A stretch of DNA of 64,000 nt, taken from contig DASZXC010000008.1 of assembly GCA_035546035.1 (NCBI GenBank), positions 123,951 through 187,950 of the forward strand, written 5' to 3'. Source of the stretch: Minisyncoccota bacterium. GTDB taxonomy: Bacteria; Patescibacteriota; Minisyncoccia; Phycocordibacterales; UBA6065. Shown here piece after piece: positions 1-64,000 of this stretch. The translations under genes were made by a program, and so were the position numbers. The notes below the pieces were generated by a model, which made no database searches, had not been told where the DNA came from, and saw only the letters and a program-made list of their open reading frames with translations. How positions within the stretch are numbered: the stretch's first letter is position 1; every line of letters starts with the position of its first letter.

Positions 1-242
1 TCGAACGTCGCGCGCACGATCTGTCCCCGCTTGCCGTATTCTTTCTTATATGCGGTCGCGAGAGCCATCTCGATAGCCTCGATGATCTTCTCTTTCGGTA
101 TGCCACGCTCCTCCTCGAGCTGGCCGAGGACGGAATGAATCGTTTTAAGGTCGAAAAGCATTTTTTCTGCTATAAGGGCTTTTAATAAAGAAAGTCCGCC
201 CCCATGGACGAACTGCGCGGACTTCTCTGATATTTCTATCAT
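1..242 (-). CDS. nusA: Transcription termination/antitermination factor NusA, N-terminal part (C-terminal part lies off-window to the left)
   Basis: Minus-strand translation from ATG at 240-242 gives MIEISEKSAQFVHGGGLSLLKALIAEKMLFDLKTIHSVLGQLEEERGIPKEKIIEAIEMALATAYKKEYGKRGQIVRATF. This resembles the conserved NusA N-terminal domain. Not in the ORF track because it is truncated by the window edge. Confidence 0.65.
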   Translation of the reverse strand, partial: MIEISEKSAQFVHGGGLSLLKALIAEKMLFDLKTIHSVLGQLEEERGIPKEKIIEAIEMALATAYKKEYGKRGQIVRATF

Positions 243-319
243 ATCACTTCGCCGAAATATGTCAAATCGAATTCCGGCACCCGTAAGGGATGCTTTCATG
301 CGTATAGTACAATATATGT

Positions 320-826
320 ATGAAAGCATTTGCCGCCCTCTTGTTCATACTGCTTGTCTGTGCGGGAGCCTATTATTTCTTCATGAATACGACGCTTTTC
401 GATACATCGTATCAGTCTCTCGACCTCGGTATACGCTTTAGCCACGCTTCAGATCTCCTCGTCCGCAATTCAGCTAACGGCGACGGCCTCGATATCAGTG
501 ATTCTTCCTTGGACAAAGAAGTCGTCCTTATACGCCGTTACAGGAACGATACGTTTCCCGGAGAGGACATCTCTTTCCGCATCGCGAGGGAATTCGGCTC
601 TAACATGTTCGACGAAAAGGACGCTACATTCAATCATATAGACGGCCTGGCATTTGAATGGCAGGGAGAAAAAGGTCGGGAAAGCGCGTTCGCATTCCAG
701 TCGGGGCTCTATGACATCGTCGTCTCTACCTTCGGCATGCCCGATCGAAACGTTGCCAGGTACGCGAACGGGGTCTTGGGCTCTCTCGAGATCGTAGACG
801 CTCGCCCTGATACAGGGGAGTTCTAG
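320..826 (+). CDS. Hypothetical exported/membrane-anchored protein (N-terminal hydrophobic segment)
   Basis: 168-aa ORF starting MKAFAALLFILLVCAGAYYFF (signal/anchor-like). No recognisable catalytic motif. First gene of a same-strand block of surface proteins. Confidence 0.5.
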   Translation: MKAFAALLFILLVCAGAYYFFMNTTLFDTSYQSLDLGIRFSHASDLLVRNSANGDGLDISDSSLDKEVVLIRRYRNDTFPGEDISFRIAREFGSNMFDEKDATFNHIDGLAFEWQGEKGRESAFAFQSGLYDIVVSTFGMPDRNVARYANGVLGSLEIVDARPDTGEF

Positions 827-863
827 GATTGACGGCTGCATACGCGTGATACAATTAATCCGT

Positions 864-2192
864 ATGAAAAAAATAAGAAGCACTTTTGCCCTTCGAGGGG
901 GGCTTATCATCGCGATACTGCTCATGCCGCAAGCCGCTGCTTTCGGCGCCACCGCGATCCCGAAGGGGACCGCCACGTTACCGGTGCCCGCTTCCTGCGA
1001 TCTCGTGCTGAACGGGGTCAAGGCGCGCATTGCGCCCATAGGCGAAGTTCCTGTCGCAGGCGGGGATCTGGACCTCTCTGTCACTCTTTCGAACGAGAAC
1101 GCCTATCCGGTAAGGGGCATGGATGTCGTCGCACGCATCTCGAAGCTCGCTCAGAAGGCCGGCGACGCATATGCGATGGCTACCGATACCGTCGCCCGCA
1201 TCGATCTGGCCAAAGGAGTCTCTCTTTCGACCGGCGAATCCCGAGAGATCGCCCTTGCGTGGCATATGCCGGCAAATCTCGTAGCAGGGCCGTATCGCGT
1301 CGATATCTTCGCTAATTCAGGCGATTCGGCCGTAGGGGGGAACGAATATCTCGGCGTGCCGGCAGGAAGCTATCCGGTCCGCATCGCAGGCGGAACAAAG
1401 GAAGTCTCGTTCCTGAAGCCTTCTTCGGTCGCCGTCAACGGAGCCAAGCCGTTCGCCAATCTTGTCGCCGACGTAAGATCGGCCTCGAATGCCGTGTCTG
1501 TCGTGGCCCAGAGCACTCATTCAAAGGCGGTATCGGCGACGATGCGCTGGAGGGTCTATAGCTCTTATTTCGCGGACGAGGCCGCTCTCGTAACGACGAA
1601 ATCGGAGGCGGTGACTATCCCTGCGGGTGGAACGCAGGCTGTATCCTATTCGTTCAGCGGAGCGGAGAAGGGAACCTATCTCGTCGTCGGCGAGCTCGTC
1701 GACCAATCGAAGGTCTCGCGCGTAGCCGTGCGATTGAACAGGACAGACAAGCCTGAACCGGTCGTTCGATCGCTCGTGCTCTCTGATTTTCCCCTCTCGT
1801 CGTCGGGCGCAACTCCCGTATTCGGCTGCATCGCCGACAGCTCTAACGGAAATCTCCCTGCGACCGCGGTAAAAGTGACTCTTACCGATGCGAAAGGCTC
1901 CGTCGTATATTCAGGCGCTTTCCACAAGACCCCATCGAATCCCTTCCTTCAGTTCATCGGCAATATACTTCCGAATATAAAAGCCGAGAATCCTCTTACG
2001 CTCGCCCTTACCGCGTATGCCGCGGACGGAAGCGTCATCGCCGCGAAATCGGTCGTCTATTCATGCGATGACGGCTCTTGCGACCAGAGCTCAGGAGAGG
2101 ATACGGCCACATACGCCGGCATCGTCGCGCTCGCTCTCCTCGCGATCGCCGCGCTTCTGGTCTGGGAAAAGAAGCACAGGAAACAACTCTAA
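864..2192 (+). CDS. Hypothetical cell-surface protein with N-terminal signal peptide and C-terminal TM anchor plus basic tail
   Basis: ORF 846..2192. Likely start is the internal Met at 864 (MKKIRSTFALRGGLIIAILLMPQAAAFGA). C-terminus YAGIVALALLAIAALLVWEKKHRKQL is a hydrophobic helix plus basic tail. No LPXTG motif seen. Confidence 0.55.
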   Translation: MKKIRSTFALRGGLIIAILLMPQAAAFGATAIPKGTATLPVPASCDLVLNGVKARIAPIGEVPVAGGDLDLSVTLSNENAYPVRGMDVVARISKLAQKAGDAYAMATDTVARIDLAKGVSLSTGESREIALAWHMPANLVAGPYRVDIFANSGDSAVGGNEYLGVPAGSYPVRIAGGTKEVSFLKPSSVAVNGAKPFANLVADVRSASNAVSVVAQSTHSKAVSATMRWRVYSSYFADEAALVTTKSEAVTIPAGGTQAVSYSFSGAEKGTYLVVGELVDQSKVSRVAVRLNRTDKPEPVVRSLVLSDFPLSSSGATPVFGCIADSSNGNLPATAVKVTLTDAKGSVVYSGAFHKTPSNPFLQFIGNILPNIKAENPLTLALTAYAADGSVIAAKSVVYSCDDGSCDQSSGEDTATYAGIVALALLAIAALLVWEKKHRKQL

Positions 2193-2193
2193 T

Positions 2194-3465
2194 ATGAAAC
2201 ATATGAAGAACCTGTTGAAATACGTTTCGGTCGCAGCAGCGGTGCTCGTCTTGGCGCTGATCGTCGTGCCGCATGCGGCTTCGGCTCAGTGGTACTACGG
2301 CTTTGGAGGCTATAGCTTTAACCCTAATACGGACGCGCTCTACATAGACGGCGTTCGCGTCGAGTTCTGGCCTCCTAATGAGGGCGGAGACAATGGAGGA
2401 GGAGGTGGTTCCGTCAGCATGGATACTCAGTGCCCTGACGGCTCTACGGTCCCGGAGGGACAGCAGTGCCCTCCGACCACAAAGGTATGTCAGGACGGCA
2501 GCGTCGTCGCCATAAACGATTCGTGTCCTCCGCTCACCAAACAATGCCCTGACGGCAGCACGGTTGATATCTCTGCCCAATGCCCTCCGACGACGAAACA
2601 ATGCCCTGACGGCAGCGTCGTGGCCATAAATGCCCAATGCGCGCCGAATACATGCCAGGACCCTTCGGCATCGAACTATGGCGGAAGCCTTCCGTGCGAC
2701 TATCCTCCGGCTCTCTGCACGGATCCGTCCGCTTCTAACTACGGCAATTCGCTTCCATGCCAATATGTGCCGATTCAGTATTGCAACGACCCAGCGGCTC
2801 TAAACTATGGCCAGCCGGGAGATTGTGACTATCCTCCTGCAGTGACTATATGCCAGGACCCTTCGGCATCGAACTATGGCGGAAGCCTTCCGTGCGACTA
2901 TCCGCCGATATGCTCTGATCCGTCCGCTTTGAACTATGGCCAGGAAGGCTCGTGCTCGTATCCTCCGCAGAATGTATGCGAGGATCCGAATGCCAACAAT
3001 TACGGCCAGGTCGGCGGATGCACATATGGCGGCGGGGGAAACAATGGCGACAATAATAACGCCCAAACAGGCTTCACCATCTCCGGTCCGAACAGCGTGA
3101 GCGCCACGTTCATCGGAACCCAGTCGGGCGAATCCCAGGTCGCTTCAGTCACGGTGAATCCGGTCGGTGGGTTCGACTCCGATGTCGCCGTTGGAGTGAG
3201 TTCGACCTCGTGCCCGAACGTTTCCGGCTATTCGTTCGACGGCGGTCCGTATACGTCGTCACCGGCGACGGTCATGCGACAGAATCCTAGCGGATGGTAT
3301 GCAGCTCCTTCAGGCAATCTCTATCTCGCGGTGAGGGTCGGTTTCTCGAGTCCTATCCCGTCTCCGTGTCAGGTGACGATCGCCGCTTCGGGCGGCGGCA
3401 AGAGCGCGGATTTCACCATGACCGTCCATCCTGATTCCAAGAATCCTCAATTCCAGGAATTCTAG
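2194..3465 (+). CDS. Secreted Cys-rich tandem-repeat protein with C-terminal -FQEF
   Basis: Start ATG 2194 (MKHMKNLLKYVSVAAAVLVLALIVVPHAASA = signal peptide), in frame inside track ORF 2017..3465. About 19-aa repeats CPDGSTV...QCPPTTK occur 4 times, and about 21-aa repeats C.DPSASNYG.SLPCDYPP occur about 6 times. Ends ...KNPQFQEF-stop. Confidence 0.7.
   Translation: MKHMKNLLKYVSVAAAVLVLALIVVPHAASAQWYYGFGGYSFNPNTDALYIDGVRVEFWPPNEGGDNGGGGGSVSMDTQCPDGSTVPEGQQCPPTTKVCQDGSVVAINDSCPPLTKQCPDGSTVDISAQCPPTTKQCPDGSVVAINAQCAPNTCQDPSASNYGGSLPCDYPPALCTDPSASNYGNSLPCQYVPIQYCNDPAALNYGQPGDCDYPPAVTICQDPSASNYGGSLPCDYPPICSDPSALNYGQEGSCSYPPQNVCEDPNANNYGQVGGCTYGGGGNNGDNNNAQTGFTISGPNSVSATFIGTQSGESQVASVTVNPVGGFDSDVAVGVSSTSCPNVSGYSFDGGPYTSSPATVMRQNPSGWYAAPSGNLYLAVRVGFSSPIPSPCQVTIAASGGGKSADFTMTVHPDSKNPQFQEF
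2652..2903 (+). repeat. Exact 54-nt direct repeat (copies 2652-2705 and 2850-2903) inside the Cys-rich repeat gene
   Basis: atgccaggacccttcggcatcgaactatggcggaagccttccgtgcgactatcc occurs identically twice, 198 nt apart. It encodes the CQDPSASNYGGSLPCDYP unit. Other repeat units are diverged. Confidence 0.8.
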
Positions 3466-3477
3466 GCGCTTCGCGGT

Positions 3478-4839
3478 ATGGACTTCGTCTTCATACTTCA
3501 CGCTATAGCCAACGCATTCGCGTCGGGAAGAAGCGTGATCAAAGTCGTGCTCCTTGCCGTCGCTGTTCTTATCGCTATCGGCGCGCGGCTTTACTATCGG
3601 AGAAGAGAGGGCGAAAAAGGCGCGGCTGCAGGGATACCGGAGAGGATATTTTTCTGGGCCTTGGGCGCATCATTCCTCCTGGGAGCCGTCGTCACATGGT
3701 ATGCGTATGTGACGTTCGGTGCCGGACCGGACCGGGTCATCGTCGCGATCGCCGAGCGCGACATCTCGACGACGCAGCCTTTTCATAGCCATGTGATGAA
3801 GGCGGCCTTTGGTGCGATCGCCGGCCTTGTTCCGGAGCATACGAGGCTCGCATGGGAGAATTCGGCTGATTTCGGCTATGCATACGCAAAGACATTGCCG
3901 CCGTGGATCGGCTTCGCGGGCTTCGCTGATTGCGCCGCGCTCGTCTCTCTGGCGATATGGCTCTTTGTCCGCTTCGCGGCGAGAGAGCGCAGGCTTTCCC
4001 TCGTCATCCTCTTTGCCGTCGCTCTGGTATCCGCGCTAAAGAACGTATTTGACGGAGGGGCGACGAACCACGAAGCGATTCCGGCGACCATCGTCTTGGG
4101 GCTCCTCGTTTTTGGGACGCGGCCCAAGAAGGCTCTGCTCGGGCTCGCGATCTTGCCTCTAGGCTTCGCGCTCGCAGGGGTCTGCTTTTCAGGCATGCCT
4201 TTGGGCGGAGCAGCGGAATATCTCCGTCATGCATTCGGATTAATGCTCATATATATATGCTGGTTCGCTCTTTCGGAGGATCGTGTTCCCAAGGTCCCCG
4301 CTATCATCGGGCTCATTGCCGGGGTGTTGTCTCTCGCGTCTCTCTTCGGTCTCGGCGCGCGCGACGCGCAATATGCCGCGACGCCGATATCGTATATCCA
4401 GACGTTCATCGGCACCTACGGCGACACCGAGCTCGGACAGTCGTACGAGAGGATCGGGTCTCTTTCTATACGCTCGTTCGCGACCACTTCTTCTCTTACG
4501 ATCGGCGGCTTGGCGTCCCTGATTGGAGAGGGTACTGCCTATAGCCCTATCTCTATCCGTACGAAGAGCTGCGAGTTCAAGAATGCGACGGCGCGTGTCT
4601 CGCTTGAAGCCGTCTCACGCTTCGACCTTGCCAAGCCGGCGGTTGTCCACAAGCTCGCGCGTATAGACAGCCTTATCTTTCGAGGAGAGAGCGATGGGTG
4701 GAAGCGATATGACGCCGATGTTTCCTTTTCAGAATGCGTCCCTCGTTCATTGACCGTCATCGCAGAGCTTTTTCATGAAGCGGGGGCGCCGTATCTTATC
4801 CTCCTGCCGCGATTAGGCGAGTCAGGCATGCCTTACTGA
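3478..4839 (+). CDS. Polytopic integral membrane protein (about 8-9 TM N-terminal region plus ~150-aa C-terminal soluble domain), function unknown
   Basis: 453-aa ORF with many hydrophobic helices, starting 13 nt after the preceding gene and ending 3 nt before the next. No family recognised by eye. A GT-C-like glycosyltransferase or exosortase-like role is speculative. Confidence 0.6.
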   Translation: MDFVFILHAIANAFASGRSVIKVVLLAVAVLIAIGARLYYRRREGEKGAAAGIPERIFFWALGASFLLGAVVTWYAYVTFGAGPDRVIVAIAERDISTTQPFHSHVMKAAFGAIAGLVPEHTRLAWENSADFGYAYAKTLPPWIGFAGFADCAALVSLAIWLFVRFAARERRLSLVILFAVALVSALKNVFDGGATNHEAIPATIVLGLLVFGTRPKKALLGLAILPLGFALAGVCFSGMPLGGAAEYLRHAFGLMLIYICWFALSEDRVPKVPAIIGLIAGVLSLASLFGLGARDAQYAATPISYIQTFIGTYGDTELGQSYERIGSLSIRSFATTSSLTIGGLASLIGEGTAYSPISIRTKSCEFKNATARVSLEAVSRFDLAKPAVVHKLARIDSLIFRGESDGWKRYDADVSFSECVPRSLTVIAELFHEAGAPYLILLPRLGESGMPY

Positions 4840-4842
4840 TCT

Positions 4843-5334
4843 ATGGATACTCTCTTCAAAGAGGCAGAGACTCTCATAATTCTTGCAGGAGCCGTGAATA
4901 TCGCTCTCAATATACTCGGCGCGCTTAAGCGCCGCTTCGGTCTGGAGAGATTCGACGCACCATTCGATTTCCGGATCGCCATCGGCGGGAGGAGGCTTTT
5001 GGGCGCGTCGACGACTTGGATCGGATTCATCCTCTGTGCTCTTTCGGGGGCGCTTATGTCCGTTTGGGGCATAGCATACGGCTATGTCATAGCATTCGGG
5101 GTCTTTTTTGGGCATGCTCTGGGCAGTTTCATAAAGCGAAGGATGGGCGTAGCTGACGGGGGTCCGCTTCCTCTGGTAGATCGTGCCAATTTCGTCGTCC
5201 TATCGGGAGCCGCGCTTCTCTTTATGGGCTCGATGCGCCCTGTCGCATATGTCGCGGCGGTCATCCTTGCCTATTTCATTCATCCTGTATTCTGTAAACT
5301 GGGTGTCATGCTCGGTATCAGGGTGGTACAATAG
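4843..5334 (+). CDS. Small membrane protein with divergent CdsA/CarS/dolichol-kinase-like (CTP-transferase superfamily) motif
   Basis: 163 aa, about 5 TM. Segment GHALGSFIKRRMGVADGGPLPLVDRANFVV resembles the S-x-F-K-R-x4-(K)D-...-DR signature of the CdsA/CarS family but lacks the HGG triplet. Size is similar to archaeal CDP-archaeol synthase. Assignment is tentative. Confidence 0.45.
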   Translation: MDTLFKEAETLIILAGAVNIALNILGALKRRFGLERFDAPFDFRIAIGGRRLLGASTTWIGFILCALSGALMSVWGIAYGYVIAFGVFFGHALGSFIKRRMGVADGGPLPLVDRANFVVLSGAALLFMGSMRPVAYVAAVILAYFIHPVFCKLGVMLGIRVVQ

Positions 5335-5342
5335 GGCCAGTC

Positions 5343-6566
5343 ATGAAAAATAGATTCGCGGCAATATTTTTCGCTCTCGCGGCGGTCATCTTCGCCTTTC
5401 CTTCCGTCTCTTCGGCCGGTTCCGCTCATAATATGTCAGGCTTCGCCTGGTCGTCGACCATAGGTTGGATCAGTTTCAACTGTACCAATGACAGCAGCTG
5501 TGCGACCGCTGACTATGGCGTGAATAAAGACGCTGACGGCACTCTCAACGGCTATGCGTGGTCTTCGAACGTCGGCTGGATACAGTTCAGCGGCCTTTCG
5601 AGCTTTCCGACGGGCGGCGGCACTTCGGCGGTAAATGCCCAAATGTCCGGATCGAGCCTTATCGGCTGGGTCAAAGCCGTCGCGGCTGACGGCAATGGCT
5701 GGGACGGATGGATAGCGCTCTCCGGCACGGGCTACGGCGTGACTCTTTCAGGCACGGCATTCACCGGCTATGCATGGGGAAGCGATACGGTCGGCTGGAT
5801 AAGCTGGAATTGCCTCTCTGACAGTTCCTGCGGAGCGGCGAGCTATGCCGTCAGCCTCTCCGGCGACGCGTCTCTCGACATAACGAGCGGCGGCTCGACC
5901 ATCGTCGGGTCGAGTTCGGTCCCCTACGGCACTATCCCGACATTCCAGTGGACCCTCACGACTCTTCCGGTCGGGACGACATGCGCGGTCTCCAAAACCT
6001 CTTCCGGAGGCACGGCATTCACGACTATAAGCGGCATAACGTCTTCGGGTTCCGCATCGGGAGACCCTCTGACCGAAGGCCCGTACACGTTCCAGATACA
6101 ATGCATGAACGGCGGTTCGACGCTCGTTACCAAGACGGCGAGTTTCACCGTCGCCTCCCAGCCGCCCGGCTTCGATCTAGGCCCGTCCGAAACCGCTTTC
6201 ATCCAATTCCTCAACGCAGGAGAGGCGACATCCCAGCAGAAGAGCATATTCGTGAGCGCATTCGGCGGTTTTTCGAATCCGGTCACCATATCGATCACTG
6301 GATTCCCGGCCGCCCCGGCTTCGACGACCTTCTCGTATTCGCTCGGCGGCAGCGCTTTTTCCGCCAATCCGCCGAGCGTCGTCATCAGTAGCCCGTATTC
6401 ATCGGGTACGACGCTCAAGATCCGCGTGACGAGGGTCTCCGGCGCCCCGGCATTCACCGGAAATTTCACGGTGACGCTCACAGGCACGGCCGCGGGAGCG
6501 TCGGCTGATACCAAAGATATCGTCCTCACGCCGACGACCTTCGTCCCGGCATTCCAAGAATTCTAA
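5343..6566 (+). CDS. Secreted Trp-rich repeat protein with C-terminal -FQEF
   Basis: Signal peptide MKNRFAAIFFALAAVIFAFPSVSSA. Repeated motif G(Y/F)AW(S/G)S..GWI(S/Q)(F/W)(N/S)C occurs 3-4 times, followed by a Thr/Ser/Gly-rich region. Ends ...FVPAFQEF-stop, the same last four residues as the 2194..3465 gene. Confidence 0.7.
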   Translation: MKNRFAAIFFALAAVIFAFPSVSSAGSAHNMSGFAWSSTIGWISFNCTNDSSCATADYGVNKDADGTLNGYAWSSNVGWIQFSGLSSFPTGGGTSAVNAQMSGSSLIGWVKAVAADGNGWDGWIALSGTGYGVTLSGTAFTGYAWGSDTVGWISWNCLSDSSCGAASYAVSLSGDASLDITSGGSTIVGSSSVPYGTIPTFQWTLTTLPVGTTCAVSKTSSGGTAFTTISGITSSGSASGDPLTEGPYTFQIQCMNGGSTLVTKTASFTVASQPPGFDLGPSETAFIQFLNAGEATSQQKSIFVSAFGGFSNPVTISITGFPAAPASTTFSYSLGGSAFSANPPSVVISSPYSSGTTLKIRVTRVSGAPAFTGNFTVTLTGTAAGASADTKDIVLTPTTFVPAFQEF

Positions 6567-6582
6567 GCCTAAGAATAAAATC

Positions 6583-6831
6583 ATGAGCAAAACAACGAAA
6601 GTGATCATTCCAATCCTTCTCCTTACCGTCGTGGCGGGCCTTGTCGCGCTTATGATGCGGGCACATAATAAAGGCATGGAGGATACTCCCGAATACCGCG
6701 CGCAGGTCATCGATACGCTTACCGCATCATCGAACCCAAAGCCTGACCAGAAAGTCATCGATTCTCTTTCCGCTCCCGCCGCTCCATCGAAAGAAGAAGG
6801 AGACATATTAAAAACATTACAAGCGCAATAA
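6583..6831 (+). CDS. Small single-pass membrane protein, hypothetical
   Basis: 82-aa ORF. N-terminal VIIPILLLTVVAGLVALMM hydrophobic helix. Tightly spaced in the surface-protein block. Confidence 0.4.
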   Translation: MSKTTKVIIPILLLTVVAGLVALMMRAHNKGMEDTPEYRAQVIDTLTASSNPKPDQKVIDSLSAPAAPSKEEGDILKTLQAQ

Positions 6832-6837
6832 AAATCC

Positions 6838-8394
6838 ATGAGCCGAAAGATCTTTAAGACGTTCGTCATAGCTCTCGCCGCAGTCCTGCCTCTTTCCGCC
6901 TCTGCGCAGTGGTCAGGGCCGGGAGCGACCCCGCCTTCAGGCAATGCTGCTCCGCCTCTCAATACGTCCTCGACCGCGCAATCGAAAGCAGGCGGACTCC
7001 TCTTGAATACCGGCAACGCGACGAACGGCCTCATCGTTCAATATGGAAACGTCGGCGTGGGCGCTACGTCTCCGGGAGCGAAGCTTCATGTGCTCGGCGG
7101 CGGCGCCATTCTGGGCACCACGGGGTCGGCCGCTAGTTCAAGGACCCTCACCATCCTCGATAACGCTGACGGCCAGATAAACTTCGGCTCGTATTCCGGC
7201 CAATGGAGGTCGTCTATCCAGATCCAGTCGAACGACGCGGCGCGCCTCCTCTTTATCGCTCCTCCTGAATCGGACTACGGATACGGCATCCTCCGCGCGG
7301 CGAACGGCGGACTTAAAATAGACGTCGGCGGCACGACGGGGGACAGCGGCAGCAATGCGATCTCGATCGAATCGAACGCCAAGGTCGGCATCGGCATGAC
7401 GCCGTCGGTCAAGCTCGACGTGAACGGCGAGATACAGACGAACGACTGGCTCTACAACTCGACGTCAGCCAAAGGCCTCTACAATACCAGCACGGGCAAG
7501 CATTTCTATTCGGAATCCGCGAGCTATTGGGCGCTGAACTCTACCAACGGCCTTGTCCTTCGGAACGGCTACGCGGGAACGGTTACGGGCTACCTCTATT
7601 GGGACGGAACGGCCGGTTCGAACAACTTCGGCCTCCTTTCGCCGAACGGCTCCTGGAAAGTGCGAACGGATAATTCCACGACCCAGCTCTACGGCAACGT
7701 GTACATGCCCTTCTTCTATGACACTGACAACTCGGCCTATTATGTCGACCCTCATAGCGTGTCGCGATTCAATGATATCCGTCCGAACATCATCTATGAC
7801 GGCAACGACACGAACTATTATCTCGATATGAACGGCTCGTCGAAGATCGGGTATACGCTCTTCCCGGGCGGTGCGAACATGCAGTCGACGCTCTATATAA
7901 CGGGCGGCGCTCTGTGGGCGCAGGGAGGAGTGACGACATACCTCGACGGATATGTCTGGGTCCGAGGCCCGGCATACGGAGGGCAGGGCGATGTCCAGAT
8001 CGACGGCGACCTCTCGCTCGGCGCTCATGTAGCGAGCGGAGGAGGAGGAACGATACATCTCTATGGCGACGGCTACTATTGGGGCTCGTGGAACAACATG
8101 TCGGACCAGAGGCTCAAGAAGAATATCGTGCCTATCGCCGATCCTATCGAGAAGATCGAAAAATTGAACGGCGTCGCATTCGATTGGAAGGATTCGGGCA
8201 AACATTCCGTCGGCGTCATCGCGCAGGACGTCGAGAAAGTATTTCCGGAGCTCGTATCCACCGATGACAAGACGGGATACAAGGCGGTCCAATATCAGAA
8301 CCTCGTCGCTCCTCTCATAGAAGCCGTAAAGGCTCAGCAGAAGGAGATCGAGGCGCTCAAGGCGGAAGTCGAAGCCCTCAAGAAAGACAGATAA
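6838..8394 (+). CDS. Secreted fibre-like protein with C-terminal intramolecular chaperone/auto-processing domain (Peptidase S74, endosialidase-chaperone type)
   Basis: Signal peptide MSRKIFKTFVIALAAVLPLSASA, followed by a long Gly/Thr/Asn/Ser-rich region. C-terminus SDQRLKKNIVPIADPIEKIEKLNGVAFDWKDSGKHSVGVIAQDVEKVFPELVSTDDKTGYKAVQYQNLVAPLIEAVKAQQKEIEALKAEVEALKK matches the S-D-x-R-L-K ... IAQE(V).PE.V ... LI.A.K coiled-coil pattern of phage tail-spike chaperone domains. Confidence 0.7.
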   Translation: MSRKIFKTFVIALAAVLPLSASAQWSGPGATPPSGNAAPPLNTSSTAQSKAGGLLLNTGNATNGLIVQYGNVGVGATSPGAKLHVLGGGAILGTTGSAASSRTLTILDNADGQINFGSYSGQWRSSIQIQSNDAARLLFIAPPESDYGYGILRAANGGLKIDVGGTTGDSGSNAISIESNAKVGIGMTPSVKLDVNGEIQTNDWLYNSTSAKGLYNTSTGKHFYSESASYWALNSTNGLVLRNGYAGTVTGYLYWDGTAGSNNFGLLSPNGSWKVRTDNSTTQLYGNVYMPFFYDTDNSAYYVDPHSVSRFNDIRPNIIYDGNDTNYYLDMNGSSKIGYTLFPGGANMQSTLYITGGALWAQGGVTTYLDGYVWVRGPAYGGQGDVQIDGDLSLGAHVASGGGGTIHLYGDGYYWGSWNNMSDQRLKKNIVPIADPIEKIEKLNGVAFDWKDSGKHSVGVIAQDVEKVFPELVSTDDKTGYKAVQYQNLVAPLIEAVKAQQKEIEALKAEVEALKKDR

Positions 8395-8408
8395 CTGATA
8401 CACTTAAT

Positions 8409-9206
8409 ATGATCAAACACATGAAAATCATATATCGAGCATCGTCTGCCGCCGCTGCGCTCCTTGCCGCCGCTTCGGTCCATGCTCAAGCGATCCCTCA
8501 GCAGACCGTAACGCCGCCTCCGCCCCCTCCGAACATCGTAGCCCCGACGCCGGCGACCCCTGCGATCGGAGCAGGTTCTTCGGCGAGCGTCGTCTCTGAG
8601 ACGGCGCCTGCCGCCAATACGGCGGCTTCTTCGGGAGGTACCGCGTTGGCGGCTCCCGGCAACGCTTCGGCATCGGGCGAAGCTCCTGTCGGAAACGTCA
8701 CGGCAAAGCCGACGGCTGATCCTTTGTCGAGCCTTAACGCTCCCGGCGCTTCGACGGCAGGAAAGACGAATACGCCCGTCACGGCTCCCGTGAAAAGCAC
8801 GACAAGCGCTGCTACGGGCGCCATCTCTTCGCTCCTTCCGGTCGATGCGGCGAACCAGCTCTCGTCGAATGCAAATATCGTGTCTGATAAGCTTCGTGGC
8901 GCCATCGATAAGCTCGTCGCGGCCCGCGACAAGATCGTCGTGAGGAACGAGGCAGTGAAGGCGCGCGCGGCAGCCGGCACGGCTTCTGAGGCCGACGCTA
9001 AACTCGCAATGGCGGACGCCAAGCTCGCCCTCGCGCGTGCGGCGGTAACGGCGATCGCTGCTTCGATATCAGGCAGATCGACGGTCGAATCGGCGGCGAC
9101 GGCTCTCGAGTCGGCTGATGAAATCGCCCGCACGTCCATTCGCGCCGCGCAGGGCGCTTTGAAAGCCGCCCTTACAGTTCTTCAGGCCGCCGAGGCGAAT
9201 AAATAA
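8409..9206 (+). CDS. Secreted Ala/Pro/Thr-rich low-complexity protein, hypothetical
   Basis: Signal peptide (..AAALLAAASVHAQA), a PPPPPP stretch, and an Ala-rich helical C-terminal region. No catalytic motif. Confidence 0.5.
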   Translation: MIKHMKIIYRASSAAAALLAAASVHAQAIPQQTVTPPPPPPNIVAPTPATPAIGAGSSASVVSETAPAANTAASSGGTALAAPGNASASGEAPVGNVTAKPTADPLSSLNAPGASTAGKTNTPVTAPVKSTTSAATGAISSLLPVDAANQLSSNANIVSDKLRGAIDKLVAARDKIVVRNEAVKARAAAGTASEADAKLAMADAKLALARAAVTAIAASISGRSTVESAATALESADEIARTSIRAAQGALKAALTVLQAAEANK

Positions 9207-9212
9207 ACGCAT

Positions 9213-9500
9213 ATGAACCCACAAGAAAATTCAAGCAACCGCGCATACTGGATGATCCTCGCTGGCGTCGCTCTCCTCGCTGCTTTGGGCCTCGTCGCGT
9301 TCTATCTCTATCTCCAGAAAGAGGCCGCTCAGACGCCCGTTGACCAGACTCCCGTCACGACGGTTCCTGTGAATAGCGGCTCGCAGCAGAATGCGGCGTC
9401 ATCGGGCTCTCAAAGCGGGGCCACGACTGCAGAGCAGGATCTTTCGGGGGACGTGCTTTCAGGCACTGAATACAATCTCCGCGCTGGTTTGAGCCAATAA
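9213..9500 (+). CDS. Small membrane protein, hypothetical
   Basis: 95 aa. TM helix YWMILAGVALLAALGLVAFYLYL. Rest is Ser/Gln-rich. Confidence 0.4.
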   Translation: MNPQENSSNRAYWMILAGVALLAALGLVAFYLYLQKEAAQTPVDQTPVTTVPVNSGSQQNAASSGSQSGATTAEQDLSGDVLSGTEYNLRAGLSQ

Positions 9501-9705
9501 TGGCCGATTGACGCCCTTTGTCAGGCGAGGGATAATTTTCTTAGTATGAACCCTCTAGACCATCCTGTGATAGCGGGGTTTGCAGTCATCGTCGCGACCG
9601 GCCTGTGGCTCGTCTTGCTCAAGGCAAGGCAGGCTCCCAAAGGCATCGAAGACGAGCAGGGGTTCCATTATGCCGAAAAATAGCCCCATACCCCGAAGCG
9701 TTGCG

Positions 9706-9731
9706 AGAGCGGCCTTAAAGGCCGCTCTTTT
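9706..9731 (+). terminator. Intrinsic terminator hairpin before the pilus operon
   Basis: agagcggcc-ttaa-ggccgctct followed by TTTT. Confidence 0.55.
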
Positions 9732-9735
9732 CCGT

Positions 9736-9766
9736 TTAGCCGTCTGCGCCCGTCTTGCGGTATAAT
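9736..9766 (+). promoter_or_regulatory. Putative sigma70-type promoter of the type IV pilus operon
   Basis: TATAAT at 9761-9766 with TTAGCC about 19 nt upstream. Lies 18 nt before the pilB ATG at 9785. Confidence 0.4.
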
Positions 9767-9784
9767 AGATACACCGCTCTCTCT

Positions 9785-11536
9785 ATGTACATCGAAGAAT
9801 CCCAGCTCAAGCAATTCATCGCTGATTCGGGCCTCGTCTCGAAGAAAGACATGACCGATGCTCAGACAGAAGCCAAAGCCAAGAAGACGGGTCTCGGAGA
9901 GATCCTCGTCAACCACGGAAAGATATCCGAAGACGATCTCCGCAAGATGCAGGCATACATCCTTGGCATCCCGTTCGTGGATCTCAAGGGCCAGAAAATA
10001 GATTTCGCCATCCTCTCTCTCATTCCCGAGCCGATCGCGCGAAACCATAATATCGTCGCGTTCAAGAAAGACCCTTCGGCTCTCGAGGTTGCCATGCTCG
10101 ACACCGACGACCTTTCGGCCATCGATTTCATAAAGAAGAAGACCGGCCTCAAGATCCTCTCGCGCCTCACCGATACCGAATCCATAAAATCGGTCCTTCT
10201 CCAATATCAGAAGAGCCTTAAGGCCGAATTCGGCGATCTCATAAAAAACGAGACCGCGACTCTGAAAGCGCTCTCCGAGGAGATCGGTTCGAAAGGGAAG
10301 AGCGGCGACGACCTGAAGAAGATGGCCGAGGACCTGCCGGTCATCCGCATCGTGGATACGCTCTTAAAGCATGCCATCATCCAGGGCGCATCCGATATAC
10401 ATATCGAGCCTCTGGAAAAAGAGCTTTTGGTCCGCTACCGCATAGACGGCCTCCTCCACGACGCTATGGTCCTGCCGAAAGAAGCCGAGATGTCCATCAC
10501 GGCGCGCATCAAGGTGCTCTCGAACCTCAAGCTCGACGAGAAGCGCCTTCCGCAGGACGGACGATTCAAAGTAGAGATGAACGGCGAGAAAGTCTCGCTC
10601 CGCGTCTCTATCATGCCGACGTTCTATGGCGAAAAGACGGTGATGCGCCTGCTCCGTGAATCGGTTTCCGGATTCACGCTCGAGCATCTCGGTTTCCACG
10701 GCCCTGCGCTTGAACGGATCCACGATGCGACGCGATTGGCGACGGGCATGATCCTGGCTACAGGCCCTACGGGTTCGGGCAAATCGACGACGCTCTATAC
10801 GGTCCTCGATATCCTGAACCAGCCCGACGTGAATATCGCGACGGTCGAAGATCCTGTCGAATATCAGATGCCGCGCGTGAACCAGACCCAGGTCCGCCCC
10901 GACATCGGATTCACGTTCGCGTCGGGCCTCCGATCCCTTGTCCGCCAGGATCCGGACATCATCATGGTAGGCGAGATCCGCGACAACGAGACGGCGTCCC
11001 TTGCCGTGAACGCGGCTCTTACGGGTCACCTCGTGCTTTCGACCCTTCATACCAATTCCGCCGCGGGCTCCATGCCGCGCCTCATGGATATGAAGATCGA
11101 GCCGTTCCTGCTCGCTTCAACGCTTGCCGTCGTCATCGGCCAGCGCCTCGTGCGGCGCCTCGCGGACAATAAAGACCTCAAGCCTTTGACTAAGGCCGAG
11201 CTCGGCGCATTGGGCAAGGTCGTGGATCTTGACCGCATGCTCGCGCTTCTCCGCGACGAGAAGATCATCGGTCCGAAGGACGATTGGGCTAAGGTCATGT
11301 TCGGCTCCCCTCGCGCCGAAGGCGACAATGACGGATACAAGGGCCGCGTCGGCATCCATGAAGTGCTCAAGATGACGCCGACGATCAGGGAGCTGATCAT
11401 GAAAGGAGCGACGTCCGCCGAGATCGAGGCGCAGGCCAAGAAAGAGGGAATGATCACCATGCTCGAAGACGGCATATTCTCCGCCGCTCAGGGCCTGACG
11501 ACGATCGAAGAGGTTCTCCGCGTGGTTTCCGAATAG
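9785..11536 (+). CDS. pilB: Type IV pilus assembly ATPase PilB (GspE family)
   Basis: Walker A GPTGSGKST, ..VEDPVEYQ.., and the tetracysteine-less GspE core are recognisable. Start taken at internal Met (MYIEES) of track ORF 9755..11536, just downstream of the promoter. Confidence 0.9.
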   Translation: MYIEESQLKQFIADSGLVSKKDMTDAQTEAKAKKTGLGEILVNHGKISEDDLRKMQAYILGIPFVDLKGQKIDFAILSLIPEPIARNHNIVAFKKDPSALEVAMLDTDDLSAIDFIKKKTGLKILSRLTDTESIKSVLLQYQKSLKAEFGDLIKNETATLKALSEEIGSKGKSGDDLKKMAEDLPVIRIVDTLLKHAIIQGASDIHIEPLEKELLVRYRIDGLLHDAMVLPKEAEMSITARIKVLSNLKLDEKRLPQDGRFKVEMNGEKVSLRVSIMPTFYGEKTVMRLLRESVSGFTLEHLGFHGPALERIHDATRLATGMILATGPTGSGKSTTLYTVLDILNQPDVNIATVEDPVEYQMPRVNQTQVRPDIGFTFASGLRSLVRQDPDIIMVGEIRDNETASLAVNAALTGHLVLSTLHTNSAAGSMPRLMDMKIEPFLLASTLAVVIGQRLVRRLADNKDLKPLTKAELGALGKVVDLDRMLALLRDEKIIGPKDDWAKVMFGSPRAEGDNDGYKGRVGIHEVLKMTPTIRELIMKGATSAEIEAQAKKEGMITMLEDGIFSAAQGLTTIEEVLRVVSE

Positions 11537-11548
11537 ATCTCGAACAAA

Positions 11549-12763
11549 ATGCTTTTCTCATACACAGCGGTTCGAAAAGACGGCACCCATTACGAGGATA
11601 CGCTCGAGGCTGCCGACAAATTCGCTCTTTATAAAGAGCTCCATGCCCGCGGCGAGACCGTGCTCTCCGTTTCCGACAAGAGATCGAAGCCGAACGCGCT
11701 CAAGCGCTTCGCATCGATTAGCCTCGGCGGCATAAAGGCCGAAGACAGGATCCTTTTTGCCAAGAATCTCTCCGCTATGATCAAGGCGGGCCTTCCTCTG
11801 TCGCGCTCGCTCGCGGTCCTCGATCGCCAGATGAATAAGAAGCAGTGGAAGGGGATCATTGCGTCTCTCGAAGACTCTCTCTCCAAAGGGTCGAGCTTTT
11901 CCCAGGCTCTGGCAGCGTTCCCGAAGTATTTCCCGCCGTTCCTCACGTCCATGGTCGCCGTGGGCGAAGAATCCGGATCGCTCTCCCAGTCCCTTTTGAT
12001 CGTCGCGGACCAGCTGGAGAAATCGCATAACCTCCAGAAAAAAGTCCGCGGCGCGATGATATATCCAGCTATCATCCTTACCGTCATGGCGGCGATCGGC
12101 GTCATGATGTTCGTATTCGTCGTGCCGAAATTGACCGCGACGTTCGCTTCATTCAATACCGAGCTTCCTCTCGCTACCCGCTCCGTCATCGCGGCGAGCG
12201 ATTTCTTCAGCCATTACTGGCTCATCGTCCTTGTCGCGCTTATCCTCGTCGTCCTTGGCGTATATGCATTGGCGAAGACCGCCGGAGGCAAGAGGGCGAT
12301 CCACAAGCTCATCCTCAAGCTACCTATCACCGGCAAGATCGCGGTCAATATAAATACCGCCCGCACGGCCCGAACCCTTTCGTCCATGCTCGCGTCGGGT
12401 GTCGATGTCGTCGCGGCGCTCCGCATCACGGGCGACGTCGTCCAGAACATCCATTATCGCGCGATGCTCCAGAAAGCCGCCGATGATATACAAAAAGGCT
12501 CCACGCTCCAGTCGCTTTTCGTCAGCCGCGAAGACATATATCCGGCATTCATAGCCGAGATGATCGGGGTGGGAGAGGAGACAGGCACGCTCTCGAAGAC
12601 TCTCCTCGAAGTCGCGTCGTTCTATGAAGCCGAAGTTGAGGAAAAGACCAAGGACATGTCCACTATCATCGAGCCTGTGCTCATGGTGATCATCGGCATC
12701 GGCGTCGGTTTCTTCGCGCTCGCCATGATATCGCCGATCTACTCGCTCTCGAGCGCTATATAG
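11549..12763 (+). CDS. pilC: Type IV pilus inner-membrane platform protein PilC (GspF family)
   Basis: 404 aa with two GspF repeats (..LSAMIKAGLPLSRSLAVL.. / ..LSSMLASGVDVVAALRI..) and three TM segments. Immediately follows pilB. Confidence 0.9.
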   Translation: MLFSYTAVRKDGTHYEDTLEAADKFALYKELHARGETVLSVSDKRSKPNALKRFASISLGGIKAEDRILFAKNLSAMIKAGLPLSRSLAVLDRQMNKKQWKGIIASLEDSLSKGSSFSQALAAFPKYFPPFLTSMVAVGEESGSLSQSLLIVADQLEKSHNLQKKVRGAMIYPAIILTVMAAIGVMMFVFVVPKLTATFASFNTELPLATRSVIAASDFFSHYWLIVLVALILVVLGVYALAKTAGGKRAIHKLILKLPITGKIAVNINTARTARTLSSMLASGVDVVAALRITGDVVQNIHYRAMLQKAADDIQKGSTLQSLFVSREDIYPAFIAEMIGVGEETGTLSKTLLEVASFYEAEVEEKTKDMSTIIEPVLMVIIGIGVGFFALAMISPIYSLSSAI

Positions 12764-13231
12764 ATGAAAACTCCTGTTCCCACAACGCGCGGATTCAATA
12801 TCGTCGAGCTCCTCCTCGTCATCGCCATTCTTAGCCTGGTCGTGGGCGTTTCCGTCCAGTCCTATGTGAACTTCTCGCGCGCGCAAAGCCTCGCCGCCTC
12901 GGCTTCGGCTCTCGCCGGCGCGCTCCGCGACGCCCGCGCGCGCACCCTCGCCTCTGTTTCCGCCTCCCAGTACGGCGTGAAGACCGACACGAACATATTC
13001 ACGGTCTTCAAGGGCTCTTCGTTCTCTTCGTCCACCCCGGGGAACGAGACGTTCACGTTCCCTTATCCCGTGGCCGCTTCCTCGTCTTCGTCCATGCGCA
13101 CGGTCACGTTCACCCGCGTGACGGGGAACGCGTCGGCGTCTGGTACAATTGACCTGTACCTTCCTGGCCTCCCCGGTGTCCAGAAAAAGACGGTCTCCAT
13201 ACAGAATACGGGGCTCGTAAGCATCCAATAG
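12764..13231 (+). CDS. Prepilin-type (pseudo)pilin
   Basis: N-terminus ...TRG/FNIVELLLVIAILSLVVGV is a class III signal peptide with Glu at +5. Start is adjacent to the pilC stop. Confidence 0.75.
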   Translation: MKTPVPTTRGFNIVELLLVIAILSLVVGVSVQSYVNFSRAQSLAASASALAGALRDARARTLASVSASQYGVKTDTNIFTVFKGSSFSSSTPGNETFTFPYPVAASSSSSMRTVTFTRVTGNASASGTIDLYLPGLPGVQKKTVSIQNTGLVSIQ

Positions 13232-13693
13232 ATGAATCCCAAAGGATCAGTGATTCTCGAAGTCGTGGTCGCCGCGTCCATCATGGCCGTCGTCGCTCTC
13301 GCATTCCTCGGCAGCTTCGCTGTCCTCACGCGCGTCCATGAAAGGAATATGTTGTTCATCAAGGGCGACCTCCTCGCCGAAGAGGGCCTCGAGGCGATGC
13401 GCTTCATCAAGGCCGCGGGCTGGAACAACCTTTCCGGCATTCCTTCCGGTACGGCGCGATATCTGGCCGTCGGCGTCTCGGCCTGGAGCGTCACGACGAC
13501 TCCTGAAAGGATCGACGGCGATTTCTACCGCACCATAAGGGTCTATCAGGTATCAAGGAATTCGTCCGACGACATCGTCGCGTCGGGCGGGACCGTCGAC
13601 GCGAATACGCTCCTTACCGAATCGAGCGTCTCGTGGTCGTATCGCGGCGCCACGACGACCGTAACATATAAGGCTTATGTCACGAACATCTAA
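13232..13693 (+). CDS. Minor pilin-like protein (PilV-like N-terminus)
   Basis: MNPKG/SVILEVVVAASIMAVVALAFLG: prepilin-like leader with Glu+5. Start abuts the previous stop. Confidence 0.6.
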   Translation: MNPKGSVILEVVVAASIMAVVALAFLGSFAVLTRVHERNMLFIKGDLLAEEGLEAMRFIKAAGWNNLSGIPSGTARYLAVGVSAWSVTTTPERIDGDFYRTIRVYQVSRNSSDDIVASGGTVDANTLLTESSVSWSYRGATTTVTYKAYVTNI

Positions 13694-14195
13694 AGGATAT
13701 ACTCTCGTCGAGATGCTCGTCTATATCGCGCTCATCGCGCTCCTCTTCAGCGCGCTCGCGGCGGCGGTCTCACAGATATCGAAATCAGAGCGCCGCGCCC
13801 GCGCATTCCTCGACATAAACTCTGCGGCCATATCGGCATTCAGTCGCTTCTCGCGCGACATCCGCCGCGCTACGTCCATCGATATCGTGAACAGTACGCT
13901 CTCCGCGAGCTCAGGCAAGCTCGCTCTCATCATGAAGAATGCCGACGGCACGTCTTCGACGACGAAATTCTATCTGTCCGCCGACGGCATGGTCAAAGTC
14001 GAGCAGGACGGCGTATACGCCGGAAGCGTGACATCCGACAACATGCAGGTTTCGAACCTGACGTTCTGGAAATTCTCGCAGGCTTCGACCACGGCAGTGA
14101 GGATAGAGATGACGCTCGCTCCCGATGCTTCCACAACCGTGCCGGCGCTTAACTTCTACGGCACGTACGTCCTGCGAGGCTCATATCTTGAATAA
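13677..14195 (+). CDS. Prepilin-type (pseudo)pilin
   Basis: MSRTSKG/YTLVEMLVYIALIALLFSALAAAV, a canonical prepilin cleavage/methylation motif. Overlaps the previous gene by 17 nt. Confidence 0.75.
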   Translation: MSRTSKGYTLVEMLVYIALIALLFSALAAAVSQISKSERRARAFLDINSAAISAFSRFSRDIRRATSIDIVNSTLSASSGKLALIMKNADGTSSTTKFYLSADGMVKVEQDGVYAGSVTSDNMQVSNLTFWKFSQASTTAVRIEMTLAPDASTTVPALNFYGTYVLRGSYLE

Positions 14196-14207
14196 CTAAG
14201 GCCTTCC

Positions 14208-15938
14208 ATGAAAAAAATATACGAAACGCAGAAAGGATTCGCTCTCATGACCGCGCTCATATTTGTCCTCGTGGGCGGGGCGGTGATCGTGGGCGGCATC
14301 GCGGACGCCGTCTCGCGCGAGGTCAAAACGGTCCGCAACGAATCTAATTCCAAGCAGAGCTACTACACGTCTGAGTCGTCTCTCGAAGACTCCATATACA
14401 GGATCAAAAACAGCAAGCAGATCGGATCGGTCGAGACGCTCGCTATCGGCACGACGAAGGCAACTTCCACTATTGTTACGGGCTCTGATGGCGACAAGCA
14501 GATAGATTCGGCGAGCGACGTCGTCGGCACGAACCGCACGACCGAAGCGACGCTCGATATAACTGCGGGCGTGTCATTCCCATTCGTGCTCCAGGGCGGA
14601 GTAGGGGGCATAGACCTGAATAGCGGCTCGGTTACGGGCGATATCTATACGACCGGATCAATCCGCGGCTGCGGATTCTGCAGCATATCAGGCCTCGCCA
14701 CGGCAGCGGGCGGATCGTCGGCTGACTTGGACCAAGATAATTCATCGCCTTCGACGCCGACTAATTCCATAAGCTTCGCTTCGACGACGAATGCCCAGGA
14801 CTTTGCGCAGAGCTTCACTGTTTCGCAGACGCTTTCGATCGCCGATCTCCAGCTATATATAAAGAAAGTGGGCAGTCCTTCGAATGCGACCATCAGGATC
14901 ACGACGAATAGTTCCGGCTCGCCGTCGAATACGGTTCTTGCGAGCGGCACACTCTCCTCGTCCCTGGTTTCGACGTCGTATTCATGGGAAGACATCACCC
15001 TCACGGCCAATCCGATACTGACCATGGGCACGACCTATTGGATAGTCATAGACGCTAATAACAACTCCTCGAATTATTACGTCATCGCCGCGAATAATAA
15101 CGCCTATAGCTCCGGCTCGGCGAAGCTTGGTAAATACAACACGTCGTGGAGCAACGTCTCTCCGGCGACTCTCGATGCGTATTTCAGGATCTATATCGGC
15201 ACGAATCAGACGAGTATCGAAGGCATAGACAGCTATACCGGATTCACGGTCGGAAGCGCGTATGGATACAACGTATCGAACGTGACCTCGTCGGGCGTGC
15301 TCTACTGCCAGACAGGAAGCGAGAATAACAAGGCCTGTGACACGTCCCGCGGCGATCCTCCGATAGAGCAATATCCCGCGGCCGACTCGACCATCACGGG
15401 TTGGAAGGCTACTGCAGCCGCAGGCGGCACGTATTCGGGCAATCGAAGCGTCGATTGGTCGGGCGCGACCATCGGCCCGCAGAAGATAAGCGGCAACCTG
15501 ACGGTTTCCGGCGGCGGAACGCTCGTCGTATCTGGCATAATATGGGTCACGGGCGACGTGACGATAAACGGCGGCGCGACCGTCATGCCGCAGGGAACGG
15601 GCAAAAGCTTCGCCATCATCTCTGACGGCAAGATAAGCCTCAACGGCGGCGCGAGCATCACCGGAAGCTCTGGAAACGGCCACATACTCCTCGTTTCCAC
15701 CAATACGGCCGATCCGGCCATCACCATAAACGGCGGGGCGAATGATACGGTCGTTTTCGTGCCGTACGGCGGCCTCCTCATCACCGGCGGCGCCACCGCA
15801 AAAGCGGCTTCGGCAAAGCATATAACGACCGACGGCGGGGCGAACCTCATATATGACCCTTCTGTAGCGAGTTTGAACCTTACCGGCGGTACGACCGAAG
15901 GCTCTTTCGGCATAAAGACCTGGAAAGAAACCCAATAG
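14208..15938 (+). CDS. Large pilus-associated minor pilin/tip protein (PilX-like N-terminus plus beta-helix-like repeats)
   Basis: MKKIYETQKG/FALMTALIFVLVGGAVIVGG prepilin-like N-terminus. 576 aa rich in Gly/Thr/Ser with repeated ..NGGA../..TGG.. units. Last gene of the pil operon. Confidence 0.6.
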   Translation: MKKIYETQKGFALMTALIFVLVGGAVIVGGIADAVSREVKTVRNESNSKQSYYTSESSLEDSIYRIKNSKQIGSVETLAIGTTKATSTIVTGSDGDKQIDSASDVVGTNRTTEATLDITAGVSFPFVLQGGVGGIDLNSGSVTGDIYTTGSIRGCGFCSISGLATAAGGSSADLDQDNSSPSTPTNSISFASTTNAQDFAQSFTVSQTLSIADLQLYIKKVGSPSNATIRITTNSSGSPSNTVLASGTLSSSLVSTSYSWEDITLTANPILTMGTTYWIVIDANNNSSNYYVIAANNNAYSSGSAKLGKYNTSWSNVSPATLDAYFRIYIGTNQTSIEGIDSYTGFTVGSAYGYNVSNVTSSGVLYCQTGSENNKACDTSRGDPPIEQYPAADSTITGWKATAAAGGTYSGNRSVDWSGATIGPQKISGNLTVSGGGTLVVSGIIWVTGDVTINGGATVMPQGTGKSFAIISDGKISLNGGASITGSSGNGHILLVSTNTADPAITINGGANDTVVFVPYGGLLITGGATAKAASAKHITTDGGANLIYDPSVASLNLTGGTTEGSFGIKTWKETQ

Positions 15939-15959
15939 CGCCTCTGCTATAATTGGGCG

Positions 15960-16727
15960 ATGGGCATAGCAAAGAAAAGCTTCATACTGGTCGGCAATTG
16001 GAAGATGAATCCCGCTACGCGCGAAGAAGCGAAGGCGATATTTTCGCCCATTCTGCGCGCCGCAAAGGACGCTCGAAAGACTACGGTCGTCATAGCTCCT
16101 CCGGCGCCTTTTATCCGCGAGCTCGTCGGAAAAGGACCGATCCATATTTCCGCTCAGGATGTTTCCGAACATGCCGAGGGCGCTTTCACCGGCTCGGTAT
16201 CGGCGCGCGAGCTCAAGAGCGCAGGCGCAGAATACGCCATCGTCGGCCATAGCGAGCGACGCAAAGCAGGCGATACGGACGAGATCGTAGCGAAAAAAGC
16301 GGCGCAGGCTCTTGAGGCGGGCCTCCGCGTCATCGTCTGCGTCGGAGAATCCGAGCGCGACCCGAATGCACAGTATCTACGCGCCGTGCGGGAGCAGGTC
16401 ATCGGCATACTCTCTTCGGTAAATAAGAAGCTTGCGAAGTGGGTTACGATCGCCTATGAGCCTGTCTGGGCGATCGGCAAAAGCTATGACACGTCGCTCT
16501 CGCCGTCAGACATCCACGAGATGACTATATATATCCGCAAGGTCGCGGCCGAAGCCCTCGGAAAAAAAGACGGGCTCAAGATCCCCGTCCTCTATGGAGG
16601 CTCCGTCGATTTCGAGCATGCCAAAGCGATGCTCGCCGAATCGTCCGTCGACGGGCTTTTGATCGGCCGCCAGTCGCTCGATCCGAAGGCTTTCAGCGCG
16701 ATCATCGAATATGCCGACTCCCTTTAA
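15960..16727 (+). CDS. tpiA: Triosephosphate isomerase
   Basis: FILVGNWKMN, IAPPAPFI, VGHSERR and YEPVWAIG motifs are present. Confidence 0.9.
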   Translation: MGIAKKSFILVGNWKMNPATREEAKAIFSPILRAAKDARKTTVVIAPPAPFIRELVGKGPIHISAQDVSEHAEGAFTGSVSARELKSAGAEYAIVGHSERRKAGDTDEIVAKKAAQALEAGLRVIVCVGESERDPNAQYLRAVREQVIGILSSVNKKLAKWVTIAYEPVWAIGKSYDTSLSPSDIHEMTIYIRKVAAEALGKKDGLKIPVLYGGSVDFEHAKAMLAESSVDGLLIGRQSLDPKAFSAIIEYADSL

Positions 16728-17838
16728 GAAAATCGCAGACGAAAAGGATATCAAGGGCAAGAAGATCCTCTTGCGCCTCGATTTGAACGTCCCTATCGTC
16801 GGCGGGGAAGTCCGAGACGATTTCCGCATCCGGCGCTCGATGCCGACGCTTAAAATGCTCCGCGAAAAGGGCGCTAAGACCATCGTCATAAGCCATATCG
16901 AAAGCGATGTGACGGATTCTCTATCGCGAGTCGCCACATATATAACCGCGAAAATGCCGGTCAAGGCATTCGTCGCCAAACTCGAAGACGCTCAGAAAGT
17001 CGTGAACACCATGCAGGACGGCGATATCATCATCCTCGAAAATCTCCGCCAGGATCCGGGGGAAAAGGAGAACGACCCCGTATTCGCCGGCCGTTTGGCG
17101 TCTCTGGCCGACTATTACGTGAACGACGCGTTCGCCGTGTCGCATCGCGAGCACGCTTCGATCGTATCCGTGCCGAGACTGATCCCTCATTTCGCGGGCC
17201 CGCTTTTGGCAGAAGAGGTGGGAGAGCTTTCAAAGGCCTTCAACCCTCCGCATCCGTTCTTGTTCGTCCTCGGCGGAGCGAAATTCGACACGAAATTGCC
17301 TCTCATCGAAAAATTCCTGGATATCGCCGACTATGTTTTCGTCGGCGGCGCATTGGCGAACGATATTTACAAAGAGAAAGGCTATGAAGTCGGCATTTCG
17401 ACTATTGCTAAAGCCCGCGTCAATCTGAAGCACATCGAAAAGAACCCGCGCCTCATGATACCGGCCGACGTCGTCGTATCGAGCCCTCTTGAGAGGGTCG
17501 TGCGCGATCCCGAACTGGTCGGTCCCGGCGAAAAGATCATGGACGCCGGGCCGCGCACCATAAGCGAGCTCGCCGATCTTTTGAACGAGATCGAATTCGT
17601 GCTCTGGAACGGCCCGCTCGGCGACTATGAGAGCGGTTTCGGGGAGGGAACGGAATCTTTGGCCCGCGCCATCGCCGACAGCCATGCGAGGTCTATCATC
17701 GGCGGAGGCGACACCATCGCATCGGTCGCTAAAATGGGGCTCCTGGATAGATTCTCTTTCGTATCCACGGGCGGCGGCGCCATGATCGAATTCCTCGCTA
17801 AGGGAACCCTGCCGGGAATAGAAGCTCTTGGCGCCTAA
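16711..17838 (+). CDS. pgk: Phosphoglycerate kinase
   Basis: ILLRLDLNVP, ..GGAKFDTK.. and ..GGGDT.. motifs. Overlaps tpiA by 17 nt (operon). Confidence 0.9.
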   Translation: MPTPFKKIADEKDIKGKKILLRLDLNVPIVGGEVRDDFRIRRSMPTLKMLREKGAKTIVISHIESDVTDSLSRVATYITAKMPVKAFVAKLEDAQKVVNTMQDGDIIILENLRQDPGEKENDPVFAGRLASLADYYVNDAFAVSHREHASIVSVPRLIPHFAGPLLAEEVGELSKAFNPPHPFLFVLGGAKFDTKLPLIEKFLDIADYVFVGGALANDIYKEKGYEVGISTIAKARVNLKHIEKNPRLMIPADVVVSSPLERVVRDPELVGPGEKIMDAGPRTISELADLLNEIEFVLWNGPLGDYESGFGEGTESLARAIADSHARSIIGGGDTIASVAKMGLLDRFSFVSTGGGAMIEFLAKGTLPGIEALGA

Positions 17839-18200
17839 GTCCGGAGATTGTCGCGGATAAGCTCTGCATTTTTGGCGAAATCTTTCGGATCCCCGGCGAT
17901 ATTCTTATCCGGATATATCCAGATGTGCGCATGGGGCACTTCTTCGCCTATGATCTTTGAGAGGACGAAGTCGGTGTCGAAGGCTTTTTTCTGGGCAAGG
18001 GCGATTTTGCGCGCGATCTCGAAATATGCGCCTGCATTCGGAACGTCCCAGACCCAGCGATAGTGCTTTTTCGGTATGACGAGCGCGTGTCCCGGCGAAA
18101 GGGGATTTATATCGAGAAATCCCAGGAAATCAGGGTCCTCGTAGACCTTGTGGGCGGGTATCGTTCCCGCAACTATCTTACAGAATATGCAGCTTTCCAT
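17835..18200 (-). CDS. HIT (histidine triad) family hydrolase
   Basis: CIFCKI...HxHxHxx (HAHIWIY) motifs in a 121-aa protein. Confidence 0.8.
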   Translation of the reverse strand: MESCIFCKIVAGTIPAHKVYEDPDFLGFLDINPLSPGHALVIPKKHYRWVWDVPNAGAYFEIARKIALAQKKAFDTDFVLSKIIGEEVPHAHIWIYPDKNIAGDPKDFAKNAELIRDNLRT

Positions 18201-18232
18201 ATCTCGATGATATCACATGCTAAAATACGCTT

Positions 18233-19996
18233 ATGAATTACGCCGTCCGGACGCCTCTCGCAGACAAACCAGCCGAACTCGGAGCTTTTTCGGACGTCGT
18301 CGCGAACCTCTTATACTCACGCGGCGTCAGGACGGCAGAAGACGCGGCGGCATTCCTTACCCCTGATTATGATTCCCATACGCACGATCCGTTCCTGATG
18401 CGCGATATGGACAAAGCGGTCGAGCGCGTCCATCGCGCCGTCAAAAATAACGAAAAGATCATCATATACAGCGACTATGACGCCGACGGCATACCGGGCG
18501 GAGTCGTTTTGCATGATGCCTTGAAGAAGATCGGTTATGACAATTTCGAAAATTACATCCCGCACCGCCACGACGAAGGGTTCGGCCTCAATTCCGGCGC
18601 GATCCAAGGATTCAAGGAAAGCGGCGCCAAGCTCCTCATCACCATAGATTGCGGCATCGCCGATTTGGAAGAGGTCGCTGAAGCGATGGGCGCGGGAATA
18701 GACGTCGTCGTGACCGACCATCATATGCCGCCGCTCGCCGAAGATGGGATAATGCAGAGATTGCCGGATGCATACGCGATTCTCAACCCGAAAGTGGCGT
18801 CGTGCGCGTATCCGGAGAAGATGCTCTGCGGTTCGGGCGTCGTCTTTAAATTCGTCCAGGCATTCTTCCGCAAGCACGGCGCTGAATTCGGCATAAAGCA
18901 GGACTGGGAGAAATGGTTCCTCGACATGGTGGGCATAGCGACGCTCTCCGATATGGTACCTTTGACCGGCGAGAACCGCACGCTCGCGTTCTATGGCCTT
19001 AAAGTACTGAAGAAGACCGCGCGGCCCGGCCTTTCCCAGCTTTTCAGGAAGCTGCGCGTAAAGCGCGAGTATATCTCCGAAGACGATGTCGGATTCACTA
19101 TAACTCCGCGCATCAATGCCGCGTCGCGGATGGGCGAACCGAAGGTCGCCTTTGATCTGCTGTCGACATCGGACGAAGCGCTGGCGGGCGCATATGCCGA
19201 CGCCCTCGAGCACGTGAACAACGAGCGTAAGGGGACCGTTGCCGCCTTGGTCAAAGAGGTCAAAAAGATATTAGCCGAGCGCGACATCGTCGATAAAAAA
19301 GCGATCGTCCTCGGAAATCCGGCCTGGAGGCCGTCGCTTTTGGGGCTTGTAGCCAATAGTTTGGCCGAAGAATACGGCAGGCCCGCATTCCTGTGGGGCA
19401 GGGACGGCGAAGGCGTCATCAAGGGCTCGTGCAGGTCGGGGAAGACGAATGCGTCAGGCGGTGCGGCGAGCGTCCTTGCCATCATGCAGAAGACGCCGGC
19501 TTCATTCATCGCATTCGGCGGCCACGGAGCGTCCGGAGGCTTTGAGGTTTCGAATGAAAGCGTTCATATGCTTGCCGAATCTCTCGAAAAAGCGGCTGAA
19601 GAGCTTTCGGCAGCGCACGCCGACGGAAATCCTGCTTTGGCGCAATCGGCGGTCGAGGTAGACGCGGTCATATCGCTCGAAGAAATCTCTTGGGACCTTT
19701 ATAAGGACATAGAAAAGCTCGCGCCGTTCGGCGTAGGCAATCCGAAGCCGATGTTCCTCGTAAAGGGAGCGTTCATTGACGCGGTGAAGTCGTTTGGCAA
19801 GGAAGGAAATCACACAGAACTCATCTTCCGCGACCTTGCGGGTAGGAAGATATCGGCGATCCAGTTTTTCTCGCCTACGGAATCGCTCCCGAAGCACGTC
19901 GCAGCGCAAAAGCCCGTAGACATCGTCGCTCATATAGAAAAATCGACGTTCAAGAATTATCCCGAACTGCGCCTGCGCATTGTTGATATACTCTAG
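18233..19996 (+). CDS. recJ: Single-stranded-DNA-specific exonuclease RecJ (DHH/DHHA1)
   Basis: DYDADG, VVTDHH and GGH motifs of DHH phosphoesterases. 587 aa with a C-terminal OB-like region. Confidence 0.85.
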   Translation: MNYAVRTPLADKPAELGAFSDVVANLLYSRGVRTAEDAAAFLTPDYDSHTHDPFLMRDMDKAVERVHRAVKNNEKIIIYSDYDADGIPGGVVLHDALKKIGYDNFENYIPHRHDEGFGLNSGAIQGFKESGAKLLITIDCGIADLEEVAEAMGAGIDVVVTDHHMPPLAEDGIMQRLPDAYAILNPKVASCAYPEKMLCGSGVVFKFVQAFFRKHGAEFGIKQDWEKWFLDMVGIATLSDMVPLTGENRTLAFYGLKVLKKTARPGLSQLFRKLRVKREYISEDDVGFTITPRINAASRMGEPKVAFDLLSTSDEALAGAYADALEHVNNERKGTVAALVKEVKKILAERDIVDKKAIVLGNPAWRPSLLGLVANSLAEEYGRPAFLWGRDGEGVIKGSCRSGKTNASGGAASVLAIMQKTPASFIAFGGHGASGGFEVSNESVHMLAESLEKAAEELSAAHADGNPALAQSAVEVDAVISLEEISWDLYKDIEKLAPFGVGNPKPMFLVKGAFIDAVKSFGKEGNHTELIFRDLAGRKISAIQFFSPTESLPKHVAAQKPVDIVAHIEKSTFKNYPELRLRIVDIL

Positions 19997-19998
19997 CC

Positions 19999-20685
19999 AT
20001 GTCCATCACTATATTCACCGACGGATCCTCCCGAGGGAATCCCGGCTCCGGCGGCTGGGGAGCTATCATCCGCACCGACGATGAGGTAACTGAATTGGGC
20101 GGCAGGGAGGAGAATACTACCAATAATCGCATGGAGCTTTCGGCAGCGATAAACTCCCTTGTATTTGTGAGCGAGAACAAGGTTGAGGGACCGATCGTCG
20201 TTCAAAGCGACTCGAAATACGTTATTCAGGGCATAACCGAATGGGTTTCGGGCTGGCAAAGGAACGGTTGGAAGACCGCAGGCAAAAAAGACGTGGGCAA
20301 TCGCGACCTTTGGGAAGCTCTGGCGTTCGCCGTGAAAGGTCTCTCTATACAATGGAAATATGTCGAAGGGCATGCGGGATATCCGGGCAACGAACGCTGT
20401 GACGAGATAGCGACATCCTGCGCCGATGGGCGCGATCCGGGTCTGTATCAAGGCGCTCGCAAACAGTACCCGATCGATCTCGATGCGAAGCCTGCCGCTG
20501 GGACGAAAAGACTATCGTCTTCGGCTCCCGCATATTCGTATCTGTCTCTCGTCGACGGCGTTTTGGAAAAGCATAAGACCTGGACCGAGTGCGAGGCTCG
20601 CGTCAAAGGCGTTCGCGGGGCGAAATTCAAGAAATCAGTGAGCGCCGTGGACGAAGCGGCTATCATTAAAGAGTGGGGGATGTAG
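19999..20685 (+). CDS. rnhA: Ribonuclease HI with C-terminal Cauli_VI-like hybrid-binding domain
   Basis: N-terminal 150 aa: IFTDGSSRGNPGSGGWGAII...NNRMEL...H...D catalytic RNase H fold. C-terminal 70 aa ..KTWTECEARVKGVRGAKFKKSVSAVDEAAIIKEW resembles the TW.EC...V.G..GA.FK.F....EA hybrid-binding (Cauli_VI) motif. Confidence 0.8.
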   Translation: MSITIFTDGSSRGNPGSGGWGAIIRTDDEVTELGGREENTTNNRMELSAAINSLVFVSENKVEGPIVVQSDSKYVIQGITEWVSGWQRNGWKTAGKKDVGNRDLWEALAFAVKGLSIQWKYVEGHAGYPGNERCDEIATSCADGRDPGLYQGARKQYPIDLDAKPAAGTKRLSSSAPAYSYLSLVDGVLEKHKTWTECEARVKGVRGAKFKKSVSAVDEAAIIKEWGM

Positions 20686-20710
20686 GGATCGGGAAATAGG
20701 CGGAAATAAA

Positions 20711-20746
20711 AGGCGGCGCGATTCTCATCGCGCCGCCTGGTTATTT
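20711..20746. terminator. Bidirectional hairpin between convergent rnhA and the hypothetical gene
   Basis: aggcggcgcg-attctcat-cgcgccgcct, a 10-bp GC stem, with T-runs nearby. Confidence 0.55.
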
Positions 20747-21085
20747 GAATGTCCGAGGTTCAGGGTCTTGGATGTACGGATCGTCGATCAATCCTGCGCA
20801 GAGCTGTTCGGAATAGCGCCTGTCTGTCACTGCCGGTTCGAGCTTCGCGAGCATATAGAAGTCGAACGCGCCGACTTCCGCCCGAAGGAGCCACTGGCCG
20901 TGAGGGCTTCCGATCTGGTGGGCCGGATCGGTATGCCATTTTTCGCGCTTTTTCCGGGCTTCGAGCCATTGCCTTCGCGCAGATTCGATTCTGTTCCGCC
21001 GCCGCTTATCCCACACCTCGAATATCGTCACCGCGATGATCAATATGGCGATCACGGATAGCAGTATCCATTCGATGGGCCTCAT
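20741..21085 (-). CDS. Small membrane protein, hypothetical
   Basis: 114 aa. N-terminal TM helix WILLSVIAILIIAVTIF then a basic stretch. Confidence 0.4.
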   Translation of the reverse strand: MRPIEWILLSVIAILIIAVTIFEVWDKRRRNRIESARRQWLEARKKREKWHTDPAHQIGSPHGQWLLRAEVGAFDFYMLAKLEPAVTDRRYSEQLCAGLIDDPYIQDPEPRTFK

Positions 21086-21165
21086 GATTCTTTTTCTACC
21101 TTACCATCGGGATTTTTTCTGCGCTACTTCACGTTTCCTTCATCTTCCTTCGATAAAGTTTCGGT

Positions 21166-22638
21166 ATGAAGAGCTTCGCATTCTATCTTTTATCCATATC
21201 TTTTTTCGCCGGAGTGCTCGCGGCGTCTTTTGTCGCTATGCCTTTTGCATTTCTCATATGCGGTGCGATCGCATGCGCGATTGTTCTGATACTGATGCGG
21301 GGCAGGCCGAAGCCTTTCCTATACACATGCTCCGTGCTCGTATGCATAGTCGGAGCTTTGCGATTCGGCGTTACTAAGAGCGACGATCATCCTCTGGATC
21401 AATATATAGGCAGAAAGACGACGGTTTCCGGCATCGTCTGCGCAGAGCCGGATCAAAAGGCGGACGGGCAGAGGTTTTGCTTTCAGCCTGAAAAGAGCCC
21501 TGACCGTATCGTCGTTTCCGCGTCAAAATTTCCCGGATATCGCTATGGGGACGAGCTTCTGATAACGGCGACGCTCAAATTGCCGGAGAATTTCGAGACG
21601 TTCGAAGGCGGCCCTGAATTCGATTACATCTCATATCTCGGCAAAGACGGCATCCGCTATAAAATGTCTTTTCCCAAAATAAAAAGGCTCGCTTCGGGAA
21701 AAGGGAATCCGATCGTTTCGGGGCTCATCGCCATCAAATCCGCTTTCATGGACCGGATACGCGATGCCTTGCCCGAACCGCAGTCGTCATTCGTCGGCGG
21801 ACTGCTTCTGGGCGAAAAGGGGGCTTTGCCCGAAGACGTAACGGAACATTTCCGCCGGTCGGGCTTGACGCATATACTCGTCCTTTCCGGCTCGAACGTA
21901 ACGGTTGTCGCCGAAAGCCTCCTGGCGGCTTTTTCTTTCCTGCCGAAAACGGCGGGAAGATCCGCGGGCGCCGTATCCGTCGTGCTTTTCGCCGTGATGA
22001 CGGGTGCATCCGCCACGACCGTGCGCGCGACGATCATGGCCCTTGTGCATTTATTCGCCGAAGGCATGGGCAGGCGATATGACGTCGTGCGGGCGCTCGT
22101 CCTTTCGGCATTTGTCATGCTCGTTCAGAATCCGCGCATACTGGCATTCGATATATCGTTCCAGCTCTCGTTCCTTGCGACGATAGCCGTTATATTCGTC
22201 GCACCTCTCATAAAAGAACGGCTCTCATTCATCCCTGAACGGTTCGGCATGCGCGAAACTCTTTCGATGACGATCGGAACGCAGATATTCACCCTGCCTT
22301 TCATCCTTTCCAAGATGGGCGAGATATCGGTCATAGCGCTCATACCGAATCTTCTAGTATTGCCGGGCGTCCCGTACGCCATGCTTGGAGGATTCGTACT
22401 GGGCATGGCCGGATTCATCGGCCATATCATTGCCGTACCCTTTGCATGGGCGACGAATCTGCTCCTTGTATACATGCTTAAGACGGTCGATGTGTTCGGT
22501 TCGCTCCCGTTCGCGACGATAAAGGCGCGCGGCTCCCTCTTCGGGGCGCCTCTCTTCGCGGTCTCTTACGCGATCTTCGCCGCGGTCCTTATTTTCCTGC
22601 GGAAGCGGCGTAATTCTCCTCAGCCGTCTGCCAATTGA
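21166..22638 (+). CDS. comEC: DNA internalisation competence protein ComEC/Rec2, membrane (competence) domain only
   Basis: Multi-TM protein with LTHILVLSGSNVTVV competence-domain motif and an N-terminal DUF4131-like region. No metallo-beta-lactamase domain in this ORF. Confidence 0.8.
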   Translation: MKSFAFYLLSISFFAGVLAASFVAMPFAFLICGAIACAIVLILMRGRPKPFLYTCSVLVCIVGALRFGVTKSDDHPLDQYIGRKTTVSGIVCAEPDQKADGQRFCFQPEKSPDRIVVSASKFPGYRYGDELLITATLKLPENFETFEGGPEFDYISYLGKDGIRYKMSFPKIKRLASGKGNPIVSGLIAIKSAFMDRIRDALPEPQSSFVGGLLLGEKGALPEDVTEHFRRSGLTHILVLSGSNVTVVAESLLAAFSFLPKTAGRSAGAVSVVLFAVMTGASATTVRATIMALVHLFAEGMGRRYDVVRALVLSAFVMLVQNPRILAFDISFQLSFLATIAVIFVAPLIKERLSFIPERFGMRETLSMTIGTQIFTLPFILSKMGEISVIALIPNLLVLPGVPYAMLGGFVLGMAGFIGHIIAVPFAWATNLLLVYMLKTVDVFGSLPFATIKARGSLFGAPLFAVSYAIFAAVLIFLRKRRNSPQPSAN

Positions 22639-23188
22639 GATTGACGAAGAAGTCTTCGACGTAATTCTTCTTGCCGGAAGGCTGATAGTCAGTCACGAAC
22701 GAATGCTCCCACATGTCGAGGGTCAGGATAGGGGACGCGTCTACGAGCTGGCCAAGGTGCTGTTCGTCCACCCAGCCGTTCACGAGGCGGCCGGTCTTCT
22801 TGTCGGCATAGAGCATTGCCCAGCCCACGCCGCGGGTCAAAGCGATCGCCTTGAATCGCGCGAGCCAGCCGTCGAACGAGCCCCATTCAGCCTCGATCTC
22901 GGAGCGGAGGATGCTTCCATCGGCAAGGGTCTTCGGACCGCCTTCGAAATGGGCGAAATAGTATTCATGGTTCCTCATGCCGCCCCATTCGAAGCCGAAG
23001 CGCCTCTGGAGTTCGCCAAGGGCATACGCGTTTTTCTCGGAATCCTTCGCCATCTCGTCTATCTTCTCGAGGATGAGGTTTACGTGCTTCACATAGCCGG
23101 AATAGAGCTTAAGGTGCTCTTCGATATTTTTGGCGCTGATGCCTTTGAGGGCAGGGATATTGAATTTCTTTTCTTCGAATTTCTTCAT
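22589..23188 (-). CDS. sod: Fe/Mn superoxide dismutase
   Basis: ..HH..YV..LN...., ..FGSGW-like GWAML.., and DMWEH..V.DYQ motifs. 199 aa. 3' end overlaps the comEC 3' end by 50 nt (convergent). Confidence 0.9.
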   Translation of the reverse strand: MKKFEEKKFNIPALKGISAKNIEEHLKLYSGYVKHVNLILEKIDEMAKDSEKNAYALGELQRRFGFEWGGMRNHEYYFAHFEGGPKTLADGSILRSEIEAEWGSFDGWLARFKAIALTRGVGWAMLYADKKTGRLVNGWVDEQHLGQLVDASPILTLDMWEHSFVTDYQPSGKKNYVEDFFVNLNWQTAEENYAASAGK

Positions 23189-23259
23189 AGTAGTGATGGT
23201 TATATTTTGATTATACGCTCTTCATCTTTATTTCATAGAGGGCCGATATATTCCTCTCT

Positions 23260-24153
23260 ATGGATATACGAATGGATACAAGGATAAGGACGGGAATCGT
23301 TTTCGGTTTCGCGATTTTGGTATGCGCCGTCTTCGTTCGGTTCTTTATCGCGCGTCCGCATGATGCCTGGCGAGCTTTCGTCGAAGATGGGCTTCTTCAT
23401 GTCTATTTCCTCGATATAGGGCAAGGCGACGCCATATATGTCCGCGCGCCTGACGGAAGCGACATGCTCGTAGACAGCGGCCCTTCGGCGGAAGTTTTGC
23501 GGGAGAAGCTCTCTGACGTCATGCCGCCCGGCGACAGGAAAATAGACGTCGTCGTCGAAACCCATCCCGATGCCGATCATATCTCCGGCTTCCCGGACAT
23601 TTTGGAGGATTTCGAGGTCGGATCATTCCTCGAGCCCGGCATCGGCTCGAAGAATTCTATCGATGACGAGATCAAAAAGCTTGTTTCGGAGAAAGGCATC
23701 CGCGATATCCGCGCGCGGAGAGGAGAGTCGTATAAAATCGGCCCGGACGTCTCGTTCAGGATCCTTTTTCCCGACGAAGACGTCTCGAATTATAAAGACA
23801 CGAATGAAGCCTCCATCGTAGCGGAGGTCGTCTACGCTTCGACGACGGTACTCCTCACAGGCGATTCCCCGAAGAAAATAGAGAATCATCTTATGAAGCT
23901 CGATGCGGCAGGCTTGAGAAGCGATATTCTGAAGCTCGGTCACCACGGATCGCGAACATCGTCGGGCAAAGCCTTCGTCCAAGCGGTGTCTCCCGCATAT
24001 GCCATCGTCTCTGCCGGAGAGGGGAACCGATACGGCCATCCTCACAAGGAAGTCCTGGATATTTTGCGGTCGCTCCATATTCCCGTGCTCCGAACTGATC
24101 GGGAAGGCACGATCGAATTCGTCAGCGACGGAAAAAGGGTTTGGCGAAAATGA
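23260..24153 (+). CDS. ComEC-type metallo-beta-lactamase domain protein (stand-alone C-terminal module of ComEC)
   Basis: N-terminal TM anchor, then HVYFLDIGQGDAIYV..., VETHPDADHISG, LKLGHHGSRTSS: the MBL module normally fused to ComEC. Confidence 0.75.
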   Translation: MDIRMDTRIRTGIVFGFAILVCAVFVRFFIARPHDAWRAFVEDGLLHVYFLDIGQGDAIYVRAPDGSDMLVDSGPSAEVLREKLSDVMPPGDRKIDVVVETHPDADHISGFPDILEDFEVGSFLEPGIGSKNSIDDEIKKLVSEKGIRDIRARRGESYKIGPDVSFRILFPDEDVSNYKDTNEASIVAEVVYASTTVLLTGDSPKKIENHLMKLDAAGLRSDILKLGHHGSRTSSGKAFVQAVSPAYAIVSAGEGNRYGHPHKEVLDILRSLHIPVLRTDREGTIEFVSDGKRVWRK

Positions 24154-24182
24154 AAAAACCCCGCTCCGGCGGGGTTTTTTCG
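24154..24182. terminator. Bidirectional intrinsic terminator between comEC-MBL (+) and rpmB (-)
   Basis: aaaaaaccccgc-tccg-gcggggtttttt, a perfect GC stem flanked by A-run and T-run. Confidence 0.8.
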
Positions 24183-24184
24183 CA

Positions 24185-24427
24185 TTAGATGATGCCTGCC
24201 TTCTTGAGAGTCGCGTACGCGCCGTTCTTATTGATGGTCTTGATGGCGCGAGTCGAAAGAGTGAGTCGGATAGACTTCTTCATCTCAGGGATATAGATCT
24301 TCTTCGGCTGAAGATTGAGGTGTCGGCGGACTTTTCCGGTAGGGTTGAACTGCGTCGCACGGGTGCGGTTCGAATATCCGCCTCCTACGAGGGACGTCCT
24401 TTTTGTGACTGGGCAGATTTTTGCCAT
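24185..24427 (-). CDS. rpmB: 50S ribosomal protein L28
   Basis: MAKICPVTKRTSLVGGGYSNRTRATQFNPTGKVRRHLNLQ... matches bL28. Confidence 0.85.
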   Translation of the reverse strand: MAKICPVTKRTSLVGGGYSNRTRATQFNPTGKVRRHLNLQPKKIYIPEMKKSIRLTLSTRAIKTINKNGAYATLKKAGII

Positions 24428-24435
24428 AGGCCGTC

Positions 24436-25101
24436 ATGCTATCATACGTATGTCTTTTCGCAAGCTTTTCGCTTTATATGGCCTTTCAATTCATATTTTC
24501 GCTTATCGTCCTTCTGTTCTCGGTCATCATCCATGAAGTAGCCCATGGATATGCGGCTTTGGCCCAAGGCGACCGCACCGCCGAATACGAAGGCCGCCTG
24601 ACGCTCAACCCGCTCAAGCATATAGACCCTGTCGGCACTATCATATTGCCCGCGCTGTCGCTGATGCTTCCGGGAAGCTTCCTCTTCGGCTGGGCCAAGC
24701 CCGTTCCGTTCAATCCGTACAACCTGCGCAATCAGCGTTGGGGCGAAGCGATCGTGGCGGCCGCCGGACCATTGTCCAATCTCGGGATAGCCTTCGTATT
24801 CGGATTGATCATCCGTTTCTATATAGCCCCGCAGGGCATGATCGCCGGTCCGGCGGCCGCGCTCTGCGCCATCATCGCTCTCGTGAATGTCACGCTCGCG
24901 ATATTCAATCTTATTCCCATACCGCCCCTCGACGGGTCAAAGATATTGAGCGCGATCCTCCCGCGATCGTGGATGCGCGTGCGCCAATCCATAGAGCGCC
25001 TCGGCTTTATCGGCGTGCTTATATTCCTCGTCTTCCTTTGGCCAATCTTCGAGCCGGTCATTCCCTGGCTCTTCCGCGTCATTACGGGGGTGTCGCTCTA
25101 G
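24436..25101 (+). CDS. Site-2-protease-like (M50 family) membrane zinc metallopeptidase
   Basis: HEVAHGY (HExxH) motif inside a TM helix. 221 aa, polytopic. Confidence 0.6.
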   Translation: MLSYVCLFASFSLYMAFQFIFSLIVLLFSVIIHEVAHGYAALAQGDRTAEYEGRLTLNPLKHIDPVGTIILPALSLMLPGSFLFGWAKPVPFNPYNLRNQRWGEAIVAAAGPLSNLGIAFVFGLIIRFYIAPQGMIAGPAAALCAIIALVNVTLAIFNLIPIPPLDGSKILSAILPRSWMRVRQSIERLGFIGVLIFLVFLWPIFEPVIPWLFRVITGVSL

Positions 25102-25129
25102 TCTTCTCGGCGTGCGTCGTTCGGTGTGA

Positions 25130-26056
25130 TTATACGCGGCTCCTCAATACTTTGAATTTGCCGTCATCGGCTATCGTTTCGGTCGGGCCTATATATTTTT
25201 CAAGCGTCCCTTCATATGCGAGGAACGAGTTCGCGACGATATAGCATTCGCCGCCCGGCTTCAAATGCTTCTTCGCTCCCGCGGCGAATCTCTCTATGAA
25301 TGAATAGTTCGTCTCGATGCCTGAATGGAACGGGGGATTGGATACGATGAGATCGAATCGGCCTTCGATCGATTCGAATGCGTCTGAATGAACGACTTGC
25401 GCGGCCAGTCCGTTCTTTTTCCTCGTCTCCTCGCTTGCATGCACAGCGATCATGCTCGTATCTGACATGGTCACATCTGCCGTCGGATTCGTCTCCTTGT
25501 ATACCGCGCCTATGATGCCTGCTCCGCAACCGATATCGAGGATAGAAGCTTTGTCGTATGGAATATTATCCAAGAGCAGCTTGGTCCCTTCATCCAATTC
25601 GCCTGCGCTGAAGACGCCGGGGATATTGGCGATGTCGAGCGTCAGATTTTTATATGAAAGCGAGAAGAACTTCAGAAAATCTCGCCACGTCTTGCCTGCG
25701 CCGAGTCTTTTATTGCGACCGACATAGAGCGCTGAATGGTTTCCGACGATCTTTCGGTCGACGGGGCCTATATTTTTCTCATACAGGTCTTTCGCCGACC
25801 TGATACCCGCATCGTTCGCGCCCGCGAGCACGATCAGGCCGTTTTCCGCGACCATTCCCGACACGAGAGCGAGCGTCATGTCTATTAGTCCCTTTGATTT
25901 AGGCAAGAACACGACCGCGCTCTGGGCAGCGGCGCCAGCAGCAGAGAACGCAGGCCTGAAGATATCGGCATCGCTCTCTATAAAAAGCGGTTCGACGAGG
26001 TCGAGCTCCTGGGCGTGCTTGCGGAATAGCTCATAGGGCTGATTGCCGGTTTTCAT
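25130..26056 (-). CDS. rsmC: Class I SAM-dependent rRNA (guanine-N2) methyltransferase, RsmC/RlmG-like
   Basis: PGVFSAGELDEGTKLLL, VLDIGCGAGIIG (motif I) and LIVSNPPFH (motif IV, N-methylation type). Confidence 0.7.
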   Translation of the reverse strand: MKTGNQPYELFRKHAQELDLVEPLFIESDADIFRPAFSAAGAAAQSAVVFLPKSKGLIDMTLALVSGMVAENGLIVLAGANDAGIRSAKDLYEKNIGPVDRKIVGNHSALYVGRNKRLGAGKTWRDFLKFFSLSYKNLTLDIANIPGVFSAGELDEGTKLLLDNIPYDKASILDIGCGAGIIGAVYKETNPTADVTMSDTSMIAVHASEETRKKNGLAAQVVHSDAFESIEGRFDLIVSNPPFHSGIETNYSFIERFAAGAKKHLKPGGECYIVANSFLAYEGTLEKYIGPTETIADDGKFKVLRSRV

Positions 26057-26250
26057 ACTGCAAATCTAGCATATCCCTGCTTTTATGCTTTTTCTTGCCC
26101 AAACTCTCTATTTATAGTAATCTCACGAGGCGTCCCAGATTTAAGTATCTGGCGCTATTTAACAGGGAAGAGGCGAGTAACGGCGCCGGACACTGAACAA
26201 CCTCGTCCGGAACCGCGAAGTCACCGCATCTTCCGTAACAAAACCAACGA

Positions 26251-26667
26251 ATGCCAACCATTCACCAGCTGGTGAAGCGAAACCGACGTTCCCTCAAAAG
26301 GAAGTCGAAGTCCGTCGCCCTCACCAAGAGCTTCAACGTGCTCAAGAACAAGCCTCGTTATTTCTATTCGCCGTTCAAGCGCGGCGTGTGCATCAAAGTG
26401 ACGACCAAGACCCCGAAGAAGCCTAACTCGGCAATCCGAAAGATCGCCCGCGTTCGACTCTCTAACGGTATGGAAGTCACCGCATACGTCCCAGGCATGG
26501 GCCACAACCTCCAGGAGCACTCTGTGGTGCTTCTCAAGGGCGGTCGCGTCAAAGACGTCGGTCTTCGATACTCCGTCGTCCGCGGCGTCCTCGACTCCGC
26601 AGGCGTGGAGACTCGTCGCAAAGGTCGCAGCCAGTATGGCACCAAGAGGCCAAAGGCGGCTAAATAA
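26251..26667 (+). CDS. rpsL: 30S ribosomal protein S12
   Basis: [13 protein letters not shown]...[13 protein letters not shown].. conserved uS12. Confidence 0.95.
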
Positions 26668-26695
26668 GCTTTATATTCCTTAAACCAACAATCCC

Positions 26696-27166
26696 ATGCG
26701 ACGCAAGATCAATATAAAGCGCGACCTCGCTCCAGACGTAAAATACCAGTCTGAAAAGGTCTCGAAGCTTATGAACTACATCATGTACGACGGCAAGAAG
26801 AACCAGGCCCGCACGAACGTGTACAAATGCTTCGAAATCATCAAAGAGAAGACCAAGTCTGAGAATCCTCTCGACGTCTTCGAGGCGGCTCTCAAGAATA
26901 CCGCTCCTAACGTAGAAGTACGCTCCCGACGCGTCGGCGGCGCCAACTATCAGGTCCCTGTCGAAGTCAGGCCGAAGCGCAAGGACGCTCTCTCTATCAA
27001 GTGGATCATAGACGCCGCTCGTTCGAAGAAGGGCGCGCCTATCTCCGCGAAGCTCGCTGACGAGATCATCGCCGCATCGAAGAACGAAGGCGAGGCGGTC
27101 AAGAAGCGTGAGAACACCCATAAGATGGCCGAAGCCAACAAGGCGTTCGCTCATTTCGCTTGGTAA
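26696..27166 (+). CDS. rpsG: 30S ribosomal protein S7
   Basis: uS7 conserved sequence. Position after rpsL. Confidence 0.95.
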   Translation: MRRKINIKRDLAPDVKYQSEKVSKLMNYIMYDGKKNQARTNVYKCFEIIKEKTKSENPLDVFEAALKNTAPNVEVRSRRVGGANYQVPVEVRPKRKDALSIKWIIDAARSKKGAPISAKLADEIIAASKNEGEAVKKRENTHKMAEANKAFAHFAW

Positions 27167-27198
27167 TTATCTAGTTCTTTTGTTCAATTAATTAATCT

Positions 27199-29343
27199 AT
27201 GAATCGAGACTACCCATTGGATAAGGTCCGGAACTTCGGCGTCATCGCCCACATCGATGCGGGTAAGACCACGACTTCGGAGCGAATCCTTTACTACACC
27301 GGCATGATCCACAAGATCGGCGAGGTGCACGAGGGCGAGACGACCACTGACTGGATGGAACAGGAGAGGGAGCGCGGCATCACTATTACGGCTGCCGCTA
27401 TCACCTGTTTCTGGAATCCGACGTACATGCCGAAGGGCGACAACAGCATGAAGCACCGCTTCAACGTCATCGACACTCCGGGACACATCGACTTCACCGT
27501 AGAGGTCAAGCGATCCCTCCGCGTGCTCGACGGCGCGGTCGTCGTATTCGACGGCGTGGCAGGCGTAGAGCCGCAGTCTGAGACTAACTGGCGCTATGCG
27601 GACGAGTCGAACGTCCCCCGCATCTGTTTCATCAACAAGCTCGACCGCATGGGCGCTTCGTTCGAAAAGTCGTTCGCATCGATCCTCGAACGCCTTAATA
27701 AGAACGGCGTGCGCATCCAGATCCCTGTCGGCGCGGAAGAGAACTTCAAGGGCGTCATAGACCTCGTTAAAATGAAGTTCTATACCTTCGAAGGCGAAAT
27801 GGGCATCAACGTCATCGAACAAGAAATCCCTGCGGACATGCAGGCAGAGGCAGACAAATACCGGGCTATCCTCATCGAAAAGATCGCGGAAACCGACGAC
27901 AGCCTCATGAACGCGTACCTCGAAGGAAAGCAGTTCGACATCTCGACCATCAAGGCCGGCCTCCGCAAGGCGACCCTCGCATGCAAGCTCTTCCCGGTCA
28001 TGACCGGTACGGCTCTCAAGAACAAGGGCGTCCAGCTCGTTCTCGACGCCGTCGTGGACTATCTCCCGTCGCCGCTCGACATTCCTGCGGTTAAGGGCCA
28101 TCACCCTGATACGGGCGAGGAGATCCTCCGTCACGCAGACGACAAGGAGCCTTTCGCGGCGCTCGCATTTAAGCTCCAGAACGATCCGTTCGTCGGCGCG
28201 CTCACGTTCTTCCGCGTGTACTCCGGTACCGTAGAAGCTGGTTCGTACATATATAACTCGACCACGGGCAAAAAAGAGCGCCTCTCGCGCATCGTGCGCC
28301 TTCAGGCGAACAAGCGCGAAGAAGTGACGAAAGTCTATGCAGGCGAGATCGCTGCAGCCGTAGGCTTAAAGGACGCTCTCACGTCTCATACGCTCTGCGA
28401 CGAGAACAATCCGATCGTCCTCGAAGCCATCAAGTTCATGGAACCGGTCATCTCGCTTCGCATCGAGCCTGCTACTAAGGCCGACCAGGAGAAGATGGGC
28501 ACGGCGCTCCGCAAGCTCGCGAACGAAGACCCTACGTTCCGCATCACGTCCAACGCTGAAACGGGCGAGACCCTCATCGCAGGCATGGGCGAGCTCCATC
28601 TCGAGATCATGGTAGACCGCATGAAGCGCGAATTCGGCGTCAATGCGAACGTCGGCAAGCCGCAGGTGGCATATCGCGAAACGATCCTCGGGACCGCGGA
28701 AGCAGAGCACAAGTACATCAAGCAATCGGGCGGTAAGGGTCAGTACGGCCACGTAAAGATCACTCTCAAGCCTCTCCCTGCATTGATAGAAGGCGAGAAG
28801 ATCCCGAAGAACGTCTCCCGATACGATGACTTCGAATTCATCGACTCGATCAAGGGCGGCGTCATCCCGGGCGAATTCATCCCTGCGGTAGAGAAAGGTG
28901 TTCACGAAGCTATGGATCGCGGTATCGTCGCGGGCTACAAGATGGTGAACGTATCGTGCGAATTGACCTACGGTTCGTACCACGACGTGGACTCTTCGGA
29001 AATCGCATATAAGATCGCCGCCTCGATGGCATTCCAGGAAGGCGCCAAGCGTGCGAAGCCCGTCATCCTCGAGCCGATCATGAAGCTCGAAGTCGTAGCC
29101 CCGGAGAAATTCATGGGCGACGTCACCGGCTCCATCATGGCGAAGCGCGGCATGATCGAAGGCACGAACCCGAAGGGCCAGGCCGTTTCGATCATCGCAA
29201 AGGTCCCGTTGGCCGAGATGTTCGGCTATACGACCGCTCTCCGCTCGATGACCTCGGGCCAGGGAAGCGCGCAGATGGAATTCGACCACTACGAGGTCGT
29301 TCCTCCGAACGTCGAGAAGACGATCGTCGAGGCAAGGAAATAG
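27199..29343 (+). CDS. fusA: Elongation factor G
   Basis: [18 protein letters not shown], and 714 aa with EF-G domains IV/V. Confidence 0.95.
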
Positions 29344-29363
29344 CCTTATTCGAATCTTGCAAG

Positions 29364-29392
29364 AAAAAGCCGCCTCGCGAGGCGGCTTTTTC
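29364..29392 (+). terminator. Intrinsic terminator after fusA
   Basis: aaaaagccgcctcgcgaggcggctttttc. Confidence 0.75.
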
Positions 29393-29444
29393 TTGACCTG
29401 TGGCGAAAGCAGGGTAGTATCGAGACGAAACTTGTACATCAATT

Positions 29445-30059
29445 ATGATTAAAATCGTTGAAAGAACAAAAAGGAATCCTCCGGAAACTGGGCTCCTTAT
29501 CCGCCGCGACGGCATATGGCGTCGCGTCATTCAATTGGACGACCGGCTCGTCGAGGAGCCTTACGAAGGAGTGATCTTTCCGGCGACCGAAAAAGAGATC
29601 GACGAGCTCCTCGCGCGAGGCGTTTCCCCGTATTGGCAGGCCTTCGGAGAGGTCTTCTATGGCGTTCCCCTTGATGACATCAGCGAGACTGCCGATGTCA
29701 GGAAGATCTTCTGGAATAGCAGTCTGGGCAGTCCGGCGTGGCAGAAAGGCTCCGTTCCGAGCCTTCCTCTTCTCGCCGCCGACGTCATCGTCTGCCGGTT
29801 CTTCGAGCATCCGTTCCCGCCGGGGACGCAGGTCCCGGTCAGCGAATTGCTTGCAGGCTTTACGCCGAGCGAAAAAGACCTCGATATCGCTGACGATCCT
29901 CATAAGACGAGCGATCTCCAGGTCTGGCTCACGGCCTGGGCCGCATACCGGAAAGTCACATTCAGCGAATCGCTTCCGATGCGCTCGCTCCTGCTCGACA
30001 AGCTCAAATGCGCGCTCATCGAGCTTGAAGCTCTGGCTAGGGCAGGGAGTTCGGACTAA
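29445..30059 (+). CDS. Hypothetical protein inserted between fusA and tuf
   Basis: 204-aa ORF, no recognisable motif. Own terminator upstream. Confidence 0.45.
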   Translation: MIKIVERTKRNPPETGLLIRRDGIWRRVIQLDDRLVEEPYEGVIFPATEKEIDELLARGVSPYWQAFGEVFYGVPLDDISETADVRKIFWNSSLGSPAWQKGSVPSLPLLAADVIVCRFFEHPFPPGTQVPVSELLAGFTPSEKDLDIADDPHKTSDLQVWLTAWAAYRKVTFSESLPMRSLLLDKLKCALIELEALARAGSSD

Positions 30060-30275
30060 TCGGGCTCCGAAACGCTTTCGATCGATGTCCGAGGCCGCTC
30101 CCTGATAGGGAAGCGGCCTTTTCTTAACATAAATTGACTTCAGCGTCCGTTCTGATACTATGCTCTCATACGCATTTTTGCGTCTTTTATTATCCTTAGA
30201 ACATTCATTTCGTAGACGCTCTGGATCTGGCATCTCTCGCGCACAGATCTAGGCCGCCTACAAAAGAAAAATCTT

Positions 30276-31469
30276 ATGGCAGAATTCACACGAAGCAAGC
30301 CGCACGTTAACGTGGGTACCATCGGCCACGTTGACCACGGCAAGACTACGCTTACGACTGCGATCCTCGCGACGCAGGCTCGAGACGGTCTTGCAGTAGG
30401 CAAGGCATACGCAGATATCGCCAAGGGCGGTACCGTGCGCGATGCATCGAAGGTCGTTACCATCTCGCTCGCTCACGTCGAGTACGAGTCGAACGCGCGC
30501 CACTACGCTCACATCGACGCTCCTGGCCACGCCGACTATATCAAGAACATGATCACGGGTGCCGCTCAAATGGACGGCGCTATCCTCGTAGTGTCGGCGA
30601 TCGACGGCCCTATGCCGCAGACTCGAGAGCACATCCTCCTCGCAAAGCAGGTCGGCGTGCCAAGGATCGTGGTATTCCTCAACAAATGCGATGCCGTTGA
30701 AGACAAGGATCTCATCGACCTTGTCGAAGGCGAAGTCAGGGATCTCCTTACGAAATACGGCTATGACGGCGCTAACACTCCTGTTATCCGCGGATCGGCT
30801 CTCAAGGCTCTTGAAGCGAAGGACAATACGGACGAGTGGGCAATGAAGATCAAGGATCTCATGAATACGCTCGACACCTATATCCCTATGCCGGAGCGCG
30901 CTACGGACAAGCCATTCCTCATGCCTATCGAGGACATCTTCTCGATCGAAGGCCGCGGAACTGTGGTCACGGGCCGTATCGAGCGCGGTCAGGTAAAAGT
31001 CGGCGACACCGTCGAGATCGTCGGTATCAAGGACACCACGAACACGACGATCACTGGTATCGAAATGTTCAACAAGCAGCTCCAGTCGGGCATGGCGGGC
31101 GACAACGCCGGCGTTCTCCTCCGCGGCACCGCGAAGGACGCCGTCCATCGCGGTCAGGTCCTCGCAAAGCCGGGCTCGGTCACCCCTCACACCGAATTCG
31201 AGGCAGAGGTCCTCATCCTCAAGAAGGAAGAAGGTGGCCGCCACACTCCATTCTTCAACGGTTACAAGCCGCAGTTCTACGTTCGAACCACGGACGTTAC
31301 CGGCGAAGTCACCCTCAAGCCTGGCGTTGAAATGGTCATGCCTGGCGACACCGTCACGTTTTCGGTCAAGCTCCACGCTCCTATCGCCCTTGAGGCGCAG
31401 CAGCGCTTCGCTATCCGCGAAGGCGGCAAGACCGTAGGCGCAGGCGTCGTCACCAAGATCAACAAGTAA
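30276..31469 (+). CDS. tuf: Elongation factor Tu
   Basis: [22 protein letters not shown]. 397 aa. Confidence 0.97.
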
Positions 31470-31471
31470 TT

Positions 31472-31843
31472 ATGGCTACGGCTCCTAAAAAAGCAGCTCC
31501 GAAGAAGGCTCCGGCAAAAGCGAAAGCGGCAGACACCTCTCCTCGCTTGAGGATCCGCGTGCGAGCGTACGAGAACAAGATCCTCGACGCTTCGGTCAAG
31601 CAGATCATCGACACCGCTCTCCGTTACGACGTAACGGTTCTCGGCCCGGTCCCTCTTCCTACGGAGATCAAGAAATATACGGTGAACCGCTCGTCGTTCG
31701 TATACAAGAATGCGCGAGAACAGTTCGAGATGCGAGTCCACAAGCGCCTCATCGATATCTTGAATCCGAACGCGAAGATCATCGAAGCCCTTACGAATAT
31801 GTCGCTCCCATCGGGCGTGAACATCGACGTCAAGATGATCTAA
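31472..31843 (+). CDS. rpsJ: 30S ribosomal protein S10 (with about 22-aa Lys/Ala-rich N-terminal extension)
   Basis: ..RLRIRVRAYENKILDASVKQIIDTA.. core of uS10. Preceded by MATAPKKAAPKKAPAKAKAA. Confidence 0.92.
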   Translation: MATAPKKAAPKKAPAKAKAADTSPRLRIRVRAYENKILDASVKQIIDTALRYDVTVLGPVPLPTEIKKYTVNRSSFVYKNAREQFEMRVHKRLIDILNPNAKIIEALTNMSLPSGVNIDVKMI

Positions 31844-31844
31844 A

Positions 31845-31910
31845 GCAGAAACCTGCAATATAAAACCACCCCGCCGAGGCCTGGGGTGGTTTTATATTGC
31901 AGGTTTCTGC
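31845..31910. terminator. 66-nt perfect hairpin (28-bp stem) between convergent rpsJ and the pilin gene; bidirectional terminator candidate
   Basis: gcagaaacctgcaatataaaaccacccc-gccgaggcct-ggggtggttttatattgcaggtttctgc. Stem abuts the rpsJ stop (31841-43) and overlaps the pilin stop (31910-12). Confidence 0.7.
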
Positions 31911-32356
31911 TAAGGACAGACCGACGACGTGGCAGGACCCGACGAACCCTTCGATGCGCCCATAGAGTCTACGCACCAATAAGTCGAGGTCGAGACGAGC
32001 TGCGCCGATACCGCCCATGCCGTCTGGGTTCCGGCAGGGGATGCGTAGCATGCCACTGCAGGGGACGTAGATGCCAATGCCGCTATCTGGTCGCTCATCT
32101 TCGGGTCGGCGACGAATATCGAGCCAGAGGTCGAGCATGACGAGACCGTGCCTGCCGCCGATCCGTAATTGCCCGCGCCGTCGAAATAGAGCTCCGCTTG
32201 AGGGCGAAGGGAGACGAGCTGCGCCTTTACGGCCGCGTCGCTGCCCTTGTTTCGCGCCGAATTCAACGATGCGAGCACTACCGACGACAATATGCCGATG
32301 ATAGCGATCACAACGAGGAGTTCGATGAGGGTAAAGCCTTTCTTCAAATTCTTCAT
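31910..32356 (-). CDS. pilA: Type IV major pilin (PilA-like prepilin)
   Basis: Start at internal Met (complement 32354-32356): MKNLKKG/FTLIELLVVIAIIGILSSVVLASL is a class III signal with Glu+5. 148 aa Ser/Ala-rich with C-terminal Cys pair (..WCVD...SVCP). Confidence 0.8.
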   Translation of the reverse strand: MKNLKKGFTLIELLVVIAIIGILSSVVLASLNSARNKGSDAAVKAQLVSLRPQAELYFDGAGNYGSAAGTVSSCSTSGSIFVADPKMSDQIAALASTSPAVACYASPAGTQTAWAVSAQLVSTSTYWCVDSMGASKGSSGPATSSVCP

Positions 32357-32560
32357 ATCGATCAAAAAACTAATAATGCTGTGTTTTTCAGCTCGAGGAT
32401 AAGTATAGCAGGCGTTTTCGGCCCTCATTTGCTTTATTTTCCCCAGTGGGGTAGTATGACCCCCACAAGAGAAGCACGGCTTCTTTTTTGATTTCAGTTT
32501 TATTTATTTGGGATATTAAGAGAGCCTACGGAGCCCCCAGCTCCGCGCTCGCGCAAACCA

Positions 32561-33193
32561 ATGAAGAAATTCATCCTTGGCACTAAAAAGGCCATGACGC
32601 AGGTCTTCGACGCAGAGGGCCGCGCCTTCCCGGCGACGGTCCTTTCGGCAGGCCCTGTTACGGTCACGCAGGTAAAGACGGTAGACAACGACGGATATTC
32701 GGCTTTCCAGGTCGGCTTCGGCGACCAGAAGGAGTCTCGCCTCGGTAAGGCTCTTGTCGGACATATGAAGGACAAAGGCGCCGGCAATTTCCGACACCTC
32801 GGCGAATTCTGCGTTTCCGCGGAAGAGGCCGCTAAATTCAAGGTCGGCGACAAGATCGACCTTTCCATGTTCGCCGTAGGCGATACGGTTTCGGTTCGCT
32901 CGGAATCGAAGGGCAAGGGCTTCCAGGGTGCCGTCAAGCGCCACCACTTCAAGGGCGGTTCGCGAACCCACGGCCAGAAGCACTCGGAGCGCGAAGTCGG
33001 TTCGATCAACGGCAAAGGCCGCCACAGCTCGGGCCGCGTCAACAAGGGCAAGCGCATGCCGGGACGCATGGGCGGCGACATGGTCACCGTCAAGAATCTC
33101 AAGGTCCTCCAGGTCCGCCCGGAGACCAATGAACTCGTTATCCACGGCTCTCTTCCCGGTCGAAAGGGAGTTCTCGTATCTATCGTCGCGTAA
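32561..33193 (+). CDS. rplC: 50S ribosomal protein L3
   Basis: uL3 conserved sequence (..KGKGFQG..KRHHF.GG..THG). Confidence 0.95.
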   Translation: MKKFILGTKKAMTQVFDAEGRAFPATVLSAGPVTVTQVKTVDNDGYSAFQVGFGDQKESRLGKALVGHMKDKGAGNFRHLGEFCVSAEEAAKFKVGDKIDLSMFAVGDTVSVRSESKGKGFQGAVKRHHFKGGSRTHGQKHSEREVGSINGKGRHSSGRVNKGKRMPGRMGGDMVTVKNLKVLQVRPETNELVIHGSLPGRKGVLVSIVA

Positions 33194-33210
33194 TCTTCAC
33201 ATACACGAAT

Positions 33211-33951
33211 ATGAAAAACGAAACTAAAGCAGTAAAGAAGGCGGCAGCGCCAAAGGCGAAGGCTCCAAAGGCAGCAAAAGCTTCTGTCGGCCTCGAGGCG
33301 ACGATCTATAACACCAAGGGCGCATCGGCAGGCACGGTCAAGCTCCCTGAAAAGGTCTTCGGCCTTCCATGGAATGCTGACCTTGTCCACCAGGTCATGC
33401 ACTCGATGATGTCGACCGCTCGACAGCCTATTGCTCATACCAAGACCCGCGGGGAAGTGCGCGGCGGCGGCAAGAAGCCATGGCGCCAGAAGGGCACCGG
33501 TCGCGCTCGACACGGCTCTACCCGATCGCCTCTTTGGGTAGGCGGCGGCGTCGCTCACGGCCCTCGCAACGACAAGAACTATGATCGCAAGGTCAATAAG
33601 GGCGCGAAGGCGAAGGCTTTCCTCACGCTCCTTTCCAAGAAGTACCGCGACGGCGAGGTCATCTTCGTCGAATCGCTCTCGTTCTCGGCTCCGAAGACCG
33701 CTGAGGCTATCTCGGCTCTTGCCGGCCTCGCCAAGAATAAGGATTTCAGCAAGCTCGTCACGAAGCCTAAGAACGCGGCATTCATCGCTCTTTCGAAGAA
33801 AGACGTCAACGTCGAGAAGTCCTTCAGGAACGTCCGCGCAGTCTCCGTAGACGAAGTGCGAAACGTCAACCTCCTCGATGTCCTCACCAACAAATTCCTC
33901 GTCATCGAGAATCCTACGGAGTCGCTCAAGGTTATCGAAAATAAGATCTAA
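33211..33951 (+). CDS. rplD: 50S ribosomal protein L4
   Basis: ..[18 protein letters not shown].. uL4 motif. Lys/Ala-rich N-terminal extension. Confidence 0.93.
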
Positions 33952-33955
33952 TACC

Positions 33956-34408
33956 ATGTCGCTTTTCAACACACAAAGGAAGAAGGCCGGCAATGCGACC
34001 GCAGGCGAGGACAAGGCAAAGAAGACCAAGGCCGTCGCCGTAGTTAAGCCTGCCAAGGAGGATAAAAAGGAAGCAAAAGCAAAGAAGGAGTCCAAGGACG
34101 AAAAGCGCGCTGCAGCGGCTGCGGGCGTCGTCTTCGACAAGAAGTCGGTCATCATCAAACCCCGCGTCACGGAAAAGGCAGGCATCCTCTCGCAGTCGGG
34201 CGTATACACGTTCGATGTGAAGGTAGGCGCGAACGTCCGCCAGATCGCTGACGCTATCGAAGCCGCATACAAGGTCACGCCGGTAAAGGTCTCGACCGCT
34301 GCGGTAAAGGGCAAGGCCATGTTCGCTCGCGGCCGAAAGGGTTCGACTTCGGCAGGCAAGAAGGCCTACGTCTATCTCGAGAAGGGACAGACCATCGAAT
34401 TCATATAA
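33956..34408 (+). CDS. rplW: 50S ribosomal protein L23 (with long Lys/Ala-rich N-terminal extension)
   Basis: Start at ATG 33956 (MSLFN...), in frame within track ORF 33878..34408 and right after the rplD stop. C-terminal uL23 core ..IKPRVTEKA....YTFDV...ANVRQIADAIEAAYKV. Confidence 0.9.
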   Translation: MSLFNTQRKKAGNATAGEDKAKKTKAVAVVKPAKEDKKEAKAKKESKDEKRAAAAAGVVFDKKSVIIKPRVTEKAGILSQSGVYTFDVKVGANVRQIADAIEAAYKVTPVKVSTAAVKGKAMFARGRKGSTSAGKKAYVYLEKGQTIEFI

Positions 34409-34428
34409 TCTAAGTAATTATCAATCCA

Positions 34429-35283
34429 ATGAAATCATATCGACCAACATCTCCAGGCAGGCGCCAGATGCAGACGATCAACTTCAAGGAGTACATCACC
34501 CAGAAGGATCCTGTTAAGGCTCTCACCTATGGCCGAAAGCGCGACGTAGGACGAAACGCGGCAGGACGCGTTACCGTGCGCCACAAGGGCGGCGGCCATA
34601 AGCGCCTCTATCGCGACATCTCTTTCATGTATGACAAGAAAGACATTCCTGCGACCATCAAGTCCATTGAATACGATCCGAACCGATCGGGCTTCATCGG
34701 CCTCGCGGCATATCGCGACGGCGAGCGACGCTACGTCCTCCTTCCGAAGGGCGTAAAGCCAGGCACGACCATCGTGACCGGCGTCACCGCTCCTCTCCAG
34801 CCAGGCAACGCTCTTCCTTTGAAGAAGATCCCTGTAGGCACCTTCATCTACAACATCGAGCTTAAGCCGAACTCCGGCGCAAAGGCGGCTCGTGCAGCAG
34901 GCATATTCGCCCAGGTCATCGGTAACGACGCAGGCTATACCATGATCAAGATGCCTTCGACCGAAGTCCGAAAGGTCCACGAAGAGGCATTCGCTACCGT
35001 CGGCCAGGTATCGAACGACGAGCACTGGCTCGTGAACTCGGGTAAGGCAGGCCGCTCGCGATGGCTGGGTATCCGCCCGACGGTCCGTGGTACCGCGCAG
35101 AACCCGGTAGACCATCCATACGGCGGCGGTGAAGGCCGACAGGGCCGCGGTCTCCGAAGGCTCAAGACCCGATGGGGCAAGCCGGCCGGCAAGGGCCAGA
35201 AGACCCGTACGCCGAAGAAGTACTCGAACGTCTTCATCGTTTCGAGGCGCAAGGTTGGAAAGGATAGGAACAATATTCAGTAA
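34429..35283 (+). CDS. rplB: 50S ribosomal protein L2
   Basis: uL2 conserved sequence (..RHKGGGHKR.YR..., ..GGGEGR..). Confidence 0.95.
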   Translation: MKSYRPTSPGRRQMQTINFKEYITQKDPVKALTYGRKRDVGRNAAGRVTVRHKGGGHKRLYRDISFMYDKKDIPATIKSIEYDPNRSGFIGLAAYRDGERRYVLLPKGVKPGTTIVTGVTAPLQPGNALPLKKIPVGTFIYNIELKPNSGAKAARAAGIFAQVIGNDAGYTMIKMPSTEVRKVHEEAFATVGQVSNDEHWLVNSGKAGRSRWLGIRPTVRGTAQNPVDHPYGGGEGRQGRGLRRLKTRWGKPAGKGQKTRTPKKYSNVFIVSRRKVGKDRNNIQ

Positions 35284-35287
35284 TGAA

Positions 35288-35320
35288 ACAAAAAAACGGC
35301 CGGATGGCCGTTTTTTTGTT
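35288..35320 (+). terminator. Strong intrinsic terminator immediately after rplB, at the start of the AT-rich insertion
   Basis: aaaaaaacggccggatggccgtttttttg. Confidence 0.8.
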
Positions 35321-36231
35321 TCTATGCTTGAATGGATTAAACTTCTTTAACTTATGACTGCTACTCCGTTTGAAATAAAACTTATCGGCAAGATGGCTCT
35401 CGCGAATGAAAAGATTAAGAAGATTCCTCGAAAACTCCATGCGGCCACGTGTCCCATCGAAGGACCGTCGGGAGGAGAGAAATGTAATTGTGGGGCTCAA
35501 GATTTCAATTCGAACCTTGATGGGATCGTCAACGATCTTAAGGTCGATTAATCTCTTTGCAAATCTGGCCACTCCATTGGTCGGGTTTTTTTGAGGAAAT
35601 CGTTGTTTAATAGCGAAAAGTCTTTTACCTATGTCATCCATAAGCCCAGACGTCAGCGATGCTCCGCCCATGGACGATTCTATGCGGCAGTTCATCGCGA
35701 AGATTCCAAAAATCCTTCGAAATGCATCGAATTGGTAAACAAGATCAGCAAAGAGCATGGAGGAGCAGAGGGATTAAGTCCCTCTATTCACAAGAGAGCT
35801 AAGGAGCTCTCTTTTTGTTTGCTTTCTTAGGCTTTAGCCTGGATGATAGAATGTTCCTTATAGATCAATGTTAATTAAACATGATTAAAGTAGAATTTGA
35901 TAAGGGGAGGGGATTTAATCCGCACGTTTCCGATTTCTTAGATGCTCATAAGGAAATGACGTTACTTGGACTTGCATGGGCTTTGTTTTGGAGATTTTCA
36001 GTCGCATATGGCGCTATAGGCATTATTTTTGCAACTTTGTCTAACATTTTAGGCTGGTAATGCAAAATATTTGACTTATTTCCGTCCTCTGATAGGATAT
36101 CCACCACTAGCTTCGGAATGGGCACTAGACGGTAGAAACTAGGTAAAAGCCTAGTTTTTATCTTCCACCAGTTGTTTCTAGCAACTATAGCCCAGACGCC
36201 CGAGCTGTAATCCATTGTTTCAACACAGCAA

Positions 36232-36576
36232 ATGACGCGATCCCTTTCAAAAGGACTGAACGTAGATCCAAGGCTTCTCAAGAAGATCGAGGGCAAGAAA
36301 CCCCAGGAAACCGGCGTTATTAAGACGTGGCTTCGCGCATGCCACATTTCGCCTGAAATGGTGGGTTTCAAGTTCGGCGTCCATAACGGCAAAGACTTCG
36401 TCGAGGTCCTCGTGTCGGAAGACATGGTAGGTCACCGCCTCGGCGAATTTTCTTTGACCCGCAAGTTCACCAAGCACGGCGGCAAGATGCAGAAGGAGCT
36501 TGAAATGAAGAAGAAGGAGTCTGAAATGGCGGCTGCATCGGCAGCTAAGGCCGCTACGACCGAGAAAAAGGCCTAA
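36232..36576 (+). CDS. rpsS: 30S ribosomal protein S19
   Basis: [20 protein letters not shown]....IKTW.R...[36 protein letters not shown]. conserved uS19. Lys/Ala-rich C-terminal tail. Confidence 0.92.
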
Positions 36577-36591
36577 TATCTATATATTCCC

Positions 36592-36969
36592 ATGGTCACC
36601 GCATCTCTCACTAACTATCGCCAGTCTCCTCGCAAGGTCCGCCTCGTCGCGTCTTTGATCAAGGGCAAGACCGTCGCGCAGGCTCTCGATATGCTCGGCG
36701 TGACCACAAAACGCGCTTCGGATCCATTGGCCAAGCTCATTAATTCGGCAGTCGCTAATGCCAAGAACCTCGGCGTAGCAACAGAGAACCTCTACGTAAA
36801 GGAGTGCACCGTGAACCAGGGCGTCACCATGAACCGCTATATGCCGGGCGCCCGCGGCTCTGCGTTCCCGATCAGGAAGAAGTCGAGCCACGTAAAGCTC
36901 GTCCTCGAGACCAAGGAACCGAAGGCCAAGAAAGCAGCCAAAGCAAAGGCTCCTAAGACAACCAAATAA
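36592..36969 (+). CDS. rplV: 50S ribosomal protein L22
   Basis: uL22 conserved sequence. Confidence 0.93.
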   Translation: MVTASLTNYRQSPRKVRLVASLIKGKTVAQALDMLGVTTKRASDPLAKLINSAVANAKNLGVATENLYVKECTVNQGVTMNRYMPGARGSAFPIRKKSSHVKLVLETKEPKAKKAAKAKAPKTTK

Positions 36970-36974
36970 TTACT

Positions 36975-37667
36975 ATGTCACACACCGTACATCCATACGC
37001 GCATCGCCTCGGCATCATCAGGGACTGGAAGTCCCGATGGTTCGCAGGTAAGGGCAAGTACCAGGAGAACCTCAAGTCCGACGTCCTTTTGCGCGAATTC
37101 CTCGCCAAGAAGTTCCGCGGCATGTACGTCGCCGACCTCAACATAGAGCGCAACGAGAAAGCCGTCCGCATCATCATTACGACCTCGCGACCGGGCGTAA
37201 TCATCGGCCGACAGGGCGAGGGCGCGGTAAAGCTCAAGTCCGATATCCTCTCGTTCATGCAGAAGAACGGCTCCAAGCTCGCAAAGGGTCAGGACCTCAA
37301 GATCGACATCGAAGAGATCCGATCGCCTGAATCTAATGCGGCTATCGTCGCGTACATGATCGCCGAATCCCTCGAGAAACGCCTCCCGTTCCGCCGCGTC
37401 ATGAAGCAGACCGTCGAAAAGGTCATGGCTAACCGCGATGTGAAGGGCGTCCGCATCTTCCTCGGCGGCCGCCTCGGCGGAGCTGAAATGGCGCGCGTCG
37501 AAGACATGAAGAAGGGCCAGGTTCCTCTCCAGACCTTCCGCGCCGACATCGATTTCGCTCGCGAGAAGGCTCACATGACCTATGGAGACATCGGCATCAA
37601 GGTCTGGATCTATAAGGGCGAGGTTTTCAATAAGAAGGAGGCCGCTCGTCCTAACGCCGCTAAATAA
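36975..37667 (+). CDS. rpsC: 30S ribosomal protein S3
   Basis: uS3 (KH domain ..GIIIGRQG..). Confidence 0.95.
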   Translation: MSHTVHPYAHRLGIIRDWKSRWFAGKGKYQENLKSDVLLREFLAKKFRGMYVADLNIERNEKAVRIIITTSRPGVIIGRQGEGAVKLKSDILSFMQKNGSKLAKGQDLKIDIEEIRSPESNAAIVAYMIAESLEKRLPFRRVMKQTVEKVMANRDVKGVRIFLGGRLGGAEMARVEDMKKGQVPLQTFRADIDFAREKAHMTYGDIGIKVWIYKGEVFNKKEAARPNAAK

Positions 37668-37678
37668 TACAAACTCCC

Positions 37679-38104
37679 ATGCTTGTCCCTAAAAAAGTAA
37701 AGTACAGGAAGTGGCACGTGATGCGCAAGAACCCTTCGAAAGTGGGTATGGAGACCCGCGGCACGTACCTTTCGTTCGGATCGTTCGGCCTCAAGGCTAT
37801 CTCTGCGGCTCGCATCCGATCTGAGCAGATCGAATCGGCCCGCAAGGTCATCTCTCGCGAGATCGGCAAGAACGGCAAGCTCTGGATCCGCATCTTCCCG
37901 GACATGCCGTATACCCAGAAGCCTGCCGAAGTTAAGCTCGGCAAGGGCAAGGGCGATCTCCAGGGCTACTGCGCTCCGGTAAAGCCCGGCCGCGTGCTCT
38001 TCGAAGTGGACGGCATCGACGAAGCTATGGCCCGCGAGGCTCTCCGCAAGGGCGGCACCAAGCTCCCGACCAAGACGGTCATAATCTCCCGCGAGATCGC
38101 GTAA
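37679..38104 (+). CDS. rplP: 50S ribosomal protein L16
   Basis: uL16 conserved sequence. Confidence 0.95.
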   Translation: MLVPKKVKYRKWHVMRKNPSKVGMETRGTYLSFGSFGLKAISAARIRSEQIESARKVISREIGKNGKLWIRIFPDMPYTQKPAEVKLGKGKGDLQGYCAPVKPGRVLFEVDGIDEAMAREALRKGGTKLPTKTVIISREIA

Positions 38105-38125
38105 TACGACGTAACACTTAATACC

Positions 38126-38437
38126 ATGTCTATCTTTAGCAAAAAACCAGCAGCAGAGAAGAAAGCGGACGCCCCGAAATCCGTCGCCTCTTCGACGACC
38201 GCTAAGGCCGGCGAGGGCAAGATCCTTCAGGGTGTCGTCGTCTCCGCAAAGATGAAGGACACTGTCGTCGTCAAAGTAGACCGCTTCGTAAAGGTCCCTA
38301 AATACGAGCGCTTCATGAAGGTTTCGAAGAAGTTCAAGGCTCACGACGCCGGCAACACCAAGAAAGAAGGCGACAAAGTCACCATCGTCGAGTGCGCGCC
38401 TATCTCCAAGGACAAGAATTTCATCGTAGCCGCATAA
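38126..38437 (+). CDS. rpsQ: 30S ribosomal protein S17 (with about 30-aa N-terminal extension)
   Basis: ..KILQGVVVSAKMKDTVVVKVDRFVKVPKYERFMK.. uS17 core. Starts 21 nt after the rplP stop, so there is no rpmC between them. Confidence 0.92.
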   Translation: MSIFSKKPAAEKKADAPKSVASSTTAKAGEGKILQGVVVSAKMKDTVVVKVDRFVKVPKYERFMKVSKKFKAHDAGNTKKEGDKVTIVECAPISKDKNFIVAA

Positions 38438-38454
38438 TCATTTAATCAACTCCC

Positions 38455-38826
38455 ATGCTTCAGCCACGCTCAATAGTCGTAATAGCAGACAACTCCGGCG
38501 CAAAGATAGGCCGCATCTTCAAGGTGCTCGGCTCGGCCGCGAAGCGCTATGCGGAGATCGGCGACGTCGTCGTGCTCTCGGTTCAGAAAGCCGAGCCTCG
38601 CAAGGCCGTCAAAAAGAAGGACGTCCTCCACGCAGTCGTCGTCCGCACCGTAAAGGAAGCGAAGCGCAGGGACGGCTCGTATATCCGCTTCGACGAGAAC
38701 GCGGTCGTCATCCTCGAAAAGGGCAAGAAAGAGCCTCTCGCCGGACGCGTCTTCGGTCCTATCCCTCGCGAGCTCGCGGAGAAGGGCTTCCAGACCATCG
38801 CGTCGCGCGCAGCCGAAATCGTTTAA
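38455..38826 (+). CDS. rplN: 50S ribosomal protein L14
   Basis: uL14 conserved sequence. Confidence 0.95.
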   Translation: MLQPRSIVVIADNSGAKIGRIFKVLGSAAKRYAEIGDVVVLSVQKAEPRKAVKKKDVLHAVVVRTVKEAKRRDGSYIRFDENAVVILEKGKKEPLAGRVFGPIPRELAEKGFQTIASRAAEIV

Positions 38827-38837
38827 TACACACCACC

Positions 38838-39056
38838 ATGCACGTAAAGAAAGGAGACAAAGTGATAGTTTTGGCAGGGAAGGACGCAGGCAAGACCGGC
38901 GAGGTGGTTAAGTCTATGCCTAAGGAGAACAAGGTCATCGTATCTGGCGTCAATAAAATGAAGCGCCACATGAGGCCTCGCAAGCAGGGCGAGAAAGGCC
39001 AGGTCATAGACAAGGAGATGCCCCTCCACGCATCGAACGTCGCAAAGGCGAAGTAA
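38838..39056 (+). CDS. rplX: 50S ribosomal protein L24 (short form, 72 aa)
   Basis: MHVKKGDKVIVLAGKDAGKTGEVV.. KOW motif of uL24. Confidence 0.9.
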   Translation: MHVKKGDKVIVLAGKDAGKTGEVVKSMPKENKVIVSGVNKMKRHMRPRKQGEKGQVIDKEMPLHASNVAKAK

Positions 39057-39075
39057 TTTCAGTAACGACACCATT

Positions 39076-39612
39076 ATGAAAACTCTCAAAGAAAAGCAGG
39101 TCGCCGCATTCGAAGTCATGAAGAAAGACTTCGGCTACAAGAACGCCATGCAGGCTCCGAAGGTACTCAAGGTCGTCGTATCGGCCGGCGTAGGCTCGTT
39201 CAAGGACAAGAAGAAGATCGAACTCGCAGGCGATAGGCTCATGAAGATCACCGGCCAGAAGGCGGTATTGAAGGGCGCCAAGAAGTCCATCGCTTCGTTC
39301 AAATCGCGCGAAGGCGATCCAATGGGCTACCAGGTCACGCTGCGCGGCGTAAAGATGTGGAACTTCCTCGAGAAGCTCGTGCATATCGCGCTCCCTCGAA
39401 CCAAAGACTTCCGCGGCCTTCCTGCGGCTTCGATGGACGGCATGGGCGGCTACTCGATCGGCGTCAAAGAGCACTCGATCTTCCCGGAGACGACCGATGA
39501 AGAGCTCAAGGACGTCTTCGGCCTCGGCGTGACCGTTCTCACGAACGTCCGCAAGAAGGAAGAGACCAAGAAATTCCTCGAACTCCTCGGTTTCCCGATC
39601 AAGAAGGCGTAG
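39076..39612 (+). CDS. rplE: 50S ribosomal protein L5
   Basis: uL5 conserved sequence. Confidence 0.95.
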   Translation: MKTLKEKQVAAFEVMKKDFGYKNAMQAPKVLKVVVSAGVGSFKDKKKIELAGDRLMKITGQKAVLKGAKKSIASFKSREGDPMGYQVTLRGVKMWNFLEKLVHIALPRTKDFRGLPAASMDGMGGYSIGVKEHSIFPETTDEELKDVFGLGVTVLTNVRKKEETKKFLELLGFPIKKA

Positions 39613-39710
39613 TTTGACAGGGCGGTGTCGGTTTGATAGGATGGCTTTACAAAGCTTTTCCCAAGGCTTTTTATTTTTCGCCGGGCATTTTCCCGGCTTT
39701 CCCACAGCAA

Positions 39711-39896
39711 ATGGCAAAAACTTCAGTAGTAGCGCGAGCGAACAAGAAACCTAAGTTCTCTACGAGGGTTGTTCGACGCTGCTTCCGCTGCGGTCGCAAG
39801 AACGGCTTCATGCGCGACTTCGGCGTATGCCGCATCTGCTTCAGGGAGTTGGCTAACGACGGCCTCATCCCAGGCATCAAGAAATCATCCTGGTAG
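39711..39896 (+). CDS. rpsZ: 30S ribosomal protein S14, zinc-binding type Z (61 aa)
   Basis: Start at internal Met of track ORF 39633..39896: MAKTSVVARANKKPKFSTRVVRRCFRCGRKNGFMRDFGVCRICFRE. CxxC...CxxC zinc ribbon. Confidence 0.9.
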   Translation: MAKTSVVARANKKPKFSTRVVRRCFRCGRKNGFMRDFGVCRICFRELANDGLIPGIKKSSW

Positions 39897-39968
39897 ACCA
39901 TTATTAATTTAGGCAGTAGCGATCGGAGGACACTGACAGTTACGACCGAAAGCTATACGCTAAATCAC

Positions 39969-40358
39969 ATGCGAGACCCAATTTCAAACCTCATAACGAA
40001 CCTCAAGAACGGCTCCGCCGCGAAGAAAGACGTCGTGGCCGTCCCTCTTTCCAATTTCACCGAAGCCGTCGTCGCGGCTCTTTCGCGTAAAGGCTATGTA
40101 AAGCCCGGCATCAAGAAGGGTAAGAAGGTCGCGAAGACCCTCGAAGTAGGTCTTATCTATGTCGAGGGTAAGGCTCGCATCACGGACGTGAAGCGCCTCT
40201 CGAAGCCTTCGAAGCGCCTCTACAAGGGCTATTCCGAGATCTTTCCGGTCAAGCAGGGCTATGGCTCGACGTTCGTCTCTACCCCGAAGGGCATCCTCTC
40301 GGATGACGAAGTTCGTAAAGAAAAGGTCGGCGGCGAGATCCTCTTCCAGATCTGGTAA
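39969..40358 (+). CDS. rpsH: 30S ribosomal protein S8
   Basis: uS8 conserved sequence. Confidence 0.95.
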   Translation: MRDPISNLITNLKNGSAAKKDVVAVPLSNFTEAVVAALSRKGYVKPGIKKGKKVAKTLEVGLIYVEGKARITDVKRLSKPSKRLYKGYSEIFPVKQGYGSTFVSTPKGILSDDEVRKEKVGGEILFQIW

Positions 40359-40376
40359 TTTCTCATACAAAATCAC

Positions 40377-40904
40377 ATGTCACGCGTAGCAAAGAAACCA
40401 ATAGCGATACCAGAGAAGACGACCGTAGCCGTTAACGGCCAGACCGTTTCCGTAAAGGGCCCGTTGGGCGAGATGGTCCGCGACTTCAAGCCGGGCATCG
40501 AGTTCAAGGTAGAGAGCAATGCTGTCACCGTCGCTCTCCATCGCCCGGAAGATTATATGCTCTGGGGCACGTATGCATCGCACCTCAAGAACATGATCAA
40601 GGGCGTCAACGCTGGCTTCACCAAGAAGCTCATCATCGAAGGCATCGGCTTCAAGTCCGATGTCAAGGGGGCAAAGCTCGCTCTTTCGCTCGGCTTCTCG
40701 CATCCGATAGACCTCGATATACCGAAGGATCTTAAGGTGACCGCAGATAAGAACGTTATAACCATCACGGGCGTTTCGAACGAGAAGGTCGGCGAATTCG
40801 CTTCGAAGATCCGCGCATTGAAGAAGCCGGAGCCGTATAAGGGCAAGGGCATCCGATATGAGGGCGAGGTCATCCGCAGGAAGCAGGGTAAGAAAGCAGC
40901 GTAA
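40377..40904 (+). CDS. rplF: 50S ribosomal protein L6
   Basis: uL6 conserved sequence. Confidence 0.95.
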   Translation: MSRVAKKPIAIPEKTTVAVNGQTVSVKGPLGEMVRDFKPGIEFKVESNAVTVALHRPEDYMLWGTYASHLKNMIKGVNAGFTKKLIIEGIGFKSDVKGAKLALSLGFSHPIDLDIPKDLKVTADKNVITITGVSNEKVGEFASKIRALKKPEPYKGKGIRYEGEVIRRKQGKKAA

Positions 40905-40921
40905 TCCTTCGTAACAATCCT

Positions 40922-41284
40922 ATGAAACACAACATCAAAAAGGAAAAGAGGATACGACGCCACAAGGCGATCAGGACGCGCCTTTCGGGCACCGCTGAAA
41001 AGCCGCGTCTCGCGGTATTCCGCTCGAACAAGTTCATGTACGCCCAGCTTATAGATGACGCTGCGGCGAAAACGATCGCGTCGGCGACGTCGCATACGGG
41101 CAAGAAGGCGAAAGCCAAGTCCGCAAAGAAGGTAGATGCCGCATTCGCGGTCGGTAAGGCAATAGCCGAAAAGGCGGTCGCTCTCAAGGTGAAGGCGGTC
41201 GTATTCGATCGCGGAGGCTTCGGCTTCAAGGGCCGCGTCGCGGCTCTCGCTGCGGGCGCTCGCGAAGGCGGACTCAAATTCTAA
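40922..41284 (+). CDS. rplR: 50S ribosomal protein L18
   Basis: uL18 conserved sequence. Confidence 0.93.
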   Translation: MKHNIKKEKRIRRHKAIRTRLSGTAEKPRLAVFRSNKFMYAQLIDDAAAKTIASATSHTGKKAKAKSAKKVDAAFAVGKAIAEKAVALKVKAVVFDRGGFGFKGRVAALAAGAREGGLKF

Positions 41285-41295
41285 TAATTAAAAGT

Positions 41296-41946
41296 ATGAA
41301 CCCAGAGAACGAGAACAAGACGACGGCTCCGACTGCAGCTCCTGCTGCGGCCGCTTCGACGACGGCTTCGGCCGCTCCTGCAGAGAACCGCGATCGCGAT
41401 TTCCGCGGATTCCGCGATCAGGCAGGAAGGGGGCAGGGAGGCCGCGGTCGCGGTCCCCGCAAGGGCGACACTCGCGCCCCTCGCGCGAAGCCGGAGTATG
41501 ACTCCGTCATGCTCAATATCCGACGCGTTTCCCGAACCGTCGCCGGCGGACGACGCTTCGCATTCTCGGTCGCTCTCGTCGCAGGCAACAAGAAGGGCAT
41601 GGTGGGCGTCGGCCTCGGAAAGGCGGGCGACACCGCCCTTGCCATAGACAAGGCTACCCGCAACGCCAAGAAGCACATGATCAAGGTCAATACGACCAAG
41701 GACATGTCCATACCTCACGAAGTCTCGTCGAAATACTCGTCGGCCCGCGTCTCGATCCGCCCTGTGAAAGACCGCGGCCTCGTCGCGGGTTCGGCGGTCC
41801 GAACGGTCCTCGAGCTCGCCGGCGTCAAGAACGTCGCCGCGAAGATCGTCTCTCCTTCGAAGAACAAGCTCAACATCGCCCGCGCCACGATCGACGCCCT
41901 CGAGAGCCTTAACCTCGTCCGACCGGTCGGCTCCAAAAAGGCTTAA
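41296..41946 (+). CDS. rpsE: 30S ribosomal protein S5 (with about 60-aa Ala/Arg/Gly-rich N-terminal extension)
   Basis: uS5 core ..RRVSRTVAGGRRF.F.VA.VAGNKKGMVGVGLGKA... C-terminal domain. Confidence 0.93.
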   Translation: MNPENENKTTAPTAAPAAAASTTASAAPAENRDRDFRGFRDQAGRGQGGRGRGPRKGDTRAPRAKPEYDSVMLNIRRVSRTVAGGRRFAFSVALVAGNKKGMVGVGLGKAGDTALAIDKATRNAKKHMIKVNTTKDMSIPHEVSSKYSSARVSIRPVKDRGLVAGSAVRTVLELAGVKNVAAKIVSPSKNKLNIARATIDALESLNLVRPVGSKKA

Positions 41947-41958
41947 TACACAAATCAT

Positions 41959-42417
41959 ATGCAGCTTAACAACATCAGCAGGAAGACCCCGAACGCAAAG
42001 ACGCCCCTCATCGGTCGCGGCGGCAAGCGCGGCAAGACCTCGGGACGCGGCACCAAAGGCCAGAAGGCCCGTGCCGGCAACAAAAAGCGTCCGGAGATCC
42101 GCGATTTCATCAAGCGAATGCCGAAGCTTCGCGGCTATGCGTTCAAGTCGTTCGCGAAGAAACCCGTTCTCGTCGCTCTTTCGGCCGTCGAAAGGGAATT
42201 CAAGGCGGGTGATCGCGTCGAGCCGGCTACGCTCGTAGCCAAGGGTCTCGTTCAGAAGACGGAAGGCAACTTTCCTCGCATCAAGCTCCTCACGTCCAAG
42301 GCTTCGACCAAGCAGGGCGCGGTAGAGATCACCAAGAAACTCGTCGTTTCGGGCGTCGAAGTGTCCGCGGGCGCGAAAGTGGCCCTTGAAAAGGCGGGCG
42401 GTACGGTGCATGCTTAA
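41959..42417 (+). CDS. rplO: 50S ribosomal protein L15
   Basis: uL15 conserved sequence. Follows rpsE directly, so there is no rpmD (L30) between them. Confidence 0.93.
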   Translation: MQLNNISRKTPNAKTPLIGRGGKRGKTSGRGTKGQKARAGNKKRPEIRDFIKRMPKLRGYAFKSFAKKPVLVALSAVEREFKAGDRVEPATLVAKGLVQKTEGNFPRIKLLTSKASTKQGAVEITKKLVVSGVEVSAGAKVALEKAGGTVHA

Positions 42418-42439
42418 AAGGACGGGTTAGACCCCTCAT

Positions 42440-43711
42440 ATGAACGCTTTTTTCGAAAAAATCTCTCACGTCTTCAGGGATAAGAACTTGCGCAAGCGCA
42501 TCCTCTTCGTCGTCGGCGCGCTCGTCATATTCCGTCTCCTTACCATGATCCCGATCCCGGGCATCGATACGGCGAAATTGGCGTCCCTTTTCGCGAACAG
42601 CCAGTTCCTCGGCCTTCTCAACATATTCTCGGGCGGCGGCCTTTCGAACCTGTCGATCGTCATGCTCGGCGTCGGTCCGTACATCACGGCGTCTATCATC
42701 ATGCAGCTCCTCACCATCATGGTGCCCTCGCTCAAGGCCATGTATCAGGAGGAAGGCGAAGCCGGCCGCGCGAAGTTCGCGCAGTACTCGCGCCGACTCG
42801 CATTGCCGTTGGCTCTCATCCAGGCATTCTCTTTCATCGTCATATTCCAGCGACAGGGCATCATCGCCGACCTCACGGTATTCAGCCTCCTTCTGAACAT
42901 CTTCACCATCGCCGGCGGCTCGATGCTCCTTATGTGGCTCGGCGAGCTCATCACTGAATTCGGATTGGGCAACGGCACGTCGCTCATCATATTCGCCGGC
43001 ATCGTCGCGCGGATCCCGCAGGGCATTTCGGGCGCGCTCGCATCGTATGATCCGTCCCAGCTTCCGGTATATATCGCTATCGTCGCTCTCGCGGCCGTCA
43101 TCATATACGGCGTCGTCGTCGTCACCGAGGCGGAGCGACCGATCCCGGTCACATATGCCAAGCAAGTCCGCGGCATGAAAGTCTACGGCGGTGTTTCGAC
43201 ATACCTCCCGTTGCGCCTCAATCAGGCAGGCGTCATTCCTATCATATTCGCGCTCTCGATACTCTTGTTCCCGCAGATGCTCTTCAATTTCTTTGCCGTC
43301 TCGACGAACGAGGCCTTGAAGCACGTCTCGACCGTGGGACTTTCCCTCATCAACACGCCGTGGCTCTATGACTCGTTCTACTTCATCCTTGTCTTCGTCT
43401 TCACGTACTTCTATACGGCGGTGACGTTCGATCCGATGATGATATCGGAGAACCTCCAGAAGTCAGGCGCATTCATCCCGGGCGTCCGCCCCGGCCAGTC
43501 CACGGCCGAATACCTTTCCAAGATCGTCACGCGCATCACTCTTGTGGGCGCCCTGTTCCTCGGCATCATCGCGGTATTGCCGCTCGTTCTCAGGACCATT
43601 TCGGGCATCACGACTCTTGCTATCGGCGGCACCGCGCTTCTCATCGTGGTCTCTGTGGTGCTGGATGTGGTCAAGAAGCTGGATGCGCAAGTATCCATGC
43701 GAGAGTATTAA
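42440..43711 (+). CDS. secY: Preprotein translocase subunit SecY
   Basis: 10-TM protein, 423 aa, with conserved SecY motifs (..GGSMLLMWLGE.I.E.G.GNG.S.II..). Confidence 0.95.
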   Translation: MNAFFEKISHVFRDKNLRKRILFVVGALVIFRLLTMIPIPGIDTAKLASLFANSQFLGLLNIFSGGGLSNLSIVMLGVGPYITASIIMQLLTIMVPSLKAMYQEEGEAGRAKFAQYSRRLALPLALIQAFSFIVIFQRQGIIADLTVFSLLLNIFTIAGGSMLLMWLGELITEFGLGNGTSLIIFAGIVARIPQGISGALASYDPSQLPVYIAIVALAAVIIYGVVVVTEAERPIPVTYAKQVRGMKVYGGVSTYLPLRLNQAGVIPIIFALSILLFPQMLFNFFAVSTNEALKHVSTVGLSLINTPWLYDSFYFILVFVFTYFYTAVTFDPMMISENLQKSGAFIPGVRPGQSTAEYLSKIVTRITLVGALFLGIIAVLPLVLRTISGITTLAIGGTALLIVVSVVLDVVKKLDAQVSMREY

Positions 43712-43715
43712 TCCT

Positions 43716-43745
43716 TAAAAATCCCGCTCCGGCGGGATTTTTTAT
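43716..43745 (+). terminator. Intrinsic terminator after secY
   Basis: aaaaatcccgctccggcgggatttttt. Confidence 0.8.
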
Positions 43746-43772
43746 TTCCTGAAAGTCCTATAAAATAGAAGC

Positions 43773-44384
43773 ATGAAACATCCCATCACGGTGGTCTTCT
43801 TCGGCAAGTCGGGCGCGGGCAAGGGCACGCAGGCGACGCTTCTCCTTAAAAGCTTCGAAAGGCTGGACGCCGCCCGCCCGACCATATACGTGGAGACTGG
43901 CCAGAAATTTAGGAACTTCGTGAGCACGAGCCCGTCATACATGGCGAAAAGGATATATGAGGTCATCCATGCCGGAAAATTCCTCCCCCCGTTTATTCCT
44001 ATCTGGATGTGGACGCAGTTCTTCGTGGACGAGATCAAGACGGGCGAAGAGCATATGGTATTCGACGGCGTCTGTCGCCAGCCGGAAGAAGGGCCGATCC
44101 TCGACTCGGCGCTTCAATTCCTGGGCCGCATAAAGCCGGTCGTTATCTTGCTCGACGTCCATCATGACGAAGTCACCAAGCGCCTTCTGAAGCGCGGTCG
44201 TCACGACGACACCCATGAGAAGATCGCATCGCGCCTTGCCGCATTCGAAAAAGAGGGAATGCCGTCCGTCACTTATTTCAAAACCAGCCCGCACGTGAAA
44301 TTCGTGACCGTGAACGGCGACCAGCCCATAGAAAAGGTTCACGAAGACGTACTCGCCGCGATCGGGATCGAAGGTAGACTATAA
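43773..44384 (+). CDS. adk: Adenylate kinase
   Basis: P-loop GKSGAGKGTQA and the LID/NMP organisation. 203 aa. Confidence 0.88.
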   Translation: MKHPITVVFFGKSGAGKGTQATLLLKSFERLDAARPTIYVETGQKFRNFVSTSPSYMAKRIYEVIHAGKFLPPFIPIWMWTQFFVDEIKTGEEHMVFDGVCRQPEEGPILDSALQFLGRIKPVVILLDVHHDEVTKRLLKRGRHDDTHEKIASRLAAFEKEGMPSVTYFKTSPHVKFVTVNGDQPIEKVHEDVLAAIGIEGRL

Positions 44385-44403
44385 GCCCGTCACAGGGTAG
44401 TCT

Positions 44404-45180
44404 GTGGTCATGGCCATACGGCTCAAATCCAAGGAAGACATAGCCATCATGCGCGAAGGCGGCAAGCGCCACGCTTTCATATTAAAAGAGCTCGCCGGCA
44501 TGGTCGCTCCCGGCGTCTCTGCGCAGGCGCTCGACGATAGGGCGGCGGAATTGATAGCTGAAGGCGGCGACGCAGCGGCGTTTCTGAACTACAAGCCCTA
44601 TGGTGCCAAGCGCCCGTTTCCGGCAAGCCTCTGCGTGTCCGTAAATGACGCGGTCGTTCACGGCATACCGAACGAACGGCCGTATATCATCAAAGAGGGC
44701 GATATCGTATCGCTCGACCTCGGCCTCGTCCATAAGGGTTTCATCACCGATATGGCCGTGACCGTCCCTGCAGGAGAGATAGACAAAGGAGCGGCGGCGC
44801 TTTTGAAAGCGACGAAAAAGGCGCTCGAGCTCGGCGTGAAACAGGCCAAAGCAGGGAATACCACGGGACATATCGGCGAAGCCGTCGAATCGTTCATCGC
44901 GTCTCTCGGCTATGGCATCGTCGAAGAGCTCGCGGGCCACGGCGTCGGATATGAGGTCCACGAAGACCCGTACGTTCCGAATTACGGAACCGCGGGCGAC
45001 GGCGAAGCTCTCGTTCCCGGCATGGTCATAGCCATCGAGCCTATCGTCACCGAAGGATCGGGCAGGATCTTTTTGGATAAGGACGGATACACCTACCGCA
45101 CCAAAGACGGCAAGCGCAGCGCACATTTCGAAGTGACCGTCGCCATCACCGAAAAGGGAGCGGAGGTGCTGACAAAATAA
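44404..45180 (+). CDS. map: Type I methionine aminopeptidase
   Basis: Pita-bread fold metal ligands D..D..H..E..E pattern. ..VSVNDAVVHGIP.. motif. Confidence 0.9.
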   Translation: MVMAIRLKSKEDIAIMREGGKRHAFILKELAGMVAPGVSAQALDDRAAELIAEGGDAAAFLNYKPYGAKRPFPASLCVSVNDAVVHGIPNERPYIIKEGDIVSLDLGLVHKGFITDMAVTVPAGEIDKGAAALLKATKKALELGVKQAKAGNTTGHIGEAVESFIASLGYGIVEELAGHGVGYEVHEDPYVPNYGTAGDGEALVPGMVIAIEPIVTEGSGRIFLDKDGYTYRTKDGKRSAHFEVTVAITEKGAEVLTK

Positions 45181-45210
45181 TCCCACTGCTTCGGCACGCG
45201 ATAGGGTATA

Positions 45211-45774
45211 ATGTCGGGCATGCAACACCCGAAAAAAGAACGCACGCTCGTCATCGTGAAGCCTGACGGCATCCAGAGAAGCCTGGTCGGAGAGATCATC
45301 GGCAGGTTCGAGCGCATCGGATTGAAGATCGTCGCTGCAAAAATGACGGTCGCGACGCCTGAACATATCGAGGCGCACTACACCTTGGATTCGAACTGGC
45401 GCCGCGTCACAGGCGAGAAGACCATCAAAGCCTATACCGACAAAGGCCAGAAACATCCGGTCAGCCAGGATCCTATCGAAGTCACGGACGTCATACTGAA
45501 AAAGCTCAAAAAATACATGACGAGCGGGCCGATCATCCCGATGGTGCTCGAAGGCGCCCATTCCGTCGCCATCGTCAGGAAATTGATAGGCTCTACCGAG
45601 CCGCTCTCGTCCGATGTCGGCACCATTCGCGGCGATTTCGTCCTCGATTCCTATGCCATGAGCTACGCCGACGACCGATCGGTGCGAAATCTCGTCCATG
45701 CATCGGGTTCGGTAGGGGAAGCGGAGCAGGAGATCAAGCACTGGTTCAAGCCGGAAGAGATTCTCTACGGCTAG
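45211..45774 (+). CDS. ndk: Nucleoside diphosphate kinase (with about 40-aa internal insertion)
   Basis: ERTLVIVKPDGIQRSLVGEIIGRFE..., ..MTSGPIIPMVLEG.., ..NLVHASGSVGEAEQEI..W (active-site His). An insertion sits between the first helix hairpin and the Kpn loop region. Confidence 0.85.
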   Translation: MSGMQHPKKERTLVIVKPDGIQRSLVGEIIGRFERIGLKIVAAKMTVATPEHIEAHYTLDSNWRRVTGEKTIKAYTDKGQKHPVSQDPIEVTDVILKKLKKYMTSGPIIPMVLEGAHSVAIVRKLIGSTEPLSSDVGTIRGDFVLDSYAMSYADDRSVRNLVHASGSVGEAEQEIKHWFKPEEILYG

Positions 45775-46006
45775 AAACTTTTTCGACCGCCGGTCGTATT
45801 CATTTACTCTTTCCTTTTTTCGTTTTGCAGGCTTTGTCCCCACTTGTACCTCGGAGAAGGGAGATTATAATGAAATGGGTTATTCGAAAGATTAACTCTA
45901 TAACATTTTTTTAGGGAAATAGCGCATTGAGTCCGATCTTGGTCGGACGTTACGCTTCCCACCTAGTGCAAACTAGGGACAATCTTCCGAATGACCCCCA
46001 GAGAAC

Positions 46007-46036
46007 CCGTTCTCATCCCCGTGAGAACGGTTTTTC
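46007..46036 (+). terminator. Intrinsic terminator upstream of the GC-rich cassette
   Basis: ccgttctca-tccccg-tgagaacgg followed by TTTTT. Confidence 0.6.
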
Positions 46037-46062
46037 TATTCCGGACGGGCGCGCAGAGGCGT

Positions 46063-46091
46063 TTGACATAAAGTACTATAAGGTGTATAAT
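46063..46091 (+). promoter_or_regulatory. Consensus sigma70 promoter (TTGACA-17 nt-TATAAT)
   Basis: ttgaca at 46063-46068, a 17-nt spacer, tataat at 46086-46091. About 60 nt downstream is a consensus RBS aaggagatacaat-ATG (46155). Confidence 0.7.
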
Positions 46092-46154
46092 ATAATAAAG
46101 TTCATTGAGTAGAGGAAACCAAAACCGCCCGAATAAGGGCAAGGAGATACAATA

Positions 46155-46751
46155 ATGAGCACACATGCAGGATTCGCGGCCGCCGCTCCGGCGTTTAGCC
46201 GGCTCGGCGCCCTCTTCAGGAGATTCGCCGGTAGGGAAAGCGCGTTTCGCCCTGTACGGGGCGGCGTTCAGAACGGGATCATCCGCTTCAAGCTCACGGG
46301 CCGGGGAATGACCGATGAGCAATGGCTTGCCCGTTTCAAAGCCAGGGGTATCCGGGTCGAAGACCAAGCCAGAAGCGTGCTCCGTACGTCGGAGTTCAAA
46401 CCTGCCGAAGGCGTCGTCGCTGCGGAGGTTGCGATCCTGAAGGACGCGATCTGGCGCGGCTGCGATCGGAGCACCGAGAATATCCGGGTCTTCGCCGCCG
46501 GGCATGGGCTCGGACGGCCGAATGCCGACCTCGCCTGCCTTATCCGCGACTCGCTCTCGGACCAGGAGATCGAGGCGATGGGCCTCCGCTGGATCGTCGC
46601 CATGCACGAACCGATCAAGGATCCCTATGGCGATCCCGGCCTCCTCGCCGCAGGGCCCGGCCGCTGTCTGGATGCGTATTGCGTCAGGCCCGGCCAGACT
46701 TGGAAGCGAGGGATCGGTTTTGCGTTCATCGTCCCTCAGGCAAGCCCTTGA
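46155..46751 (+). CDS. Hypothetical protein (GC-rich cassette; no recognisable family)
   Basis: 198-aa ORF with a perfect AAGGAG RBS 8 nt upstream and a consensus promoter. Arg/Ala/Gly-rich. GC visibly higher than the flanks. The overlapping minus-strand ORF 45963..46607 was rejected. Confidence 0.5.
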   Translation: MSTHAGFAAAAPAFSRLGALFRRFAGRESAFRPVRGGVQNGIIRFKLTGRGMTDEQWLARFKARGIRVEDQARSVLRTSEFKPAEGVVAAEVAILKDAIWRGCDRSTENIRVFAAGHGLGRPNADLACLIRDSLSDQEIEAMGLRWIVAMHEPIKDPYGDPGLLAAGPGRCLDAYCVRPGQTWKRGIGFAFIVPQASP

Positions 46752-46765
46752 GGCCGCGTCATAGC

Positions 46766-46799
46766 CCCGTTCCGGTTTACCGGAACGGGGCTATTTTTT
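46766..46799 (+). terminator. Intrinsic terminator after the cassette ORF
   Basis: ccccgttccgg-tttac-cggaacgggg-ctatttttt. Confidence 0.75.
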
Positions 46800-46818
46800 C
46801 GCGTGCTATACTTTTTCT

Positions 46819-47211
46819 ATGTTCTGGAACCGATTCCTCTTTCCGATGCTCGCCGCGCTGGTCGCCGTTGCCGGCCTGAACTGGATAGGCGGGGCCGAAG
46901 GCTATTATTTTACGACCGCATGGTACGATTGGCCCGTACATTTTTTGGGCGGCGTCTGGTCCGGGCTCTTTCTGCTCTGGATATTCAATCTCCCGCATAT
47001 GGGTCGCTTCAAGCGGTTCGCTTCGCTCGAAGCCGTATTGGGCCTCGTATTCCTCATCGGCCTCGCATGGGAGGGATATGAGCTTTTCTTCGGCCTGACG
47101 AGCCTCTACAAAGCGGGATACGGCTTCGATACGTTCCATGACCTCGTGAACGACGTTCTCGGCGCGGCCGCGGCGTTCTGCCTTACCCGCCGAACTATCG
47201 CTCGCGCATAA
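46819..47211 (+). CDS. Small integral membrane protein (about 4 TM), hypothetical
   Basis: 130 aa, hydrophobic helices, aromatic-rich (WYDWPVHFLGGVWSGLFLLWIF). Confidence 0.45.
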   Translation: MFWNRFLFPMLAALVAVAGLNWIGGAEGYYFTTAWYDWPVHFLGGVWSGLFLLWIFNLPHMGRFKRFASLEAVLGLVFLIGLAWEGYELFFGLTSLYKAGYGFDTFHDLVNDVLGAAAAFCLTRRTIARA

Positions 47212-48590
47212 TGAAAGGATTCACGCTCACAGCATGTGCGGCGGTGGGGAATGCCACAGGGGCGAACTTCCTCGTAGAGACCCCGGAGACGTCGTTCCTC
47301 GTCGACTGCGGCCTGGTCCAGGGATCGCAGTTCGCTCAAGATGAAAATCGAGAACCCTTTCCTTTCGATATTCCCAAGGTATCGTTCCTCCTCGTGACCC
47401 ATGCGCATATGGATCATGTCGGCAGGATACCGAAGCTGGTCCGCGAAGGATTCAGCGGGACCATATATTCGACGCCGGAAACGAAAGAGCTTGCCGCGCT
47501 CATGCTCGACGACGCGGTAGGGCTCTTGGACAGGGAAGCGAAAGAAAAGAAGATCGCGCCTCTGTACGAGCGCTCCGATATCGCCCGCGCCATGGGCCTC
47601 TGGAAGGCGATCGAATACCATGCGCAGACGGACATAACGCCGGATATCTCTGCGCTCTTCAAGGACGCCGGGCACGTCCTCGGCTCCTCTATCATCGAAG
47701 TGACGCTCCGCAATGCCGCCGGCGACAAGGGCGTTACGATCGCGTTCACAGGCGACCTCGGCAATTCGCCGACGCCGCTCCTGCGCGACACGGAATATGT
47801 CACGAACGCCGATTACTTGGTCATGGAATCGGTCTACGGCGACAGGAACCACGAGCCGAAGGATGTCCGCGACCAAAGGCTCAAAGACATACTCGGCGCA
47901 GGCCTCCGGCGCGGCGGGACGGTGGTCATTCCCGCGTTCTCGCTGGAGCGGACGCAGGTCATTCTGTACGAGATCAATAACCTGATCGAATCAGGAGCTA
48001 TTCCGCGCGCTCCGGTATATCTTGATTCTCCTTTGGCCATAAAAGTGACGGACGTATACCGCAGGCATACGGCGGATTTCAATAAGAAGATACAGGGCGC
48101 TATCGAAGGAGGCGACGATATATTCGATTTTCCCGGCCTGCGCATCATCGGGAATCCGCAGGAATCCGCGGCGATCCACGGTATGAAAGGGGCCAAGATC
48201 GTCATCGCCGGTTCCGGTATGTCGGTCGGCGGCCGCGTCCTGTCGCATGAAGCGTTCTATCTTGGAGACCCGGACGCTACGATACTGCTCGTCGGCTATC
48301 AGGTGCCGGGCAGCCTCGGCAGGAAGATAGAGGAGCGCGCGTCGAAGCTCGTCATCAATGGCCAGCCGGTGCGCGTGCGCGCTCGTATAGAGAAGATCAG
48401 TGGCTATTCTTCGCACAAAGATTCGAACGGCATGGTCGAATTCGTGTCGCATGCGTTGCCGAGATTGAAGAGGGCGTTCATCGCCATGGGAGAGACTAAA
48501 TCTTCCGCCTTCCTGGCCCAGCGCCTTCGCGATGAGATCGGGGCGAATGCGATAGTGGCGGAGAAGAATAAGTCGTACGAACTAAAATAA
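47211..48590 (+). CDS. Beta-CASP family metallo-beta-lactamase ribonuclease (RNase J/CPSF-like)
   Basis: MBL motif LVTHAHMDHVGRIP (HxHxDH), downstream ..DAGH.LGSS.. and ..H..H, then beta-CASP and C-terminal RNA-metabolising MBL segments. 459 aa. Confidence 0.75.
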   Translation: MKGFTLTACAAVGNATGANFLVETPETSFLVDCGLVQGSQFAQDENREPFPFDIPKVSFLLVTHAHMDHVGRIPKLVREGFSGTIYSTPETKELAALMLDDAVGLLDREAKEKKIAPLYERSDIARAMGLWKAIEYHAQTDITPDISALFKDAGHVLGSSIIEVTLRNAAGDKGVTIAFTGDLGNSPTPLLRDTEYVTNADYLVMESVYGDRNHEPKDVRDQRLKDILGAGLRRGGTVVIPAFSLERTQVILYEINNLIESGAIPRAPVYLDSPLAIKVTDVYRRHTADFNKKIQGAIEGGDDIFDFPGLRIIGNPQESAAIHGMKGAKIVIAGSGMSVGGRVLSHEAFYLGDPDATILLVGYQVPGSLGRKIEERASKLVINGQPVRVRARIEKISGYSSHKDSNGMVEFVSHALPRLKRAFIAMGETKSSAFLAQRLRDEIGANAIVAEKNKSYELK

Positions 48591-48654
48591 ACTCCGAACG
48601 CATATAAAAACCACCCCAGGGCTTGGCGGGGTGGTTTTTATATGCGTTCGGAGT
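48591..48654. terminator. 64-nt perfect hairpin (27-bp stem) between convergent beta-CASP gene and rplT; sister of the 31845-31910 element
   Basis: actccgaacgcatataaaaaccacccc-agggcttggc-ggggtggtttttatatgcgttcggagt. Stem starts right after the stop at 48588-90 and ends at the rplT stop (48654-56). Confidence 0.7.
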
Positions 48655-48998
48655 TACTTTACCTTCGCAACGATCCTGTCGAACGTCTCCGGGTTGTTGT
48701 GAGCGAGGTCGGCGAGGATCTTGCGGTCGATCTGGATGTTCGCCTTCTTCATGGCGCCCATGAATTTCGAGTAGGAGAGGCTCTTTGCGTCGAGAGCCGC
48801 GTTGATCTTGATTATATTGAGGGAGCGGCGGTCAGATTTCTTGTCGCGGCGATGGGCGAACGCGTATGCGCCCGCGTGCGAGATAGCCTCGTATGCCGCG
48901 CGCTCGTTCGTAGAACGGCGGAAGCGATAGCCCTTTACCTGCTTGAGGACGTTGCGGCGGGTCTTAAGCGCATTTACTCCTTTTTTGACGCGTGCCAT
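48654..48998 (-). CDS. rplT: 50S ribosomal protein L20
   Basis: MARVKKGVNALKTRRNVLKQVKGYRFRRS.. conserved bL20. Confidence 0.92.
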   Translation of the reverse strand: MARVKKGVNALKTRRNVLKQVKGYRFRRSTNERAAYEAISHAGAYAFAHRRDKKSDRRSLNIIKINAALDAKSLSYSKFMGAMKKANIQIDRKILADLAHNNPETFDRIVAKVK

Positions 48999-49025
48999 GG
49001 GTGTTTAAGTTAAAGATATCGAGAA

Positions 49026-49214
49026 TTATCGGATGCCGGCGAGAAAGCGCGCCTTTTCCTTGTGGGTCATGTGAAATTCGACGGTCGAGCCCTTCTTGAT
49101 CTGCGATCGGCCCGATTCCTTGGCGTTGAAGTGGTTCTGGCCGGCGCGGCGCACGAGAACCTTGCCGTTCCTCGTCACTTTGAGCCTCTTCGCGAATGAC
49201 TTGTTCGTTTTCAT
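49026..49214 (-). CDS. rpmI: 50S ribosomal protein L35
   Basis: MKTNKSFAKRLKVTRNGKVLVRRAGQNHFNAK. bL35. Confidence 0.88.
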   Translation of the reverse strand: MKTNKSFAKRLKVTRNGKVLVRRAGQNHFNAKESGRSQIKKGSTVEFHMTHKEKARFLAGIR

Positions 49215-49278
49215 GAGATAAAAATAGCCCGAATGGGCGATAGGGCTATATTAGCGCATTTCCCGGATTTGTCCAGCG

Positions 49279-49791
49279 TTAGGCCCTTTCGATGATGGTC
49301 GTAAGACCTTTCGGGCTTTTCGTGGGCTTTTCGGCTAGCTTATGAGGCTCGGTCACGAGAGTGAGGATGCGCTTGAGGCGCTCTTCGAGGAATTTCGGAT
49401 CCATGTATTTAGACCTGCCCGGAAGGAAGAGGTCGAGCTTGATCCTGTGGCCTTCTTTGAGCCATTCGGACGCTTTCTTGGCCTTGAGCTCCAGATCGTG
49501 CTCGCCGGTCCCTATCTTGACCTGTAACGACTTTATCTCGATGACATGGGCCTTTGCTTTCTGAGCTTTTTGCTTCTTGTTCTCTTCGTACGAGAATTTG
49601 CCGTAGTCGGTGATCTTGGCTACAGGCGGGACGGCGTTAGGGGAGATCTCGATGAGGTCGAGTCCGGCGCCGTGCGCCTTTTGGAGCGCTTCGGAGAGGG
49701 AAATGACGCCATAGTTCTCGCCCTCGGGGCCGATGACGCGCAATTCCAGCGCTTTTATCTGGTGATTTATTCGAGTCCTGTCTTTGCTCAT
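49279..49791 (-). CDS. infC: Translation initiation factor IF-3
   Basis: ..INHQIKALELRVIGPEGENYGVISLSEALQKAHGAGLDLIEISPNAVPPVAKI. IF3 N- and C-domains. First gene of the infC-rpmI-rplT operon. Confidence 0.9.
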   Translation of the reverse strand: MSKDRTRINHQIKALELRVIGPEGENYGVISLSEALQKAHGAGLDLIEISPNAVPPVAKITDYGKFSYEENKKQKAQKAKAHVIEIKSLQVKIGTGEHDLELKAKKASEWLKEGHRIKLDLFLPGRSKYMDPKFLEERLKRILTLVTEPHKLAEKPTKSPKGLTTIIERA

Positions 49792-49830
49792 GAGACCCTA
49801 TAAAAGCATATTTAGGCATATAATGGAAGC

Positions 49831-50544
49831 ATGTTCGATGTATCCATTCCGGTCGCGTTCCTCGCGGGGCTTGTCTCGTTCGCGTCTCCGTGCGTCCTGC
49901 CGATCATTCCCGGCTTCCTCGCATACATAGCGGGTTCGGCCGCGTCATCAGAAGCGTCCCGGACGAACTCTCGCGACGTATTCCTCGCGAGCGTCTTCTT
50001 CGTGCTCGGATTTTCGGTCGTGTTCGCGCTTCTCGGCATACTTCTGAATACCGTCCTCGCCGATGCGGCGTACGGCGTTCAGACCTGGCTCGCGCGGATC
50101 GGCGGTTCGATCATCATCGTCTTCGGCCTCTATCTGGCGGGCCTTCTCGATATCCCGTGGCTTTCCCGCGCGCACACGATGAAGGTATCGGCGAAGAAGC
50201 ACTCGCGTAACGTCACGTCGTTCCTGTTCGGCTTCGCTTTCGCGGCGGGGTGGACGCCGTGCGTCGGCGCGATACTCGGGGCCATCATCGCCCTGGCCGC
50301 GTCGCACCCAGGGTCAGCGTTCTTTCTTTTGCTCTCGTATTCGATGGGGCTCGGCGCGCCGTTCCTCGCCGTGGGGCTTTTCGCGGGCAAGGCTTCGGCA
50401 TTCATCGAACGCTATGCGCGGACGTTCGCCCTTATCTCCAAGATATTCGGCGGCGTGCTCGTCGTCCTCGGCATATTCGTATTTACCCAAGAGCTTTCGC
50501 GCGTCGCTGATTTCGATTTCGTCAATAATATTTTGATCAAATGA
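49831..50544 (+). CDS. ccdA: Cytochrome c-type biogenesis / thiol-disulfide transporter CcdA (DsbD family)
   Basis: 6-TM protein with FASPCVLP and GWTPCVG Cys motifs in TM1/TM4. Confidence 0.8.
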   Translation: MFDVSIPVAFLAGLVSFASPCVLPIIPGFLAYIAGSAASSEASRTNSRDVFLASVFFVLGFSVVFALLGILLNTVLADAAYGVQTWLARIGGSIIIVFGLYLAGLLDIPWLSRAHTMKVSAKKHSRNVTSFLFGFAFAAGWTPCVGAILGAIIALAASHPGSAFFLLLSYSMGLGAPFLAVGLFAGKASAFIERYARTFALISKIFGGVLVVLGIFVFTQELSRVADFDFVNNILIK

Positions 50545-51674
50545 TGAGGAACAAGCAGATCGTCGGTCTCGTGGTCGCGATAGTCGTTATCGTGGTCAGC
50601 ATCATGTATCTCCAAATGGGCAAAGCGAAGCCGGTCATCTCTGGCGCGCCTGCAGCGGAGGTGACGGCCGCCGAGGCGTCTCCATCTCTGATGCCGGCCG
50701 ATTCTGCGGCGCGCATCGCGGCGAAGAGCGCCATGTATGAAAAGGCCAAAGAGATCGCCGCTCCGTCCGGGTTCGTGAATACGGACGGCCAGCCGATCAC
50801 GATATCGCAATACGTGGGCAAGAAGGTCGTCCTTCTCGACATCATGACCTACAGTTGCATCAACTGCATACGCACGTTCCCGTATCTCGTCGATTGGTAT
50901 AAAAAATATGAAGACAAGGGCCTCGTCATCATCGGCATACACACGCCGGAATTCGATTTCGAGAAGAACATAGATAATGTGACCGCGGCGATGAAGAAAT
51001 ACGGCATCACGTTCCCGGTCGTGCTCGATAACGACTATGGAACATGGTCGGCATACAAGAATCTCTATTGGCCGAGAAAGTATCTCATCGACATAGACGG
51101 ATTCATCCGCTATGACCATATCGGTGAAGGGGGCTATGGAGAGACCGAGGAAAAGATACAGGATCTGTTGAAGGAGCGCGCCGACGTTTTGGGCTTGGGC
51201 GCCGCCGTGTCATCGTCGATCGACATGCCGACGATGCCGGAAGCGGTGAGCCAGGCTCCGGAGTCGTTGGATCAGAGCAGGGAGACGTATTTTGGTTCTG
51301 CGAGGAACGAATTTTTCGGCAATGGCGCTCCGGGCCGGACGACAGGCGGCATGTTCACGATACCTGACAAACCGACGCTCAACCGGTTCTATCTTGGCGG
51401 CGAATGGAGCATCCTTCCTGACCATGCCGAAAACACCGCGGTGCCGGCAAAGATCGTCTACCCGTTCGTGGCGCGCAAGGTGTTCTTTGTCGCGTCGGCC
51501 GATTCCCCGGTCGCCGTAAACGTCTCCGTAGACGGAAAGGCCCTTGCTCCGATCACGGTCCATGAAGCGCGCCTCTATGACGTGTATGCGACCGACGCTC
51601 TGGGCCAGCATACGCTCGAGCTCTCCCCGCAGGGGAAGGGGCTCCAAGCGTTCACATTGACGTTCGGGAACTAA
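50541..51674 (+). CDS. Membrane-anchored thioredoxin-fold thiol-disulfide oxidoreductase (TlpA/ResA-like) with extra C-terminal domain
   Basis: N-terminal TM. Thioredoxin fold with ..TYSCINCIRTFP.. (CxxC), then ..GIHTPEFDFEKN.. Overlaps ccdA by 4 nt. Confidence 0.7.
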   Translation: MMRNKQIVGLVVAIVVIVVSIMYLQMGKAKPVISGAPAAEVTAAEASPSLMPADSAARIAAKSAMYEKAKEIAAPSGFVNTDGQPITISQYVGKKVVLLDIMTYSCINCIRTFPYLVDWYKKYEDKGLVIIGIHTPEFDFEKNIDNVTAAMKKYGITFPVVLDNDYGTWSAYKNLYWPRKYLIDIDGFIRYDHIGEGGYGETEEKIQDLLKERADVLGLGAAVSSSIDMPTMPEAVSQAPESLDQSRETYFGSARNEFFGNGAPGRTTGGMFTIPDKPTLNRFYLGGEWSILPDHAENTAVPAKIVYPFVARKVFFVASADSPVAVNVSVDGKALAPITVHEARLYDVYATDALGQHTLELSPQGKGLQAFTLTFGN

Positions 51675-52825
51675 TGCCGATGGCCGGCGTGCTCGATGAC
51701 GCGCATCTCTTCTTCTATCTTTTTATCATCGTCGGCGGGGGAAGGATTCTTTACGAGCATGAATACGGCGATCACGGTTGTCACCGGGACGGCGAGAATG
51801 AGCCCTATGGATCCCACGAGGGAGCGGACGATCTCGGTCGCGAACGTCTCTCGGTTCAATATGAGCCCGATCGATTCGCCTGAAGCCGAATAGAAGAGGA
51901 GGAGCAGGGGAAGCGACGCGCCGACATATGCGATGGCGAGCGTGTTCACGAGCGCGCCGATATGCTCGCGGCCTATGCGTATCGCCCGGCTGTATATAGT
52001 CCTGCGCGAGACGTGAGGGGCGATGCGGTGGAGCTCTTCGACCGATATGGCCTGGCCGATAGCGGCGTCGTACATGACGCCGAGCAGGCCGATGAGGATT
52101 CCGCCTAAAAGTATGCCCGCCAGATCGAGCGTGCCGCGGAAATTGAAATTGAGGTACGTCGCTTCTTCGTCCCCGAAACCGGCCAGCCGCGCGTAGCCGA
52201 TCGCAAAATGGGCGAAGATCCCGACGATGAGAACGGTGACGACCATGCCGATGACCGCCGACGTCGTGGTCTTATTGAATCCGTGCGTTATATACGAGCC
52301 GAGGACGATGATGACCGATGAGACGACGATCGAAAGCAGGATAGGGGAATAGCCCTGGATGATTCCGGGGATGAGGGCGAAAACGATGAATGCGAGACTG
52401 CCGATGAGAGATGCGATGCCCCGCGCGCCCTGTTTTCCGCCGAATATGACGACGAGAATGACGAATATGATCGCGAGCATGCCGAGCTGGGGCAGGCGAT
52501 CGGGTTCCGAGACGATGAATGTCTCGGTGCCGCCGTCCCACGGCACGAGGTGCGCCGCATAGAACGTCTCGCCTTCCTCGAGGCGGATGAGATCGTTTTT
52601 GATCGTCACGGTCTTGCCTTCGGCGAGGCCGGTAAGGATCTTCGCTTCGATATTCTGGATCAGATGAGGGGTATCAGTGCCCGGAATCATCTCCGTATTC
52701 GAATCTATGATGTGAACCACCTGGGCTCTCACGATCTCTTGCTTGTCCTGCATGACCTCCTGGCCATGCGCGCTGTTCGCGGCAAAAGCGAGGATGGAAA
52801 TAAGGATAAAGAGTATTCTTTTCAT
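51671..52825 (-). CDS. YibE/F-like polytopic membrane protein
   Basis: Signal peptide, then about 120-aa extracytoplasmic region, then about 7 TM helices. Architecture resembles YibE/F family. Tentative. Confidence 0.45.
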   Translation of the reverse strand: MKRILFILISILAFAANSAHGQEVMQDKQEIVRAQVVHIIDSNTEMIPGTDTPHLIQNIEAKILTGLAEGKTVTIKNDLIRLEEGETFYAAHLVPWDGGTETFIVSEPDRLPQLGMLAIIFVILVVIFGGKQGARGIASLIGSLAFIVFALIPGIIQGYSPILLSIVVSSVIIVLGSYITHGFNKTTTSAVIGMVVTVLIVGIFAHFAIGYARLAGFGDEEATYLNFNFRGTLDLAGILLGGILIGLLGVMYDAAIGQAISVEELHRIAPHVSRRTIYSRAIRIGREHIGALVNTLAIAYVGASLPLLLLFYSASGESIGLILNRETFATEIVRSLVGSIGLILAVPVTTVIAVFMLVKNPSPADDDKKIEEEMRVIEHAGHRH

Positions 52826-52835
52826 GCCGCGCTCA

Positions 52836-53297
52836 TTATACAGCGCATCGTTTGCATATGCCGAAGAATTCGAGGGTATGGTCGGTGATCTCCGCGAAGC
52901 GCTTCATGGCGAGCGAGTTTGCCGAAGGCATCGGCGCGCAGGCGTCCACCGATTCCATGGCGCCGCATGCCGTGCAGGTGATGTGATGATGATGCGGTCG
53001 GCCGATATTGGTCTCATAGAGTGCTTCGGTGCTGCCGATGTCTATCTTGCGGACGAGCTTTGCTTTCAGGAGAGTCTCCAGGGTGCGGTAGAGAGTTGCG
53101 GTGTCGTGTTTTTGCACGGATCGACGGAGCTCTTTTATCGAAACAGGGCGATCGAAATGCGAGAGGGCGGTCAAGATGTGGATCCTGGCTTTAGTCACTT
53201 TGCGCTTCGCGGTATATATATGGGTGCCGAGGGCGATCTCTTCGCTCGTATATTTTTCTAGGATGTCTTTTTTGTTCGACGGTCGGCGATTGTGCAT
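52836..53297 (-). CDS. zur: Fur-family metalloregulator (likely Zur)
   Basis: Start taken at internal Met (MHNRRPSNKK..). Winged-helix ..TKARIHILTAL.., then HHHHITCTAC....CKRC metal sites. Divergent from a ZIP zinc transporter. Confidence 0.78.
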   Translation of the reverse strand: MHNRRPSNKKDILEKYTSEEIALGTHIYTAKRKVTKARIHILTALSHFDRPVSIKELRRSVQKHDTATLYRTLETLLKAKLVRKIDIGSTEALYETNIGRPHHHHITCTACGAMESVDACAPMPSANSLAMKRFAEITDHTLEFFGICKRCAV

Positions 53298-53300
53298 AAA

Positions 53301-53347
53301 ACCATGATATTCTAGTTGCAAATGATTTGCAACTAGAATATCATGGT
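53301..53347. promoter_or_regulatory. 47-bp palindromic operator (23-bp perfect arms) in the zur-ZIP divergent intergenic region
   Basis: accatgatattctagttgcaaat-g-atttgcaactagaatatcatggt. Core TTGCAAATGATTTGCAA is Fur/Zur-box-like. It produces the artefactual shared MQLEYHGF N-termini of both flanking track ORFs. Confidence 0.7.
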
Positions 53348-53410
53348 TTTCGAGACGATATCTCGCCTCAAGTCCTCGATTTTATCTATCTAATATTTGC
53401 TCGTCCTATC

Positions 53411-54136
53411 ATGATCATCCTGATTGCCCTCGGCGCATTAGCGGCTACGTTCTTCGGCGGTCTCTTCGCTCTCAGATGGAGCGACAAGCTCCATCTGATC
53501 CTCGGCTTTTCCGCGGGCGCTCTTATCGGCGTCGCATTGTTCGACCTCATGCCGGAGGCATTAGAGCTCGGCGGGGGATATTGGAACCTCGACATGCTCA
53601 TGCTCGCCCTAGCGGGGGGATTCACCGCGTATCTTCTCCTTGATCGGATGTTCCTTATGCACTGCCATGAAGAGGACCATGACCATCGCTCTCATCACGC
53701 GCATCGCGGACGATTCGGCGCGGGAAGCCTCTCGTTCCATAGCTTCCTCGACGGCGCGGCGATAGGCGTCGCCTTCCACGTATCGCCGGTCATCGGTGCG
53801 GTCGTCGCGGCGGCGGTCTTGGCCCATGATTTCTCCGACGGTATCAATACGGTGAGCATGATCCTCCGACACGGCGGGGAAAAGAGGCAGGCGTTCCGCT
53901 GGCTCGTCGTGGACGCGGTCGCGCCGGTCGTCGGCATCGCCTCGACCTATTTCTTCTCGATATCGGAATCAGCGCTCTCGCTCGTCCTCATGGTGTTCTG
54001 CGGATTCTTTATATATATAGGCGCGAGCGACCTCCTGCCGGAAAGCCATCATAAGCACCCGACCCGCTGGACGACCATCACGACCATCATAGGCATGGCG
54101 GTCATATATATGGTGGTGCATATCGCAGGGGTTTAG
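53411..54136 (+). CDS. zupT: ZIP family metal (zinc) transporter ZupT-like
   Basis: Start at internal Met (MIILIALGA..). His-rich loop HEEDHDHRSHHAHRG. Conserved ..HSFLDGAAIGVAF.. and ..LAHDFSDGI.. ZIP motifs. Confidence 0.8.
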   Translation: MIILIALGALAATFFGGLFALRWSDKLHLILGFSAGALIGVALFDLMPEALELGGGYWNLDMLMLALAGGFTAYLLLDRMFLMHCHEEDHDHRSHHAHRGRFGAGSLSFHSFLDGAAIGVAFHVSPVIGAVVAAAVLAHDFSDGINTVSMILRHGGEKRQAFRWLVVDAVAPVVGIASTYFFSISESALSLVLMVFCGFFIYIGASDLLPESHHKHPTRWTTITTIIGMAVIYMVVHIAGV

Positions 54137-54151
54137 GTATACTAGACCCCT

Positions 54152-54385
54152 ATGAAAAGGACATTGAAGAAGATGAAGGACCACCGCGCGGCGTTCGGCG
54201 TCTGTTCCGGGATCGCCTATTGGATCGGCGCTCCTGTGTGGCTCGTACGATTCGCATGGGTATGTTCGGTGCTCTTCTGGGGCACGGGCTGCGCGCTCTA
54301 TCTCATCCTCGCCGTATTCATGCCGACGTGGGAGAAAGACCCTGCTGATTTCGACCAGGTAACGGGACATAAAGACGCTGCCTAA
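54152..54385 (+). CDS. PspC-domain membrane protein
   Basis: ..GVCSGIAYWIGAPVWLVRFAWVCSVLFWGTGCALYLILAVFMP.. matches PspC N-terminal domain. Confidence 0.7.
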   Translation: MKRTLKKMKDHRAAFGVCSGIAYWIGAPVWLVRFAWVCSVLFWGTGCALYLILAVFMPTWEKDPADFDQVTGHKDAA

Positions 54386-54386
54386 G

Positions 54387-54414
54387 CAAAAAGCTCCCTC
54401 GAGGGAGCTTTTTT
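54387..54414 (+). terminator. Intrinsic terminator after pspC-domain gene
   Basis: aaaaagctccctcgagggagctttttt. Confidence 0.8.
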
Positions 54415-54419
54415 ATTTG

Positions 54420-54819
54420 TGGAGATGCCGAGAGTCGAACTCGGGTGCAGAAAGATGTTCCAGTTGCTTCTACGCGACCTAGCGGTCTTTTGCCAGTGAG
54501 GCTTTAAGCGGGCGCACTATAAAGATTCGCGAAACGTGCGGACGCCGATCTTCGCGGGCCGAAGCCCTTCGATAAGGAGCGAAGAGTCTCCGTATCTATC
54601 CTGGATCTATAACACCGGGTCCTGCCGCGCCAGGAATGCGAGCGGGCCGATGTCGTTTAGGCGGGGCTTATTAAGCAGCCGCGTAAGCGAATGAAAACGT
54701 GTTCGTCGCGAAAGGCGATTTTACAGATTTTGCATTTGATGGGCGGAAAGTTTAGAGAGGTATCCTGCTCTATCGCGCGCAAAGGGAAGCTGTCCCTCTG
54801 TCTATGCCTGTCATCCCCA
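54420..54819 (-). ncRNA. ssrA: tmRNA (SsrA)
   Basis: Minus-strand 5' end GGGGAUGACAGGCAU... pairs with 3' end ...GGUUCGACUCUCGGCAUCUCC-A (T-arm-like GUUCGA, 7-bp acceptor stem with G3:U70). Immediately downstream of smpB. Internal frame GCG ACG AAC ACG UUU UCA UUC GCU UAC GCG GCU GCU UAA UAA (about 54669-54710) is a candidate tag ORF. Confidence 0.8.
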
Positions 54820-55266
54820 TTATTCTTGTCCTTTCAATGTTCTCCTGATGTCCCGGTCGGTCTCGCGCTTTTGGATCGAAGCCCGTTTGTCGAACTTCTT
54901 CTTGCCGCGGACGACTGCAATAGCTACCTTGAGCTTTGTTCCTTTATTATACACCCGAATTGGCACTATTGTCAAGCCCTTCTTGGCTTCCATATCAGCC
55001 AATTGGCGTATTTCGGCCTTGGTCATGATCAGTCGGCGCATGCGCATCGGGTCATAATCTGCCGGAGTGTTCGTCGGCTGATAGGGAGCGATTGACATCT
55101 GCAGTATATACGCCTCTCCGCCGCGTATAGTTACATAGGCGCCGTCGAGCACGGCGCCGTGCGTGCGCAAGGACTTCGCTTCGAGGCCGAGCAATTCGAT
55201 GCCGGCCTCGTATTCATCGAGGATCTCGTAGTCGAAGAAGGCTTTTTTGTTTTCCGCGAGGGCCAT
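54820..55266 (-). CDS. smpB: SsrA-binding protein SmpB
   Basis: ..NKKAFFDYEILD..EAGIELLGLEAKS.R...., basic C-terminal tail. 148 aa. Confidence 0.92.
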   Translation of the reverse strand: MALAENKKAFFDYEILDEYEAGIELLGLEAKSLRTHGAVLDGAYVTIRGGEAYILQMSIAPYQPTNTPADYDPMRMRRLIMTKAEIRQLADMEAKKGLTIVPIRVYNKGTKLKVAIAVVRGKKKFDKRASIQKRETDRDIRRTLKGQE

Positions 55267-55337
55267 GCGTTCATGCTATCACACATCGCAAATCATCTGC
55301 TCGCCGTTTCGGTTTTTCTGTTATAGACTGGCCCCAT

Positions 55338-57260
55338 ATGGCAATGCAATTTCAAAAGAATCCTAAGAACAAGAATAGGAAAGATATCCCTCGGCAGAGC
55401 ATGATGCGATTCCTCGGCAGCTTCGGTTCCGGGCTTCTCATATTCTTTTTCCTCATCGCGCTCTATTCGCTGCTTTCCGGAGGAGGCGATGCGGGGACGG
55501 CGATATCGCTGTCCGAGCTTTCTAACGACGTGAGCAAGGGCGCAGTCAAGGTCATACAGATAGACGGCACCGACCTGACCGCGACGTATAACGACGGCAC
55601 GACCAAGACGACGAAGAAAGAGGCCGACAGCCCTCTAACGACGACCCTTACTAATTATGGGGTCACGCCTCAAAAGATCTCTGCCGTTGATATACAGATA
55701 AAAGAGCCGTCAGGATTTTCGTACTGGTTCATCGCATTGGCGCCGTTCATCGTGCCTCTCATATTCATCGGCTTCCTCGTATGGCTTCTGACGCGGCAGG
55801 TCCGGGGAGCGGGCATGCAGGCGTTCTCGTTCGGCCAGTCGAAGGCGCGGATAACCCATCCTGACGACAAGAAATCGAAAGTGACGTTCAAGGACGTCGC
55901 GGGCGCGAAGGAAGCGAAGCAGGAGTTGATGGAGATCGTGGACTTCCTCCGCAATCCGAAGAAATTCCTTGACCTGGGCGCGGTGATACCGAAGGGCATT
56001 CTCTTGATGGGCGCGCCGGGCACGGGCAAGACCCTGTTGGCGCGCGCGGTCGCGGGCGAGGCAGGCGTGGCGTTCTTCTCTATATCAGGCTCCGAATTCG
56101 TCGAGATGTTCGTGGGCGTGGGCGCTTCGCGGGTGCGCGACCTGTTCAAGATGGCGAAATCGGCGGCGCCGGCCATCATATTCGTGGACGAGATCGACGC
56201 GGTGGGACGAAGCCGCGGCGTCGGCATGGGCGGCGGCAACGACGAGAGGGAGCAGACCTTGAACCAGATACTCGTCGAAATGGACGGCTTCGAGCCGAAC
56301 GAGAAAGTGATCGTCATGGCGGCGACCAACAGGCCTGACGTTCTGGACCCTGCGCTTTTGAGGCCGGGCCGATTCGACCGACGCGTCACCATAGATGTGC
56401 CTGATCGCAATGATCGCGAGGAGATCCTAAAGATACACGCGCGCAAGAAGCCGTTCGCGGAAGACGTCAATCTGAAGGTGATCGCGGAGCGCACGCCGGG
56501 CTTCTCGGGCGCCGATCTGTATTCGCTCATGAACGAAGGAGCGATCCTGGCCGCGCGCGAGAACCGTACCAAGGTCTCGCAATACGACCTGATCCGCGCT
56601 ATCGAAAAGGTCATGCTCGGCCCTGAACGCAAAAGCCATATATTGTCGCAGGAGGAGAAAAAGATCACTGCGTATCACGAAGCCGGCCATGCCGTCGTTT
56701 CTTCCACGCTCGATTATGCCGATCCGGTCCATAAGATATCGATCGTCTCGCGCGGGCGGGCTGCGGGATATGTCCTCCATCTGCCGCTCGAGGACAGGAA
56801 GCTTCAATCCAAGAAAGAATTCCTCGACGACATCGCCGTGTCGCTCGGCGGATATGTCGCCGAGCGTCTGATGTTCGCGGATCTCACGACCGGCCCGTCG
56901 AATGACCTGCAGGTCTCGACCGCACTGGCTCGCGATATGGTGACCAAATACGGTATGTCCGCGACGCTCGGTCCCGTGGCATTGGAAGGCGCCGGCGGCC
57001 GCGTATTGTTCGGCCGCGGCGTCGAAGAAGGAGAATATTCGGAAAAAGTAGCGTCTGAAATAGACGCTGAAGTGAAAGCCATCATGACCGAGGGCATGAG
57101 CCGCGCCGAAAAGACCATCAAGACGAACAAAAAATTGCTCGACGCCATCGCCAAGCGATTGATGGAAGTCGAGACGATAGAGCGGGATGAATTCGAAAAG
57201 CTCCTCGTTGCTCACGGCGTTACCCCGAAGAAGAAAAAGGACATAGAGCACCAGCCATAA
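55338..57260 (+). CDS. ftsH: ATP-dependent zinc metalloprotease FtsH
   Basis: N-terminal TMs. Walker [18 protein letters not shown] zinc site. 640 aa. Confidence 0.96.
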
Positions 57261-57290
57261 AAAAAGAGCCGCTCCGAAGGAGCGGCTCTT
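57259..57290. terminator. Bidirectional terminator between ftsH and the minus-strand hypothetical gene
   Basis: aaaaaagagccgctccgaaggagcggctctt. Confidence 0.7.
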
Positions 57291-57291
57291 G

Positions 57292-57690
57292 CTATGAGCG
57301 CGCGGTCGCGCGCTTTCCCAAAAGCTCTTGGAAGAGTCCGGAGAATTCAATCCGGATCGCATGGCTCGGAATCTCCGCGAGCGGGATGACGCTCGCTCCC
57401 GATCCCAGCTCCTTTCTCTTGCCCCGAAAGGCGAAAGAATAGAAACTGCAGGCGCAGTCTTTGCCCTCGAACCAGAACTGCTCCAGAGTCTCGATCACGG
57501 GCTCCATGCGAGAGAGCGACACGTCCTCGAAATAGGGTCGGAGCAGGCCGTTGAGGAAGATGTCATGCGAATGGGCGCCGTTTATGCCGTAGGGCAGGGT
57601 GAGCCTGCCTTGCCACGGAAGAAGGACGAGCTTGCCGTCCTCCGTGAGCGGGGCGAACACGTAAAGTGCCGGTTTTATATTGAAGATCAT
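57292..57690 (-). CDS. Hypothetical protein
   Basis: 132-aa ORF, no recognisable motif. Confidence 0.4.
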   Translation of the reverse strand: MIFNIKPALYVFAPLTEDGKLVLLPWQGRLTLPYGINGAHSHDIFLNGLLRPYFEDVSLSRMEPVIETLEQFWFEGKDCACSFYSFAFRGKRKELGSGASVIPLAEIPSHAIRIEFSGLFQELLGKRATARS

Positions 57691-57796
57691 GGTACCTCCT
57701 CGCTCTATTATAAGCCCATGCCCGATATTTGTATCCTCACCCGGTCTGGTTTAGTATAACGGAGCCTCTTATATTATATAGAGCCTGCCGCATCTT

Positions 57797-57872
57797 GCGC
57801 CTATAGCTCAGTTGGTTAGAGCATCGAGCTTATACCTCGAGGGTCCTTGGTTCGAATCCAAGTAGGCGCACC
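57797..57872 (+). tRNA. tRNA-Ile with anticodon UAU (reads AUA)
   Basis: Manual fold of gcgccta-ta-gctc-agttggtta-gagc-a-tcgag-ctTATac-ctcga-gggtc-cttgg-ttcgaat-ccaag-taggcgc-a-cc. All four stems pair (acceptor 7 bp). T-loop TTCGAAT. Anticodon loop c-t-TAT-a-c. CCA not encoded. Confidence 0.8.
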
Positions 57873-57890
57873 GGGTCGTAGCTGATATTA

Positions 57891-59423
57891 TTGGAAGCAT
57901 CGAAAGCAATGAATATATTCACTTATCTCAAACGTCACTCGGTACTCGCCACGACGCTCGCCATCGTGGCCGTTATAATGATGATCATCGCCGGCAGGAT
58001 GGCCGCGCGCAAAGGCGCCGCGATAGAGACGAATCTGGGCGCCCGCCAGGTCGCATTGGTCGCCGCGTCCGCCTTTAGGAAAGACGCTTCGACCGTCTCT
58101 GCGAACGGCACCGTAGAATCTATCGCCCAGGCCGACCTGAAAAGCCAGACATCCGCGCCCGTCTCGTCTATAAATGCCCAGGTGGGTGACAGCGTCTATG
58201 CAGGTCAGGTCATCCTGGAATTGAAGAACGCCGACATCCGTGCGCGCCTCGATCAAGCGAAGGCCTCTCTCGCATTGGCGCAGGGCCAGTACGAGACGGG
58301 CACGGTGTCGCTCGATTCTGCTCGGACAGGCGCTCGCGACAAGGCGAGGGACGCCTATTCAGCCGTCGACCAGGCGGCGAGGGGCCAGCTCGACCAGTTC
58401 TTGTTCAATGCTGCATCGGGCGTTCAGCCCCTTTCCGCGCGCGTCTCCGACGCCAAGCTCATCGACCAGCTCCACGCCGATCGCGACGACCTCGAGAACT
58501 ATCTCGCTCCCTGGAAGGCTAAGGTCGATTCGCTTACCGATACTTCCGACAATGACGAGCTCTTGGGCGTGCTGGCCCAGTCCAAGGTCGTCCTCGCTTC
58601 GGCGCAGAAACTGTTCGACGACGCCTCGACGGCTCTCAATTCCTTGTCCAAAGACATGTCATCATCCGATGCCGCCACCATTTCAGGATGGAAGGCCGTC
58701 GTCTCGTCCGCGAAGGCGTCCGTTTCGGGCGCGAGCGCGGCAGTGACGTCGGCTGATACGGCGCTCCGCAACGCCCAGTCGGGCCGCGGCACGACGGCAG
58801 AAGCGTCTATTGCTTCGGCGGAAGCCGGCGTAAAGAGCCTCGAAGCTGAGCTCGCCAAGACGATCGTCGTCTCTCCTATAAATGGCAAGGTCGCCGCGGT
58901 GCCTCTCCGCGTCGGCGAACTGGCGTCGCCGGGGACTCTCCTCGCGAGCGTCGTCGGCAGCCAGGGCCTTCAGGTCAAAGCCTTCGCGAGCGGGGAAGAC
59001 ATAGCGCGCATCACCAAAGGCGCGCCGGCGACTATCGCCGGCGCGGTCCAGGGCGTCGTTTCGGCCGTCGCTCCGAGCGTTAATCAGACCAATAAGAAAG
59101 TCGAGGTGACGATAGCCGTCTCGAATCCCGATCGGACGAACCTCGTCGTAGGGCAGAGCGTTTCGGTGGCCATCAAAGGCGCGTCGCAGACGGGCGCGAA
59201 TGCTGCGGGCTCGTACTTCCTGCCGATCCAGAACGTCAAGATAGTCCCCGGCGACGCGTATATATTCACCATCAACGCTGATTCGAAGCTCGTAAAGCAT
59301 TCGGTCACGCTCGGCGCGGTCCAGGGCGATTTCATCGAAGTCACGAGCGGTATCGCCGACGACATGAGGATCGTCTCGCCGGTATACGAATTGGAGGAAG
59401 GCCAGAAAGTAGACGCGGAATAG
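57891..59423 (+). CDS. Efflux RND periplasmic adaptor (membrane-fusion/HlyD family)
   Basis: N-terminal TM anchor, long coiled-coil Ala/Gln-rich hairpin region, then C-terminal beta-barrel ..VVSPINGKVAAVPLRVGE...G. An alternative start is possible at Met 57909. Confidence 0.75.
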   Translation: MEASKAMNIFTYLKRHSVLATTLAIVAVIMMIIAGRMAARKGAAIETNLGARQVALVAASAFRKDASTVSANGTVESIAQADLKSQTSAPVSSINAQVGDSVYAGQVILELKNADIRARLDQAKASLALAQGQYETGTVSLDSARTGARDKARDAYSAVDQAARGQLDQFLFNAASGVQPLSARVSDAKLIDQLHADRDDLENYLAPWKAKVDSLTDTSDNDELLGVLAQSKVVLASAQKLFDDASTALNSLSKDMSSSDAATISGWKAVVSSAKASVSGASAAVTSADTALRNAQSGRGTTAEASIASAEAGVKSLEAELAKTIVVSPINGKVAAVPLRVGELASPGTLLASVVGSQGLQVKAFASGEDIARITKGAPATIAGAVQGVVSAVAPSVNQTNKKVEVTIAVSNPDRTNLVVGQSVSVAIKGASQTGANAAGSYFLPIQNVKIVPGDAYIFTINADSKLVKHSVTLGAVQGDFIEVTSGIADDMRIVSPVYELEEGQKVDAE

Positions 59424-59439
59424 CGCGCCATAGATCATT

Positions 59440-62400
59440 ATGGATCATAAGAATAACGAGCATTCATCCGACAGCCGATATCTCGAACGCCTGACGTTCA
59501 ATCCGGAGCTCCGAAAGACGTGGCTCAACTTTTTCGTCACCAATTTCCGCGTGGTCATGCTCCTTATCCTCGTCATCACGGCGTGGGGCATATATTCGTT
59601 CGCGAGCCTGCCGCGCGAATCGAATCCCGAGGTAAAGATACCGATCGGCATCGTTTCGACGGTCTATCCGGGCGCGTCCCCGTCCGACGTCGAGGAATTC
59701 GTCACCAAGAAGATCGAGTCAAAGCTATCCGGCCTGAAGGGCGTCAAGAAAATCACGTCGAATTCCTACAATTCGCTTTCGTCGGTTCAGGTCGAGTTCA
59801 ACGCATCGGAGAACCTGGCCGACGCTATTCGAAACCTTCGCGACAAGGTCGCCGATGCCAAGCCCGACCTTTCGACCGAAGCGAAGGATCCTATAGTCAC
59901 CGAGATATCGCTCGACGATACGCCAATGTGGGCGATCTCCCTTACCGGACCCTATGATGGATTCACTTTGCGCGCATTCGCCGAAGACGTCAAAGACCAG
60001 CTCGAGCGCATCCCGGGCGTCAGGGAAGTGCATATATCCGGCGGCGACGAGACCGAATACGAGATCGCGTACAGGCCCGACGATCTTATCTTTTACGGCA
60101 TAAGCGCCGACGACGCCAACCGCGCTATCTTGTCGGCGAACGTCGCCATTCCTGCCGGAAACTTCGAGAGCGGCGCGTTCATATTCCCGATCCGTGCCGA
60201 CGGCCGCATGACCGAAGCCGACGAGATCGGTAACATTCCCGTCACCCATATGGCCGACGGGGGAACCGTCTATGTCCGAGACGTGGCCAACGTATCCGAA
60301 AAGGCCGTAAAGAAAACGTCGTATTCGAGGCTCTCTATCGGCGGCTCCGATCCGAAGAATGCGGTCAGCCTTTCCGTCGTAAAGCGCCAGGGCGCATCGG
60401 TTCTCGAGACTGCTGCGGCGGCGCGAGCAGTCGTCAATGCCGCCATCGCGAAATCGTCGCCGGGCATCACGTACAACGTGTCGCTCGACATGGCCAAAGA
60501 GATCGAGAAGAGCTTCGATCAGCTTTCGCACGACTTCCTCATAACCGTGCTCCTTGTTTCGGTCATCTTGTTCCTCATCGTCGGCCTCAAGGAAGCGTTC
60601 GTGGCAGGTCTCGCCATTCCGCTCGTATTCTTCGTGAGCTTCGGCTTTCTCCACGTGTTCGGCATGACGCTGAACTTCCTGTCGCTCTTCTCGCTCATAC
60701 TTTCGCTCGGCCTTCTCGTGGACGACGCTATCGTGGTGGTGTCCGCAACCAAGCAATATATCAATACGGGCAAATTCACGCCGGAAGAGGCGGTCCTATT
60801 GGTGCTCAACGACTTCAAATGGGTGCTCACCACGACGACCCTGGCGACGGTGTGGGCATTCCTGCCGCTCCTCATGGCGTCCGGTATCGTGGGCGAATAC
60901 CTTAAATCCATTCCGATCACGGTCTCGATCACGCTCGTCTCGTCGCTTCTGATCGCGCTCATGGTCAATCATCCATTAGCGGCTGTTCTCGAGCGCATTC
61001 GCATGACCAAGAAGCTCTTCTATGTCGCGGAAGCAGGCCTGGTCGTATTTGCGGGCATGATGTTCTATAACGCGGGTATGATACCGATCGTCCTCGGCAT
61101 CATCGCATTGGCTATCGAAGGCTGGCTCATATATTGGTATGAGAAGGGCGGCCGCGAAAAGATGGTCGAGAATGAGAGGCTCGTCGAAAGGGAATGGAAG
61201 GACGACGCTCTGGTCAGGCGCAAGCTCGCCGAGCAGGGCGCAAAGAACCACGATACGCTCACGTCGCGTTTCATACACGGCATCGTCAATTTCCATCGCT
61301 TCCTCCCAATATACGAGCGATCGCTCAAGCACTATATCTTCGACAAGAAGCGACGCCGATGGGTTTTGGGCGGCGTGACGGCTCTGTTCATCGCTTCTCT
61401 CATGCTCGTCGCGACGGGAATCGTCCGAAACGAATTCTTTCCGCAGTCTGACCAGGACTATGTATATATAGACGCGCGCGCGGCCGTCGGCTCGACGCTC
61501 GATCAGACGGACAGGCTTATCGCCCCTATAGAGAAGCGCGTGCAGGGATATGCCGAAGTCGGAAGCTATTCGAGCGTCGTCGGCCAGTCGAGCATCGCGG
61601 GCGGGGGATTCGGCGGCGGCACGGGCGCGTCGAACCTGGCGTCCATAACGCTTACCCTCAAGGACAAGAAAGACAGGGCGCATACGTCGTACGAGCTCGC
61701 CGATATCATCCGAAAGGACCTGACCGACGCGGATATTCCGGGCGTGACCATCAGCGTGTCGGCGCAGACGGGCGGCCCTCCGGCAGGCGCGGCATTCCAG
61801 GCCAATATCGCAGGCGACGACCTGACGGTACTGACGAAGATCATCAATGATCTGAAGCCGATCGTCGCTTCGATCCCGGGCGCGGTGAATGTGGATTCGT
61901 CTCTTAAAGATTCCGTCCCAGAATATACGTTCAAGCTCGACCAGACGGCGCTCGAGCGCAATTATCTGACCGCCGCTTCCGTCGGCACGACCCTTCGCAC
62001 CGCGGTTTCCGGCGTCGAATTGATGAAGGTCATAAAAGGGGAGAAAGAGATCAGCCTTCAGGCGACGTTCGACCGCGCCTCTATCCCTGACCTCGCTTCG
62101 ATCCAGAATCTCGAGATATTGAATGCACAGAAGCAGCCGGTATTCCTAAAAGACGTCGCGACGATCGAATTGCGCCCGGCCGTGGACACGATCACGCGCA
62201 TAGACCAGAAGCGCACGGTCGTCCTGACCGCCGCCGCCGACTCGACGACGAACGGCCCAGCGCTCCTCGCCGCATTCCAGAAAAAGACCGCCGACTACCG
62301 CTTGCCGGCAGGCTACACCATCACGTTCGGCGGCGAGAACGAGCAGAACGCCGAATCGTTCGCGTCTATACTCCGCGCTATGTTGATCGCCATGGTGCTC

Positions 62401-62847
62401 ATCGTCTCGACGCTCGTCATCCAGTTCAATTCGTTCAGGAAGGCGATCATCGTCCTGGTGCCGATCCCTTTGGCGCTTATCGGCGTATTCTGGGGCATGG
62501 CGGTATTCGACGTGTCGCTCGGCTTGCCCGGTTTGATCGGCATTCTCGCCCTATTCGGCATCGTGGTCAAAAACTCGATCATCCTGGTGGACAAGATCAA
62601 TCTGAACCTGAAGAGCGGCATCGCATTCGTCGACGCCGTCGCCGATGCGGGCAAGTCGCGACTGGAGGCCATCTTCATCACCTCCATCTGCACCATATTC
62701 GGCATATTGCCGGTGACGCTTTCCGATGAATTCTGGCGCGCGCTCGGCAGCTCGGTCATATTCGGCCTCATGCTGTCGTCGTTCCTGACGCTCTATATAG
62801 TGCCGGCGGTGTATCTCATCGTGATGAGGTCCAAAGAGGGAGAGTAG
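59440..62847 (+). CDS. RND superfamily efflux transporter permease (AcrB/HAE-like), 1135 aa
   Basis: Twelve-TM, two-large-loop architecture. Conserved ..FNPELRKTWLNFFV.. N-terminus and ..SLGLLVDDAIVVV.. TM4 motif. Confidence 0.85.
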   Translation: MDHKNNEHSSDSRYLERLTFNPELRKTWLNFFVTNFRVVMLLILVITAWGIYSFASLPRESNPEVKIPIGIVSTVYPGASPSDVEEFVTKKIESKLSGLKGVKKITSNSYNSLSSVQVEFNASENLADAIRNLRDKVADAKPDLSTEAKDPIVTEISLDDTPMWAISLTGPYDGFTLRAFAEDVKDQLERIPGVREVHISGGDETEYEIAYRPDDLIFYGISADDANRAILSANVAIPAGNFESGAFIFPIRADGRMTEADEIGNIPVTHMADGGTVYVRDVANVSEKAVKKTSYSRLSIGGSDPKNAVSLSVVKRQGASVLETAAAARAVVNAAIAKSSPGITYNVSLDMAKEIEKSFDQLSHDFLITVLLVSVILFLIVGLKEAFVAGLAIPLVFFVSFGFLHVFGMTLNFLSLFSLILSLGLLVDDAIVVVSATKQYINTGKFTPEEAVLLVLNDFKWVLTTTTLATVWAFLPLLMASGIVGEYLKSIPITVSITLVSSLLIALMVNHPLAAVLERIRMTKKLFYVAEAGLVVFAGMMFYNAGMIPIVLGIIALAIEGWLIYWYEKGGREKMVENERLVEREWKDDALVRRKLAEQGAKNHDTLTSRFIHGIVNFHRFLPIYERSLKHYIFDKKRRRWVLGGVTALFIASLMLVATGIVRNEFFPQSDQDYVYIDARAAVGSTLDQTDRLIAPIEKRVQGYAEVGSYSSVVGQSSIAGGGFGGGTGASNLASITLTLKDKKDRAHTSYELADIIRKDLTDADIPGVTISVSAQTGGPPAGAAFQANIAGDDLTVLTKIINDLKPIVASIPGAVNVDSSLKDSVPEYTFKLDQTALERNYLTAASVGTTLRTAVSGVELMKVIKGEKEISLQATFDRASIPDLASIQNLEILNAQKQPVFLKDVATIELRPAVDTITRIDQKRTVVLTAAADSTTNGPALLAAFQKKTADYRLPAGYTITFGGENEQNAESFASILRAMLIAMVLIVSTLVIQFNSFRKAIIVLVPIPLALIGVFWGMAVFDVSLGLPGLIGILALFGIVVKNSIILVDKINLNLKSGIAFVDAVADAGKSRLEAIFITSICTIFGILPVTLSDEFWRALGSSVIFGLMLSSFLTLYIVPAVYLIVMRSKEGE

Positions 62848-62877
62848 ATTGACTTTTCTATAGAAAGTGCTATAATA
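62848..62877 (+). promoter_or_regulatory. Near-consensus sigma70 promoter (TTGACT-17 nt-TATAAT) with no downstream protein gene
   Basis: ttgact at 62848-53, a 17-nt spacer, tataat at 62872-77. Confidence 0.65.
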
Positions 62878-62883
62878 CACAAA

Positions 62884-63118
62884 GGATACTCATTGGAGGT
62901 TTGATGCTACCCGCCACATGGTGTGACGGAGTGCAATTAGCCTCCAATGAGTCGAAAAAGAACGAAGCTGACGAAGAGTGATAGGCGAGTGCTTAAAAAC
63001 TTCGCGCTAGAAGTAGTTGCCCTGTGGATCTTGGTCCTGCCTCTAGCCTATTGGCTTCTTTGGGCCCTTGATCACCGGTACGATTAAAATCAGAGCCGCA
63101 AGAGCGGCTCTTTTATTT
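62884..63118 (+). ncRNA. Candidate structured small RNA of about 230 nt, identity unknown
   Basis: Promoter at 62848-77. Immediate 12-bp perfect hairpin acucauuggagg...ccuccaaugagu (62892-62957) enclosing a second hairpin ccgccaca-ugg-ugugacgg. Intrinsic terminator agagccgc-aaga-gcggctct-tttt at 63092-63118. No ORF longer than 12 codons with an RBS. Confidence 0.35.
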
Positions 63119-63176
63119 CGTTCGAATGCTTGGCAGGCCGACACTCCTGAGAGACCGATATTCTTCGTCTTTTCTC

Positions 63177-64000
63177 TCATTCGAAATGTATCTTGTCCCC
63201 GGCTCGGCGCTCGAGCTCTGCGCGGAGGCGGGGGAAGCGGGTCAGCGAATCGTCTTCGCCGACGAGGCGGAGCGCCTCATTGCGGGCAGCTTCGACCATC
63301 TTTACATTCTGTATCGCTTCCATGGCGATGTCGGATATGCCCCACTGCTTCCTGCCGTACAATTCGCCCGTGCCGCGGAACTTCAGGTCAAATTCAGCCA
63401 GTTCGAATCCGTTTTTGGCGGTCGAAAGCGCTTTCAGCCGCTTGATGGTCTTTTCGCTCTGTGTTTCGGCGAGGACGAAGCAATATGCCTGGTGGTTCGA
63501 GCGCACGACGCGGCCGCGGAGCTGGTGCAATTGGGCGAGGCCGAACCTTTCCGCGCCTTCGATCAGGATGACCGTAGCGTTCGGCACGTTCACGCCGACC
63601 TCGACGACGGAGGTGGCGACGAGGATATGTATCTTGCCGCGCTTGAATTCGAGCATGACGCGCTCTTTCTCGGCGTCTTTCATCTTACTGTGCAAAACGC
63701 CGATCTCACATTCCTTGAACACGGTCTCTTTAAGGCGTTTCGCCTCTTCTTTCACCGATTTTGCCTGGACGGCGCTCTCTTTGGTCGGGTCTGGCTCGTC
63801 TATGCGGGGGCATATGACATACGCCTGTCGGCCTTCGCGTAATTGGGCGCGGATCGCTTCGTATGCCTGTTCCCGGTCCATGACGTCGGCACTCGTTTTG
63901 ACGCTTTTCGCCGGAGCGACGATCTTCGTTATGATCGGCTTCCTGCCGTGGGGCATGGAATCGAGGAGCGATATATCGAGGTCTCCGTAGATAGTAAGAG
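63177..64000 (-). CDS. recG: ATP-dependent DNA helicase RecG, C-terminal part (N-terminus off-window to the right)
   Basis: Minus-strand frame gives helicase motifs ..YVICPRIDE.. and HSKMKDAEKERVMLEFKRGKIHILVATSVVEVGVNVPNATVILIEGAERFGLAQLHQLRGRVVR (motif VI), typical of RecG. Confidence 0.8.
   Translation of the reverse strand, partial: LTIYGDLDISLLDSMPHGRKPIITKIVAPAKSVKTSADVMDREQAYEAIRAQLREGRQAYVICPRIDEPDPTKESAVQAKSVKEEAKRLKETVFKECEIGVLHSKMKDAEKERVMLEFKRGKIHILVATSVVEVGVNVPNATVILIEGAERFGLAQLHQLRGRVVRSNHQAYCFVLAETQSEKTIKRLKALSTAKNGFELAEFDLKFRGTGELYGRKQWGISDIAMEAIQNVKMVEAARNEALRLVGEDDSLTRFPRLRAELERRAGDKIHFE

What the first reader, a model, noticed from the sequence alone, without database searches (positions are those of the whole stretch)
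31845..31910. Family of long perfect hairpins with shared core ATATAAAA(A)CCACCCC...GGGGTGG(T)TTTTATAT acting as bidirectional terminators at convergent gene ends (second copy 48591-48654)
Two elements with 28-bp and 27-bp perfect stems share an identical 15-16-nt inner core. They differ in outer stem and loop. Each is wedged exactly between the stop codons of convergent genes (rpsJ / pilA, and the beta-CASP gene / rplT). Because of the A-run before and T-run after the GC core, they would form U-tailed hairpins on either strand. Stems this long and perfectly matched exceed ordinary intrinsic terminators and resemble a dispersed REP/terminator repeat family that copies itself into convergent intergenic regions.
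Basis: seen in the sequence. Interest (0 to 1): 0.5.

Follow-up and report, generated by a model that had tools for sequence, protein, structure and literature searches.

The report
Twin oversized bidirectional terminator hairpins
Two unusually long, perfectly paired hairpins between convergent genes of a tiny candidate-phyla-radiation bacterium are overgrown two-way transcription stop signals that share a copied 40-base centre; nothing found so far shows they belong to a genome-wide mobile repeat.

Summary
E1 (31844-31911) has 29-bp perfect arms and E2 (48590-48655) has 28-bp perfect arms, each with a 10-nt loop. Each fills the gap between convergent stop codons (tuf-rpsJ >< pilin-like gene; beta-CASP gene >< rplT-rpmI-infC). 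The host is a Candidatus Paceibacterota (Patescibacteria) MAG.

The two therefore share a homologous 40-42-nt centre, in the same orientation relative to the ribosomal-protein gene. The 12-14-nt outer arms are unrelated.

The inner 22 nt (AAAACCACCCC...GGGGTGGTTTT) is a generic terminator stem, found in at least 120 species, about 46% of them Patescibacteria.

No third copy turned up in the window, in 97 kb of relatives and other DNA from the same sample, or in metagenome, viral, plasmid and phage collections. Relatives at 85-89% DNA identity carry ordinary 15-16-bp terminators after rpsJ. More distant relatives carry 10-13-bp terminators after rplT. Both elements are therefore recent, lineage-specific replacements in terminator slots.

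Best reading: paralogous, enlarged bidirectional intrinsic terminators. REP, MITE and uptake-sequence features are not met. How the centre was copied and how the outer arms arose is unresolved; template switching is the leading but untested idea. Interest is modest.

The parts
31844..31911 (.). E1: complete 68-nt hairpin with 29-bp perfect arms and a 10-nt loop. It fills the rpsJ >< pilin-like gene junction.
   Evidence: RNA fold -57.3 (+ strand) and -59.4 (- strand) kcal/mol, z about -10 to -12. DNA fold -34.4 kcal/mol.
31858..31897 (+). E1 central module: ATATAAAACCACCCC, loop GCCGAGGCCT, GGGGTGGTTTTATAT. This is the part homologous to E2 and the part that looks like a terminator on both strands.
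   Evidence: 38 of 42 aligned columns identical to reverse-complemented E2; my count from that alignment. (module alone -23.8 kcal/mol). The terminator scan lists 31854-31901 first among its hits.
31844..31857 (.). E1 left outer arm AGCAGAAACCTGCA. Locus-specific; pairs with 31898-31911.
   Evidence: not similar to the E2 outer arm (shuffle p 0.77), and no other copy in the window.
31898..31911 (.). E1 right outer arm TGCAGGTTTCTGCT. Its last 2 nt are part of the pilin-like gene's stop codon.
48590..48655 (.). E2: complete 66-nt hairpin with 28-bp perfect arms and a 10-nt loop. It fills the beta-CASP >< rplT junction.
   Evidence: RNA fold -52.4 (+) and -60.3 (-) kcal/mol. DNA fold -33.5 kcal/mol. 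Identical in the Logan contig L001 from SRR12170516.
48602..48643 (-). E2 central module. Read on the - strand (the rplT sense) it is ATATAAAAACCACCCC, loop GCCAAGCCCT, GGGGTGGTTTTTATAT.
   Evidence: the loop matches E1 at 8/10 only in this orientation, against 1/10 in the other.
48590..48601 (.). E2 left outer arm AACTCCGAACGC. Its first base is the last base of the beta-CASP stop codon.
48644..48655 (.). E2 right outer arm GCGTTCGGAGTT. Its last 2 nt are part of the rplT stop codon.
30276..31843 (+). tuf (30276-31469) and rpsJ (31472-31843): the transcription unit that E1 would terminate on the + strand.
   Evidence: Pfam hits GTP_EFTU and Ribosomal_S10.
31910..32356 (-). Type IV pilin-like gene (N_methyl motif; 148 aa from the start used by NCBI, protein HVU06570.1). 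It lies between rpsJ and rplC and would be terminated by E1 on the - strand.
   Evidence: rplC, rplD, rplW and rplB follow on the + strand.
47211..48590 (+). Beta-CASP / metallo-beta-lactamase RNA-metabolising hydrolase gene, terminated by E2 on the + strand.
   Evidence: Protein HVU06596.1.
48654..49791 (-). rplT (48654-48998), rpmI (49026-49214) and infC (49279-49791): the operon that E2 would terminate on the - strand.

Best explanation
E1 and E2 are two paralogous, recently formed, oversized bidirectional intrinsic (Rho-independent) terminators in a Candidatus Paceibacterota genome.

The working part is the shared 40-42-nt centre. On either strand the RNA reads A-tract, 7-bp GC stem (CCACCCC/GGGGUGG), 10-nt loop, then UUUU(U)AUAU. 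RNA polymerase arriving from either convergent gene would meet a GC hairpin followed by a U-tract and release. This ends the highly expressed tuf-rpsJ and infC-rpmI-rplT units and shields the convergent pilin-like and beta-CASP genes from antisense read-through.

The centre was copied from one terminator slot to the other, or into both from a third, after this lineage split from its sequenced relatives. In each case it replaced an ordinary 10-16-bp terminator.

The 12-14-bp outer arms are locus-specific and are not needed for termination. A transcript that stops in the U-tract never contains the downstream outer arm. They are most likely a DNA-level by-product: intrastrand template switching (snap-back replication) perfects and lengthens palindromes, and it can spread outward only until it reaches coding sequence. 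That would explain why the arms end at the stop codons.

Shown: the anatomy, the position, the homology of the centres, and the derived state relative to the relatives. Inferred: termination activity, the copying event, and the template-switch origin of the outer arms.
For: Anatomy and position. The terminator scan lists E1 first among its hits. Folding energies are -52 to -60 kcal/mol on both strands, z -10 to -13, and the centre alone folds at -21.5 to -23.8 kcal/mol.

Every convergent junction in the window is filled by an A-tract/GC/T-tract hairpin: 20711-20738, 24152-24181, 54388-54413 and 57264-57290. E1 and E2 are therefore the long end of a local rule.

Orthologous slots in relatives hold ordinary terminators. 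After rpsJ: CAAGAAAAAACCCCGC-caaa-GCGGGGTTTTTTCTTG (16 bp) in L153-L156, at 86-89% DNA identity, and AAGAAAAAGCCCCGC-tct-GCGGGGCTTTTTCTT (15 bp) in L158. After rplT: 10-13-bp hairpins in L148, L150 and L151.

The two relatives' junction sequences resemble each other (p 0.001-0.002). Neither half of E1 resembles them (p 0.10-0.26). E1 is therefore the derived state.

Homology of the centres: alignment score 52 with E2 reverse-complemented against 34 in the direct orientation, and loops 8/10. Empirical null: 8 of 803 loop pairs reach 80% identity, and the ATAT flank occurs in 1 of 120.

Template switching is a documented way to create and perfect inverted repeats (PMC8794818, PMC5941160). At two other orthologous sites the window has longer perfect stems than its close relative (18 vs under 11 bp after fusA, 17 vs 11 bp after rplB). 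After rplB, four base-pair differences are changed on both arms (the count of four is my reading of that alignment).
Against: No transcript data, so termination is inferred from sequence only.

A 10-nt loop is long for an efficient terminator. The other hairpins here mostly have short loops of 0-5 nt.

The template-switch origin is not demonstrated. Neither E1 arm is significantly similar to the ancestral flank reconstructed from L153 and L158, so a single mirror-copy of an existing flank does not explain E1.

No mechanism is known that would copy a 40-nt hairpin between loci 16.7 kb apart without flanking homology.

Only about 64 kb of this genome, plus one 3.6-kb contig from the same sample, could be examined. 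A larger family cannot be excluded.

In the close relative, the rpmB junction carries a longer (imperfect) palindrome than the window does. The tendency towards longer stems is therefore not one-directional.
Confidence: 0.6

Rival explanations
1. E1 and E2 are two visible members of a dispersed, self-propagating palindromic repeat family (REP-, MITE- or Correia-like) that inserts at gene ends and has been co-opted as a terminator.
For: The centres, including the loops, are homologous beyond chance. Both copies replaced older terminators after the split from relatives at 85-89% identity. That is what insertion or replacement by a spreading element would look like. Two copies in 64 kb of a genome whose largest known contig is 380 kb would extrapolate to at least about ten.
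Against: The conserved part is the centre and the ends differ (outer arms p 0.77), the reverse of terminal-inverted-repeat elements. There is no target-site duplication. No further full or partial copy exists in the window at up to 3 mismatches, in 97 kb of relatives and another contig of the same sample, in JGI metagenomes, or in viral contigs, plasmids and phages. None of the 58 window ORFs scanned against Pfam hit a transposase, integrase or Y1-transposase family. No GTAG-type REP head is present.
Confidence: 0.2
2. The two are independent, convergent terminators. Each grew from the CCACCCC/GGGGTGG stem that is common in Patescibacteria, and the extra similarity (ATAT flank, loop) is coincidence.
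For: The 22-nt inner core occurs in at least 120 species, 55 of them Patescibacteria by my count of record titles. It occurs right after rpmB in a distant relative (L099). An unrelated AT-rich groundwater contig (L135) carries ATATAAAAACCACCCC-GCCGAAGC-GGGGTGGTTTTTATA, with a similar loop start. Loops that begin GC and end GC are common because they extend the stem.
Against: Empirical joint probability is about 1e-5 for a pair that already shares the core: same loop length about 0.11, loop identity of at least 80% about 0.01, ATAT flank about 0.008. There are only 91 pairs among the 14 long hairpins of the window. Both are also the two longest palindromes in the window, and both loops have the same orientation relative to the ribosomal-protein gene.
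Confidence: 0.12
3. The long perfect duplex has a function of its own beyond termination. Candidates are an RNase III processing or stability site in read-through RNA, a cruciform or protein-binding site on DNA, or paired DNA-uptake sequences in a bacterium that encodes type IV pilus and ComEC genes.
For: Stems of 28-29 bp exceed what termination needs and are long enough for RNase III (my own knowledge, not tested here). The window encodes ComEC (21166-22638), PilB, PilC and pilins. Uptake sequences are known to occur as inverted pairs in terminators (PMC1852404).
Against: The outer arms are not conserved between the two copies, so no sequence-specific site extends beyond the centre. The 15-mer occurs only within the two hairpins, with no scattered single copies, unlike uptake sequences. 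Relatives function with 10-16-bp hairpins at the same slots.
Confidence: 0.08

Closest known systems
Bidirectional intrinsic (Rho-independent) terminators between convergent genes
   Same: A GC-rich stem flanked by an A-tract and a T-tract, so both strands give a hairpin plus U-tail. The location is between convergent stop codons, and one DNA segment serves two genes. Such shared terminators are described as more constrained than unidirectional ones in Bacillus cereus (PMC5381666). Their pervasiveness in E. coli and B. subtilis is my own recollection of the literature, not checked here.
   Different: Perfect arms of 28-29 bp, against 10-16 bp at the same slots in relatives and at most 26 bp among the other 1.12 Mb of fetched loci. 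The loop is 10 nt. A second, locus-specific palindromic layer lies outside the U-tract and cannot take part in termination of the released RNA.
REP / BIME elements with RAYT transposases
   Same: Extragenic palindromes, often at the 3' ends of convergent genes, that can affect termination and mRNA stability. REPs are described as context-dependent 3'UTR regulators in the preprint 10.64898/2026.03.23.713779.
   Different: REPs are imperfect palindromes of 20-40 nt with a conserved GTAG-type head, present in tens to hundreds of copies and linked to a Y1 transposase (my own knowledge). Here there are two perfect copies, no such head, no RAYT in the window, and conservation only in the centre.
MITEs used as terminators (e.g. 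Neisseria Correia elements, pneumococcal RUP/BOX)
   Same: Small non-coding repeats that fold as hairpins and sit between genes (reviewed in PMC3184786; pneumococcal repeats in PMC3049150).
   Different: MITEs keep their terminal inverted repeats and make direct target-site duplications. E1 and E2 differ at their ends and have no duplication.
Perfect inverted repeats made or maintained by replication template switching
   Same: Template switching creates perfect stems in one event and repairs both arms together (PMC8794818). It is considered the best explanation for the excess of perfect inverted repeats in bacterial genomes (PMC5941160). It can also expand repeats (PMC13100816). This fits arms that are perfect, locus-specific and bounded by coding sequence.
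   Different: The expected footprint was not detected for E1: one arm identical to an ancestral flank. Template switching within a locus also does not explain the shared centre at two loci.
Conserved-sequence terminator families (mycobacterial TRIT) and uptake-sequence pairs in terminators
   Same: A repeated, sequence-conserved hairpin motif marking defined 3' ends (TRIT is mentioned in PMC3384566). Inverted uptake-sequence pairs can form terminators (PMC1852404).
   Different: Those motifs occur in many copies per genome. Only two copies are known here, and there are no single scattered copies.

Membership tests
Bidirectional intrinsic terminator | GC-rich stem-loop immediately followed by a U-rich tract, on both strands | tested here: met
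   CCACCCC/GGGGTGG stem followed by TTTT(T)ATAT on the + strand, and the mirror image on the - strand. The terminator scan lists E1 first among its hits. Both strands fold stably.
Bidirectional intrinsic terminator | Lies directly downstream of the stop codons of two convergent genes | tested here: met
   rpsJ >< pilin-like gene and beta-CASP >< rplT. The arms abut or overlap the stop codons by 0-2 nt.
Bidirectional intrinsic terminator | Transcripts actually end in the U-tract | not testable with these tools
   No RNA data are available. This needs Term-seq or 3'-end mapping on SRR12170516-type material or an enrichment culture.
Bidirectional intrinsic terminator | The same slot is occupied by a terminator in related genomes | tested here: met
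   15-16-bp hairpins after rpsJ in L153-L156 and L158. 10-13-bp hairpins after rplT in L148, L150 and L151.
REP / BIME (RAYT-associated) | Many dispersed extragenic copies per genome | tested here: inconclusive
   2 copies in 64 kb. None in a further 3.6 kb from the same sample or in 94 kb of relatives.
REP / BIME (RAYT-associated) | Conserved head tetranucleotide (GTAG-type) and an imperfect 20-40-nt palindrome | tested here: not met
   Arms are perfect, 28-29 nt, with no GTAG head.
REP / BIME (RAYT-associated) | Y1 (IS200/IS605-like) RAYT transposase gene in the genome | tested here: inconclusive
   No Y1_Tnp or any other transposase family among the 58 window ORFs scanned against Pfam. The gene could lie elsewhere in the genome.
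MITE | Terminal inverted repeats conserved between copies | tested here: not met
   The outer arms AGCAGAAACCTGCA and AACTCCGAACGC are no more similar than shuffles (p 0.77). Conservation is in the centre.
MITE | Direct target-site duplication flanking each copy | tested here: not met
   Flanks are ...GATGATCTAA | AAGGACAG... and ...CTAAAATA | ACTTTACC..., with no direct repeat.
DNA uptake sequence pairs | The short motif is strongly over-represented genome-wide, also as single copies inside genes | tested here: not met
   ATATAAAACCACCCC with up to 3 mismatches occurs only in the four hairpin arms, plus one 3-mismatch chance-level hit.
Template-switch-generated inverted repeat | The derived arm is a reverse-complement copy of sequence already present next to it in the ancestor | tested here: inconclusive
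   The ancestral junction is recoverable: L153 vs L158 give p 0.001-0.002. Neither E1 half matches it significantly (p 0.10-0.26). The sequences are too short for a firm answer.
Known RNA families (Rfam 15) | Match at or above a family's gathering score | tested here: not met
   The only gathering-level hits in the window are a tRNA and the tmRNA. At the elements there are only far sub-threshold hits, mostly to eukaryotic miRNA-precursor models plus a few bacterial sRNA and phage models, i.e. generic long hairpins.

The most novel reading that the evidence does not exclude
In this Paceibacterota lineage, terminator hairpins behave as a copy-and-paste module. A roughly 40-nt palindromic terminator core overwrites the whole spacer of another terminator slot without flanking homology, then grows outward by snap-back synthesis until it reaches the stop codons. 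This would be a minimal, protein-less, self-propagating terminator element. It would also explain why cores of the CCACCCC type and the CCCCGC type appear at different ribosomal-protein gene ends in different relatives. At the rpsJ slot, the window has CCACCCC and L153 and L158 have CCCCGC. At the rpmB slot, the window has CCCCGC, L099 has CCACCCC, and L153 has a degenerate AAAACC...GGTGGTTTT nested inside another hairpin.
Probability: 0.15. Interest if true: 0.6.

Novelty: new variant of a known kind. Interest (0 to 1): 0.35.

Why it matters
If the reading is right, the elements themselves are ordinary in function: two-way transcription stops.

They do offer a clean natural example of how fast terminators turn over in ultra-small CPR genomes. 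Whole intergenic spacers differ between genomes that are 86-89% identical, while the stop-to-stop spacing stays almost the same (63 vs 66 nt at the rpsJ junction). Two operon ends also acquired the same 40-nt core.

That poses a concrete, testable question: are terminators exchanged between loci, and do palindromes grow by template switching until selection on coding sequence stops them?

For annotation, the practical lesson is that the AAAACCACCCC...GGGGTGGTTTT stem is generic in Patescibacteria and should not on its own be taken as a repeat family.

Tried and rejected
1. Genome-wide census. 

2. Metagenome scan with the ATAT-containing pattern. 26 hits, none from this organism and none with long stems.

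3. Viral scan of core plus loop: 0 hits. Plasmid and phage BLAST: no match.

4. Exact-protein look-ups for other strains. rplT found only the same Logan contig. tuf is not on record.

5. E2 slot in the closest relatives. The closest relative by rplT (96%, P0242) and by beta-CASP (83%, P0002) are JGI contigs whose DNA could not be fetched. The E2 slot therefore could not be compared in a close relative.

6. Insertion into an older hairpin's loop. Rejected for E1, because the ancestral stem CAAGAAAAAACCCCGC is not found as E1's outer arm.

7. One E1 arm being the ancestral flank and the other its mirror copy. Not supported statistically.

8. Outer-arm sequences copied from elsewhere in the window. 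No other match at up to 3 mismatches.

9. Relocation of the 198-aa ORF upstream of the beta-CASP gene from the downstream position seen in L148. Rejected, because the proteins are unrelated.

10. Rfam: no meaningful hit.

11. Assembly artefact. Considered unlikely. Both elements lie in the middle of a contig between intact genes, and E2 is identical in a separate Logan assembly from run SRR12170516. I could not confirm whether that run is also the source of the MAG, so it may not be independent data.

Full report
**1. What is in the sequence**

E1 spans 31844-31911: AGCAGAAACCTGCAATATAAAACCACCCC / gccgaggcct / GGGGTGGTTTTATATTGCAGGTTTCTGCT. E2 spans 48590-48655: AACTCCGAACGCATATAAAAACCACCCC / agggcttggc / GGGGTGGTTTTTATATGCGTTCGGAGTT. 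Each has a 10-nt loop.

They are the two longest inverted repeats in the window. The pattern CCACCCC-N6-14-GGGGTGG occurs only at these two places, and in none of 100 shuffles.

As RNA, both strands of both elements fold at -52 to -60 kcal/mol, with z -10 to -13. As DNA they fold at -34.4 and -33.5 kcal/mol. Ordinary terminators from this clade give -15 to -19 kcal/mol.

**2. Context**

- tuf (30276-31469) and rpsJ (31472-31843) converge on a type IV pilin-like gene (31910-32356, N_methyl motif).
- A beta-CASP metallo-hydrolase gene (47211-48590) converges on rplT-rpmI-infC (48654-49791).

E1 begins at the base after the rpsJ stop and overlaps the pilin stop by 2 nt. E2 overlaps the two stops by 1 and 2 nt.

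The pilin-like gene sits, inverted, between rpsJ and rplC, so the S10 operon is split at this point.

The organism is a Candidatus Paceibacterota (Patescibacteria/CPR) MAG. The window is 56% GC, and the proteins HVU06596.1 and HVU06570.1 lie on a 380-kb contig.

A crude gene map combined with a hairpin census shows that convergent gaps in this compact genome are generally filled stop-to-stop by an A-tract/GC/T-tract hairpin: 20711-20738, 24152-24181, 54388-54413 and 57264-57290. The exact wedging is therefore the local rule, not a peculiarity of E1 and E2.

**3. Is the shared core more than chance?**

The inner 22 nt is not diagnostic. By my count of record titles, 55 of these are Patescibacteria. 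It behaves as a common terminator stem.

The rest of the similarity is not generic:
- When E2 is reverse-complemented, its loop GCCAAGCCCT matches E1's GCCGAGGCCT at 8/10 positions, against 1/10 in the other orientation. The global alignment score rises from 34 to 52. By my count from that alignment, 38 of the 42 aligned columns of the centre are identical.
- The A-run and T-run lengths differ in a mirrored way (4/4 vs 5/5).
- Among 120 unrelated hairpins with the identical core, only 8 of 803 same-length loop pairs reach 80% identity, and several of those look like orthologues. Only 1 of 120 has the ATAT flank.

With 14 long hairpins in the window (91 pairs), a pair this similar is not expected by chance. 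The two centres are homologous. Both loops have the same orientation relative to the ribosomal-protein gene (rpsJ, rplT).

The outer arms (14 and 12 nt) are no more alike than shuffles (p 0.77).

**4. Is there a family?**

No third copy, full or partial, was found in any of these:
- the window at up to 3 mismatches;
- 97 kb made up of relatives plus another contig from the same sample;
- JGI metagenomes (26 hits to the ATAT-containing pattern, all unrelated, perfect stems 7-21 bp);
- viral contigs;
- plasmids and phages.

None of the 58 window ORFs scanned against Pfam hit a transposase, integrase or Y1-transposase family. There is no target-site duplication.

The rest of this genome could not be reached, so the genome-wide count remains open.

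**5. Comparison with relatives**

A relative with 86-89% DNA identity (GCA_035545915.1 and three Logan assemblies; L153-L156) has the same rpsJ >< pilin arrangement and an almost identical spacer length (63 vs 66 nt). Its spacer holds an ordinary 16-bp hairpin, CAAGAAAAAACCCCGC-caaa-GCGGGGTTTTTTCTTG, with non-palindromic flanks.

A second relative (L158, 85% identity over tuf-rpsJ) has AAGAAAAAGCCCCGC-tct-GCGGGGCTTTTTCTT after rpsJ.

The two relatives' junction sequences resemble each other (p 0.001-0.002). Neither half of E1 resembles them (p 0.10-0.26). E1 is therefore a derived, near-complete replacement of the ancestral spacer.

After rplT, more distant relatives carry 10-13-bp terminators, and the neighbouring gene differs from genome to genome. 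The closest relatives for this slot had no retrievable DNA.

Long perfect hairpins are not unique to this genome. In the other 1.12 Mb of fetched loci, 23 perfect hairpins have stems of 20 bp or more, with a maximum of 26. E1 and E2 are the extreme of a continuum.

Other orthologous terminators also differ between the window and its close relative:
- After fusA: 18 bp in the window against under 11 bp in the relative.
- After rplB: 17 against 11 bp, with four pairs changed on both arms by my reading of the alignment.
- At the rpmB junction: 13 bp in the window against an 89-nt imperfect nested palindrome in the relative.

**6. Mechanism**

The centre has everything a bidirectional intrinsic terminator needs and occupies slots that hold terminators in relatives. 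That function is the best-supported inference, but it is untested.

A transcript released in the U-tract never contains the downstream outer arm, so the outer arms are not part of the terminating hairpin. Their perfection, their locus-specific sequence and their ending at the stop codons fit DNA-level palindrome perfection and extension by template switching. That process is documented for creating and maintaining perfect stems (PMC8794818, PMC5941160, PMC13100816). Outward spread would be halted by selection on coding sequence.

I could not find the direct footprint of such an event.

How the same centre came to sit at two loci is not explained by any known mechanism. I treat copying between terminator slots as an inference.

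One further inference, from my own knowledge of ribosome footprints: a ribosome terminating at the stop codon would cover about the length of an outer arm. During coupled translation, only the inner module would then be free to fold.

**7. Comparison with known kinds**

The elements work like bidirectional intrinsic terminators and meet the testable criteria for that class. They fail the tested criteria for:
- MITEs (conserved ends, target-site duplication);
- REPs (GTAG head, imperfect short palindrome);
- uptake-sequence pairs (scattered single copies);
- any Rfam family.

**8. Verdict**

These are terminators, and they are related to each other. The claim of a dispersed, self-copying family is unsupported so far.

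They are a new variant of a known kind and of modest interest. The most novel reading still open is a copy-and-paste terminator module combined with template-switch palindrome growth in CPR genomes. I give that about 15%.

Noticed in passing
window 45866-46037 (RNA candidate 45877-45998, + strand): A 122-nt non-coding stretch between ndk and the DUF2238/beta-CASP genes is 77-88% identical to relatives whose neighbouring coding DNA is only about 67-74% identical (L148 7422-7619, L150 9295-9523, L151 9388-9514). A TATAAT box lies 11 nt upstream and a hairpin terminator (46000-46037) follows. The consensus fold has 39 pairs, 4 with changes on both sides. MFE is -47.3 kcal/mol with z -6.25. There is no Rfam 15 hit at E<=1. 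This is a candidate new small RNA or riboswitch of Paceibacterota, possibly more interesting than the finding itself.
   Followed up: partly
window 53298-53350: A 26-bp perfect palindrome with a 1-nt centre lies over the start regions of a divergent FUR-family gene (52836-53321, -) and a ZIP zinc-transporter gene (53327-54136, +). The inner half-site CTAGTTGCAAAT is near-identical to CTACTTGCAAAT at the same place in L150 (18151-18175) and L151 (18064-18104). It looks like a Zur/Fur operator, not a terminator and not related to E1 or E2.
   Followed up: partly
window 31910-32356 and 35323-36231: The S10 ribosomal-protein operon is interrupted twice. An inverted type IV pilin-like gene lies between rpsJ and rplC, and this is conserved in the 86-89% relative. 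A roughly 0.9-kb variable stretch lies between rplB and rpsS. Relatives carry AAA_15 and DUF3226 genes there, and the window has only short unannotated ORFs.
   Followed up: partly
L153 8878-8966 (relative; orthologous to window 24154-24184): The Lactamase_B >< rpmB spacer of the close relative is an 89-nt imperfect palindrome running from stop to stop. It is built as one terminator-like hairpin (AAAAAAGACCGGT...ACCGGTCTTTTTTT) with a second one nested in its loop (GAGAAAACC...GGTGGTTTTCGAG). The inner arm resembles half of the E core. The window has a plain 13-bp hairpin at this site. A distant relative (L099 3538-3569) has a full AAAACCACCCC...GGGGTGGTTTT hairpin right after rpmB.
   Followed up: partly
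window 24152-24181 and 43717-43742: Two other terminators share stem and loop: AAAAAACCCCGC-tccg-GCGGGGTTTTTT and AAAAATCCCGC-tccg-GCGGGATTTTT. The one stem difference is mirrored on both arms. This is either limited sequence space or another case of related terminators at different loci.
   Followed up: no
loci L002-L121 (genome-contig scan): About 46% (55 of 120 by my count of record titles) of the species carrying the exact AAAACCACCCC-N6-14-GGGGTGGTTTT hairpin are Patescibacteria, 31 of them Saccharibacteria. This looks like an over-representation, which I did not quantify. It suggests a preferred terminator stem in the CPR.
   Followed up: no
window 57797-57872: A tRNA-Ile with anticodon TAT (UAU). 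To my knowledge this is an uncommon way for bacteria to read AUA, and it is usually associated with the absence of the lysidine (TilS) route.
   Followed up: no
window 29445-30059: A 204-aa ORF without Pfam hits, preceded by an 18-bp perfect hairpin (29360-29395), lies between fusA and tuf. A 206-aa ORF is in the same place in L158, but the close relative L153 has only 247 nt there. This is an indel inside the str operon region.
   Followed up: no
window 54388-54413 / 54417-54818: The 13-bp palindrome AAAAAGCTCCCTC/GAGGGAGCTTTTT fills the gap between a PspC-domain gene's stop and the 3' end of the tmRNA gene (ssrA, - strand; smpB follows at 54820-55266). It probably serves as a shared terminator for a protein gene and an RNA gene.
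   Followed up: no

What the first reader, a model, noticed from the sequence alone, without database searches (positions are those of the whole stretch)
35284..36231. 0.95-kb AT-rich insertion splitting the S10 operon between rplB and rpsS
rplB is normally followed directly by rpsS. Here they are separated by ~950 bp of visibly lower GC content than the ~60% surroundings. The insert begins with a strong terminator (35288-35320) and contains another terminator-like hairpin (aaactagg-taaaag-cctagttttt, ~36134-36160). It holds only short ORFs of 59-79 codons without convincing RBS: 35354-35551 (MTATPFEIKLIGK...CNCGAQDF..), TTG-start 35591-35830, and 35881-36060 (MIKVEFDKGRGFNPHVSDF...). Its composition and position mark it as horizontally acquired DNA, or as the remnant of a small mobile element or moron. 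It forces rpsS and the following ~25 ribosomal genes plus secY to be transcribed from a new internal promoter.
Basis: seen in the sequence. Interest (0 to 1): 0.55.

Follow-up and report, generated by a model that had tools for sequence, protein, structure and literature searches.

The report
Cargo slot and rpsS leader RNA
The 948-base gap between two ribosomal-protein genes is real but has three parts: a terminator, about 740 bases of strain-specific orphan DNA in a slot where related bacteria each keep different genes, and an ancestral promoter followed by a previously undescribed folded RNA in front of the next ribosomal gene.

Summary
rplB (34429-35283) and rpsS (36232-36576) lie 948 bp apart, and the gap holds the lowest-GC stretch of the 64-kb window (41% against 56%).

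1. 35285-35322 is the intrinsic terminator of rplB. It is shared with close relatives.
2. About 35323-36063 is unique DNA with orphan mini-ORFs. It has no homologue in 80+ related Paceibacteria loci or in multi-billion-protein databases.
3. 36064-36231 is conserved. It holds a near-consensus extended -10 promoter (36071-36098) and a roughly 100-nt structured leader RNA (36106-36208).

The leader has four helices and a pseudoknot. All are supported by covariation in 22 distinct sequences, the element always sits directly 5' of rpsS, and it matches no Rfam family.

The promoter was not created by the insert. It is present in 54 of 56 relatives, including ones with "empty" gaps of 40-200 bp. In this clade rplB|rpsS is an old operon boundary and the main variable junction of the cluster. 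Two sister metagenome contigs with identical rpsS carry different cassettes exactly between terminator and promoter.

The most likely function of the RNA is a cis-regulatory ribosomal-protein leader. That function is inferred, not shown.

The parts
34429..35283 (+). rplB (ribosomal protein uL2), last gene of the upstream transcription unit rplC-rplD-rplW-rplB
   Evidence: ORF. It is 94-67% identical to the rplB of 80 Paceibacteria/Parcubacteria loci. The orthologous gene in L204, L210 and L222 carries PF00181 and PF03947.
35285..35322 (+). Intrinsic, bidirectional-type terminator of rplB: GAAACAAAAAAACGGCC-GGAT-GGCCGTTTTTTTGTTTC
   Evidence: Perfect 17-nt inverted repeat (I1). Folds at -27.3 kcal/mol, z -8.4. 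A terminator follows rplB in 15 of the 20 closest relatives. Sequence similarity to L003, L005 and L057 extends through it, to 35320-35325.
35323..36063 (.). Strain-specific AT-rich cargo segment (about 740 bp) occupying the slot between the rplB terminator and the rpsS promoter
   Evidence: 41.3% GC, the lowest in the window. No blastn, tblastn or tblastx similarity to 80 relatives or to the rest of the window. No phage or plasmid match. In every relative tested, similarity to the window resumes only at 36064-36104.
35354..35551 (+). Orphan ORF o65 (65 aa, three Cys). Possibly a real mini-gene.
   Evidence: The only database hit is itself, on the Logan contig. No Pfam, PHROGs or PADLOC hit. 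The codon-usage score is positive only in this frame (+0.14 against -0.59 and -0.78).
35561..35592 (+). A-tract/U-tract hairpin followed by a U-run, lying after o65 (terminator-like)
   Evidence: -12.5 kcal/mol, z -2.9.
35591..35830 (+). ORF o79 (TTG start, 79 aa), with nested 35-aa and 47-aa ORFs. Probably not a gene as drawn.
   Evidence: Zero hits among 1.84 billion representatives. The frame runs through the terminator-like hairpin at 35792-35813. The codon score is negative.
35792..35823 (+). Terminator-like hairpin AAGAGAGCT-AAGG-AGCTCTCTT followed by a T-run
   Evidence: -12.5 kcal/mol, z -2.2.
35881..36060 (+). Orphan ORF o59 (59 aa, one predicted hydrophobic helix). It is preceded by an extended -10-like TGATAGAAT at 35844-35852.
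   Evidence: The only hit is itself, which NCBI annotates as hypothetical protein VHE10_02195 of a Candidatus Paceibacterota MAG. No family hit. The promoter-like motif was read directly.
36064..36098 (+). Conserved rpsS promoter: AATATT upstream box, -35 TTGACT (36071-36076), 16-nt spacer, extended -10 TGA-TAGGAT (36090-36098)
   Evidence: consensus scan. The same promoter lies directly 5' of rpsS in 54 of 56 relatives. Sequence similarity to relatives starts at 36064-36071.
36106..36208 (+). Structured rpsS leader RNA. P1 36109-36116 with 36200-36206. P2 36119-36123 with 36190-36194. Pseudoknot CUAG 36125-36128 with CUAG 36178-36181. P3 36136-36143 with 36150-36157, followed by U5 at 36155-36159. 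P4 36170-36174 with 36182-36186.
   Evidence: MFE -41.4 kcal/mol, z -3.8. All 16 homologues fold to the same architecture on their own. Covariance model R1 finds one copy per locus, always 5' of rpsS. Across 22 distinct sequences 92.4% of cells are paired, against 49.5% or less in slid controls, and 14 pairs show double changes. The pseudoknot pair at columns 24-96 has GC 8, CG 4, UA 4, AU 3 and none unpaired. No Rfam family matches even at E <= 10.
36232..36576 (+). rpsS (uS19, with a roughly 22-aa Lys/Glu/Ala-rich C-terminal tail), first gene of the downstream transcription unit
   Evidence: PF00203, E 2.5e-31. Followed tightly by rplV, rpsC, rplP, rpsQ, rplN and rplX.

Best explanation
The spacer is not one insertion. 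It is three juxtaposed elements at an old operon boundary.

(1) Operon boundary (shown by comparison). In this Paceibacteria lineage the S10 cluster is ancestrally cut between rplB and rpsS. The rplC-rplB unit ends at an intrinsic terminator. rpsS and the genes after it are driven by their own near-consensus extended -10 promoter.

(2) Variable slot (shown). The stretch between terminator and promoter is the principal variable site of the cluster, and each relative keeps different cargo there. In this genome the slot holds about 740 bp of AT-rich orphan DNA with two or three mini-ORFs, each followed by a terminator-like hairpin. Inferred: the slot tolerates cargo because it is transcriptionally insulated. 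Cassettes are exchanged by homologous recombination through the highly conserved flanking ribosomal genes, not by a mobile-element mechanism.

(3) Structured leader (structure shown, function inferred). In the window's subclade the rpsS transcript begins with a roughly 100-nt structured leader: P1-P2 closing a three-way junction with hairpins P3 and P4, plus a pseudoknot between J2/3 and the P4 loop. P1 appears to derive from the simple 5' hairpin (A/C)GCUC-N4-GAGC seen in more distant relatives, whose loop would have been expanded. The RNA is most likely a cis-acting regulator of the rpsS-led ribosomal-protein operon. An autoregulatory r-protein-binding leader is favoured. It would act either on translation initiation, because the P1 3' strand lies 8-45 nt from the AUG in an organism without Shine-Dalgarno sequences, or by attenuation at the P3 hairpin with its U5 run.
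For: Boundary and hotspot:
- The rplB-to-rpsS gap ranges from 39 to 4429 bp in 56 relatives (median 718 bp, 33 above 300 bp). Eleven further loci have no rpsS within 6 kb.
- Every junction from rpsS to rplE is tight: medians are 0-45 bp (172 bp at rplP->rpsQ, where other relatives carry rpmC), and none of 42-56 loci exceeds 300 bp at any of them.
- Cargo is heterogeneous. It includes pilin-like proteins, a PIN-like protein, deformylase, DUF3644/PDC-S19, a Gp49-like protein, a SocA_Panacea pair, histidine kinases, a HlyD-ABC-MacB trio and aminotransferases.
- Cargo is usually AT-richer than the flanks.

Clean cassette swap:
- L222 and L223 encode identical S19 and come from sister samples. They are 99-100% identical up to the rplB terminator and again from about 38 nt before the leader.
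- Between those points they carry unrelated segments of 547 bp and 1083 bp.

Promoter and terminator:
- The promoter is found in 54 of 56 relatives, including gaps of 39-200 bp.
- The terminator is found in 15 of the 20 closest relatives.
- L002 has an 'empty' site made only of terminator, promoter and leader.

Insert uniqueness.

RNA:
- Searches support the fold.
- The pseudoknot was not part of the covariance model, yet it shows all four Watson-Crick pair types with no mismatch.
- The GAGCTC-type DNA palindrome of the simple hairpin is split by about 85 nt in the complex form while pairing is kept. This argues for an RNA-level rather than a DNA-operator function.
Against: - No transcript data exist, so the TSS, terminator efficiency and expression of the mini-ORFs are unverified.
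- In the local 3.5-kb scan, promoter-like and terminator-like hits were no more frequent than in shuffles. The case rests on conservation.
- The ligand of the RNA is unknown. A covariance-model search of the E. coli rrn operon gave only chance-level hits (E >= 2), so rRNA mimicry is not demonstrated.
- P1 and P3 are almost invariant and so carry little covariation evidence. Four sequences (the ...GCUCGUAAGU type) mis-pair at three inner P1 positions as aligned, probably because of a register shift.
- The alignment was fitted by the covariance model, which favours the modelled helices.
- Only 22 distinct sequences from one subclade were available.
- The recombination mechanism for cassette exchange is inferred only from identical flanks.
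Confidence: 0.78

Rival explanations
1. One reading: a single horizontally acquired block, or a moron or mobile-element remnant, of 0.95 kb split an intact S10 operon. It brought its own terminators and forced the evolution of a new internal promoter for rpsS.
For: Foreign composition. No homologue of the middle 740 bp in relatives. L002 has a short gap.
Against: The terminator and the promoter-plus-leader are conserved in relatives with other cargo or none. There are no terminal inverted repeats or target-site duplications, no transposase or integrase, and no phage, plasmid or viral similarity.
Confidence: 0.07
2. The middle 740 bp is decayed remnant DNA: pseudogenised former cargo drifting to AT. 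It is not a recently acquired set of functional mini-genes.
For: Only short ORFs are present. o79 reads through a hairpin. Codon scores of o59 and o79 are negative. None of the ORFs has a homologue.
Against: tblastx finds no trace of any relative's cargo. o65 has a frame-specific positive codon score. Each ORF unit is followed by a terminator-like hairpin. o59 has an extended -10-like motif, and NCBI annotates it as a gene.
Confidence: 0.3
3. The conserved 36106-36208 structure is not an r-protein-binding leader. It is another kind of RNA element: a metabolite- or alarmone-sensing riboswitch, a 5' stabiliser or processing element, or a separate small RNA ending at P3 and its U5 run.
For: It has a compact three-way junction with a pseudoknot, as many riboswitches do. 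P3 plus U5 looks like an intrinsic terminator. No rRNA mimicry was detected. Simple 5' hairpins with U-runs also precede rplC in this window.
Against: It sits exclusively 5' of rpsS, one copy per locus. That is the pattern of r-protein leaders (PMC7247131). It resembles no riboswitch in Rfam. The covarying helices P2, P4 and the pseudoknot lie downstream of the U-run, so the functional RNA is the read-through form.
Confidence: 0.3
4. The gap, or the insert, is an assembly or binning chimera.
For: It comes from a metagenome-assembled genome and shows a sharp compositional change.
Against: An independent Logan contig is 100% identical over 35211-36199 and covers both junctions. The same terminator-cargo-promoter architecture recurs in dozens of independent assemblies.
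Confidence: 0.02

Closest known systems
Ribosomal-protein leaders (autoregulatory 5'-UTR RNAs), for example the E. coli S10 leader bound by L4 and the candidate L2 r-leader of Alphaproteobacteria upstream of rplB-rpsS-rplV-rpsC (Eckert & Weinberg 2020, PMC7247131)
   Same: It is a conserved, covarying structure in the 5' UTR of a large r-protein operon, with one copy per genome and a narrow lineage. It holds a hairpin with a U-run inside the leader, as in the S10 attenuator. Like the L2 candidate it lies inside the classical S10 gene order.
   Different: It has no sequence or structure match to any Rfam family, these included. It sits directly before rpsS, not before rpsJ or rplB. Its architecture is different: a three-way junction plus a J2/3-L4 pseudoknot. 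The ligand is unknown and rRNA mimicry is not shown. The host is a Patescibacteria/CPR lineage, for which two full-text searches for r-protein leaders or the S10 operon returned nothing.
Genomic-island or variable-region hotspots between conserved core genes (flexible-genome and defence hotspots); phage 'morons'
   Same: It has conserved flanks, different AT-rich cargo in each strain, and cargo that includes toxin-antitoxin-like and candidate-defence genes and surface pilins in relatives. It lies between a terminator and a promoter, so insertion has no polar effect.
   Different: It sits inside the ribosomal-protein super-operon. There is no tRNA, integrase or att site. The cassettes are very small (0.5-4 kb). 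The window's own cargo has no recognisable gene at all. It is not in a prophage, so it is not a moron in the strict sense.
Internal promoters and sub-operons in S10-spc-alpha clusters of other bacteria (general knowledge, not tested here)
   Same: A long r-protein gene array is transcribed as more than one unit.
   Different: Here the break at rplB|rpsS is accompanied by a strong terminator, a near-consensus promoter conserved across a whole clade, and kilobases of unrelated genes in many members.

Membership tests
Intrinsic (Rho-independent) terminator (35285-35322) | Stable GC-containing stem-loop followed directly by a U-run, at the 3' end of a gene | tested here: met
   17-bp perfect stem including GGCC/GGCC, then T7. 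-27.3 kcal/mol, z -8.4. It starts 2 nt after the rplB stop codon. Equivalent terminators occur in 15 of the 20 closest relatives.
Intrinsic (Rho-independent) terminator (35285-35322) | Transcripts actually end there | not testable with these tools
   No transcriptome data.
Sigma-70-type extended -10 promoter (36071-36098) | -35 TTGACA-like hexamer, 16-18 nt spacer, TGn, -10 TATAAT-like hexamer | tested here: met
   TTGACT-16-(TGA)TAGGAT. The same arrangement is conserved in 54 of 56 relatives.
Sigma-70-type extended -10 promoter (36071-36098) | Mapped transcription start | not testable with these tools
   The predicted TSS of about 36105 is inference.
Ribosomal-protein leader (autoregulatory RNA) | Located in the 5' UTR or intergenic region directly upstream of r-protein gene(s), in the same orientation | tested here: met
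   All 22 distinct copies lie 8-45 nt upstream of the rpsS AUG, on the same strand.
Ribosomal-protein leader (autoregulatory RNA) | Conserved secondary structure supported by covariation | tested here: met
   92.4% paired against 49.5% or less for slid controls. 14 pairs have compensatory changes. 0 of 500 shuffles reach the observed values. The pseudoknot was not imposed by the model.
Ribosomal-protein leader (autoregulatory RNA) | Binds an r-protein encoded in the regulated operon | not testable with these tools
   Needs EMSA or filter binding.
Ribosomal-protein leader (autoregulatory RNA) | Mimics that protein's rRNA binding site | tested here: inconclusive
   Model R1 against the E. coli 16S-23S-5S operon gave only chance-level hits (E >= 2). 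No Paceibacteria rRNA was available.
Any described RNA family (Rfam 15, 4227 models) | Covariance-model match | tested here: not met
   No hit in 36065-36231 even at E <= 10. In the whole window only a tRNA and a tmRNA reach gathering score.
Insertion sequence, MITE or integrative mobile element | Terminal inverted repeats and/or target-site duplication at the ends; a transposase or integrase; copies elsewhere | tested here: not met
   Only short, low-identity repeats. No Pfam or PHROGs hit. No other copy in the window, in relatives, or in the phage, plasmid or viral collections.
Variable genomic hotspot (flexible-genome island) | Conserved flanks with unrelated content in close relatives | tested here: met
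   The L222/L223 swap has 99-100% identical flanks.
Variable genomic hotspot (flexible-genome island) | Compositional deviation of the cargo | tested here: met
   41% against 56% GC in the window. Gap GC is below flank GC in most relatives.
Riboswitch | Selective small-molecule binding that changes the expression platform | not testable with these tools
   No similarity to a known class. An exclusive association with rpsS argues against this but does not exclude it.

The most novel reading that the evidence does not exclude
The roughly 100-nt pseudoknotted three-way-junction RNA before rpsS is a new class of cis-regulatory RNA specific to a Paceibacteria (CPR) subclade. It would be either an r-protein-binding leader or a ligand sensor. 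It would have evolved by expansion of the loop of an ancestral 5' hairpin, and it would now govern the main ribosomal-protein operon. Next to it, the terminator-promoter gap would work as a recombination-driven cassette-exchange site inside the ribosomal super-operon, where strains swap pilins, toxin-antitoxin or defence candidates and orphan mini-genes.
Probability: 0.5. Interest if true: 0.62.

Novelty: new member of a known kind. Interest (0 to 1): 0.5.

Why it matters
Ribosomal-protein gene order is among the most conserved features of prokaryotic genomes and is used as a syntenic marker block for CPR/Patescibacteria phylogenomics.

- **Synteny and assembly.** One junction of that block is a clade-wide operon boundary and a hotspot for strain-specific cassettes. 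This affects how these contigs assemble: contig ends fall at this junction (L081 spans only 35211-36199, and L146 and L203 begin at or just upstream of the leader). It also affects how synteny is interpreted and where the flexible genome of these reduced organisms sits.
- **The leader RNA.** It is a well-supported new structured RNA candidate in a lineage where no cis-regulatory RNA for ribosomal genes turned up in my searches. It offers a testable handle on how ultra-small, Shine-Dalgarno-poor bacteria balance ribosome synthesis.
- **RNA evolution.** It may also be an example of a complex RNA growing out of a simple hairpin.

The AT-rich insert itself is ordinary: orphan filler or mini-genes in a permissive slot.

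Tried and rejected
- **Rfam scans.** Permissive scan of 34000-37500 and gathering scan of the whole window. The spacer gave only terminator look-alike hits at 35240-35359, and nothing for the leader.
- **Family searches on all spacer ORFs, both strands.** Pfam and PHROGs on the spacer ORFs of both strands, and PADLOC on o65 and o59: nothing.
- **Homologue searches.** o65 and o59 hit only themselves. o79 had zero hits in 1.84 billion representatives.
- **Other collections.** Viral-contig scans for o65 and o59 found nothing. blastn of the spacer against the phage and plasmid collections found nothing.
- **Decayed cargo.** tblastx and blastn of the insert against 80 relatives and against the rest of the window gave only chance hits.
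- **Mobile-element ends.** The repeat search showed nothing convincing. An 11-of-19-nt echo of the leader's AGCCCAGACG at 35643 was judged to be chance.
- **Long antisense ORFs.** 35234-35758(-) and 35946-36425(-) were rejected. They run through the terminator or through rpsS, have negative codon scores and have no family hit.
- **MAFFT plus RNAalifold alone.** This missed P4 because of misalignment. It was replaced by single-sequence folds and a covariance-model alignment.
- **Exact-sequence look-ups.** The window's rplB, rpsS and o59 are not on record.
- **rRNA mimicry.** The test against the E. coli rrn operon gave chance-level scores. The weak 23S ~1517-1588 resemblance (GGCACUA...AGCC) is noted only as a lead.
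- **Leader peptide.** A 5-codon ORF at 36119 is not conserved in homologues (read).
- **tRNA-like or ribozyme readings.** No ARAGORN or Rfam support.
Full report
**1. Observation.**
- rplB occupies 34429-35283 and rpsS 36232-36576 on the + strand. They are separated by 948 bp.
- GC drops from 0.51-0.64 in the flanks to 0.38-0.47 in the spacer.
- Segment 35323-36061 has 41.3% GC against 56.2% for the window. It is the only place in 64 kb where a 740-bp window falls below 46%, and it is among the most deviant in tetranucleotide content.
- The hairpin at 35285-35322 is a perfect 17-nt inverted repeat flanked by A- and T-runs, with -27.3 kcal/mol and z -8.4.
- The hairpin around 36131-36162 is also real, with -17.7 kcal/mol and z -7.0.
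- An independently assembled Logan contig (SRR12170516, 989 bp) is 100% identical to 35211-36199, so neither junction is an assembly artefact.
- The source is a Candidatus Paceibacterota MAG.

**2. Relatives show an old operon boundary and a hotspot.** A genome-collection scan with RplB returned 80 Paceibacteria/Parcubacteria loci at 94-67% identity.
- In the 56 loci that also hold rpsS, the intergenic distance ranges from 39 to 4429 bp (median 718, 33 above 300 bp). Eleven more loci have no rpsS within 6 kb.
- As a control, the junctions rpsS-rplV, rplV-rpsC, rpsC-rplP, rpsQ-rplN, rplN-rplX and rplX-rplE have medians of 0-45 bp, and rplP-rpsQ has a median of 172 bp. None exceeds 300 bp.
- rpsJ|rplC is a weaker second hotspot: 13 of 58 loci exceed 300 bp, and the window has 717 bp there with an antisense pilin-like gene.
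- The gap content in relatives consists of real and heterogeneous genes. These include type IV pilin-like proteins, a PIN-like protein, peptide deformylase, a DUF3644 protein matching the defence candidate PDC-S19, a Gp49-like protein, a SocA_Panacea pair, histidine kinases (12 loci), a HlyD-ABC-MacB trio, aminotransferases and decarboxylases.
- The gap is usually AT-richer than its flanks.

**3. Only the ends of the window's spacer are conserved.**
- blastn against the 80 loci matches 35200 to about 35325 (rplB 3' end plus terminator; L003, L005, L057) and 36064-36300 (13 loci at 67-86%). Nothing matches in between.
- L002 (rplB 92% identical) has a 193-bp gap consisting only of a terminator plus the conserved block. 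It is effectively an empty site.
- A terminator follows rplB in 15 of the 20 closest relatives.
- In every additional close relative fetched through S19, similarity to the window begins at 36064-36104.

**4. A direct cassette swap.**
- L222 and L223 are metagenome contigs from sister samples that encode identical S19.
- They are 99.8% identical up to the rplB terminator and 99% identical from about 38 nt before the leader onward.
- Between those points they hold unrelated DNA: 547 bp with an 84-aa ORF in one, and 1083 bp with a SocA_Panacea protein plus a 164-aa ORF in the other.
- The exchangeable unit is therefore exactly the stretch between terminator and promoter. That is the position of the window's 35323-36063 segment.

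**5. The promoter is ancestral.**
- Directly 5' of rpsS, 54 of 56 relatives have TTGAC(T/A), a 16-17-nt spacer that usually ends in TGn, and TAnnAT. The window has TTGACT-16-(TGA)TAGGAT at 36071-36098.
- The promoter is present in genomes with 39-200-bp gaps as well as in those with multi-kb cargo. The insert therefore did not force its creation.
- Downstream of the -10 the relatives fall into classes. Nine are nearly leaderless (12 nt or fewer). Twenty-four have a short hairpin (A/C)GCUC-N3-6-GAGC followed by a U-run. Six have other short leaders. Fifteen, plus the window, have a long leader.

**6. The long leader is a structured RNA.**
- Each of the 16 sequences folds on its own into the same architecture. 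The window copy has an MFE of -41.4 kcal/mol and z -3.8.
- In window coordinates the helices are:
  - P1: 36109-36116 with 36200-36206
  - P2: 36119-36123 with 36190-36194
  - P3: 36136-36143 with 36150-36157, followed by U5
  - P4: 36170-36174 with 36182-36186
- A covariance model built from seven sequences finds exactly one copy per locus, always before rpsS. It finds no other copy in the window or elsewhere in about 1.5 Mb of related DNA.
- With three metagenome hits and three further distinct copies obtained through S19 homologues, 22 distinct sequences were aligned.
- On that alignment 92.4% of cells are paired, against 49.5% or less when the partners are slid. Fourteen pairs show double (compensatory) changes. 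P2 is 100% paired with three covarying pairs, and P4 has four covarying pairs out of five. None of 500 shuffles reaches the observed values.
- I also noticed a pseudoknot between the four nucleotides after the invariant CA of J2/3 (36125-36128, CUAG) and the 3' part of the P4 loop (36178-36181, CUAG).
- The variable pseudoknot position (columns 24-96) shows GC 8, CG 4, UA 4, AU 3 and no mismatch. This helix was not in the covariance model, so it is an independent confirmation of the fold.
- P1 and P3 are nearly invariant and therefore uninformative for covariation.
- P1 (AGCU-CGG with CCG-AGCU) looks like the simple hairpin of distant relatives with about 85 nt inserted into its loop. Pairing survived the splitting of what would be a DNA palindrome, which argues that the conserved feature acts as RNA.

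**7. What the RNA is likely to do (inferred).**
- The location is exclusive to the 5' UTR of the rpsS-led r-protein operon, with one copy per genome and a narrow lineage. This is the signature of ribosomal-protein leaders (PMC7247131).
- This organism's r-protein genes lack Shine-Dalgarno sequences (read). The 3' strand of P1 lies only 8-45 nt from the AUG. Stabilising the fold could therefore block initiation.
- Alternatively the P3 hairpin with its U-run could act as an attenuator or pause site, as in the E. coli S10 leader.
- No known family matches. Two full-text searches, for r-protein leaders in Patescibacteria and for the S10 operon in Parcubacteria, returned nothing, and the 2020 r-leader survey mentions neither Parcubacteria nor a leader directly upstream of rpsS.
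- A search of the E. coli rrn operon with the model gave only chance scores. The ligand therefore remains open. Primary rRNA binders encoded downstream (S17, L24, S8, S4, L22), or S19 itself, are the candidates.

**8. The insert itself.**
- o65 (35354-35551) and o59 (35881-36060) match only themselves in a 5.8-billion-protein collection. o79 matches nothing among 1.84 billion representatives.
- No Pfam, PHROGs, PADLOC, phage, plasmid or viral similarity was found. There is no trace of relatives' cargo and no mobile-element ends.
- o65 has a frame-specific positive codon score and is followed by a terminator-like hairpin.
- o59 has one hydrophobic helix and an extended -10-like TGATAGAAT upstream, and NCBI annotates it as a gene.
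- o79 reads through a hairpin and is probably spurious.
- Whether these are functional mini-genes or decaying filler cannot be decided here.

**9. Verdict.**
- The finding is real. It is best described as a strain-specific orphan cassette sitting in a clade-wide, transcriptionally insulated slot at the rplB|rpsS operon boundary.
- The cassette is ordinary.
- The boundary and hotspot are a modestly interesting property of Paceibacteria genome architecture.
- The pseudoknotted rpsS leader is a well-supported new structured-RNA candidate, a new member of the r-protein-leader kind. Its function still has to be tested.

Noticed in passing
window 31844-32560: The rpsJ|rplC junction is also split. 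It holds a long bidirectional terminator-like palindrome (about 31845-31910) and an antisense type IV pilin-like gene (31910-32428 on the - strand, PF07963). After these come an rplC promoter-like TTGCTT-17-TAGTAT (32430-32458) and a 5' hairpin AGAAGC-ACG-GCUUCU with a U6 run. 13 of 58 relatives have more than 300 bp at this junction.
   Followed up: partly
window 38104-38437; L203, L204, L210: No rpmC (L29) gene lies between rplP and rpsQ. The S17 ORF starts 21 nt after rplP and carries a roughly 35-aa low-complexity N-terminal extension. Close relatives L203, L204 and L210 also go straight from L16 to S17. Other relatives (L212-L226) have a 60-61-aa L29 gene at that position.
   Followed up: partly
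window 57797-57872: A tRNA-Ile with anticodon UAU (ARAGORN call; Rfam tRNA score 74.7 bits). This is an uncommon way of reading AUA.
   Followed up: no
window 36507-36576: S19 has a roughly 22-aa Lys/Glu/Ala-rich C-terminal tail beyond the Pfam domain (residues 3-82). The tail is shared by the closest relatives and is absent from more distant ones, where tblastn alignments stop at residue 92-99.
   Followed up: no
L203:4074-4886; L204:8099-8476; L210:7940-8368: In close relatives the region after rplE, before rpsH, also carries extra genes. One is a 270-aa pilin-like Laminin_G_3 protein, and the others are 125-142-aa hypotheticals. In the window this interval holds only the zinc-type S14 gene (39711-39896).
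   Followed up: partly
window 34409-34428, 36210-36231, 36577-36591: The start codons of rplB, rpsS and rplV have no recognisable Shine-Dalgarno sequence upstream.
   Followed up: no
L081 (= window 35211-36199); L146:2-101; L203:1-480: Independent short-read contigs tend to begin or end at the rplB 3' end or at the leader. This fits assembly-graph branching caused by co-existing strains that share the flanks but differ in the cassette.
   Followed up: no
L202:3576-3647 (E. coli 23S, about nt 1517-1588): A chance-level covariance-model hit (6.7 bits, E 2.2) shares GGCACUA...AGCC with the leader's P2 and J2/3. It is recorded only as a lead for a mimicry test against Paceibacteria 23S rRNA.
   Followed up: no
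window 54417-54818 (-): A tmRNA gene with tag peptide AKSVKSPFATNTFSFAYAAA.
   Followed up: no

What the first reader, a model, noticed from the sequence alone, without database searches (positions are those of the whole stretch)
45775..46800. Self-contained GC-rich expression cassette: terminator - consensus TTGACA-17-TATAAT promoter - consensus AAGGAG RBS - 198-aa unknown ORF - terminator
The 46155-46751 ORF is flanked by two clean hairpin terminators. It is driven by a textbook-perfect sigma70 promoter and Shine-Dalgarno, which is rare for native genes here, and it has visibly higher GC than the ndk and membrane-protein flanks. The 380-nt region upstream (45775-46150) contains additional hairpins. 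The cassette interrupts the usual continuation of the spc/alpha operon: after map one expects infA-rpmJ-rpsM-rpsK-rpsD-rpoA-rplQ. The pattern resembles a moron or recently acquired, highly expressed accessory gene.
Basis: seen in the sequence. Interest (0 to 1): 0.5.

Follow-up and report, generated by a model that had tools for sequence, protein, structure and literature searches.

The report
Solo DGR target gene cassette
The flagged unit is a self-contained, inserted gene for a small lectin-like protein of the type that diversity-generating retroelements (DGRs) hypermutate in ultra-small "CPR" bacteria; here it sits alone, with no retroelement nearby, so it is a new member of a known kind of system.

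Summary
There is a perfect TTGACA-17-TATAAT promoter (46063-46091), an AAGGAG Shine-Dalgarno, a 198-aa ORF (46155-46751) and hairpin terminators at 46007-46030 and 46761-46794.

The ORF belongs to a large unnamed protein family of Patescibacteria (2,297 clusters at 50% identity). In 40 related loci the gene is followed by a template repeat (TR), avd and a reverse transcriptase. TR and variable region (VR) differ at 624 TR adenines against 35 other positions, so these are DGR variable proteins. The model has a C-type-lectin-like fold.

About 34 other loci carry solo copies running from promoter to hairpin. The window holds one such module, 741 nt (46063-46803). None of eleven related loci has an insert at this site. 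The promoter, the hairpin next to the Shine-Dalgarno and the downstream hairpin are homologous to the family's.

No TR, Avd or RT lies in the 64 kb. Whether this copy is still diversified in trans is unresolved (about 0.5).

The extra GC lies in codon positions 1-2; GC3 is native. No operon is interrupted, because relatives also end at map-ndk. The upstream "hairpins" are a separate conserved sRNA (45877-46035) with no Rfam match.

The parts
45844..45871 (+). Promoter of the upstream small RNA (-35 TTGTAC 45844-49, 16 nt, -10 TATAAT 45866-71). It is not part of the cassette.
   Evidence: The -10 box and its surroundings are conserved in the relatives (alignment A4).
45877..46035 (+). Conserved structured small RNA of about 125 nt plus its intrinsic terminator (stem 46007-46030). 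This is the 'upstream hairpins' and the 'first terminator' of the finding. It is a native neighbour, not part of the cassette.
   Evidence: It is 77-88% identical in DNA to intergenic DNA of 4 relatives, and 7 more copies occur in metagenomes. RNAalifold predicts 39 pairs, 5 of them compensatory. The MFE z-score is -6.2. A covariance model finds it in all 12 sources. In every relative with enough flank it lies just upstream of the orthologue of the 46819-47211 membrane-protein gene and the beta-CASP RNase gene. There is no Rfam match at E<=1.
46063..46803 (+). The inserted solo target module as a whole (741 nt). It lies between the sRNA spacer (...AGAGGCGT) and the TGCTATACT promoter of the next gene. 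GCGT occurs at both junctions (46059-62 and 46801-04).
   Evidence: In relatives the sRNA spacer joins directly to TGnTATA(C/A)T and the ATG of the next gene (alignment A4). Other solo copies share homology from about -190 to about +715 relative to the start codon.
46063..46091 (+). Cassette promoter TTGACA-17-TATAAT, homologous to the family promoter TTGACAAATATGnnGTTTAGGTGTATGATA.
   Evidence: The family promoter is visible in alignment A3. The shared AGGTGTAT(G/A)ATA context was read directly from the sequences.
46098..46154 (+). Short 5' leader. It is a remnant of the family's structured leader of about 150 nt. Hairpins 1 and 2 are deleted. Hairpin 3 is kept (GCCC 46127-30 / GGGC 46137-40), abutting the Shine-Dalgarno AAGGAG at 46141-46.
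   Evidence: The family leader is 96% paired, 15 of 26 pairs covary, and 0 of 500 shuffles reach that score. Model R1 hits the window at 46051-46157 with only 31.7 bits, E 7e-5. Alignment A3.
46155..46751 (+). ORF of 198 aa, a member of a Patescibacteria family of DGR variable proteins with a C-type-lectin-like fold.
46620..46739 (+). Region equivalent to the family's variable region (VR): DPYGDPGLLAAGPGRCLDAYCVRPGQTWKRGIGFAFIVPQ.
   Evidence: This is the hypervariable block of alignment A1. Family VRs of about 128 nt end 6-37 nt before the stop codon.
46761..46799 (+). Downstream hairpin (15-bp stem, loop TTTA) plus T-run. It is a transcription terminator and the probable DGR target-recognition hairpin.
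   Evidence: The 5' arm TAGCCC(C/T)(G/A)TTCC occurs at the same place in 24 of 81 family loci, 12 DGR-linked and 12 solo. The stems covary between loci. A hairpin after the VR is required for homing in BPP-1 (PMC3240598).
46804..46821 (+). Native extended -10 promoter TGCTATACT and the ATG of the next gene, the orthologue of the membrane-protein gene that carries the DUF2238 hit in relatives. This is the right flank of the insertion.
   Evidence: Conserved in relatives. The DUF2238 hits are; the window protein itself gave no Pfam hit.

Best explanation
The cassette is a solo target module of a diversity-generating retroelement (DGR) family that is widespread in Patescibacteria (CPR bacteria).

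What the ORF encodes. It encodes a small protein of about 200 aa: a poorly predicted N-terminal helix, followed by a C-type-lectin-like domain. The last 40 or so residues form the variable ligand-binding surface.

How complete elements of this family work. The layout is promoter, structured leader, target gene, conserved hairpin, a spacer of about 320 nt, a template repeat (TR) of about 128 nt, avd on the opposite strand, and a reverse transcriptase. The TR RNA is reverse-transcribed with errors only at adenines, and the cDNA overwrites the VR at the 3' end of the target gene.

What the window holds. Only the target half is present, from the -35 box to the terminator hairpin. It is a 741-nt insertion between a native small-RNA gene and the next native gene. 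The consensus promoter and Shine-Dalgarno should drive strong constitutive expression. The downstream hairpin should terminate transcription and, by analogy with the BPP-1 phage DGR, mark the VR end for retrohoming.

What is shown and what is inferred. Shown: family membership, the DGR nature of the family, the module boundaries, the insertion, and homology of the promoter, the Shine-Dalgarno hairpin and the terminator hairpin. Inferred: that this copy is (or until recently was) diversified in trans by a DGR elsewhere in the genome of at least 380 kb (my estimate is about 0.5), that the protein binds a ligand, and that the hairpin is a homing signal.
For: The family is a DGR target.
- Homolog P0002 lies next to bAvd and RVT_1. 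It has a 136-nt repeat between the gene's 3' end and the downstream DNA. In the aligned repeat, 13 of the 14 differences fall at TR adenines (read from alignment A2).
- A scan of GTDB genomes found 222 relatives. Forty of the 87 loci held carry target, TR, avd(-) and RT.
- TR and VR differ at 624 TR adenines and at 35 other positions. The mutated TR codons are mainly AAC and AAT.

The window ORF is a member.
- (E down to 7e-42).
- Alignment A1 shows conserved scaffold residues and a hypervariable C-terminus.

Fold.
- AF2 pLDDT is 80.

Solo modules are real and can be served in trans.
- About 34 loci lack an RT within 3-10 kb.
- Their homology runs from about -190 to about +715.
- The VR of solo copy L055 fits the TR of L024 in the same genome, with 94 matches, 17 adenine mismatches and 2 others.
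- At least eleven solo VRs fit the L012- or L042-type TR with 0-2 non-adenine mismatches.

The window cassette is homologous end to end.
- Promoter and Shine-Dalgarno hairpin.
- Leader model hit.
- Hairpin arm motif.

It is an insertion relative to eleven related loci.
Against: - There is no RT, Avd or TR in the 64-kb window.
- The VR 3'-end pattern has no match in JGI metagenomes.
- The window VR fits no sampled TR. The best fit is 68 nt with 50 matches, 8 adenine mismatches and 10 others.
- The VR carries a 3-aa deletion and a Trp-to-Cys change at a nearly invariant scaffold position.
- Two of the three leader hairpins are deleted.
- The hairpin has a 15-bp stem and a TTTA loop, unlike the 7-10-bp stems and GRNA loops of the BPP-1 class. 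It could be just a terminator.
- There is no signal peptide or membrane segment, so the site of action is unknown.
Confidence: 0.8

Rival explanations
1. Fossil or orphan target. The module is a genuine member of the DGR-target family, but this genome has no cognate DGR (lost or never acquired). The gene then works as a strongly expressed lectin-like binding protein of fixed sequence.
For: - There is no TR, Avd or RT in 64 kb.
- The VR fits no known TR.
- The VR has a scaffold deletion and a W-to-C change.
- The leader is truncated.
- The protein is the only member of its 90% cluster, so no VR variants are on record.
- One solo copy, L079, fits the TR of its own genome (L013) poorly, with 7 non-adenine mismatches in 99 nt. 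Decayed solo copies therefore seem to exist.
Against: - The ORF is intact, and the promoter, Shine-Dalgarno and hairpin are fully preserved.
- The hairpin arm matches the family's 13-nt degenerate motif TAGCCC(C/T)(G/A)TTCC exactly, although the protein is only about 45% identical. This suggests continued selection on a recognition element.
- The window covers at most 17% of the 380-kb contig, and the genome may be larger.
- Remote targets are documented for other DGRs (PMC5758913) and are shown here for L055/L024.
Confidence: 0.4
2. Phage moron or unrelated horizontally acquired accessory gene, with no connection to DGRs.
For: - It has its own strong promoter and terminator, raw GC above its flanks, and is absent from relatives.
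Against: - The flanks are housekeeping genes: S5, L15, SecY, adk, map, ndk, the beta-CASP RNase, L20, L35 and IF3.
- There is no PHROGs or PADLOC hit.
- GC3 is native.
- The family is tied to DGRs in 40 loci.
Confidence: 0.03
3. The downstream hairpin is only an intrinsic terminator and has no role in retrohoming. Its conservation would then reflect recent common descent of the module.
For: - It is followed by a T-run, as intrinsic terminators are.
- Its loop and stem length differ from the experimentally defined BPP-1 class.
- In most relatives it lies about 50 nt past the end of TR/VR homology.
Against: - It is conserved in sequence across loci whose coding sequence has diverged to about 45% amino-acid identity.
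- It is present in both DGR-linked and solo copies.
- Guo et al. found such hairpins downstream of the VR in most DGRs, at flexible distances of 4-34 bp.
Confidence: 0.3

Closest known systems
DGR variable proteins with a C-type-lectin fold (Mtd of Bordetella phage BPP-1, TvpA of Treponema denticola, archaeal AvpA, Thermus TaqVP)
CPR/Patescibacteria DGRs (the 'CPR set' with unclassified VR classes UVR1-6 in Wu et al. 2018, PMC5758913; DGR clade 2 in Roux et al. 2021, PMC8144416)
   Same: Same host phylum and small unannotated targets. In this family the cassette runs target, TR, avd, RT. The related loci come from Nomura-, Wolfe-, Falkow-, Uhr-, Azam- and Moranbacteria and Paceibacterota.
   Different: I could not check whether this exact family is one of the published UVR classes. 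[quoted passage not shown] Here about 40% of family copies are solo modules, and one is matched to a TR on another contig.
Non-adjacent or remote DGR targets (for example the seven extra targets of the Treponema DGR; Wu et al. 2018)
   Same: A target gene lying away from its RT but still carrying a VR and a downstream hairpin. This is demonstrated for L055/L024 in this family.
   Different: For the window copy the cognate TR has not been found, so remote targeting remains an inference.
Hairpin/cruciform target-recognition element of the BPP-1 DGR (Guo et al. 2011, PMC3240598)
   Same: A GC-rich inverted repeat with a 4-nt loop shortly after the VR. It is conserved across the family and its stems covary.
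   Different: The stem is 14-16 bp rather than 7-10 bp. The loop is TTTA, TCCG or TTCG rather than GRNA. A T-run follows, so it also looks like an intrinsic terminator. Its function is untested.
Phage morons (autonomous promoter-gene-terminator units in prophages)
   Same: The same anatomy: its own promoter, one gene, its own terminator, inserted between native genes.
   Different: There is no prophage context. The family belongs to a cellular retroelement system.

Membership tests
DGR target (variable-protein) gene | Homology to genes that are demonstrably diversified by a DGR | tested here: met
   The window protein matches the family at E 7e-42 and weaker and is recovered by the family profile. 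Forty homologous loci have TR/VR pairs with 624 adenine mismatches against 35 others.
DGR target (variable-protein) gene | A cognate TR elsewhere that matches the VR except at TR adenines | tested here: inconclusive
   An adenine-tolerant scan of both strands found none in the 64-kb window. JGI metagenomes gave none. The source genome is not in the GTDB-representative collection. The remaining 316 kb or more of the contig could not be read.
DGR target (variable-protein) gene | A DGR-type reverse transcriptase (and Avd) in the same genome | tested here: inconclusive
   tblastn with an RT and an Avd from the family finds nothing in the window (best E 1.6).
DGR target (variable-protein) gene | An inverted repeat (hairpin/cruciform) just downstream of the VR | tested here: met
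   There is a 15-bp stem at 46761-46794, 9 nt after the stop codon. It is homologous to the family's hairpin. The requirement is documented in PMC3240598.
DGR target (variable-protein) gene | An IMH-type GC-rich element at the VR 3' end that differs from the TR copy | tested here: inconclusive
   In family loci, TR/VR identity ends right after ...GTGTCGCAA. The window has GGTTTTGCGTTCATCGTCCCTCAG. Without the TR, no IMH/IMH* pair can be defined.
C-type-lectin (CLec/FGE-like) fold | Structural similarity of the VR-bearing domain to CLec-fold proteins | tested here: inconclusive
Phage moron | Location inside a prophage or phage genome | tested here: not met
   The neighbours are ribosomal proteins, SecY, adk, map, ndk, an RNase J-like enzyme, L20, L35 and IF3. 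There is no PHROGs hit.
Recently transferred island (compositional criterion) | Synonymous-site composition different from the host genome | tested here: not met
   GC3 is 0.744, against 0.70-0.79 in 13 neighbouring genes.

The most novel reading that the evidence does not exclude
Promoter-to-hairpin 'target modules' of about 0.75-0.9 kb may be a dispersible unit in their own right. They would spread within and between CPR genomes independently of the reverse transcriptase. Any resident DGR could adopt them, because the TR of this family is nearly invariant across lineages. On this reading, the conserved three-hairpin 5' leader would be an undescribed riboregulator. That leader is present upstream of the target in about 70 of 83 loci and also upstream of unrelated small Trp-rich proteins. 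It would control a regulon of hypervariable proteins, and the family-wide GC-rich, A-poor coding sequence would be an adaptation to living next to an adenine-mutagenic polymerase.
Probability: 0.2. Interest if true: 0.7.

Novelty: new member of a known kind. Interest (0 to 1): 0.4.

Why it matters
DGRs are the only known prokaryotic systems that rewrite a protein's binding site on purpose. They are especially common in CPR bacteria, whose episymbiotic lifestyle depends on recognising hosts.

- **Annotation.** This analysis gives a name and a mechanism to a "hypothetical protein" family of more than 2,000 clusters that Pfam, NCBIfam, PHROGs and PADLOC do not cover.
- **Undercounted targets.** Nearly half of the family's copies are stand-alone modules. 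Surveys that require an adjacent RT, such as Roux et al. 2021, cannot detect them. The number of DGR-served genes in CPR genomes is therefore probably underestimated.
- **For this window.** The practical outcome is a corrected annotation: an inserted solo DGR target, not an operon interruption or a moron.
- **Two candidate RNA elements.** A native sRNA lies at 45877-46035, and the family has a structured leader. Both could be submitted as new RNA families.

Tried and rejected
- **Protein family libraries.** Pfam, NCBIfam, PHROGs, PADLOC and a PDB sequence-profile search gave no hit for the ORF or its family.
- **Foldseek against the PDB.** Only noise came back (TM 0.12-0.22). The afdb50 library was unavailable.
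- **Rfam.** There was no hit on the region at E<=1. The whole window gave only tmRNA and one tRNA. Three family loci gave only tRNAs. Neither the upstream sRNA nor the family leader is a described family.
- **Search for a TR, RT or Avd in the window.** Nothing was found, and a general direct-repeat search found no partner for the VR.
- **Search for the cognate TR in JGI metagenomes.** The VR 3'-end pattern gave 0 matches.
- **Reading beyond the window edges.** Looking up edge ORFs failed, because my ORF start choices did not match any recorded protein.
- **GC as a sign of recent transfer.** Rejected once GC3 proved native and high GC proved a trait of the whole family.
- **The 14-codon ORF at 45872 (MKWVIRKINSITFF).** I considered it as a leader peptide. 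I rejected it because it lies across the -10 box and 5' stem of the conserved sRNA.
- **The sRNA as a riboswitch for the next gene.** This is unlikely. A conserved TGnTATACT promoter sits between the two in all relatives, and the window tolerates a 741-nt insert with a terminator between them.
Full report
**1. The observation**

- TTGACA (46063-46068), 17 nt, TATAAT (46086-46091) is a 12/12 match to the consensus.
- A scan of the whole 64 kb finds only one other 12/12 site, at 54975(-) upstream of the tmRNA gene. Shuffled sequence gives 0.02 sites per window.
- AAGGAG (46141-46146) lies 8 nt before the ATG of a 198-codon ORF at 46155-46751.
- Terminator-like hairpins with T-runs lie at 46007-46030 and 46761-46794.
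- ORF GC is 0.647, against about 0.56-0.58 for neighbouring genes. GC3 (0.744) is the same as in the 13 surrounding genes (0.70-0.79). The excess is in codon positions 1 and 2.

**2. What the ORF is**

Curated libraries do not recognise it. Pfam, NCBIfam, PHROGs, PADLOC and the PDB sequence search gave nothing.

A search of 5.8 billion proteins returned the protein itself, annotated as a hypothetical protein of a Candidatus Paceibacterota MAG, plus 31 unnamed homologs at 36-51% identity. A profile search of 1.84 billion cluster representatives found 2,297 family members, 809 of them at E<=1e-30. Among the 150 best, nearly all are 165-270 aa long.

The alignment shows a conserved body and a C-terminal block of about 40 residues. 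In that block, invariant scaffold residues (G, P, LL, A, G, R, W, L, A, Y, P, W, R, GFAF) alternate with positions that differ in almost every sequence.

**3. The family is the target of a diversity-generating retroelement**

- One homolog (P0002) lies next to bAvd and RVT_1 genes.
- The last 136 nt of that gene are repeated 469 nt downstream. In the aligned repeat, 13 of the 14 differences are at adenines of the downstream copy (my count from alignment A2).
- A scan of one genome per GTDB species found 222 relatives. Nearly all of the 80 kept are labelled as Patescibacteria lineages: Nomura-, Wolfe-, Falkow-, Uhr-, Azam-, Moran-, Taylorbacteria, Paceibacterota and 'Saccharibacteria'.
- In 40 of the 87 loci held (39 distinct), the gene is followed by a TR of about 128 nt starting about 290-410 nt after the stop, then avd on the opposite strand, then the RT.
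- Over these pairs, TR and VR differ at 624 TR adenines and at 35 other positions, 13 of which come from one locus. The scoring favoured adenine mismatches, but non-adenine positions are almost free of differences. The mutated TR codons are mostly AAC and AAT.
- The complete element is a discrete unit of about 2.7 kb. Homology among twelve loci starts about 200 nt before the start codon and ends about 2,480 nt after it, and the flanks are unrelated.

**4. Fold**

An AlphaFold2 model built on the family alignment has mean pLDDT 80 and pTM 0.75. Confidence is low only for residues 1-35.

**5. Solo modules**

- About 34 loci with at least 3 kb of downstream sequence have no TR, Avd or RT.
- Their homology to the complete element typically runs from about -190 to about +715. 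That is from the promoter to just past a hairpin that follows the stop codon.
- Such copies can be served in trans. The VR of solo copy L055 fits the TR of L024 on another contig of the same genome, with 94 matches, 17 adenine mismatches and 2 others.
- At least eleven solo VRs fit the L012- or L042-type TR with 0-2 non-adenine mismatches. This also shows how conserved the TR is across lineages.

**6. The window cassette is one of these modules**

*Promoter.* It is homologous to the family's: TTGACATAAAGTACTATAAGGTGTATAATA in the window, against TTGACAAATATGGCGTTTAGGTGTATGATA in the family (read).

*Leader.*
- The first bases of the transcript (AAAGTTCATTGA, family ATAGTTCTTTGA) match the family leader. 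So do the last 45 or so bases (TAGAGGAAACC...GCCCGAATAAGGGCAAGGAGATACAATAATGAGCACA).
- The roughly 100 nt in between are missing.
- In the family, that leader forms three hairpins. With my structure, 96% of cells pair, 15 of 26 pairs show compensatory changes, 0 of 500 shuffles reach the observed score, and slid controls pair at 29-42%.
- A covariance model of the leader finds it directly upstream of the target gene in about 70 of 83 loci. In the window it scores only 31.7 bits (46051-46157, E 7e-5), because only hairpin 3, next to the Shine-Dalgarno, survives.

*Downstream hairpin.*
- ATAGCCCCGTTCCGG-TTTA-CCGGAACGGGGCTAT is homologous to the family's TTAGCCCTGTTCCGATCCGTCGGAGCAGGGCTAA.
- The arm motif TAGCCC(C/T)(G/A)TTCC occurs after the stop codon in 24 of 81 loci, twelve DGR-linked and twelve solo.
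- Other loci carry covarying stems.

**7. It is an insertion**

Four relatives were found through the adjacent RNase J-like protein, at 70-77% identity.
- Two of them show S5-L15-SecY-adk-map-ndk.
- In all four, ndk is followed by one or two unrelated, apparently secreted proteins, then a conserved non-coding stretch, then the orthologue of the gene at 46819-47211 and the beta-CASP RNase.
- That orthologue carries the DUF2238 hit in three of the four.

None of these relatives has the cassette, and neither do seven further metagenome loci.

In the relatives, the spacer after the non-coding stretch runs straight into a TGnTATA(C/A)T -10 element 6-7 nt before the ATG of the next gene. In the window, 741 nt (46063-46803) lie between ...AGAGGCGT and TGCTATACT. 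GCGT is present at both junctions, which may be chance.

The claim that the cassette interrupts the spc/alpha operon is therefore wrong for this lineage. The operon already ends at map-ndk in the relatives.

**8. The upstream 'hairpins'**

Window 45815-46010 is 77-88% identical to the relatives' intergenic DNA. This region is a separate gene.
- Promoter: -35 TTGTAC and -10 TATAAT at 45866-45871.
- Core: a structured region of about 125 nt starting near 45877. It has a 16-bp closing helix, an invariant single-stranded AACUCUAUAACAUUUUUUUAGGG, a variable hairpin with compensatory changes, and a CCUAGU/ACUAGG hairpin.
- Terminator: the 46007-46030 stem.
- Its MFE z-score is -6.2.
- A covariance model finds it in all twelve sources, and in none of the 80 unrelated CPR loci.
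- Rfam has no match.

So the first 'terminator' of the cassette belongs to this sRNA.

**9. What remains open**

- The window has no RT, Avd or TR.
- The VR fits none of the 40 sampled TRs. The best fit is 68 nt with 50 matches, 8 adenine mismatches and 10 others.
- The VR has a 3-residue deletion and a Trp-to-Cys change in the scaffold.
- The source genome is not in the GTDB-representative set, and the VR end is absent from JGI metagenomes.
- The window is at most 17% of the 380-kb contig.

Against decay, the ORF, promoter, Shine-Dalgarno and hairpin are intact. The hairpin arm also matches the family motif exactly, even though the protein is only about 45% identical to its relatives.

I put the chance that this copy is currently diversified in trans at about 0.5. 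I put the chance that it is a solo DGR-target module at above 0.9.

**10. Comparison with what is known**

- Guo et al. 2011 showed that a hairpin/cruciform just after the VR is required for homing in phage BPP-1 (7-10-bp GC-rich stems, 4-nt GRNA loops, 4-34 bp from the VR). The element here has the same position and a 4-nt loop, but a longer stem, a different loop and a T-run.
- Wu et al. 2018 list a 'CPR set' of DGRs with unclassified VR classes. They state that CPR DGRs tend to have one target, and that targets more than 100 kb away occur in another lineage.
- Roux et al. 2021 define a Patescibacteria-restricted DGR clade and note that their method cannot detect remote targets.

The window feature is therefore a new, unannotated member of a known kind. 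The frequency of solo modules, the conserved leader and the compositional anomaly (section 11) were not mentioned in the passages of these papers that I read.

**11. Unexplained**

In 74 of 81 loci the target ORF is more than 5 GC points richer than its flanks. The means are 0.564 against 0.435. GC3 averages 0.68, with third positions C 0.41 and A 0.12. The RT of the same cassettes has GC3 0.405.

Noticed in passing
window 45844-46035 (+): An undescribed conserved small RNA with its own promoter and terminator. It has a 16-bp closing helix, an invariant U-rich single strand, a covarying hairpin and a CCUAGU/ACUAGG hairpin. In every relative with enough flank it sits just upstream of the orthologue of the 46819-47211 membrane-protein gene and the RNase J-like gene. 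Rfam has no match.
   Followed up: partly
L012 9849-10003 (and about 70 other loci); remnant at window 46098-46154: A structured 5' leader of about 150 nt with three hairpins and strong covariation lies upstream of the DGR target genes of this family. It is not in Rfam. The same leader also precedes unrelated small Trp-rich proteins (L033 3765-3906, L040 8265-8403, L080 3889-4081, L056 3898-4056). One of these shares the family's N-terminal motif of about 35 aa.
   Followed up: partly
family loci L001-L086 (for example L001 6001-6618, L004 3354-3986): The target ORFs are much more GC-rich than their host genomes (GC3 0.68-0.78 against 0.28-0.46 in three loci examined gene by gene). They are also more GC-rich than their own RT gene (GC3 about 0.31-0.40). 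Third codon positions are C-rich and A-poor. The cause is unknown.
   Followed up: partly
L012 10643-10971 and the equivalent in other DGR-linked loci: The non-coding spacer of about 320 nt between the target gene and the TR is more conserved between lineages (84-91% identity) than the RT gene (about 60-70%). This suggests a functional RNA or DNA element, possibly part of the DGR RNA.
   Followed up: no
L087-L090, between ndk and the sRNA (for example L090 4705-5220, L087 3912-4841): In relatives, the slot after ndk holds different signal-peptide-bearing proteins on the opposite strand, some distantly related to one another (25-35% identity). The window has none. This is a variable region of an otherwise syntenic backbone.
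   Followed up: partly
window 54946-54975 (-): The only other perfect TTGACA-18-TATAAT promoter in the window. It lies about 130 nt upstream of the tmRNA gene (54417-54818, minus strand).
   Followed up: no
window 57797-57872 (+): A tRNA-Ile with anticodon TAT (UAU). This is an uncommon way of reading AUA, without lysidine modification.
   Followed up: no
window 2464-2967 (+), inside ORF 2017-3465: Tandem, diverged repeats of 57-63 nt that encode Cys/Pro-rich units within a 482-aa ORF.
   Followed up: no
window 35000-36500: A local GC trough (0.43-0.47 against 0.56 for the window). It holds two minus-strand ORFs (35234-35758 and 35946-36425) with GC3 of only 0.46-0.51, so it is a better compositional candidate for foreign DNA than the flagged cassette.
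   Followed up: no
L012 9726-9796: In this locus the complete DGR cassette starts immediately after a tRNA gene.
   Followed up: no
window 46804-46821 and relatives: The gene at 46819-47211, whose orthologues carry the DUF2238 hit, has a conserved extended -10 element (TGnTATACT) only 6-7 nt before its ATG. This suggests a leaderless mRNA.
   Followed up: no
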